A DNA stretch of 20,000 nucleotides from an uncultured virus (IMG/VR IMGVR_UViG_3300031963_000026) (Duplodnaviria > Heunggongvirae > Uroviricota > Caudoviricetes), in the IMG/VR virus record IMGVR_UViG_3300031963_000026, positions 109,363-129,362 of that record. One strand, written 5' to 3'. The notes under the pieces were generated by a model. That model saw only the letters and a program-made list of their open reading frames with translations. It was not told the origin of the DNA and did no database searches. The position numbers and the translations under genes are program-made. Of the stretch, positions 1 through 20,000 are shown one piece after another (the stretch's first letter is position 1; each line of letters opens with the position of its first letter).

Positions 1-1
1 T

Positions 2-2077
2 CGCCAAAACCTTATTAACAATAAGATTTAATATAGATGGGTGATCCACCACAATCTTAAATGATAATTGACCCGATCTTGATGTGTTTTTATAAGTATA
101 AACAGGTTCAGGTCGTCCAATAAATGTATTTTCATTAAACGACGGTCTTGAATCCTCACTAAATGTTAAACCATAAGGTGGGAACCACATTATTCTACCC
201 CCATTAGGACCTCTCTCACAAGCAGGAAGGTCCGACACTCTAAAACCTTCTTTATTTGACGTTCTCCAAGCCAAGTTTTCAATACTAAACATGTATTTGG
301 TAACGTTTTTCTCAACTGCAGTTGGATTAACGTTGTTACTTGTCGGAACAATATTCAAATTATATGTTGAAGTTATTACAGAATTAACAAATTGATAGAT
401 ACTACCTTTTTGTTTCTGTAAATTTTCATAATTAATATATGGTTTGTCCTTAGCAAACACCCTACAATATTCTCTACCCGCTTCCGTTCCCGACGCATTA
501 GTGTAAGATATCACCCTAGAACCCTTAGTTAATTCCTTATACCCATCACTAAATACTTTAGATACTTGGTCAATTGCGTTACCAACGTGGTTAAGTCTCT
601 TAGCACCATCGGGTTGTGAATCTATTAACCTTTGAGTATCATCTAAAATACTACCCGGTCTAAATTCATAATTAGTTGATTTACCCGCATTGAATTTATC
701 ACTAATACTATTAAATGTTGGGTTATTTGTGGTATAATCACCACCAGGTGCTACATTTTTACCCGCATTTTTACTATATTTCGGTGATACCCATGTGAAC
801 CCTCCTTGAATACCCCCCGCATCCTCATAAGATTTACCCGCAAAACCGTTTTGGATTTGTATATTATTTTCATAATTATTACCCAATACTTCAGGTCCAT
901 ATACAGGAGCATTAACTTCTCTACCCGTTTCATCTTTTGGTATAGCACCCGGAGGTGATGTTAAAGATCCCGGATCTTGATCCTTTGAACCAACATAAAA
1001 GTTTCCTTTAGTTAAGTTTGATAAATTAAACGAAAATATACCACCTACGGCATCATCACTAAACGCGGGTCTAAACTTGTTTTGTTCAATGTTAGATTGT
1101 AGTTGGAATTTTTGACCCGATCCTGTATTTTTTAAGAATAAATCCGACGGTGTTCTACCTCTTGACCCTCTCGTTCCAAACGCCCCCGCAACCGCAGCAC
1201 CAACAACCGTTTGTTGTGTTCTACCAAGGTTGTTCTGTGTCATATCCTCATCAAAATAATCACCCGGTATCGGTGATACAGGATAGTAAGTTCCTGCAAT
1301 TCTGTTAAGAATATCCGCCATTTTACCAATAGCGTTTGACGGAACAGTAATTGTCCAATCTTTTGATACTATAGGTCTTTTACCCGCCAAAACTTGAGCC
1401 ACCTCAAATGGATCTCTAAGTGACTCTAAGAATGTAAGTCTTCCGATTGTTTCGGTTCTAACATTTTGATCAACCCTCGCCTTTAAATTAGCCTTTAACG
1501 CAACCCCAATATCAAACCTTCTTGGTTCAGAATCCAAAGATAATGTACCATCCGACCCTTGTGGATTACTTGAAAGTAAAACCGCATATGGTGAATATAA
1601 TGAGGGTCTAAAACTAGGTGGACCCCAATACGGTGCCAAAACACCTTTAGACCTTTGTATTAAACCAATATTATACGGATTTTGAAAACCTCCGGGAGGT
1701 CCGTATTGGTTGATAATTGACGATGCTTTTTGATAGGATATACTATAATTCTCAATAGCATCGATATATGGGGGAAATGGTCCATATTCCCCCTTATTAG
1801 GTCCCGAACTTACAACATTATTATAATTTATAGTTTTATTAAAACCACCATTAGGACCAAATTCATTAATCTTATATAAATTATCAGAAAAAGGACTGTT
1901 ATCTATTAAAACATCAGGAGAATCAATTACACTATAATCCTGTAATTCGGTTGGGTATGTAACCGCACCACTTGGTGGTGTATATACGCCTGGTTTTCTG
2001 TAAGGTTTAAGATTCCTTACAATTAAACTTTTTCTAATGATCTCGGTTGCATTAAACGATAACGGACTAGTTCCCAT
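2..2077 (-). CDS. Large virion/baseplate-associated protein (3' end runs off the window; missing from the ORF track)
   Basis: ATG at 2077 (MGTSPLSFNATEIIRKSLIVRNLKPY...). Same frame where spot-checked down to the window edge (...GPNGGRIMWFPPYGLTFSEDSRPSFNENTFIGRPEPVYTYKNTSRSGQLSFKIVVDHPSILNLIVNKVLA). Preceded by the TATTTAT motif and directly downstream of the tape measure gene. Function inferred from synteny. Confidence 0.7.
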   Translation of the reverse strand, partial: MGTSPLSFNATEIIRKSLIVRNLKPYRKPGVYTPPSGAVTYPTELQDYSVIDSPDVLIDNSPFSDNLYKINEFGPNGGFNKTINYNNVVSSGPNKGEYGPFPPYIDAIENYSISYQKASSIINQYGPPGGFQNPYNIGLIQRSKGVLAPYWGPPSFRPSLYSPYAVLLSSNPQGSDGTLSLDSEPRRFDIGVALKANLKARVDQNVRTETIGRLTFLESLRDPFEVAQVLAGKRPIVSKDWTITVPSNAIGKMADILNRIAGTYYPVSPIPGDYFDEDMTQNNLGRTQQTVVGAAVAGAFGTRGSRGRTPSDLFLKNTGSGQKFQLQSNIEQNKFRPAFSDDAVGGIFSFNLSNLTKGNFYVGSKDQDPGSLTSPPGAIPKDETGREVNAPVYGPEVLGNNYENNIQIQNGFAGKSYEDAGGIQGGFTWVSPKYSKNAGKNVAPGGDYTTNNPTFNSISDKFNAGKSTNYEFRPGSILDDTQRLIDSQPDGAKRLNHVGNAIDQVSKVFSDGYKELTKGSRVISYTNASGTEAGREYCRVFAKDKPYINYENLQKQKGSIYQFVNSVITSTYNLNIVPTSNNVNPTAVEKNVTKYMFSIENLAWRTSNKEGFRVSDLPACERGPNGGRIMWFPPYGLTFSEDSRPSFNENTFIGRPEPVYTYKNTSRSGQLSFKIVVDHPSILNLIVNKVLA

Positions 2078-2118
2078 CAATAATTCATTTTAATATAAAT
2101 AGATTAGTAGCTATTTTT

Positions 2119-3858
2119 TTATTGACCCGGCGCGTTATAAACATCAGGTTCTTTTAATACTGCTTTAACTGCGTTTGAAAATTGTAAATTTTTAGCATCT
2201 ATTTGACCAACAACTCTATTATCTTGCATAATATCCACCCTACCCGTTAATTGGACAGTAACGGGATCAACTCTAACAGTTTCCGGTTTCTTAGTTTCTT
2301 TAATACCTAATTGTTCTATAAGATCACTAACAATACTTCCAACCGCAGGAACAACAATATTTTCTTTAGAAATTTGTGTTTGAAATGTGGATGCAAAATC
2401 AATTGAGGATATTCTGTCAATACTTTTACTAAAGTTTTCAGAAAAATCAACAATAAAGTCGTTAAGAGTTGTTCCAAACTTATCGTTAAACCCTTCAAGG
2501 TCACCCTTAACTAAATCCTTTATTGCATCAACACCACCGGTTTCAAATCTATCTACTAATTGTCGTTGATCTCCGGGACGAAATGCCTGTCTAACACCTT
2601 CAGAAACAATTCTTTGACCTCCTCTTTGTATTTCAATAAGATCTTGGAACACTTTACTACTAGCAATCCCCGACACTCCGAAACCAACTTTAATCGCTGT
2701 CAAATTATTGTTCATCATTTGTTGTGTTGATAATTGTTCCGCAGCAAAATCCTCTAAGGTTTTGGCACTTGTTGTTTGTGCTTTTATCTTTTCTAAATCA
2801 CCTTGTTGTAGTTGTGAAACCAATCTATCTTGACCATCAACTTTAACCGTAAAACCTCCTTTAATCTTATCAAAATTAGCAACACCCGACAAAAACATTT
2901 TTGTTTCTTCGTCAATTCCGGCAACTTTTAATTCTTTTGATACTTCATTAAGTTGAGCCCTTGCCTTAGCCATTTTAACCATGTTATCATAACTAAGTCC
3001 CGTTTCTTCGGAAATTTTCATTAAATCTCGTCTAGCAGCTGGAGGTATCTCAAATTTACCGGTTTCTTTATTCAAAAAACCCATTCTTTCAACCACACCA
3101 CCAATAGCTTCTTGTAGTCCTTCAGTGTCTTCTTGTGCCAAATACATCAACCTAAACGGATCTGCTAAATCACCAACAGCAACCCCTAATCGTTGAAATG
3201 TATTTACCGCACTAATAGCACCTTCAGGGTCAAATACTTTTGACGCAAAATTAAATACGTCGGACATATCAATCTTTAGTAAAGCCGCTTTTGCCGCCAT
3301 CCTTGCCAAACCATCAACACCCGTTTGAAATCCAAATTTATTAGCATTTGATAAATTATCACTAACTTGTTGAAATACTTGATTTGTATTTGCTCCGAAT
3401 TTTCTAGCTTCAGATAATATGGTTAATGTGTTTTCACCAAAATTATTCATGGATTCACCAAAGTCAGCAAATTTTACAAAACTTTGTGTAATGGATTGAA
3501 TACCTAAACCGGTTGCTGTCGCTGCCGCTTGGATCTCAACCATATTTTTAGCACCAACAACAAAACTATATTCAAGTTCAGAGGCGATATTAGAAATTAT
3601 GTCAGCCGCTTTTTGTGTTAAATTAGCAACATCGGTACCTTGGTCAATAACCAAAGCCAAATCTTTAGATGCGTCGGCAATAGTTTTGGAAACCTCTCTA
3701 TAAGTTTCCCTATTGGCAGTCATGTTCTTTTGAACGGACAGAGATTGCTCATCAAGATTTTCACGAAATTCCTGCAGATTTGCAAAAAATTGTTTGGTAA
3801 GAATGTCGGCCAATCCTTGTCCATATTTATTTAAATCGTCAAAAATATTTTGTGCCAT
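2119..3858 (-). CDS. Tape measure protein-like
   Basis: 579 aa, Ala/Gln/Leu-rich, helical-looking; follows tube and chaperone genes in canonical tail gene order. Confidence 0.7.
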   Translation of the reverse strand: MAQNIFDDLNKYGQGLADILTKQFFANLQEFRENLDEQSLSVQKNMTANRETYREVSKTIADASKDLALVIDQGTDVANLTQKAADIISNIASELEYSFVVGAKNMVEIQAAATATGLGIQSITQSFVKFADFGESMNNFGENTLTILSEARKFGANTNQVFQQVSDNLSNANKFGFQTGVDGLARMAAKAALLKIDMSDVFNFASKVFDPEGAISAVNTFQRLGVAVGDLADPFRLMYLAQEDTEGLQEAIGGVVERMGFLNKETGKFEIPPAARRDLMKISEETGLSYDNMVKMAKARAQLNEVSKELKVAGIDEETKMFLSGVANFDKIKGGFTVKVDGQDRLVSQLQQGDLEKIKAQTTSAKTLEDFAAEQLSTQQMMNNNLTAIKVGFGVSGIASSKVFQDLIEIQRGGQRIVSEGVRQAFRPGDQRQLVDRFETGGVDAIKDLVKGDLEGFNDKFGTTLNDFIVDFSENFSKSIDRISSIDFASTFQTQISKENIVVPAVGSIVSDLIEQLGIKETKKPETVRVDPVTVQLTGRVDIMQDNRVVGQIDAKNLQFSNAVKAVLKEPDVYNAPGQ

Positions 3859-3883
3859 AAACTTTATTTACAATAAATATTGA

Positions 3884-4042
3884 TTAGTTAGTTTTGGGTG
3901 TTAAATCCGTGACCAACTTGTTCATCAAATATTTCCTAAAATAAGTGGGCATACGATAAAAATCTCCATAAGAAACATGTAGATGCTTCGCCAAATAATA
4001 AAATTCGTCAGATAATACTCTGTTATAATCAGAAGAAAGGGC
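3884..4042 (-). CDS. Frameshift extension of the tail assembly chaperone (GT-like / gp51-like segment)
   Basis: 52 open codons (ALSSDYNRVLSDEFYYLAKHLHVSYGDFYRMPTYFRKYLMNKLVTDLTPKTN) in the +1 frame overlapping the end of 4029..4772. First ATG is at codon 31. Begins right after TTT TTT C at 4049-4043. Confidence 0.65.
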   Translation of the reverse strand, partial: ALSSDYNRVLSDEFYYLAKHLHVSYGDFYRMPTYFRKYLMNKLVTDLTPKTN

Positions 4043-4772
4043 GAAAAAACTCTGCCCCAAAGGCGATATTCAAATCTACCTTTTTTCCGGATGGGGCGAT
4101 AACTGTTTTCACAAGATCCAATCTTGGTTCATTTTCATTAATGAATTTTTTAATGTATTTAGAATCCATAATAGGCATAGATTCAATAAACTTAATAATA
4201 TTTTCAGGGCTAGTATCATCATTAATACTAATAATTGACTTAGCCAATCTTGTAGTCACCGTAGGTGCTTTACCCACAGGATACATCGCATTCATTCTAT
4301 CCAACTCTGTCATATCACCCAATGTCAATGGTTTTAATTTTACCTTCACTTCACTTCTTGGTAAAGTTGTGGTCCATGTCCCATCCTCATTAGGTAATTG
4401 ATTTGTTCGTTTAATATTTAACTCATCTAACATCACATTACCCTTAAACTCATTACCAGTCTCGGGGTCAATTAATTTGAATGTGTATTCGGGACCAAAC
4501 GATGTGTTCCTTAAAAAGATAAGAATAGCTTCAATATCACCATTTAACAAATCTTCGGGTCTAATTCCCGGTTCATATAATTTTGATCTAATTAGTGTTG
4601 TTACTATGGAATCGGAAGGTGCCGACATAATTGTGTTTTCATCCGAAGCGGTCAAATATCCCACTTTCACAGATTCCTTTTTATTTTTATAAAAAATTCC
4701 TCTTGATGGTAAAGGCACCACATCATGTGGTAAATTAAAATCAATTTGTCCGTATTGTGTTGCGTCTTGCAT
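4029..4772 (-). CDS. Tail assembly chaperone / baseplate hub assembly protein (T4 gp26-like)
   Basis: 247 aa with LPSRG..Y, LTASDE, GDIEAILIFLR..SFG..Y and a C-terminal EFF motif; lies between tube and tape measure. Confidence 0.7.
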   Translation of the reverse strand: MQDATQYGQIDFNLPHDVVPLPSRGIFYKNKKESVKVGYLTASDENTIMSAPSDSIVTTLIRSKLYEPGIRPEDLLNGDIEAILIFLRNTSFGPEYTFKLIDPETGNEFKGNVMLDELNIKRTNQLPNEDGTWTTTLPRSEVKVKLKPLTLGDMTELDRMNAMYPVGKAPTVTTRLAKSIISINDDTSPENIIKFIESMPIMDSKYIKKFINENEPRLDLVKTVIAPSGKKVDLNIAFGAEFFRPFF

Positions 4773-4802
4773 AAAAAAACCGTAGAGTTTGGCTCTACGG
4801 TT
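4773..4802 (-). terminator. Rho-independent terminator after the tail tube gene
   Basis: Perfect 10-bp stem AACCGTAGAG (4778-4787) / CTCTACGGTT (4793-4802), 5-nt loop; T7 run on the minus strand (4779-4773) that overlaps the stem base by 2 nt. Confidence 0.75.
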
Positions 4803-4834
4803 AAATATAGTGTAGTAATATTTTTAGTAAATAA

Positions 4835-5323
4835 TTAATATACCAAGATACAACGATCCATACGTAATGAACAAGATAGAGTCGCTAACTTATCATCACT
4901 ATATGATGCTTGTGACCAAGATACATCAGTCAAGAAAGTATTTTCAAGTATCCACTTTTCAACAACAACACCCGTTGGATCTAACATCTCTAAGTCAATG
5001 TTTTTCTTATAACCCGCAGCATAACCCATACGACCTGTTACAGATTCAGCGTGCAAACGAACCCACTCCATTAATGCCTGTGTTGCCGATGGCCCAATAG
5101 GATCCACAAAATCAACTTTAATCGGGTCCCAATTGAATCTACCCGCAACGAATGTACTTGTATTTAAGAACGGTATTTCTGTACTACCTATTTTTATTGC
5201 CGGTCTTCCCGAACTCTGAACATACCATTCGTTAATACCCAATGAAGAAGGGAATCTTAATATAAATCGGTTATTCCTTTTGGGTTCATAAGGAATAGGC
5301 ATTTTCATTAACAAATCAGCCAT
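4835..5323 (-). CDS. Tail tube protein (T4 gp19-like)
   Basis: 162 aa; EPKRNNRF, GRFNWDPI.V.F.D, EW, GYKKNIDLEMLDPTGVVVEKW pattern; downstream of sheath. Confidence 0.85.
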   Translation of the reverse strand: MADLLMKMPIPYEPKRNNRFILRFPSSLGINEWYVQSSGRPAIKIGSTEIPFLNTSTFVAGRFNWDPIKVDFVDPIGPSATQALMEWVRLHAESVTGRMGYAAGYKKNIDLEMLDPTGVVVEKWILENTFLTDVSWSQASYSDDKLATLSCSLRMDRCILVY

Positions 5324-5415
5324 ATCTTTAAATTTTAATCTTTTTTAGTTTTATATATAAATACTCGTCAAAAAGTTTTTCTATTTACTTTTTTTTTTGA
5401 CAAACTATTCTCATA

Positions 5416-6276
5416 TTAATATTTCTTTTTTATACCTCCGGTCGTTGAATAAGTTGTTAAATCAACTCCTTCGGGTTTATTTTTTTCAAAATGAGTTTTC
5501 ATTTTTTCAACGTTTCTAATATCATCATCTGAAAATCCAATCATAGGTATGAACTTATTAGCAATCTTTTCTTTCATGAAAGCTCTTTTATGAATTTTCT
5601 TAGCAATTTTTTTAACGTGATCAATAAAATCATTCATAGCATCAATTTTACCCTCTTCGGGGTTTGAAGCACTTCCCGAACCATAACTAACTGGTGAAAA
5701 TTGACACATATCTAAATATTCACGAATAATTTCATCATCCGACATATCTTCCATATCATCAATAGATCTGTAATTTCTTAGATTTTTAATCAAAAGTTTT
5801 TTATTAATACCATTGTGATTTGATACTATCATATTATATACCGATTCTTTCAGAGTATCGGGTTTGTGACCTCTAGCCGTTATAATAGCAAACACCGAAC
5901 CACCATTAATCGCTTCAATAAAATCATCCCAAGCCGGACCAGTATCGGCAACCATTGAATCAATCAAAAAATCCTTATCACCTTCAGTTCTAAAGTTTCT
6001 AAATGGGTCATCTGCAAATCCTACAATAGTTCTACCTTTATATTTAAAGGGTTCTTTACCAATCTCTGTTCGGTACTCAGCAAAATCCTCCGTTCCCATA
6101 GGTACTTCATCCCCATCCTCATCTTCTAACATGATTTTGGTCGGCATATAAAGTAAATTATCATCCCAATCAAAAGCATAATACTTCATGTCAGGAGTTC
6201 CTTTGTCACCAATCCCCTCGTTAATGTATGAGGGAATTAGTGATTTTAGGATTCTATTTTTTAATAGATCTTTCAT
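5416..6276 (-). CDS. HAD-superfamily-like phosphatase/hydrolase
   Basis: Motif I-like AFDWDDNL, motif II-like IITARG, Lys (GK) and motif IV-like GFSDDD. Confidence 0.55.
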   Translation of the reverse strand: MKDLLKNRILKSLIPSYINEGIGDKGTPDMKYYAFDWDDNLLYMPTKIMLEDEDGDEVPMGTEDFAEYRTEIGKEPFKYKGRTIVGFADDPFRNFRTEGDKDFLIDSMVADTGPAWDDFIEAINGGSVFAIITARGHKPDTLKESVYNMIVSNHNGINKKLLIKNLRNYRSIDDMEDMSDDEIIREYLDMCQFSPVSYGSGSASNPEEGKIDAMNDFIDHVKKIAKKIHKRAFMKEKIANKFIPMIGFSDDDIRNVEKMKTHFEKNKPEGVDLTTYSTTGGIKKKY

Positions 6277-6279
6277 TTA

Positions 6280-9200
6280 TTAGATATTTTCAAAAGACGC
6301 ACCTGTTGGTGTAATTAAGAACTCGATATCAATGAATTCCAAAGATTTAGTTGGTTTAATATAAACTTTACCCACCAATTGGTTTCTATCCAAATCTTCG
6401 GGTGAAGAACTTACCGTAACTCTGAAATCATATAGACCTCTATCTCTTCTAATTGAATCCAAAATAGGATTAACCGCATCTAAGAAATCTTGTCTAACTT
6501 TCTCATCGTTTTGTTCAAACAACAATCTAACCGCAACCGCTGAAATTAATTTACGAGCTTGTAACAACAATCTTCTAACATTTAATCTGTCAAGTGCTGA
6601 TTGTGCAACTTGTAGTGTTTTATTACCCCAAATTACAGTTCCAACATCTGAGAAAGTTGCGATAGGATTAATTCTTCCTTGATACAATGTATCTCTATCT
6701 GTTTGAGTTAGTTTTCTTCTTGCTTTTACCGAATTAACCAAACCTCTAGTATAACCCGCCGATGCGAACCAAGGGAAAGCTATATTATCGGTAAGTGCTA
6801 AGTTTCTACAAACCTCACCTGTTGGTGGAAGATAAATTTGTGTGTTATTAACAGTATCTCTAACTAAAATCCAAGGATAATAAGTTGATGTATAGTTAGA
6901 ATCAATACCAGTATCATCCAAAGTATTAACAGCTTCAGTCGGATCAATGAAATCTTGTGAATCCACCGTTGAAACCAATAGGTCAATATCGGGAGTTGTT
7001 GTGATATAGATCGAATCCGCTCTATCTTGCTCAACCATCTCAATTGCGTTTTCAACTAAGTTACTGTTATTTACATAATCAATACCCGGAGTTGCGAATA
7101 CGTTAATATTAGTTGCTTCAGGATTTGCGAATGTTTGAATACCAATTAAGTAAGCATAATAGTCAGTTGTTGCATAATCGGTAGTGTTATTACCATATGT
7201 ATATGGTCTAAACGCACCCCAACCAGTTGCCGATGGATATCTTGTATCACAAGTAGATGAAACACCTTTCTGATATCCTGTACCACCTAAAATAAATTCA
7301 TCACCATTAGATCTTCTTTCTCTATAAATGTCCCAACCATCAAAACCACCTTGAACTAAGAATGTGAATTTACGTGATTGTATTTTATAATATGGATTAG
7401 CGGGATCTGTTGGGTCTGTTGTGAAACTTGTTGATCCAACTTCAAATGCCGATGTTCCTGAAGATAGGTATGAATTTGCGATAGTTACTACCGTAGCACC
7501 ACTATCCATGTGGAAACCTTTAGTTTGATAAGTCCAACTTGATGCCTCATTACAAATACTTGTTGGGTTTTGTTTTCCTTTATATTGGAACAAATCGGAG
7601 TCAATACCCAATTGTGATGAAAATCCTAAGTAAGTAGTTCTAACTTTATCACCACTTGATGTTGTTGAATTATCTGCCGAACCTGTAGCATTTCCAAATG
7701 GTGGGTTGTAAATAACTTCACCAGGGAAATCATACTTAGTTTTATATACAGGTTGTGGTGGTGTGTTTGATGTTGAAGAATAGGTTCTTTCAATTAAACC
7801 TTCAAAACCACAAGGAATGGCATCTACAGGTGCATCATAATTAAGCTCCAACATAATAAACTTAGAGTTTAATTGGTATTCACCATCAGAGGTACCAACT
7901 TTAACACCAATGTAACTATTTTGACTAGGATCCATTGTACAGTTTGTGAATTTCTCCAAAATAACAGGATTTGTGTCCGTATCGTAAAAATCCCTAACAG
8001 CAATATCAAAAGTTAAATTATTGAACGACATATTCAATATTGAAACTTTAACTTGTGTATTAGCAGCATTACCATCTGAAATTGTAATTACTTTGAAAAG
8101 TTCATACACCTGATTACCTCGAAGTTCTGAAACCACCCAAGGAGAACTTGGTGTTTGGTAAGGATCTAAGAAATAAGCCATAGTTCCTGTTGTGTTAGCA
8201 GCTCTCAACCCCGGTAACTGAATTAAACTTGTGCTTAGTCCTCTAATGTAACCTTTATTATAACCAAAATTCAACAAGTTAGGATAAATTTCTTCTACGA
8301 AAAGAGGAACTACTGTTCTGTCTTTACCAAAATTATCTTTACCCAATACTTTACTCAAATAGTTAGTTCCTGTTTGTTGCATTGACGCAGTTAGTGTGAA
8401 TGGTGTGGAATTTGAAGTTGTTAAACCTGAAATTTGGAATTCTGTGTATGGATTTTTAGTTACACCGCTATTTACATCTACCAAATTAACATTTGATTGA
8501 GCACTTACAACAAAATCGGGTCCCGCAACTCCGGAACCGTAATTAGAAACACCTCTTGATCTCAATGTTGCAACCACCATATTATTATATGCTGAATATG
8601 CAGTACCTGACCAACCAAAAGTTTGTCCCGAAATCGTTCCCGTGTATGATGTGTAAGATCCAGCACTTAAACCTCCCGACAATGAACTTAAGAAAGTTAC
8701 AAAAGAACGACCAACATACGCATTGCCCGAACTGATATTAAACAATGAATAATACCAAGGATCATTTAAATAAGATGTGTAATCCTGAGATGATGCGTTT
8801 GTGTTATAAACACCTAAAACGTTTGTTGAAGCCGTGTAAGCACCTGATGTATATGTTGTGTTAGTTGCCGATGGTAAACTACCAAAAATATATGATGTTG
8901 CACCTGAATTAACTTGAACAACCGCAGCGGTATCATTACCAAAAACCGTTAATAATAAATTTTGTAAATCTGTTGTAAATGTTGAAGTACTACCATCTAT
9001 TTTAGTATATGACGCATTTACGTCTGTATATGCTGACAATCCGTTTGTTAAAATATTTACAGTTCCCGTTGAGTTAGCACTAAATGTAACTGTGAATCCA
9101 ACAGGTGTATTACCTGTAATACCAATTGTTGATGTATTTGGATTTGCAATCGTTTTGATAGTCCAAGATGGTCCTGCATCATATCCTGATAGACCTAATA

Positions 9201-9486
9201 TTCTTGATACAAATAACTGATTTGATTGTTGTAAATATGATTTTGCAATATATGCCATTTCATATTTAGGAATTTGTGTGTTCACAAATTTTTCTGTTGA
9301 AGTTCCACCGAAATATGTTTCATACTCATCAAAACTAGTGATAAAAATTGGTTCGAAAGCGGGACCTTTTAGTGCCTCACCAACCAAACCCAATGTTGTA
9401 ACACCAACACTTTGAGCAACAAAACTTAAATCCCTTTCTGAGGTATAAACCCCAGGTGAAACGAATACCTTATTTGCTGTAGCCAT
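6280..9486 (-). CDS. Contractile tail sheath protein
   Basis: 1068 aa; N-terminal SPGVYTSERDLS; C-terminal PWFASAGYTRG, LYQGRINPI, IWGNKTLQ, LDRLNVRRLL, RGLYDFRV, YIKPTKSLEFI sheath motifs. Confidence 0.95.
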   Translation of the reverse strand: MATANKVFVSPGVYTSERDLSFVAQSVGVTTLGLVGEALKGPAFEPIFITSFDEYETYFGGTSTEKFVNTQIPKYEMAYIAKSYLQQSNQLFVSRILGLSGYDAGPSWTIKTIANPNTSTIGITGNTPVGFTVTFSANSTGTVNILTNGLSAYTDVNASYTKIDGSTSTFTTDLQNLLLTVFGNDTAAVVQVNSGATSYIFGSLPSATNTTYTSGAYTASTNVLGVYNTNASSQDYTSYLNDPWYYSLFNISSGNAYVGRSFVTFLSSLSGGLSAGSYTSYTGTISGQTFGWSGTAYSAYNNMVVATLRSRGVSNYGSGVAGPDFVVSAQSNVNLVDVNSGVTKNPYTEFQISGLTTSNSTPFTLTASMQQTGTNYLSKVLGKDNFGKDRTVVPLFVEEIYPNLLNFGYNKGYIRGLSTSLIQLPGLRAANTTGTMAYFLDPYQTPSSPWVVSELRGNQVYELFKVITISDGNAANTQVKVSILNMSFNNLTFDIAVRDFYDTDTNPVILEKFTNCTMDPSQNSYIGVKVGTSDGEYQLNSKFIMLELNYDAPVDAIPCGFEGLIERTYSSTSNTPPQPVYKTKYDFPGEVIYNPPFGNATGSADNSTTSSGDKVRTTYLGFSSQLGIDSDLFQYKGKQNPTSICNEASSWTYQTKGFHMDSGATVVTIANSYLSSGTSAFEVGSTSFTTDPTDPANPYYKIQSRKFTFLVQGGFDGWDIYRERRSNGDEFILGGTGYQKGVSSTCDTRYPSATGWGAFRPYTYGNNTTDYATTDYYAYLIGIQTFANPEATNINVFATPGIDYVNNSNLVENAIEMVEQDRADSIYITTTPDIDLLVSTVDSQDFIDPTEAVNTLDDTGIDSNYTSTYYPWILVRDTVNNTQIYLPPTGEVCRNLALTDNIAFPWFASAGYTRGLVNSVKARRKLTQTDRDTLYQGRINPIATFSDVGTVIWGNKTLQVAQSALDRLNVRRLLLQARKLISAVAVRLLFEQNDEKVRQDFLDAVNPILDSIRRDRGLYDFRVTVSSSPEDLDRNQLVGKVYIKPTKSLEFIDIEFLITPTGASFENI

Positions 9487-9515
9487 TATAATAAAAGTTT
9501 TTTAATTTATTTACC

Positions 9516-9522
9516 ATAAATA
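9516..9522 (-). promoter_or_regulatory. Recurrent TATTTAT upstream motif (putative phage promoter), sheath copy
   Basis: Same heptamer on the coding strand upstream of 12 genes (see findings). Confidence 0.6.
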
Positions 9523-9608
9523 CTTTACTTTTAACCAAAAACCGAAGATAATATAAAGTTCATTATCTTTATTTCTACTAAAAATATCTTTTTTTGATAT
9601 TTAACGAT

Positions 9609-9767
9609 ATGGATACCGAGAAAGTCAAAAACGTTAAAATAAGTAAGACCTCACATGATTTATTAAAATCATATTGTGACGACCGTGGATTAAAAATTTA
9701 TAAGTTTTTGGAAAAACTAATTAAAGATAATTGTAAATCTAAAAAAGATTTATACGGTGACAATTAA
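9609..9767 (+). CDS. Small ribbon-helix-helix-like DNA-binding protein (52 aa, not in ORF track)
   Basis: MDTEKVKNVKISKTSHDLLKSYCDDRGLKIYKFLEKLIKDNCKSKKDLYGDN*: alternating strand KNVKIS, helix, G turn, helix. Divergent from the sheath gene. Confidence 0.65.
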   Translation: MDTEKVKNVKISKTSHDLLKSYCDDRGLKIYKFLEKLIKDNCKSKKDLYGDN

Positions 9768-10798
9768 ACTAATACTGTTTTATAAACAATAAATCCATTT
9801 TGACCCGAATCTGTTAACACAACATCGGTTCTTAGAACATCCCCCGAATTTATCTCAAGAATTGGTGTTGTAATGAGAACATTATTAATGTAAGTTGAAT
9901 ACGATGATATATTACTTGAATCATTAACACTCATATTCACTTTATATTGTATGGTTCTTGTATCTGAAGTATAAGATGAATTAAAATTAATAGTAGTTTC
10001 AAATGTTTCAGGATTATCGGGATATTTTTTTCTTTTTTGGTTTGGTTTTTTACCATCCAACTCAAACATAGTGAATTGTCTTGAAATTGCCGGTTTTACT
10101 TGGAACTCGTTTTCGTCCAAAAGGAACCCTTGTAGTGTAAAACTGTATTTTTGTAAGTAGAATTTTCTTTTCTCAACATCCATAACCGATTCATCAACAA
10201 TATCACCCCTTAATATGGGAATATAATGTCCTTTTATTACGGTATAAGCTTGTCGAGATGCGAATTTTTCTATAATAACTTTATTGAAAGAATTAACTTC
10301 TCTCATTCTGTTACATATAATATAAACGTTATATGTTATATCAATCGGAACGGGTTGTGGTATGGAATAAACATCAACACCTTTTCTAGTTCCATCCCAT
10401 GTTGGAACCGCAACGTATTGATATTGTCTTCTATTAGGAATATTGAACATTCCACCATATGTTTGTCCAAATTGTACCTCGGGAACTCTAACCACAGTAA
10501 CAAATGGTAATGAAACGTTTTTATCCAAGTCCTGCGTATCCCAAGTTTGTGTAAATTGTGCCCAATTTTGAGTTGTAATAATAAGATCTAAAGTAGGAAC
10601 AATTTTTCCTTCACTTATAATTTGTAATTCATCCTTAACAAAATCCAAAAATCCTCTATCTAAGTCCGCATGAAGTATAGATTTTGGTAAATATGTCCCA
10701 TCCTCATTGATTTTATCAAGAAGTTCTTGCCTTCTAGCCGGTCCAAATTTGGGTTCAACTAAAGGTAATGTTGGTATTATTTTCTTAGGTAACGCCAT
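9764..10798 (-). CDS. Probable tail completion/terminator structural protein
   Basis: 344 aa directly upstream of sheath; LPFVTVVR and P.PIDITY.V.I pattern reminiscent of tail-completion folds; mostly synteny. Confidence 0.5.
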   Translation of the reverse strand: MALPKKIIPTLPLVEPKFGPARRQELLDKINEDGTYLPKSILHADLDRGFLDFVKDELQIISEGKIVPTLDLIITTQNWAQFTQTWDTQDLDKNVSLPFVTVVRVPEVQFGQTYGGMFNIPNRRQYQYVAVPTWDGTRKGVDVYSIPQPVPIDITYNVYIICNRMREVNSFNKVIIEKFASRQAYTVIKGHYIPILRGDIVDESVMDVEKRKFYLQKYSFTLQGFLLDENEFQVKPAISRQFTMFELDGKKPNQKRKKYPDNPETFETTINFNSSYTSDTRTIQYKVNMSVNDSSNISSYSTYINNVLITTPILEINSGDVLRTDVVLTDSGQNGFIVYKTVLV

Positions 10799-10800
10799 TA

Positions 10801-11316
10801 TTATATTCCATTAAATTCATTTCTATTAACAGGTACCGCCACGAATGTTCTATAAAAAGGTTTATATCCGCCATAAGTATGTTTCAAATCTGAAGTAACA
10901 CGACCATCATTAGCTACACTATAATACCTTACTTTTGATTCCGTTTCATAATATGCAATATAATCACCGTATTCTATATCAATACTTAATTCATCCAATT
11001 CTTTTTGATACACCGAAAACGTCATGTTACCTGGTTCCATTTGATCTAACTTACTGTTTCCAATAAATTTGTTTTCAGGTGCAACAATCTTAACATACGC
11101 TTTGAACTCCACAGGGGGTTGATAGGTAATACCACCTTCGGGTGCTTCACCATAAACATCGTCTTTTTTGGTTTTACTTTTATCCACTTTATATAAAACC
11201 AAAGTAAAGTTCATATCACCTTCCAACCATTCACGACCCATCTCAATATCTAAGTCGTAGTCTTCAGCTCCAAAAAACTTTCCTAATCTTGTTATCGGTA
11301 CTTTACGCTCTGCCAT
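10801..11316 (-). CDS. Probable head-closure/neck protein (gp14-like)
   Basis: 171 aa with DDVYGE and GDYI.Y motifs, beta-rich; first gene of the leftward tail operon. Confidence 0.5.
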   Translation of the reverse strand: MAERKVPITRLGKFFGAEDYDLDIEMGREWLEGDMNFTLVLYKVDKSKTKKDDVYGEAPEGGITYQPPVEFKAYVKIVAPENKFIGNSKLDQMEPGNMTFSVYQKELDELSIDIEYGDYIAYYETESKVRYYSVANDGRVTSDLKHTYGGYKPFYRTFVAVPVNRNEFNGI

Positions 11317-11358
11317 ATTGATAAATACTTGATTGTTTATTATATTTACCTTTTAAGT

Positions 11359-13113
11359 ATGAATGAAATAAAAATCAATCAACCGCTTGAAATCAGAGCA
11401 CTTGATGTCCTTGATAGTTATTCAGGGGCAAACAATTATATTATTAAATTAAAAATCAAAAAAGATACCAATAAAAAGTTCTATCCAACAAGAAACCAAG
11501 CGGAATATATCTTGGCTTATAAAGATTCCGTTCCAAAAGTTGCAAGAAAATGGGTGGAACTTGATATGTATTTTGCCAATAAATTTGCTGATGAAAAATT
11601 ATTAACCGAAGTTCCAACCAAAATATGGGTTGAGAAGTTATTGGTTGAAAAAGATACGTCTTATCACATTTGGGGTAAGTATTTTGAACACGAGGAATTA
11701 TATGATTTTTGGATTCCTAAATCAGGAATTATTAAAGATACTTCTGTTAAGGTTGTTATTGACTATGAAAAGTATTCACATAGACCGCCTCTTTCACACC
11801 AAAAAGAAGGTATTGAGAAATTAGTTGGAAATAAAAAATACATTCTTGCCGATGATATGGGTTTGGGGAAGACAACACAAACAATTATTGCTGCGTTGGA
11901 GACAGGGGTTGAGAAGGTTTTAATTATTAGTCCTGCATCATTGAAGATCAACTGGCAACGTGAGATTGAAAATTACACGGATAGATCGGTTGTAATTATT
12001 GATGGGAAGAAATGGGAATCCGCCGATTTTGTTATCGTAAATTATGACATTTTGAAAAACTTTCATGATCCAAAAAATCGGGAAGAAAGTCAAATATTGA
12101 ATGAAGGATTTGGGTTGGTCATTATTGATGAAGCACATTATATTCAAAACACACAAGCACAAAGAACAAAACTTATTAACGATTTTGTTAAAAAAATTGA
12201 TAGATTATGGTTATTAACCGGAACACCAATGACATCAAGACCAATAAACTATTATAACTTATTAAGTTTGATTGATTCACCCGTTGCAATGAATTGGATG
12301 GCTTATGTTATGAGATATTGTGAAGGTTATCAATTCAAGGTAGGGAATAGAAAAGTTTGGAATGTTAATGGTGCGTCAAATCTTGAAGAATTAAGAGATA
12401 GAACATCTCGTCAAGTATTAAGAAGATTAAAAACCGACGTATTGGATCTTCCTGAAAAAATCATCACACCCGTTTATCTTAAATTGAAATCTTATGAATA
12501 TGAACGATTGATGGGTGAATATTATGATTGGTATGATAACTCTAAAGAATCTACCTCATTAACCGTACAATTCACTAAATTAATGAAGGTTAGACAGGTT
12601 ATATCGGAAGAAAAAGTAAAATCAACAATTGAATTATGTGAAAACATTATTGAACAAGGAAAGAAAGTAATTGTTTTTACCAATTTTACCAACTCGTTAA
12701 ACTCTATCTTATCTCACTTCGGAAAAAAAGCGGTTGGTCTTGATGGTAGTATGCCTCAAGGTATGAGACAAGATAACGTTGATAAATTCCAAAATGATGA
12801 AAATATTATGGTGTTTGTTGGGAACATTAAAGCAGCTGGGGTTGGTATCACATTAACATCTGCGGAAGTTGTTGTTATGAATGACCTGTCATTTGTACCG
12901 TCAGATCACTCACAAGCCGAGGATCGTGCTTATCGTTATGGTCAAAAAAATAACGTTTTGGTATATTATCCTATTTTTGATAACACGATTGAGGGTATTA
13001 TTTATAACATTCTACAAAAGAAGAAAAACATCTTTGAAACCGTTATGGGGGATAATTTAAGTAAGGGTGATATGGTGGAGGAAATCATGAATATGATTAA
13101 CACAAAAAGATAA
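11359..13113 (+). CDS. SNF2-family helicase/ATPase (SMARCAL1/HARP-like)
   Basis: LADDMGLGKT (Walker A), DEAH, LLTGTP, GVGITLT, QAEDRAYRYGQ motifs. ATG at 11359 preferred over TTG at 11329. Confidence 0.92.
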   Translation: MNEIKINQPLEIRALDVLDSYSGANNYIIKLKIKKDTNKKFYPTRNQAEYILAYKDSVPKVARKWVELDMYFANKFADEKLLTEVPTKIWVEKLLVEKDTSYHIWGKYFEHEELYDFWIPKSGIIKDTSVKVVIDYEKYSHRPPLSHQKEGIEKLVGNKKYILADDMGLGKTTQTIIAALETGVEKVLIISPASLKINWQREIENYTDRSVVIIDGKKWESADFVIVNYDILKNFHDPKNREESQILNEGFGLVIIDEAHYIQNTQAQRTKLINDFVKKIDRLWLLTGTPMTSRPINYYNLLSLIDSPVAMNWMAYVMRYCEGYQFKVGNRKVWNVNGASNLEELRDRTSRQVLRRLKTDVLDLPEKIITPVYLKLKSYEYERLMGEYYDWYDNSKESTSLTVQFTKLMKVRQVISEEKVKSTIELCENIIEQGKKVIVFTNFTNSLNSILSHFGKKAVGLDGSMPQGMRQDNVDKFQNDENIMVFVGNIKAAGVGITLTSAEVVVMNDLSFVPSDHSQAEDRAYRYGQKNNVLVYYPIFDNTIEGIIYNILQKKKNIFETVMGDNLSKGDMVEEIMNMINTKR

Positions 13114-13129
13114 TGATATATTTATCATT

Positions 13130-13453
13130 ATGAAAGTTAAAGTAACAGAAGATAAGTTATACCCTGTTTTCAAAAAATTTATGGAAACTCAGTTTAAGAA
13201 TTATGAATGGATCGAAGATAATTATGATGTTGTTTTGTTTATGAGTCCCGGAGGAGATTCTTATTTGGCGTTGAGTAAAGATAAAACTTTATTAATTTAT
13301 GCTAAAACCGCAAAAAAAATCCTTAATTACCTTCCTATGGAACGATCTATGTTCCTATCACTTATGACTAGATGGGTAGGAGAGACCTTAAATATTAAGG
13401 GTATAACCCTCTCGCAGTTTCAACAGTTGGTTTTGATTAGCCTTAATAGATAA
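13130..13453 (+). CDS. Paralog 1 of MKVKVTE family, unknown function
   Basis: 107 aa; shares MKVKVTE.KLYP.FKKFMETQFK.YEW, IL.Y.PME and WV..T with neighbours. Confidence 0.85.
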   Translation: MKVKVTEDKLYPVFKKFMETQFKNYEWIEDNYDVVLFMSPGGDSYLALSKDKTLLIYAKTAKKILNYLPMERSMFLSLMTRWVGETLNIKGITLSQFQQLVLISLNR

Positions 13454-13472
13454 TAATAATATATTTATCATT

Positions 13473-13814
13473 ATGAAAGTTAAAGTAACAGAAGAAAAGT
13501 TATATCCATTATTCAAAAAATTCATGGAAACTCAGTTTAAGAAATATGAATGGAGAAAAGGTAAATTTGATTCCATTTGGTTCATAGACCCTGAAGGATA
13601 TGGTCACATGGGATTGTTGAAAAATAAAGAGTTATTAATCTATCGTGAGATTAAAGATCAAATTCTTCGCTACATTCCTATGGAAAAATCTATGTTACAA
13701 ACACTTATGAGTAAGTGGGTAGAAGAAACCCTTCAAGTTGAAGGGTTAACCGTTCCCACTGTACCCCAATTTACAATACCGCGTTTTTATGATGGTGATA
13801 CCTTTCCATTATAA
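13473..13814 (+). CDS. Paralog 2 of MKVKVTE family
   Basis: 113 aa, ends GDTFPL. Confidence 0.85.
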   Translation: MKVKVTEEKLYPLFKKFMETQFKKYEWRKGKFDSIWFIDPEGYGHMGLLKNKELLIYREIKDQILRYIPMEKSMLQTLMSKWVEETLQVEGLTVPTVPQFTIPRFYDGDTFPL

Positions 13815-13828
13815 GAATATTTATCAAT

Positions 13829-14164
13829 ATGAAAGTTAAAGTAACAGAAGATAAGTTATACCCTGTTTTCAAAAAATTTATGGAAACTCAGTTTAAGAAT
13901 TATGAATGGAGAAAAGATCGGAATGATGACATTTGGTTTTCAGATCCTAAAGGGTATGGTCATTTGGGATTGGTACACATTAAGGATTTATTGATCTATC
14001 GTGATATTAGAAAAAAAATACTTCGTTATCTTCCTATGGAACAATCTATGTTAAACTCACTTATGAGTAAGTGGGTAGAAGAGACCCTTCAAGTTAAGGG
14101 GTTAGCCCCCACTTTGGCAAGACACGAATCCTATCCATTAGTTGATGGATCCTTTCCATTATAA
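13829..14164 (+). CDS. Paralog 3 of MKVKVTE family
   Basis: 111 aa, ends VDGSFPL. Confidence 0.85.
   Translation: MKVKVTEDKLYPVFKKFMETQFKNYEWRKDRNDDIWFSDPKGYGHLGLVHIKDLLIYRDIRKKILRYLPMEQSMLNSLMSKWVEETLQVKGLAPTLARHESYPLVDGSFPL
14075..14160 (-). CRISPR. Putative single-spacer CRISPR-like unit (degenerate), unit 3
   Basis: 36-nt repeat 14075-14110, 30-nt unique segment 14111-14140, partial repeat GTTGATGGATCCTTTCC from 14141. Confidence 0.4.
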
Positions 14165-14178
14165 GAATATTTATCATT

Positions 14179-14487
14179 ATGAAAGTTAAAGTAACAGAAG
14201 AAAAGTTATATCCAGTATTCAAAAAATTTATGGAAACTCAGTTTAAGAATTATGAATGGACAAAAGATGAATATGGGTGTATTGATTTTGTGGATCCTGA
14301 AGGATTTGGTCATTTGGAATTGGAAAACAATGAAGATTTATGGGTTTATGGTGATATTAAAGATCAAATTCTTCGCTACATTCCTATGGAAGAATATATG
14401 TTAGAATCACTTATGGGTAGATGGGTTGGAGATACCTTTCAAATTGAGGGTATAAACACCAGTATAGAATCGTTTCCAAATTTTTAA
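14179..14487 (+). CDS. Paralog 4 of MKVKVTE family
   Basis: 102 aa; TAA falls inside the variable segment and in-frame IVENAFPL* follows. Confidence 0.85.
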   Translation: MKVKVTEEKLYPVFKKFMETQFKNYEWTKDEYGCIDFVDPEGFGHLELENNEDLWVYGDIKDQILRYIPMEEYMLESLMGRWVGDTFQIEGINTSIESFPNF

Positions 14488-14510
14488 ATCGTTGAAAATG
14501 CCTTTCCATT
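14425..14510 (-). CRISPR. Putative single-spacer CRISPR-like unit with type VI-B-like repeat, unit 4
   Basis: Repeat 14425-14460 (minus: GGTGTTTATACCCTCAATTTGAAAGGTATCTCCAAC), 30-nt spacer 14461-14490, partial repeat GTTGAAAATGCCTTTCC from 14491. Confidence 0.5.
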
Positions 14511-14529
14511 GTAAGAATATTTATATGGT

Positions 14530-14820
14530 ATGAAAGTCAAGGTAACAGAAGAAAAGTTATATCCAGTTTTCAAAAAATTCATGGAAACTCAGTTTAAGAA
14601 ATATGAATGGAGAAAAGATGAACTTGGGACTATTTGGTTTATGGATCCTGAAGGATTTGGTGATCTGGAATTGGGAGATAAAAATTTATGGGTTCATCGT
14701 GATATTAAAAATAAAATTCTTCGTTATCTTCCTATGGAAGAATCTATGTTAGACTCGCTTATATCTAGATGGGTTGGAGATACTTTTCAAATTGAGGGTA
14801 TAAACATCCTCGAGATGTGA
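14530..14820 (+). CDS. Paralog 5 of MKVKVTE family
   Basis: 96 aa; TGA inside the variable segment, then in-frame LPW*EEVGDTFPL*. Confidence 0.85.
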   Translation: MKVKVTEEKLYPVFKKFMETQFKKYEWRKDELGTIWFMDPEGFGDLELGDKNLWVHRDIKNKILRYLPMEESMLDSLISRWVGDTFQIEGINILEM

Positions 14821-14858
14821 TTGCCATGGTAGGAGGAAGTTGGTGATACCTTTCCATT
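14773..14858 (-). CRISPR. Putative single-spacer CRISPR-like unit with type VI-B-like repeat, unit 5
   Basis: Repeat 14773-14808 (minus: GATGTTTATACCCTCAATTTGAAAAGTATCTCCAAC), 30-nt spacer 14809-14838, partial repeat GTTGGTGATACCTTTCC from 14839. Confidence 0.5.
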
Positions 14859-14877
14859 ATAAGAATATTTATATGGT

Positions 14878-15552
14878 ATGAAACTACTTGAGAGAAAAAT
14901 ACATTTACTAGAATCTTTATTGGATGGTAAGAATATTTTTGAAGCCAATTATAAAGCACAAAAATTAGATTATAACTTAAATTCATTATCAGATTTTATC
15001 GGTAAAGATACTATGGATGTTCATTATAATGGACATTATAAAACTTACCTTAAAAAATTAAATGAACTTCTACCGGATGAAAAAATGATCCCAATAGAAG
15101 ATTTAATTAAAAAAATATCAAGGTATAACAAGAAAATTAGGAATAATGCTGGTGGTGTATATAACCACCAACTATTTTGGAAAATGTTATCACCAAACAA
15201 AACAAAACCATCTAAAGAACTATTAGAAAAAATTAACAAAGATTTTGGTTCTTATGATGAGTTCAAACAAAAGTTTGAAAAAGTGGCATTAGACAGGTTT
15301 GGTTCAGGATGGGTTTGGTTAATTATGGGTAAAAGTGGTAGGTTACGTGTCGTATCTACACCCAATCAGGACAACCCCGAGATGAATATTATTAGAAATG
15401 GAGGAAAAATTTTATTGGGGCTTGACATTTGGGAACATGCGTATTATCTTAGCTACCGAAATGAGAGAGACCGATATATCAAAAACTTTTGGAAAGTGGT
15501 AAATTGGGATTTCGTAAGTTCAGAATATCAGAAACTTAAACCAACTAAATAA
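14878..15552 (+). CDS. sod: Fe/Mn superoxide dismutase
   Basis: TMDVHYNGHY, NNAGGVYNHQLFW, FGSGWVWL, TPNQDNP and LDIWEHAYY signature; metal ligands appear intact. Confidence 0.95.
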   Translation: MKLLERKIHLLESLLDGKNIFEANYKAQKLDYNLNSLSDFIGKDTMDVHYNGHYKTYLKKLNELLPDEKMIPIEDLIKKISRYNKKIRNNAGGVYNHQLFWKMLSPNKTKPSKELLEKINKDFGSYDEFKQKFEKVALDRFGSGWVWLIMGKSGRLRVVSTPNQDNPEMNIIRNGGKILLGLDIWEHAYYLSYRNERDRYIKNFWKVVNWDFVSSEYQKLKPTK

Positions 15553-16367
15553 TGAAAAACTCATTTGTTCTCAACGAAGAAAAAGTAACAAAATGTTCCT
15601 ATTCCGAAGTTAGTAAGTACAAAGATTTGTTTAACCGTAATCCTAAAGTAAAGTGGATTTATCGTGAAGCAATTGACAAAGCACTCGAAGTGGTGTTTAA
15701 AGATTTATGGCAAACTCACCCAAAAGGTTCCGAAACTGTTTCAGGAGTTTTTAATTTAGAAGGACCCGGTAGATCGGTTTTGAATAAGTTAAATACCAAT
15801 TATAGTGCATTCGCCATATTAGTTAGAGATATCAATAAGGTATTAAAATCAAGAGGTATCCAACTTTTGAATTTTAATGGAACACAAGACGACCAACTTT
15901 TTGAAGCAAGAAAAATGGCTAAGGTGATTGACACATTCAAAGAACGAATATTCAACACCGAATCATCCACATTTAATAGTATTATGGCAACACTTAATCG
16001 CACACATAAATTAGGTGAGAATAGAGAAGATAGTGTTGTTAATTTTTTGAAAAGGATCTATGGTGACGATAATGTTTCAAAGATTGGTGGGTTAAATAGT
16101 TCTGAAGATATGACATCGGGTGTTGATGTTTTAATTAAAACTGAGGGTAATACTAAAACCGCTCAAGTTAAACCTTTCTACAAAACATTAAATGATGGTG
16201 TGACTATTAGGTTCGCAGATACTGGTAACGTTAAAAAATACGAGACAGATTACCTGATTTTTGACGGTACTAAAGAAATCTACATTATGAATAACAATCA
16301 AACCGTTATTGTTGAAGGTGAATATTCTTTTCCGAGTGAGTCAGTAATTCATATATTATCAAAGTAA
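15552..16367 (+). CDS. Hypothetical protein with PD-(D/E)xK-like C-terminal motif
   Basis: G..RE...EDMTSGVDVLI...TAQVKP pattern resembles restriction-like nuclease active sites; coupled to sod (TAATG overlap). Confidence 0.45.
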   Translation: MKNSFVLNEEKVTKCSYSEVSKYKDLFNRNPKVKWIYREAIDKALEVVFKDLWQTHPKGSETVSGVFNLEGPGRSVLNKLNTNYSAFAILVRDINKVLKSRGIQLLNFNGTQDDQLFEARKMAKVIDTFKERIFNTESSTFNSIMATLNRTHKLGENREDSVVNFLKRIYGDDNVSKIGGLNSSEDMTSGVDVLIKTEGNTKTAQVKPFYKTLNDGVTIRFADTGNVKKYETDYLIFDGTKEIYIMNNNQTVIVEGEYSFPSESVIHILSK

Positions 16368-16391
16368 TTGATATTTATATGAAAAAAGACT

Positions 16392-17504
16392 ATGGCAATT
16401 ATCCCTGAACCAGAAAGAAGTCAATTATACAAAAGAATTAAAAATCTTTTAGGTGCCCCAATCCGATCAGTAGAGATTGAGGATGAAATGATGGATTCAC
16501 TTATGGAATTATCCATTGGTGATTATAGCCAATACGTGTTAGATTGGTTGATAGAATCTCAATGGACATCTCTTTATGGATTGAATTTAGATGAGAAATC
16601 CGTTGCAAACGCACTTGTTAGAAGAACTTTAGATTGGGAAACACAATATACCTATGCATATTCAAAAATTGTAGGATTACAAACAAATGGTCCTTGGGTG
16701 TTAAAACAAGATTATTTTGATTTAATGCCAAACCAACAACTTTATGAGATTCCCGCAGGAAGAGAAATAAACGAATTAATGTGGTTTACAAGACCTGCAT
16801 TAAATAACACATTGTTTGATCCTTGGTCTATGGGTTTCTTGGGTGGTCCCGGTATTGGTGGTCCTGCGGGATTTTCACAGATGGGGTTCCAAGGAGGTTA
16901 TTTTATGATGTCAGCATATGATATGGTGGCACGTATGCAAGATATTAACCTTAAATCAAGAATTTTAGGTTCGGATCTTACATATAAAATCACCGCACTT
17001 CCCGACGGAAAAAGAATGGTTCACCTTTTGAATGTTCCCGGTGGTAAATTTAATTTTGGTAATATTGGATATAATCAATATAGAGTATTCTATTGGTATT
17101 ACGATACCACAGACGATAACAGAAACGATTGTTTAGCCGCTAATCCCGATATTGTTAAGTTACCTTCAGATGTTCCATTGGATAACCTATCCTGGGTAGA
17201 TCTTAACGCACCCGCCCAACAATGGGTTCGTCGTTGGTTTACGGCTTACGTTAAAGAAACTTTATCAAGAGTTAGAGGGAAGTATTCGGGTAACTTAAAA
17301 ACACCTGATTCCGAACTTCAAATGGAATATACAACACTTCAAACCGAAGCTAAAGACGAAAAATCTACACTTTTAGAAGAACTTAAATTACGTTTAGAAA
17401 GACTACGTCCTGAAAAACAAATGGAAAAAGAAGCATCAATTGCTGAAAACCTAAATAAACAACTTAAATTCAGAGCGTTTAAAGTCCCAATTCAAGCAAT
17501 CTAA
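16392..17504 (+). CDS. Neck / head-tail connector protein (gp13-like)
   Basis: N-terminal LYKRIKNLLGAPIRSVEI and C-terminal WVRRW..A..KE.L.RVRGKY motifs typical of myovirus neck proteins. Confidence 0.65.
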   Translation: MAIIPEPERSQLYKRIKNLLGAPIRSVEIEDEMMDSLMELSIGDYSQYVLDWLIESQWTSLYGLNLDEKSVANALVRRTLDWETQYTYAYSKIVGLQTNGPWVLKQDYFDLMPNQQLYEIPAGREINELMWFTRPALNNTLFDPWSMGFLGGPGIGGPAGFSQMGFQGGYFMMSAYDMVARMQDINLKSRILGSDLTYKITALPDGKRMVHLLNVPGGKFNFGNIGYNQYRVFYWYYDTTDDNRNDCLAANPDIVKLPSDVPLDNLSWVDLNAPAQQWVRRWFTAYVKETLSRVRGKYSGNLKTPDSELQMEYTTLQTEAKDEKSTLLEELKLRLERLRPEKQMEKEASIAENLNKQLKFRAFKVPIQAI

Positions 17505-17505
17505 T

Positions 17506-17820
17506 ATGCAAGTTAAAAGAACTATCGTAAGAACAAGTTTACCTGATCAACGTAGAACGTTGGTTACGGATTTAGAAGTATTCACAACAAATGGTGAAAC
17601 CTTAGTCATCGCTAAGAATAATTGTAAAATCAAACTAAATTCACAATTAGGTGATTCCATAATTATTAAAGTATTAAATGGTGCCTTAATTATTCCTGAT
17701 TTTGGTCGAATTGACGAAGAATGGGATGAAATCGTTTTGGAAAAAGGTGCTTGTGTTGATTTTAGGTTCGTTGAAGGAAATTGGTACATTCTTTCTTCAG
17801 ATGGATTGAAAACAGTTTAA
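17506..17820 (+). CDS. Hypothetical beta-rich protein
   Basis: 104-aa ORF starting 1 nt after the previous stop; converges on the polymerase with a 4-nt overlap. Confidence 0.7.
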   Translation: MQVKRTIVRTSLPDQRRTLVTDLEVFTTNGETLVIAKNNCKIKLNSQLGDSIIIKVLNGALIIPDFGRIDEEWDEIVLEKGACVDFRFVEGNWYILSSDGLKTV

Positions 17821-20000
17821 ATAAACTGTTCCCAATCTTCTGATGCGTTTTCATACATATAGTATGGATCCAATCCCCTCTTTTCCCAATATTTGAATTC
17901 ATCCTGAGAGATGGTCAATACTTCCTCTAAGGAATCTTGGTCACCATCTTCTAATGGAAGACCGTTTACCAACTCACATTGTGTTGCGGTAAATAATCCT
18001 CTCTTTTCAGGTTCAGATACCAAAAGTTCGTTTCTTACTTCCTCACCAAAAACAACCATTAAAGGTTCCAAACGTTTGTTAAACGTTACAATTGCTCTCG
18101 GAACATTATAATCACCCAACAAGTTAGGATTGTTCTCAATATCAGCAGGATCCAAACGATAACAGTTAATCTTAACCGTGGGATCAAAATATTGACCAGG
18201 ATTATTCACCTTACCATAAGCATTCATTTGATCTTCCATCTCCTTTTTAGCCTTGGCACTTGTTACTTTTTGAACATCCCCGTGAGACGCTTTGGTACCA
18301 TTATTCACATAATAAATCACATCACCAAGATTAACAGAAATACCATCTTTCATAGCGAGTTCCATATGAGCCATTCTACTCATAGAGTTACCTGCTTTGG
18401 TGGTTGATGAACATCTGATTTTGTAATCTTCCATACTTAGTTTCACCTTGGCTCTCTGAGCAATCTTAACAAGGGGAATTTGTTTGTTATAGATCTTATC
18501 AAGATACTCATAATAATACTCAACAAATTCTTTACCCTCACCTTTAAGTAACATCTTAATACCTTTGTCCAAGAACTCTTCAATATATACCGGTAGTTTC
18601 TTTGATTTAATCGTATTACCAACAAGTTTGATTTTACCTTTATCTGTGATAAGAGCATAGTTCTTTCTTGCGATGTTAATACACGAAGGCCAAACACCAT
18701 CAGTATCCAACGCCATCTCACCCCTCATAAATAAGTCATTGTATTCGGCAACATCTGCTTCAGCACCTGTGTATTCCTTACCCTCTTTTACCTTCCAATT
18801 GTTACCCTTACCAATATATTTACGATCCTCAACATCATCGGGTGATGAAAAGTTTACACCATCGGTATCCATCACCAAGGGTTTATAACCTTTCTTCATA
18901 AAGAATTTAATCATCTGTCTTAAATACTGACGACCTGTACAAGTGATCTGTTCCCCCATATACATATCACCCCAATGATATACTTGTGGTGCAGATAACG
19001 CCCCAAACATAGAATTGATGAAGATCTTAATCGGAAGTTGTTTTCGGTCATAAGATAATGACTTTTTAGGATCCGACTTACTGAAGTCCTCGGCAAGTTG
19101 TTTGTATTTGATACGAGTATCTCGGAAGTATTTTAACATCCCCTTCATCGCACCTGTAATATCACACTTAGGGAATACATCGTGAACCAACTGAATTGAT
19201 GGATAAAGTGACGAAAAGTCAAGTTTCAATACATTCTTAGAATATCCCACAGTAATTAGTCGTGAAAGACCACCAACAAAATCAGTTTTACCTTGTTTCT
19301 CGGGAACTGCAAGATTGTATTTGTATGACCACGCCAACATAATCATCTTCCATAATGTGGCGGTTCCCATTGTTGAAACCCTCTCATATGTTGTCGGTAC
19401 CTGTGATGCCAACAAAAATGATCCTTGTGAAAATTCTTCATCCACTTTTAAGGTTTCTTCCAAGTCATCGTCAAGATACATCTCAACCAACTCTCTACCA
19501 CTAATCTTCTTATATACACCGGGGAACCTAACATCCAAGTCGTTGAATTGTGGATTATCTGCTTTCTTGTATTTACCGTTAGTCACATTTAACCAAAAAT
19601 CTTCATTATCACGATAAAAAGGTCCGATGTCCAAGTGATCAATATATACACGATCAGGTGCCTCGGCTTCAATATATTGTGTAATATACTTAAGACCCGC
19701 ACTTTTGATACTCGAGTTAATCGCTTGTGCTCTACGAACCGAATGGATAATATCAATCACATTATATCCCCACATTCCAACTTGGTTATACTTCTCAACT
19801 TCGTTGGCTAGTTTTAATAAGGATTCGTTTTGTTTAATCTTAACCTCGGGGTTTAATGTTTGGGCAATTTTCTTAATATCCAAACCAAGAATCCTTGTTC
19901 TTTCAAATATCCAATACCAGTCAAAGTTCGCCGAATTATAACCACCGATAATACTTGGTCTTAGTTCGTTAATCACTCGGAAAAATTCAATAATTCCCGC
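17817..20000 (-). CDS. polB: Family B DNA polymerase (5' end outside window)
   Basis: ExoII GYNSANFDW, ExoIII YLDDD, motif A LDFSSLYPSI, motif B KIFINSMFG, motif C MDTDG. Frame is open to position 20000. Confidence 0.95.
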   Translation of the reverse strand, partial: AGIIEFFRVINELRPSIIGGYNSANFDWYWIFERTRILGLDIKKIAQTLNPEVKIKQNESLLKLANEVEKYNQVGMWGYNVIDIIHSVRRAQAINSSIKSAGLKYITQYIEAEAPDRVYIDHLDIGPFYRDNEDFWLNVTNGKYKKADNPQFNDLDVRFPGVYKKISGRELVEMYLDDDLEETLKVDEEFSQGSFLLASQVPTTYERVSTMGTATLWKMIMLAWSYKYNLAVPEKQGKTDFVGGLSRLITVGYSKNVLKLDFSSLYPSIQLVHDVFPKCDITGAMKGMLKYFRDTRIKYKQLAEDFSKSDPKKSLSYDRKQLPIKIFINSMFGALSAPQVYHWGDMYMGEQITCTGRQYLRQMIKFFMKKGYKPLVMDTDGVNFSSPDDVEDRKYIGKGNNWKVKEGKEYTGAEADVAEYNDLFMRGEMALDTDGVWPSCINIARKNYALITDKGKIKLVGNTIKSKKLPVYIEEFLDKGIKMLLKGEGKEFVEYYYEYLDKIYNKQIPLVKIAQRAKVKLSMEDYKIRCSSTTKAGNSMSRMAHMELAMKDGISVNLGDVIYYVNNGTKASHGDVQKVTSAKAKKEMEDQMNAYGKVNNPGQYFDPTVKINCYRLDPADIENNPNLLGDYNVPRAIVTFNKRLEPLMVVFGEEVRNELLVSEPEKRGLFTATQCELVNGLPLEDGDQDSLEEVLTISQDEFKYWEKRGLDPYYMYENASEDWEQFI

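Follow-up and report, generated by a model that had tools for sequence, protein, structure and literature searches.

Why should five tandem genes of a phage carry, each at the same place near the 3′ end, a conserved 36-nt block followed by a segment that is unrelated from one gene to the next? The question is posed by a 20,000-nt stretch of DNA (the window; positions 109,363 to 129,362 of the 129-kb IMG/VR record IMGVR_UViG_3300031963_000026, here G000) from a freshwater jumbo phage with 33% G+C, a composition and habitat that would fit a Flavobacterium host. The reading we prefer, and to which we give about an even chance, is that the blocks and segments form virus-borne mini-CRISPR arrays of a single spacer each, with a terminal repeat that overprints the final 12 codons of a small, conserved gene. 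That they are CRISPR-derived repeat-spacer units of some kind is very probable.

The five blocks lie at 13376-13411, 13719-13754, 14075-14110, 14425-14460, and 14773-14808, with a Trp codon immediately 5′ of each. They are followed by unrelated middles of 30 nt in paralogs A3-A5 (14111-14140, 14461-14490, and 14809-14838) and 36 nt in A2 (13755-13790), and after each middle the block's opening 16 nt occur a second time; A1 is without this copy. An earlier note, made from the sequence alone, had given these coordinates (for the A2 middle, its length) and the loss of the second copy from A1, and they were confirmed on the sequence. The features are as follows.

13130..13453, plus strand: paralog A1, 107 aa, from the open reading frame list and its translation
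13473..13814, plus strand: paralog A2, 113 aa, open through the 36-nt middle and the partial repeat to ...DGDTFPL and the stop
13719..13806, minus strand: unit A2, partial repeat 13806-13791 (ends CATC), middle 13790-13755 (36 nt), full diverged repeat 13754-13719
13829..14164, plus strand: paralog A3, 111 aa, open through the variable segment to ...VDGSFPL and the stop
14075..14156, minus strand: unit A3, partial repeat 14156-14141, middle 14140-14111 (30 nt), diverged full repeat 14110-14075 (22/36)
14179..14487, plus strand: paralog A4, 102 aa, TAA stop within the variable segment
14425..14506, minus strand: unit A4, partial repeat 14506-14491, middle 14490-14461 (30 nt), full repeat 14460-14425
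14530..14820, plus strand: paralog A5, 96 aa, TGA stop within the variable segment
14773..14854, minus strand: unit A5, partial repeat 14854-14839 (GAAAGGTATCACCAAC on the minus strand), middle 14838-14809 (30 nt), full repeat 14808-14773
14855..14877, no strand: conserved inter-unit spacer, CATTATAAGAATATTTAT..., present likewise after A2, A3, and A4

Three extra units, B1-B3, are found in the same record on the strand opposite to the A units (G000:C1, ~11.85-12.9 kb), and one more, C1, in a 165-kb sister contig (G001), bringing the total in the phage to nine copies at three loci (A1-A5, B1-B3, and C1), eight of which have the second repeat copy. Since this copy is missing from A1, whose final codons (13376-13411) hold a diverged repeat, A1 was not counted as a spacer unit. 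The middles of the eight units are 36, 30, 30, 30, 31, 30, 30, and 30 nt long; the distance from repeat start to repeat start is 66 nt in six of them, 67 nt in B1, and 72 nt in A2. The earlier note had asked whether the spacing is constant among homologs; it is so in most units, A2 (36 nt) and B1 (31 nt) being the exceptions. On the minus strand, TATAATGG of the inter-unit spacer abuts the 5′ side of the partial repeat in 6/8 units. This spacer may be a promoter on either strand; a scan for the sigma-70 consensus revealed no enrichment (10 sites vs. 11.8 ± 3.9 in shuffles).

Mean pairwise ungapped identity is 0.84 in the upstream 60 nt, 0.77 in the block, and 0.82 in the tail, but 0.28 in the middle. 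The best-shift match between middles (11.5) is at the shuffle level (11.2 ± 0.26, 200 shuffles). The B3 and C1 units have identical 36-nt blocks and middles that are 20% alike; middles have been swapped wholesale between otherwise near-identical units. Read in the frame of the gene, the middle is open in three units (A2, A3, and B3); there are stops in that of A4, A5, B2, and C1 and a frameshift in that of B1. The partial repeat is nevertheless conserved like coding sequence (0.82), though it lies past a stop or out of frame in 5/8 units. An alternative genetic code as the cause of the in-frame stops was rejected because TAA, TAG, and TGA all occur. Variation of the DGR type was likewise rejected, because the middles are unrelated and their differences are not confined to adenines. 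In freshwater Logan contigs, the same repeat is followed by different inserts of 30-33 nt.

The direct repeat (DR) of L040, an array from a freshwater metagenome, was compared with all 258,654 36-mers of G000. The top five sites were A4 (31/36, the best 36-mer of the record), A5 (30), B3 (29), B2 (26), and B1 (25), all on these genes and all antisense to them, against a background of 10.2 ± 2.7; just six positions reach 24. The C1 repeat matches at 29/36. The A1-A3 repeats are at background-level similarity (21-23/36): A1, at 23/36, falls in the background tail, and the A2 repeat, at 21/36, folds into a strong apical hairpin whichever strand is read (z −3.4 and −4.0). The matching arrays, L040 and L038 from freshwater metagenomes among them, are real: their repeats are 36 nt long and recur every 64-66 nt, and their spacers, of 28-31 nt, are unrelated. 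The repeat matches were to L040 (31/36), L038 (30), a solitary repeat of the jumbo phage G002 (30), Parapedobacter koreensis (29), and the jumbo phage G003 (26). The 31/36 match, with middles at the shuffle level, bears out the earlier proposal that the blocks are CRISPR repeats and the middles spacer-like; homology between the 36-nt block and the direct repeats of real arrays is shown. Real arrays of the repeat family have the same 36+30 period, also as proposed. Judged by the L040 match, which is 31/36 on the antisense strand vs. 24/36 on the sense strand, the crRNA-sense strand is the minus strand, antisense to the genes, where the earlier note had placed it.

The closest repeats (29-31/36) all adjoin Cas12f/“Cas12u3”-like effectors of 370-476 aa. 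One of these, P0001 (476 aa), matches Cas12u3 (3e-82) and Cas12f (1e-81) of PADLOC over its full length, scores 158 bits against NCBIfam guided_TnpB (cut-off 100), and contains Pfam OrfB_IS605 and Cas12f1-like_TNB. The effectors beside the closest arrays are miniature, TnpB-derived, type V proteins. They also occur, with an array, in two jumbo phages of the same clade: G002, of 310.7 kb and 93% complete, and G003. The native effector loci have the same layout as the phage units, i.e., a handle-only repeat, 30 nt, and a full repeat. In L038, L041, and L042, a handle-only pseudo-repeat comes after the effector stop codon; in L042 it is followed by 30 nt and then a full repeat, and L038 is similar. 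The final repeat of the native main array is cut on its 3′ side. The L038 array has decayed, its repeats varying in their 5′ part but not in their 3′ 21 nt. In the phage units, the upstream repeat is trimmed to its 3′ 16-23 nt. The half of the phage full repeat that matches the constant 3′ part of L038 is better kept (0.80 vs. 0.63), and the partial copies are exactly that half.

The same repeat family also adjoins Cas13b. In Flavobacterium jejuense, an array whose repeat is 26/36 identical to A4 and which shares the 3′ half of the repeat, TTTGAAAGGTATATACAAC, lies beside a 1157-aa Cas13b (PADLOC 2e-247); further cases are Flavobacterium sp. J27 (8e-193) and a Bacteroides MAG (9e-70), whose repeat matches A4 at 25/36. 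A TTTGAAAGGTA core is common to the phage repeats and to 30 Cas13-candidate repeats in the supplement of PMC10120316. The earlier note had given a type VI-B core as CTC(A)nTTTG(A/G)AGGGTA; what the comparison bears out is the TTTGAAAGGTA core shared with Cas13-linked repeats. Its assignment of the units to type VI-B is a near miss rather than a wrong turn, since the same repeat family serves Cas13b in Flavobacterium; the closest repeats (31, 30, and 29/36), however, are linked to Cas12f/Cas12u3. We consider a Cas12f-like cognate effector somewhat more probable than Cas13b. Searches of broader collections added no arrays: GTDB representatives gave 0 matches to the exact core plus the CAAC end, the 16-nt core retrieved this phage and chance matches from IMG/VR, and Rfam, run on 12500-15500 at E up to 10, returned three chance-level matches and no CRISPR-DR family.

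Antisense-strand repeats have a CAAC 3′ end in 6/9 cases and start with GGTG, GATG, GACG, GGGA, GAGG, AACG, or GGGG, so the complementary GUUG/CAAC ends of type VI-B are not kept. For real DRs of the family, the folding energy is −10 to −14 kcal/mol (z −3.7 to −4.9), with 6 bp closing the hairpin. In the embedded repeats a closed terminal stem is not predicted and the loop is AAUUUG; antisense A4 gives −4.9 kcal/mol (z −0.26) and antisense A5 0 kcal/mol, with no fold, and both fold better on the sense strand. By these predictions, the embedded repeats have lost the terminal stem of the family.

The gene that carries the unit encodes a small protein, and the earlier suggestion that such proteins are themselves the users of the guides found no support. 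The protein body (A4 residues 1-94) is modelled by AlphaFold2 as a 94-aa alpha/beta fold (pLDDT 93, pTM 0.83) without a known relative, and the repeat-coded block forms part of a confidently modelled helix. Pfam and PHROGs gave nothing below E 0.01 for the five A proteins. With the A4 model, Foldseek against the PDB found nothing at E ≤ 0.001, the best Z in a wide VIA-align search was an uninformative 4.4, and the BFVD returned uncharacterised phage proteins alone. The family comprises 64 protein clusters, in which the read-through middles give 27 distinct peptides; all but two of these 27 (25) have a length of exactly 10 aa. Among the distinct tails, 27 of 42 read through, vs. a rough chance expectation of ~46-52% (10 random codons of the same composition), and this excess leaves room for some protein-level selection. 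Several relatives (e.g., P0004, P0055, P0056, P0058, and P0063) read through two to three full repeats, and in several a frame-shifted repeat is translated as PFKLRV. Full internal repeats fit spacer insertion at the gene-side repeat, in which case the leader would be on the sense side. Between the two subfamilies, identity amounts to 39% in the body and 70% in the 12 repeat-coded residues; in a more distant homologue pair (L143, 30% identical) the C-terminal helix pattern is the same and the repeat similarity is absent (11/36). By these comparisons, the repeat is under constraint beyond the needs of the protein. A search of IMG/VR for the distant subfamily retrieved C1 itself and more remote homologues without repeats, and nothing else.

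Effector genes were sought in the phage and its relatives. By tblastn with the Cas12f-like P0001, no effector was found in G000 (best E 3.1), which is an estimated 43% complete, and none was found in the 165 kb of G001, an estimated 55% of the genome. A Cas13b query from F. jejuense found nothing in G000 (best E 0.45) or G002. The lack of a visible cas gene, remarked on earlier, extends to the whole of G000 for these two queries. A 292-kb contig of a near-identical phage exists (292,212 bp); no effector cluster on it is among the 120 of 372 clusters that were listed, a result that is uninformative. G002, a 310-kb jumbo phage, is a relative of this phage in the same jumbo-phage clade: a 1067-aa ORF is 51% and a helicase 61% identical to G000, and core genes of 51-61% identity are collinear between 165-250 kb of G002 and 45-129 kb of G000. 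The effector locus of G002 belongs to an accessory region to which nothing in G000 corresponds. Two sequencing runs that hold this phage also contain array sequence identical to L038, the X13/X16 insert being the reverse complement of the L038 spacer 2138-2165. None of the runs with the stretch is recorded as RNA; two doubtful entries are probably DNA.

The search for spacer targets that the earlier note had called for yielded none. The middles had no target in the phage's own 129 kb, in 79 other loci (748 kb in total), or in 401 Flavobacterium genomes. Distant blastn against GenBank phages gave short AT-rich matches (E ≥ 0.04), none on a variable segment, and megablast of the stretch gave no match. 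Against G002 and G003 there was nothing beyond 15-16 nt; the best partial match, to G002, is 15 nt long (E 0.011 before correction for eight queries) and lies within an ordinary ORF. The variable-segment searches produced 11 weak AT-rich matches, one of which covers a variable segment; because it extends into the tail and sits in an ordinary ORF, we read it as chance. Exact 20-21-mers of 3/8 middles gave self matches alone in IMG/VR. In the reverse direction, spacers of real arrays (sets of 22 and 139) matched this phage over no more than 15 nt.

Under the preferred reading of gene-overprinted mini-arrays, each unit would be transcribed antisense to its gene, starting in the conserved inter-unit spacer. 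The crRNA would have the type V order, beginning with the repeat's 3′ 16-23 nt and continuing into a 30-nt guide; the full repeat embedded in the gene would bound it on the 3′ side. A Cas12f-like effector would load the guides in trans; it might come from the unsequenced 45-57% of the phage genome, a co-infecting relative, or the host, and the guides would be directed at competing elements or host genes. That the units work as real guides, rather than being decoys or fossils, we hold to be slightly short of an even bet. Counted against the preferred reading are the empty effector and target searches, the loss of the terminal stem, and the better folding of the sense strand in A4 and A5; the background-level repeats of A1-A3 and a nearest real repeat that is 31/36 rather than identical; and the read-through excess and the sense-side leader implied by the relatives' internal repeats. 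The reading may be extended. With the repeat written into the last 12 codons, each paralog would carry its own guide cassette; the repeat's crRNA-sense complement would make this a promoter-proximal, single-guide cassette, and the copies together a distributed array of at least nine guides, spread by duplication and recombination and not by Cas1-Cas2. Since the repeat family serves both Cas12f-like and VI-B effectors in Bacteroidota, the guides could arm or disarm both classes, in rivals and in the host. This extension is speculative, and we regard it as rather unlikely.

It is also rather improbable, in our estimate, that a host Cas13b, e.g., of Flavobacterium, loads the units and is redirected or occupied by them. 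The antisense unit is laid out exactly as such an enzyme would need it, with the spacer before the full repeat, the Cas13b-linked repeats of F. jejuense (26/36 to A4), Flavobacterium sp. J27, and the Bacteroides MAG belong to the same family, and the presumed Flavobacterium host would suit. However, all of the closest repeats (29-31/36) adjoin Cas12f-like genes, the GUUG/CAAC terminal pairing is lost, and on the antisense strand A4 and A5 have a weak hairpin or none. Moreover, the full repeats of A1-A3 are diverged and the partial repeats well kept, the reverse of what is expected if the full repeat is the working part, and neither a Cas13b in G000 or G002 nor a protospacer was found.

An equally modest probability is given to RNA anti-CRISPR decoys of the Racr or Cracr kind, i.e., repeat mimics that would tie up a rival phage's or the host's effector or change its programming, for which the middle is irrelevant or a short seed match to a cas promoter suffices. 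According to the available text of PMC10651486 and 10.1101/2024.10.29.618823, viruses do carry solitary repeat units and crRNA-like RNAs that act in regulation. The copies studied here are imperfect (25-31/36, terminal stem missing), as non-productive mimics should be, and a full-length target is absent from everything searched; the effector is carried by related phages likely to compete for the same hosts, and the L038-identical array occurs in two runs together with this phage. Yet a pure decoy needs neither a 30-nt middle nor its wholesale replacement, and the best match of a middle to G002 is 15 nt in an ordinary ORF; in their available text, the two sources hold no type V-F examples and the Racr survey none for type VI.

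We think it quite improbable that the units are functionless fossils of an array end captured once by an ancestral gene and copied by tandem duplication. Decay is seen in the lost second copy of A1, the background-level repeats of A1-A3, and the missing terminal stem; neither effector, target, nor RNA turned up, and the units are identical (1 SNP in 1748 nt) in six other IMG/VR contigs. Duplication, however, cannot yield unrelated middles between identical repeats (B3 vs. C1), nor does it explain at least 27 distinct middle peptides, mostly of 10 aa, in the family or the multi-repeat relatives. The partial repeat is conserved at 0.82 even where it is untranslated in the gene's frame (5/8 units), and the repeat-coded residues outdo the protein body in conservation (0.70 vs. 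0.39). Ordinary evolution of hypervariable C-terminal tails between two VGDTF motif copies, unrelated to CRISPR, is most improbable and as a sole explanation is refuted by the homology to real effector-linked arrays: the block is coding and lies in a confidently folded helix, read-through tails are somewhat over-represented, and a distant homologue has a similar C-terminal helix and no repeat, but nucleotide identity to effector-linked repeats reaches 31/36 with the record's five best sites all on these genes, and 5/8 tails are closed by a stop or frameshift with the downstream copy still conserved, as well as the PFKLRV frame being used in several relatives.

Several known systems resemble the units. 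Mini-CRISPR arrays of one or two spacers, without cas genes, are described for archaeal viruses and phages, where they serve inter-virus competition; their repeats are identical to the host's and most spacers match related viruses (PMC11656645, in its available part). Like them, the units are viral, have one spacer and no adjacent cas gene, and have a repeat whose CRISPR family also occurs in this habitat and among related viruses; unlike them, they have a repeat of 31/36 at best and no target found here, the terminal repeat lies over a coding 3′ end, the unit is multiplied with the gene, and the upstream repeat is cut. In the text available of each, the Racr survey gives examples for all types but type VI (PMC10651486) and Cracrs are reported for V-A and I-B/C/E/F only (10.1101/2024.10.29.618823). 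The units share with these imperfect, phage-borne, cas-less repeats, sometimes in small arrays, near a putative promoter, and A1 is a solitary, diverged repeat; V-F-like units and coding-embedded repeats are undescribed in the available text of both sources. Soil huge phages carry Cas12f-clade effectors with arrays, according to the accessible part of PMC11748809. The repeat family, the 36+30 period, and the handle-only/spacer/full-repeat layout (L038, L041, and L042) are those of this type V-F (former V-U3), but the effector is absent from the available 129-165 kb and the units are dispersed and gene-fused instead of forming one array. Type VI-B combines a 36-nt repeat and a 30-nt spacer in a 66-nt unit, with GUUG/CAAC ends closing a hairpin with a U-rich loop (Smargon et al., 10.1101/092577, as available in part). 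The unit dimensions and the 3′ half of the repeat are shared, the size being unspecific and common to Cas12f-like arrays; the end pairing is lost, cas13b is absent from G000, and the closest repeats are Cas12f-linked.

Mini-arrays and mimics of repeats have already been described in viruses; in the available parts of the related literature, surveyed non-exhaustively, dual coding, a guide per paralog, and a repeat family with two effectors are undescribed. In the units of this phage, one CRISPR repeat doubles as conserved protein-coding sequence, and the cassette, with one guide per paralog, has been copied along with its gene and now numbers nine or more at three loci. The repeat family itself is used by two effector classes, Cas13b and Cas12f-like proteins of 370-476 aa. 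Should the units prove to be decoys, the range of RNA anti-CRISPRs would widen to V-F and perhaps VI-B systems. If they are active, they would provide crRNA cassettes of natural origin and minimal size, each with its own promoter, for a type V effector that is itself very small, and a tractable case of RNA-guided phage-phage or phage-host conflict in freshwater Bacteroidota.

Extra units of the kind found in the five tandem paralogs A1-A5 were identified by searching the whole 129,362-bp IMG/VR record (G000; CheckV completeness 43%), of which the window spans G000:C1:109363-129362, and a ninth paralog is carried by a sister contig, as follows:

11329-13113: SNF2-type helicase ORF, upstream of the paralogs, with large ORFs on their other side
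13130-14877, + strand: paralogs A1-A5, five tandem genes of 96-113 codons
G000:C1 about 11.85-12.9 kb, opposite strand: three further paralogs, B1-B3
165.5-kb sister contig G001: ninth paralog, C1

When the five units of the window were aligned as DNA, a mean column identity of 82% was broken by one block without any conserved column. An invariant Trp codon was followed by a 36-nt conserved block, an unrelated middle segment of 30 nt (A3-A5) or 36 nt (A2), a second copy of the first 16 nt of the block, and a conserved spacer (CATTATAAGAATATTTAT...) leading to the next start codon; in A1, the second copy was absent. The coordinates in an earlier note on this DNA were exact, and the middle lengths and the loss of the second copy from A1 were as it had described. 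The observation is confirmed and extended. Pairwise ungapped identity among the nine units was 0.84 in the 60 nt upstream, 0.77 in the block, 0.82 in the tail, and 0.28 in the middle, and when shifts were allowed, the middles scored 11.5 against one another, which is the level of their shuffled versions (11.2 +/- 0.26). The blocks of B3 and C1 were identical, and their middles were 20% alike. In eight units, the middles measured 36, 30, 30, 30, 31, 30, 30, and 30 nt, i.e., the proposed 30-nt spacing held in six and was replaced by 31 and 36 nt in the two others. Read in the gene frame, the middle contained stops in A4, A5, B2, and C1 and a frameshift in B1, and was open in A2, A3, and B3; thus, conservation of the downstream partial copy extends to units in which it is not translatable.

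Six other IMG/VR contigs of the phage (G001 included) differed from the window by 1 SNP in 1748 nt of the array: at window position 14025, all six have C where the window has G. The phage was found in runs from 17 studies, labeled as freshwater, lake-water, and "fungus" metagenomes, among others. A 292,212-bp contig encoding the proteins of clusters P0036 and P0043 has the same middle as unit B3. The variable segment of A5 (14809-14838) contains the palindromes CTCGAG and CCATGG, and in that of B2, GGTGATG...CATCACC forms a 7-bp inverted repeat; chance is the probable origin of these features. Together with the two next ORFs (14878-15552 and 15552-16367), the five paralogs fill an island that is variable and is bounded by the conserved helicase on one side and by a 370-aa ORF and a DNA polymerase on the other. 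By eye, ORF 14878-15552 seems to have motifs of Fe/Mn superoxide dismutases. In the related contig G002, the same island (G002:C1:244200-245470, L056) is occupied by a single 397-aa ORF on the opposite strand.

An Rfam search matched nothing, and the GenBank phage collection yielded no relative of the region. Among Logan contigs from four freshwater runs aligned to the region, some had the block, other 30-36-nt inserts, and the block again, while others had the block with a canonical ...ACAAC end. JGI metagenome contigs were therefore scanned for the latter form, and three contigs with true arrays were recovered. The repeat of array locus L040 is GTTGTAAATACCCTCAATTTGAAAGGTATATACAAC, with 30-nt spacers; locus L038 has eleven repeats at a spacing of 58-66 nt, and L039 is identical to it over the array region compared. 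As a control, all 36-mers of the 129-kb record, both strands included, were scored for their match to the L040 repeat (258,654 positions; mean 10.2, sd 2.7). The five best positions were A4 (31), A5 (30), B3 (29), B2 (26), and B1 (25), each antisense to its gene, and only six positions in the record scored 24 or more. C1 scored 29, and A1-A3 scored 21-23, within the background tail. This homology to the repeats of true arrays (31/36 between A4 and L040) bears out the CRISPR reading of the block proposed earlier, and the units are very probably CRISPR-derived repeat-spacer cassettes.

The L038 array adjoins a 476-aa ORF (P0001) that matched the PADLOC models Cas12u3 (3e-82) and Cas12f (1e-81) over its full length, as well as the NCBIfam model "RNA-guided endonuclease TnpB family" (158 bits; cut-off 100) and the Pfam domains OrfB_IS605 and Cas12f1-like TNB. 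A 370-aa relative is found in L040 in the same relative orientation, and relatives 75-85% identical to P0001 occur in IMG/VR contigs G002 (310.7 kb, 93% complete) and G003 (72.9 kb). In both contigs, an array of this repeat family with spacers of 29-31 nt lies upstream. Eleven more distant relatives were found in viral contigs, and most of the distant loci inspected had 33-36-nt repeats of the GTTGTA...CAAC/CAGC style with a period of 63-67 nt; the effector family comprises 372 clusters at E <= 1e-10, several of them on 250-340-kb contigs. G002 is related to this phage: one ORF of 1067 aa shares 51% identity with its counterpart over the full length, the helicase shares 61%, and gene order is collinear between 165-250 kb of G002 and 45-129 kb of G000. 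The effector locus of G002 lies in an accessory region without a counterpart in G000. The effector was not found in G000 (43% complete) or in G001 (165.5 kb), and the small-gene family is absent from G002 and from the 72.9 kb of G003.

The 369-372-aa Cas12f-like proteins (L040:60-1172(-), L115:2555-3670, L107:2409-3524, and L093:4152-5258) lack the TNB/zinc-finger end present in the 476-aa phage versions, and PADLOC model coverage ends at position 338-341 of 398-399. These proteins may be nuclease-defective RNA-guided binders.

The earlier note had likened the units to type VI-B (Cas13b), whose hallmarks, as set out by Smargon et al. (bioRxiv 10.1101/092577), are a 36-nt repeat with GUUG/CAAC pairing and a U-rich loop, spacers of 30 nt, and a crRNA of 66 nt whose 5' part is the spacer. 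The repeat and spacer lengths agree with this type, but the terminal pairing does not: the phage repeats close no terminal stem, and their antisense fold is weak (A4 z -0.26, A5 unfolded, vs. z -3.7 to -4.9 for real repeats). When the 3' 19 nt of the repeat were searched for in GTDB representative genomes, 43 loci were obtained, mostly in Bacteroidota. In Flavobacterium jejuense (L079), an array (repeat GTTGTGAAAGCCTTTATTTTGAAAGGTATATACAAC, 30-nt spacers) lies downstream of a 1157-aa Cas13b gene (PADLOC 2e-247), and Cas13b also accompanies the array in Flavobacterium sp. J27 and a Bacteroides MAG. In Parapedobacter species and Pedobacter cryoconitis (L093), arrays follow genes for 369-372-aa Cas12f/Cas12u3-like proteins (1e-50 to 1e-54); the Flavobacterium Cas13b had no match in four Parapedobacter genomes and one Pedobacter genome, all with such arrays. 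The shared family has a 36-nt repeat with the 3' half TTTGAAAGGT[ACG]TATACAAC and 30-nt spacers. Across the loci compared (L079, L101, and L117 vs. L107/L115/L106 of Parapedobacter spp., L093, and L038-L042), it adjoins Cas13b in some Bacteroidota and genes for 369-476-aa Cas12f/Cas12u3-like proteins in others and in jumbo phages. Parapedobacter genomes (L097, P. luteus; L107; L089) contain several short arrays and mini-arrays of the family scattered over a few kb, many with degenerate 5' halves and GGTG... starts as in the phage. For A4, the match to Cas13b-linked repeats is 25-26/36 and that to Cas12f-like-linked repeats 26-31/36. The most likely partner of the units is the miniature Cas12f-like system found in this clade of jumbo phages, a reading in which we place moderate confidence; a Cas13b partner is less likely, and we consider it improbable.

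In every effector-linked array inspected (L038, L040, L041, L042, L047, L048, L055, L079, L107, L115, and L117), the repeat in the sense of the effector bears a ...TTTGAAAGGTATATACAAC-type end. In type VI-B, the strand with that end is given as the transcribed sense, by RNA-seq (Smargon et al., bioRxiv 10.1101/092577). For the phage repeats, a match in that sense is confined to the strand antisense to their genes (A4, 31 antisense vs. 24 sense), as the minus-strand reading had anticipated. In type V crRNAs, the 3' part of the repeat (handle) is followed by the guide. Three of the loci have in common a pseudo-repeat with the 3' handle only, directly after the effector stop codon:

L041:7430-7471, L042:7430-7533, and L038:4100-4273: handle-only pseudo-repeat (...CTCACTCACTAA.TACTTTT...GGT.TATACAA.), conserved and starting no more than about 10 nt from the effector stop codon

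In L042, exactly 30 spacer-like nt and then a full repeat come next, and the arrangement in L038 is similar. The pseudo-repeat is a candidate for a regulatory crRNA-like RNA in those systems. The main array ends, beside the effector start, in a repeat that is cut short at its 3' side, and drift in the decayed L038 array affects the 5' part of the repeat but leaves the 3' 21 nt constant. Because of these three features, the order of handle and then guide would be favored for the phage units as well. Read antisense, they have the layout of the native loci: a 16-nt handle-only copy (23 nt in C1), 30 nt, and a full repeat. The handle half of the phage repeat is also better kept (0.80 vs. 0.63 match to the real repeat). 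Three points count against this reading: in A4 and A5, the better fold is that of the sense strand, owing to G-U pairs; entry of new spacers at the gene-side repeat would be expected to leave full internal repeats like those of relatives; and TATAATGG directly adjoins the handle in 6/8 units, but a consensus promoter scan showed no enrichment. None of the sequencing runs in which the stretch occurs is recorded as RNA.

A profile of the five proteins retrieved 64 metagenome clusters (90% identity), of which 62 have the repeat-coded peptide. Many family ORFs continue through the array: two full repeats are read in P0004, P0056, and P0063, with about 10 more residues after each, and three in P0055 and P0058; in several ORFs, the next repeat is read out of frame as PFKLRV. 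The read-through middles are 27 distinct sequences, 25 of them exactly 10 aa long, and the closed tails are 15 distinct sequences. The two subfamilies share 39% identity over the protein body and 70% over the 12 repeat-coded residues. A remote homologue pair from another viral contig (L143; 30% identical) ends in ...EWVEQNIELENT... and has no similarity to the repeat (11/36). Thus, the protein predates the overprint, and its C-terminal helix already existed when the repeat was fitted onto it. An AlphaFold2 model (pLDDT 93, pTM 0.83) has a helix, four strands, and two helices. It had no informative match in a PDB structure search, and its structural relatives are only uncharacterised proteins of uncultured phages. 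At least ten such matches came from BFVD (A0A6J5L5U3, A0A6J5L9L5, A0A6J5L9Q5, A0A6J5L9N2, A0A6J5L9M7, and others; TM 0.6-0.8, 9-23% identity to the paralog fold), all labeled "uncultured Caudovirales phage" and with neighboring accession numbers, which suggests another multi-paralog group with the same predicted fold.

Searches for targets of the middles, which covered the genome of the phage itself, the GenBank phage collection, contigs G002 and G003, other loci totaling 748 kb, and 401 Flavobacterium genomes, found no match. Three middles searched as exact 20-21-mers in IMG/VR matched the phage itself only, and of two sets of real-array spacers (22 and 139), neither matched the phage beyond 15 nt. 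The best partial match, 15 nt between the handle-proximal end of the A4 segment and G002:244467-244482 (E 0.011 before correction), sits in an ordinary ORF and was treated as chance.

Viral mini-arrays of 1-2 spacers, with repeats identical to those of the host and spacers against related viruses, have been reviewed (PMC11656645), and huge phages with Cas12f-clade effectors have been reported (PMC11748809). Viral regulatory crRNA-like RNAs are described for types V-A and I-B/C/E/F in a preprint (10.1101/2024.10.29.618823). Our non-exhaustive literature search found no description of repeats overprinted on coding sequence or of one guide per paralog. Since spacers are replaced wholesale between identical repeats, the untranslated handle is conserved, and the constraint on the repeat exceeds that on the protein, we favor a role of the units as working guides or regulators, as far as can be judged from comparative data. 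It is possible that they are decoys; solitary repeat units acting as RNA anti-CRISPRs are described, and the survey in question counts 2,103 viral units of all types but VI (PMC10651486). The same three features argue against fossils, which are less favored. As Cas13b lies beside some arrays and Cas12f-like genes beside others, one repeat family is shared by two unrelated class 2 effectors, which merits separate study.

Follow-up and report, generated by a model that had tools for sequence, protein, structure and literature searches.

Why would a series of tandem genes carry, near its 3′ end, a segment that differs from copy to copy and is interrupted by stop codons in some of them, when the block downstream of this segment is conserved? 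This question is raised by the window, the whole stretch of 20,000 nucleotides analysed here, whose carrier is a freshwater jumbo myophage represented by a 129-kb fragment. The phage has no close cultured relative detectable by tblastn with its DNA polymerase and SNF2 helicase. Units of about 350 bp stand five in tandem in the window, with three more elsewhere in the phage genome, and the genes that they contain reach at least eight copies at two loci of the 129-kb fragment and occupy three loci in a 165-kb relative. We consider it likely that the 30-mers in these units are CRISPR spacers, and that the phage, by means of mini-arrays, borrows an effector of its host against competing phages.

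Anatomy and conservation of the tandem units

Each unit consists of a gene of about 95 codons, the final 36 nt of which are a CRISPR-type repeat (Table 1). The gene-end repeat is followed by a unique segment of 30, 31 or 36 nt and then by a terminal copy of the repeat that is cut off after 17-24 nt, with the result that each spacer-containing unit of the window holds one full and one truncated copy. The 36-nt repeat is of the generic CRISPR kind, with at least two near-identical direct copies and a length within 23-50 nt, and the variant found in the first repeat of unit 2 forms a perfect 9-bp hairpin (-11.8 kcal/mol, z -4.0). The altered ending of unit 1 is kept in the relatives P0044, P0045 and L020. 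A superoxide dismutase gene (Fe/Mn) lies directly after the terminal repeat of unit 5, and the M8 unit, outside the window, passes into unrelated sequence with no further unit next to it. Searching positions 12900-15100 against all Rfam families (E up to 10) returned neither a CRISPR direct repeat nor any other credible family, the array region gave nothing against the INPHARED phages by blastn at 1e-5 and chance-level matches only at E up to 5, and a scan for sigma-70 promoters and terminators gave a signal at the level of shuffled sequence.

Table 1. Features of the five tandem units (positions within the window)
Feature	Position	Strand	Remark
Unit 1 gene, 107 aa	13130..13453	+	decayed unit, without recognisable downstream repeat
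Unit 1 repeat-like 3′ end	13376-13411	+	diverged
Unit 2 gene, 113 aa	13473..13814	+	reads through spacer into truncated repeat
Unit 2 first repeat, 36 nt	13719..13754	+	supplies the gene's 12 final conserved codons
Unit 2 spacer, 36 nt	13755..13790	+	
Unit 2 truncated terminal repeat and conserved tail	13791..13819	+	stop codon inside
Unit 3 gene, 111 aa	13829..14164	+	reads through; protein used for structure model
Unit 3 first repeat	14075..14110	+	
Unit 3 spacer, 30 nt	14111..14140	+	
Unit 3 truncated terminal repeat and tail	14141..14169	+	
Unit 4 gene, 102 aa	14179..14487	+	ended by TAA within spacer
Unit 4 first repeat, GTTGGAGATACCTTTCAAATTGAGGGTATAAACACC	14425..14460	+	
Unit 4 spacer, 30 nt, 23% GC	14461..14490	+	
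Unit 4 truncated terminal repeat and tail	14491..14519	+	untranslated; most diverged copy
Unit 5 gene, 96 aa	14530..14820	+	ended by TGA within spacer
Unit 5 first repeat	14773..14808	+	
Unit 5 spacer, 30 nt, 50% GC	14809..14838	+	
Unit 5 truncated terminal repeat and tail	14839..14867	+	untranslated; differs at 1/29

The stop codons that a preliminary description had placed inside the variable segment are present there, as TAA at 14485-14487 in unit 4 and as TGA at 14818-14820 in unit 5, where an additional in-frame TAG follows at 14830-14832, and units 2 and 3 read through as described, to the endings ...GDTFPL and ...DGSFPL, each closed by a stop. Because all three stop codons occur in the segments, recoding cannot rescue the frame, and an alternative genetic code was rejected. 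The conserved block GTTG...CCTTTCCATT(A/G)TAAGAATA is found downstream in all four units (2-5). Its distance had been given as a constant 30 nt, which holds for units 3, 4 and 5 but not for unit 2, where it is 36 nt; among the three further units of the genome, one has a spacing of 31 nt. Pairwise identity across the seven units of the phage genome in which the downstream block is present averages 0.77 in the upstream 36-nt repeat, 0.28 in the variable segment, no more than between unrelated sequences, and 0.81 over 17 nt or 0.87 over 29 nt in the downstream block, a conserved-variable-conserved pattern well beyond chance.

If selection acted on the peptide, the downstream block should decay once it is no longer translated, and stops should be rare in the segment. 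No clear decay is seen in the untranslated copies: counted by eye against the M6 copy, those of units 5 and 4 differ at 1 and 6 of 29 positions, and the translated copies of units 2 and 3 at 2 and 3. In-frame stops occur in 4 of the 10 leader-proximal spacers known at the DNA level, compared with 4.63 +/- 1.55 in base shuffles, and another three of these ten have frame-breaking lengths (29, 31 and 31 nt). Chance-level stops, an untranslated block that is kept, and the frame-breaking periods of relatives thus support the earlier proposal that selection acts on DNA or RNA and not on the peptide.

Arrays of relatives and the targets of their spacers

Related arrays hold 2-4 spacers each, with up to four full or nearly full repeats and a truncated terminal copy, and have periods of 65, 66 and 67 nt, which would not be tolerable for a peptide repeat. 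Metagenome contig L046 carries arrays with four and two spacers of 29-31 nt, and also has one unit with a decayed repeat and a lost downstream block and one internal repeat that is missing its 5′ half. In environmental contigs the repeat end is joined to more 29-32-nt segments followed by a repeat start, and the relatives' proteins display the corresponding pattern of repeat, 10 aa, repeat, 10 aa. The 14 spacers known at the DNA level are 29-31 nt long, with one of 36, and have a mean pairwise identity of 0.26. Two alleles, P0075 and P0084, differ by a single 22-aa (66-nt) repeat-plus-spacer unit, their shared residues being identical except for one substitution in the terminal repeat. The extra unit, of which gain and loss are indistinguishable, is on the gene-proximal side of the shared spacer, and since it adjoins the gene, the gene is taken to mark the leader side of the array.

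The preliminary reading of the 30-mers as guides gains support from the spacers of these related arrays, six of which hit a single, abundant family of phages of ~30 kb that occurs in the same datasets. One match is 30/30 nt, four are 10/10 aa and one is 8/9 aa, the latter five being at the peptide level only; 0 of 86 shuffled peptides matched as well as these. The nucleotide match pairs spacer X1b of L046 with L205:1498-1527 at 30/30, in a 189-aa ORF that is flanked by a head-maturation protease and a capsid-like gene, and the same spacer matches six related loci at 29/30 and four at 28/30. Where checked, the matches fall in frames unrelated to those of the target genes themselves. The spacers come from two diverged phage lineages that repeatedly match this same family, and spacer M8, from the carrier genome outside the window, matches it weakly (24/30). 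The target phages are complete at ~27-32 kb, have at least 594 relatives in IMG/VR, and are unrelated to the carrier rather than close relatives of it; their contig names share 5 of 8 dataset prefixes with those of jumbo-phage contigs. Known protospacers lie within the head module and other coding regions, not in promoter regions, and the flanks of four of them have no shared adjacent motif, with a single 5′-G present at only one of the four.

That the 30-mers are foreign, as had also been proposed, holds for relatives' spacers that match another phage, but the window's own four spacers are without an identified target. They have none in INPHARED, and they give only repeat-to-repeat and chance-level matches against 401 Sphingobacteriales genomes, as does array 1 against five Parapedobacter and Sphingobacterium genomes. 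No spacer matches elsewhere in the phage's 129 kb, which would have indicated self-targeting. Within IMG/VR, the arrays of the phage itself are the only place where the central 24-mers of U5 and M7 occur; the central 24-mer of X3a does not occur at all. Spacers of 122 bacterial arrays provide no credible match to the target phages or to the jumbo phage. Mean GC content is 41% for the spacers versus 33% for the phage.

Repeat family, effector and competing explanations

By sequence resemblance, the phage repeat is a member of a 36/30 repeat family of Bacteroidota, in which at least 122 bacterial arrays of equal 36/30 geometry, mostly from Bacteroidota, were found. The best bacterial match is 29/36, in Parapedobacter luteus, and this 7-nt difference might prevent recognition by a host effector. 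The repeats most similar to it (25-29/36, with the ...ACACC 3′ end in common) are those of Parapedobacter and Sphingobacterium arrays, which adjoin a pair of genes for an ECF sigma factor and a TnpB-family (dCas12f-like) protein in 5/5 flanked loci and are split into mini-arrays with half-repeat ends like those of the phage units. Other loci of the family contain cas13b; repeats of the arrays beside it are 23-27/36 identical to the phage repeat, which ends in ...CACC and not in ...CAAC. A degenerate 30-nt pattern of the repeat had 0 exact matches in 185,579 species representatives (one genome per species), perhaps simply because the host is not among them. Within the phage, no Cas family was matched by Pfam among 126 of the 129 ORFs outside the window and 19 ORFs within it, or by NCBIfam and PADLOC among 25 large or unknown ORFs, and neither the Cas13b model NF038190 nor the bacterial TnpB-like protein had a match in four phage records; as these are only 14-55% complete, the phage might yet encode an effector of its own. 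The rpoE-dcas12f operon beside the array, by which dCas12f-sigmaE systems are recognised, is absent from the phage records examined (14-55% complete). Two ORFs of 271 and 370 aa that follow the array resemble the bacterial sigma/TnpB pair in size but are not related to it, and neither is the phage sigma factor.

We propose that a unit is a small gene with a 36-nt end that also serves as the opening repeat of a mini-CRISPR array, its spacers having been taken by the phage lineage from other phages. Because the phage fragments contain no cas gene, the guide RNAs would most likely be loaded onto a host effector, one that would recognise the Bacteroidota 36-nt repeat family, with Cas13b or a dCas12f/TnpB-like protein as candidates. 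The guides would then act on the co-occurring ~30-kb phages, in inter-phage competition or superinfection exclusion, and the phage is probably borrowing a CRISPR enzyme of its host against competitors. We infer that the arrays would be transcribed and processed into guides of one strand, for an effector in a particular host, and that this would benefit the phage; no RNA run containing the array locus is listed among public runs.

Clues to the orientation of the phage arrays conflict; the dCas12f-like layout fits sense transcription, and the coding-strand position of most known protospacers would fit an antisense reading. With the arrays read antisense to the small gene, 6/7 known protospacers are mRNA-complementary, which is not significant (one-sided binomial 0.06) and comes from a peptide-based sample that favours spacers open in the gene's frame and is hence biased; one more tentative match (8/10) has the same strand direction. 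A guide for Cas13b must be followed on its 3′ side by an entire repeat (Migur 2026, PMC13187072), and with the terminal repeat truncated, a Cas13b-like effector would therefore need antisense transcription of single-spacer units. Natural VI-B arrays require protospacers on the target coding strand (Hoikkala 2021, PMC8092290). Terminal-repeat decay in cas13b loci points both ways on repeat orientation.

Instead of guides, the repeat copies could yield RNA decoys (an RNA anti-CRISPR or "extraneous crRNA") whose role would be to titrate away a Cas13b or dCas12f-like effector of the host, with the spacers as incidental passengers, for example host-array captures by recombination. Overexpressed extraneous crRNAs can cut Cas13b defence about 1000-fold (Migur 2026, PMC13187072), phage anti-CRISPR RNAs that mimic repeats are known (Camara-Wilpert 2023, PMC10651486), and a gene-sense guide-repeat reading of the phage units puts conserved gene sequence before each full repeat, which is how a non-targeting extraneous crRNA is laid out. 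The presence of at least eight repeat copies per partial genome, the lack of detected cas genes and the window's own spacers without known targets also fit decoys. Decoys, however, would work without spacers and without a second, truncated repeat whose sequence and spacing are kept, and they leave aside that spacers of two diverged lineages repeatedly match one rival family and that whole repeat-plus-spacer units change beside the gene; the nearest known bacterial repeat, moreover, is only 29/36. We regard decoys as unlikely, and slightly more so an explanation in which the guides are regulatory, feeding a dCas12f-sigmaE transcription machine or a nuclease-dead repressor, of the host or of an unseen part of the phage, that would switch genes of rival phages or of the host on or off without destroying nucleic acid. 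Here the evidence comes from the bacterial neighbours: the sigma/TnpB pair adjoins the closest repeats in all five flanked loci, bacterial mini-arrays have half-repeat ends, and Sphingobacterium rpoE-dcas12f loci have discontinuous CRISPR arrays with spacers that target susCD regions and guides that sit 3′ of a repeat-like scaffold (Hoffmann et al., PMC13472631), a scaffold-guide layout that phage units would share if transcribed in the sense direction. Against it stand the positions of the known targets in coding regions of the rival phage, not in promoters, the missing common motif at the four protospacer flanks and the presence at only 1/4 of the single 5′-G that has been reported for one homologue, the lack of a homologue of the bacterial TnpB-like protein in the four phage records, and the unrelatedness of the phage sigma factor and of the 271-aa and 370-aa ORFs to the bacterial pair.

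An explanation without any function, in which the arrays are dead cargo, either picked up from a host or left over from a CRISPR system that the phage has since lost, would attribute their persistence to the first repeat lying inside a gene and to a tail that carries the start region of the next gene. It accounts for the decayed repeat and lost downstream block in unit 1 and in one L046 unit, for the L046 internal repeat without its 5′ half, and for the missing cas genes and RNA runs. Yet the truncated repeat is kept at 0.81 even in terminal units (unit 5 and M8), the gene-plus-array design persists with different repeats across 105 clusters, and the spacers are diverse, with one allele pair differing by one whole unit, which makes dead cargo improbable. 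Least probable is hypervariability of the protein, where the 10-residue segment would be a C-terminal loop between two copies of a VGETF strand, shaped by targeted mutagenesis or by selection for diversity. Mid-protein differences are indeed about evenly spread over the three codon positions (0.226/0.213/0.242), and some relatives read through 3-4 segments without stops, but stops at the chance rate, the occurrence of all three stop codons, frame-breaking lengths and periods of 65 and 67 nt are at odds with a translated loop, as are segments that match another phage's genes in frames not the target's own. The segments are mutually unrelated (0.28) and not variants of a template, and Pfam scans of 126 of the 129 ORFs outside the window and of 19 within it matched no reverse-transcriptase family; a diversity-generating retroelement target was rejected on these two grounds. 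The DNA-level protospacer match together with the frame-breaking lengths refutes hypervariability at the protein level for practical purposes.

The unit protein and comparison with known systems

What the preliminary description could not show is that the repeat copy upstream of the spacer at the same time closes, in frame, a real and conserved protein gene. Over the conserved first 24 codons, differences amount to 0.053/0.030/0.189 at codon positions 1/2/3, and their concentration at position 3 signifies purifying selection of the protein type, which also makes a hidden antisense RNA over these codons unlikely. The AlphaFold2 model of the unit 3 protein is confident (pLDDT 89.6), with no match in the PDB (Foldseek best E 0.16) and only weak winged-helix-like rows in a wide VIA search (best Z 4.3); the ESM Atlas, Pfam, PHROGs, NCBIfam and PADLOC returned nothing for the unit protein. 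The gene-array fusion recurs, with different repeat sequences, in a protein family of 105 clusters, in the distant members of which the repeat and the protein C-terminus change together and the rhythm of a 12-codon repeat and a 10-codon spacer persists. This may be a widespread, previously unrecognised gene family, presumably viral, whose 3′ end serves both as part of the protein fold and as the leader-proximal repeat. Only tentatively do we suggest that the small gene and the array form a single evolutionary and functional module. In such a module, the protein might be the missing partner that binds the repeat or loads the guides, it might act in adaptation or as a leader factor, enabling Cas1-Cas2 of the host to add spacers to the phage's DNA, or it might be a modulator steering a host Cas13b or dCas12f-like effector to the phage guides. 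If this is true, viruses would carry in the unit a "CRISPR-associated" cassette reduced to a minimum, whose copies increase through tandem duplication.

To our knowledge, phage-borne cas-less arrays that exploit host effectors are known only as free-standing arrays. New here are an array that starts in frame inside a protein-coding gene and a cassette of which each genome has come to hold at least eight copies. The archaeal portogloboviruses SPV1 and SPV2 similarly have arrays of 1-2 spacers without cas genes, with spacers against other viruses and a presumed use of the host CRISPR effector in inter-virus competition (Medvedeva et al. 2019, PMC6858448; review PMC11656645). Their repeats are those of the host and their targets mostly close relatives, in contrast to a best repeat match of 29/36 and unrelated ~30-kb targets here, and it is the phage array that is fused in frame to a gene and present in at least eight copies. 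The cas-less arrays of huge phages are likewise compact, carried by jumbo phages and devoid of adaptation and interference genes; they resemble host repeats, some of their spacers match other phages in structural genes, and they have been proposed to rely on Cas proteins of the host (Al-Shayeb et al. 2020, PMC7162821). Unlike the present arrays, they are not described, in the accessible text of that paper, as overlapping genes or as tandem gene-plus-array cassettes, nor does that text mention for them the Bacteroidota 36/30 repeat family (near VI-B, dCas12f-linked arrays).

Closest in repeat sequence are the Sphingobacteriaceae rpoE-dcas12f arrays (Hoffmann et al., PMC13472631), which share with the phage the 36/30 geometry and the division into mini-arrays, and in both the end repeats keep only the spacer-side half. 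These bacterial arrays adjoin the ECF sigma and TnpB-like genes and are reported to target host susCD regions (PMC13472631), whereas in the phage neither gene was found and the targets belong to a rival phage. Type VI-B arrays also have 36-nt repeats and 30-nt spacers (Migur 2026, PMC13187072), and their repeats are of the same family as that of the phage (23-27/36); if the phage arrays are read antisense, the coding-strand position of most known protospacers would fit as well. They differ in the repeat ending (...CAAC, versus ...CACC in the phage), in the presence of cas13b, absent from the phage records examined (14-55% complete), and from the phage's single-spacer units, which have one complete repeat only. 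Solitary repeat units, or RNA anti-CRISPRs, are like the present units in being phage repeat copies without cas genes, but they lack functional spacers (Camara-Wilpert et al. 2023, PMC10651486), whereas in the phage all units but unit 1 combine the repeat with a spacer of their own and a truncated second copy, and spacers from related arrays have real protospacers.

This arrangement raises the questions of whether a coding sequence can serve as CRISPR leader and first repeat, whether the unit protein joins in guide biogenesis or spacer uptake, and whether Cas13b or dCas12f-sigmaE machinery is a hijack target of freshwater Bacteroidota phages. Because gene callers translate such arrays as variable protein tails, they lie hidden in protein databases, which can be mined for networks of virus-virus targeting, as was done here at the peptide level.

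A protein-coding gene that ends in a repeat

Tandem Repeats Finder reports a period of 350 bp in 4.8 copies, corresponding to five small genes of 96-113 codons, and elsewhere in the record, at 11.9-12.9 kb, the opposite strand carries three further copies. In the alignment of the eight units, the gene body is conserved and closes with 12 codons, (W)VGETFQIEGINT, that make up a 36-nt block (GTTGGAGATACCTTTCAAATTGAGGGTATAAACACC in unit 4). A variable segment comes next, of 30 nt in five units and of 31 and 36 nt in one unit each, and after it a downstream block in which the first 17 nt of the 36-mer recur before the sequence diverges (...CCATTATAAGAATA). For the seven units with this layout, mean pairwise identity reaches 0.77 in the 36-mer and 0.81-0.87 in the downstream block, against 0.28 in the segment between them; in unit 1 the 36-mer has diverged and there is no downstream block. 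The array has been lost from some units, namely unit 1 and one on L046, a metagenome contig carrying related arrays. Drift has altered the C-terminus that the repeat encodes in these array-less units (VGETLNIKGITL, VGETFKFKRIEA), and the downstream repeat is absent, yet the unit-1 form is conserved in relatives (proteins P0044 and P0045, and L020).

For each unit, no more than 0.15% of shuffled sequences keep the 83-codon gene body open, and the frame is open through the first repeat in all 12 units compared. Differences among these 12 at codon positions 1/2/3 are 0.053/0.030/0.189 in codons 1-24, which indicates purifying selection on the protein, and the values for codons 25-83 (0.226/0.213/0.242) indicate relaxed or diversifying change. 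Judged by its sequence, the small gene is a real protein gene. An AlphaFold2 model of the unit protein from 44 sequences is confident (pLDDT 89.6, pTM 0.81) and places the repeat-encoded residues at the end of the last helix and in a strand; no solved structure or protein family searched gave a match to it. In a diverged lineage, two-unit fusion proteins occur (P0071-P0073, 206-216 aa), where the gene caller runs from one unit into the next, and the source name of P0073, "DNA-directed RNA polymerase delta subunit", looks like a mislabel.

A profile search of 1.84 billion cluster representatives returned 105 clusters at E <=1e-3, 15 of them at E <=1e-10. Many distant members (for example P0134, P0146, P0164, P0183, P0203 and P0223) close with two copies of a 12-residue repeat set apart by 10 variable residues; the number of repeats goes up to five, and their sequences differ between subfamilies. 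Going by this peptide rhythm, in members known from proteins only, these distant relatives may also end in arrays.

Repeat-spacer arrays and the phages they match

The preliminary description held that the variable segments are foreign inserts or randomised sequence, in support of a guide model, with selection acting on DNA or RNA and not on peptide. The in-frame stops that it reported in units 4 and 5, and the read-through in units 2 and 3, are confirmed on DNA and on translations. Among 10 leader-proximal spacers known at the DNA level, four contain in-frame stops (4.63 +/- 1.55 in base shuffles) and three have lengths that are not multiples of three; the downstream block is therefore untranslatable behind seven of the 10, although it remains conserved. 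Together with repeat periods of 65 and 67 nt on L046, the chance-rate stops and frame-breaking lengths bear out selection at the level of DNA or RNA.

Several of the 70 homologous proteins in public metagenomes end in a 12-aa repeat, 10 aa, the 12-aa repeat and 10 aa again. On the DNA of L046, the same gene is followed by four spacers of 29, 30, 30 and 30 nt, and a second gene copy by two of 31 and 29 nt. A peptide repeat is rejected here, since periods of 65, 66 and 67 nt are incompatible with keeping the reading frame. In contigs from four public runs the repeat end leads into additional segments of 29-32 nt, which in turn run into a repeat start or truncated repeat; four of these segments were found nowhere else, and one is a variant of the M8 spacer of this genome, differing at 6 positions. 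Homologues P0075 and P0084 are identical over shared residues except for one substitution in the terminal repeat, and differ in length by one 22-residue (66-nt) repeat-plus-spacer, the step in which CRISPR arrays gain or lose spacers. This extra unit lies between the gene and the shared spacer, which places the gene on the leader-proximal side.

Mean GC content is 41% in the spacers and 33% in the phage. When IMG/VR was scanned with the central 24 nt of X1b, a spacer of L046, a match was found in the phage contig L205, extending to 30/30 nt with no adjoining repeat. The protospacer lies inside a 189-aa ORF flanked by a head-maturation protease and a capsid-like gene; related target loci match at 29/30 (six loci) or 28/30 (four). 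Spacer peptides in the gene's frame were also compared with six-frame translations of 91 target loci, giving four 10/10 matches (SLLSNKVWLL, in the capsid gene, KGTEIVSNKF, PYPMRLAWDT and WKMSYLENQL) and one 8/9 match (YNTICRKYS), a stringency reached by 0/86 shuffled peptides. A further match, SCRGNFYRYG at 8/10, counts as tentative, since 0.8 of 50 shuffled peptides do as well at this looser level. Six protospacers are thus solid, five of them at the peptide level only. The M8 spacer of this genome agrees with a target genome at 24/30 positions; the window's own four spacers had no match in the phage and host-candidate sequence searched or in their own genome, and that of unit 5 had none in IMG/VR outside this phage's own arrays.

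The target phages (L205-L295, e.g. genome G406 of 30,964 bp) form a very abundant group with genomes of about 27-32 kb. The L205-type capsid has at least 594 relatives in IMG/VR, and five records of the family are 27-32 kb long and 95-100% complete. About 90% of their long ORFs lie on one strand. Five of eight dataset prefixes in the jumbo-phage contig names are common to target-phage contigs.

Bacterial repeat relatives, candidate effectors and guide strand

With a degenerate 30-nt pattern that takes in every variant of the phage repeat, 185,579 species, each represented by one genome, gave no match. A looser three-repeat pattern returned at least 122 arrays of 36/30 geometry, mostly Bacteroidota by record title; among the matches listed, the closest repeat is from Parapedobacter luteus (29/36), followed by other Parapedobacter, Sphingobacterium, Thermaurantimonas and Dysgonomonas arrays (25-27/36). 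All 5 of the flanked Sphingobacteriaceae loci have, next to the array, genes for an ECF sigma factor (271-285 aa) and for a TnpB-family protein of 364 aa. The latter scores 43-67 bits against NCBIfam NF040570, under its cut-off of 100. The repeat strand is antisense to this operon in all five. Other repeat relatives adjoin cas13b (NF038190, 654-941 bits), and one adjoins csm genes. The Sphingobacteriaceae loci are fragmented into mini-arrays whose first repeat is a 3' half and whose last is a 5' half, the same truncation as in the phage terminal repeat. In these loci (L100, L055, L086, L082, L129) several mini-arrays lie 100-1000 bp apart, with half-repeats at every boundary.

The most likely reading is that the virus carries these units as orphan mini-CRISPR arrays and that their guides would act through a host effector against a rival family of phages. 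Earlier reports have established that viruses can carry mini-arrays, and huge phages cas-less arrays, directed against other phages (PMC11656645, PMC7162821, PMC6858448). No Cas protein was found by Pfam on 145 ORFs, or by NCBIfam and PADLOC on 25 large or unknown ORFs, and the Cas13b model and bacterial TnpB-like protein had no match in four phage records, these being 14-55% complete. A main rival is that the guides are regulatory and serve a dCas12f-sigmaE-like machine: the ECF sigma and TnpB-family arrangement of the bacterial loci is that described for dCas12f-sigmaE RNA-guided transcription, and the same source also mentions discontinuous CRISPR arrays at a Sphingobacterium locus (Hoffmann et al., PMC13472631). 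The other main rivals are that the repeats act as decoys and that the arrays are dead cargo. Keyword searches of main texts turned up no account of a conserved gene whose in-frame 3' end is the first repeat of an array, of tandem multiplication of a gene-plus-array cassette, or of viral use of this Bacteroidota 36/30 repeat family.

The clues to the guide strand of these putative mini-arrays diverge. Favoring the sense strand, the gene lies on the leader side, the truncated repeat is at the far end from it, and the unit-4-type repeat folds better in sense (-7.9 vs -4.9 kcal/mol), owing to two G-U pairs. Sense transcription would be free of cost, carried along with the mRNA, and every spacer could be used by a repeat-then-guide effector. 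This layout is that of type V, I and III systems. Favoring antisense, 11/12 bacterial loci align to the sense repeat of the phage with the strand that is antisense to their effector gene (identity 23-28/36, vs 16-23/36 in the other orientation). Cas13b, according to the available text of Migur et al. (2026, PMC13187072), requires a whole repeat 3' of the guide, which single-spacer units supply only if antisense. Moreover, the target strand that carries nearly all long ORFs holds 6/7 protospacers (one-sided binomial 0.06), in a sample made up largely of peptides that had to be free of stops in the gene's frame. Guides read in antisense would accordingly be complementary to the mRNA, as is described for natural VI-B spacers (Hoikkala et al., 2021, PMC8092290); the bias could also reflect strand-biased spacer uptake. 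Terminal-repeat decay in cas13b loci points both ways.

The carrier phage and its other genes

The IMG/VR record is 129,362 bp long, the window being its last 20 kb, and is 43% complete (CheckV), which makes this a jumbo phage. By its Pfam content (T4-type baseplate, tail sheath, tail tube, SNF2 helicase, family-B DNA polymerase) the carrier is a myophage. It is present in 20 public runs from 16 studies, labeled mostly as freshwater or lake-water metagenomes.

Locations of the array features and of other genes
Feature	Location	Strand	Remarks
Tandem repeat	window 13118-14803		
Stretch under study	window 14461-14862		first base is that of unit 4 variable segment; ends within unit 5 downstream block
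Unit 1	window 13130-13453		array lost
Array-less unit	L046:3228-3551	minus	array lost
X1b protospacer	L205:1498-1527		
Fe/Mn superoxide dismutase	window 14878-15552		directly 3' of last array unit
370-aa ORF	window 16392-17504		downstream of array; weak phrog_211 head-tail adaptor match, E 2e-9, residues 274-336
Split thymidylate synthase	L048:2422-4515 (genome 21422-23515)	minus	two ORFs
C-terminal part	L048:2422-3159		
N-terminal part	L048:4006-4515		
HNH/NUMOD3/I-TevI-type endonuclease ORF	L048:3125-3838		between the thymidylate synthase halves
Repeat-like stretch, 22-26 nt	L049:8207-8232 (genome about 46195-46232)	minus	inside D12 adenine methyltransferase gene
Omp28-family outer-membrane protein (PF11551)	L048:963-1748		
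Sigma factor	L049:18176-18979		regions 2 and 4 only

The superoxide dismutase gene (Pfam Sod_Fe_N, E 2e-18; Sod_Fe_C, E 3e-39) has unit-type upstream sequence in common with the array units (TAAGAATATTTATATGGTATG). The 370-aa ORF was considered as a relative of the bacterial TnpB-like protein and rejected as unrelated. The interrupted thymidylate synthase looks, from its ORF order, like an intron or homing-endonuclease insertion. The stretch in the methyltransferase gene is 92-95% identical to Parabacteroides and Cytophagales array repeats (E 0.003-0.01), with no adjoining repeat or spacer seen, and the likeness is probably due to chance. The Omp28-family protein, of a family linked to Bacteroidota, and the phage's own sigma factor are weak hints on the host and on phage-directed transcription.
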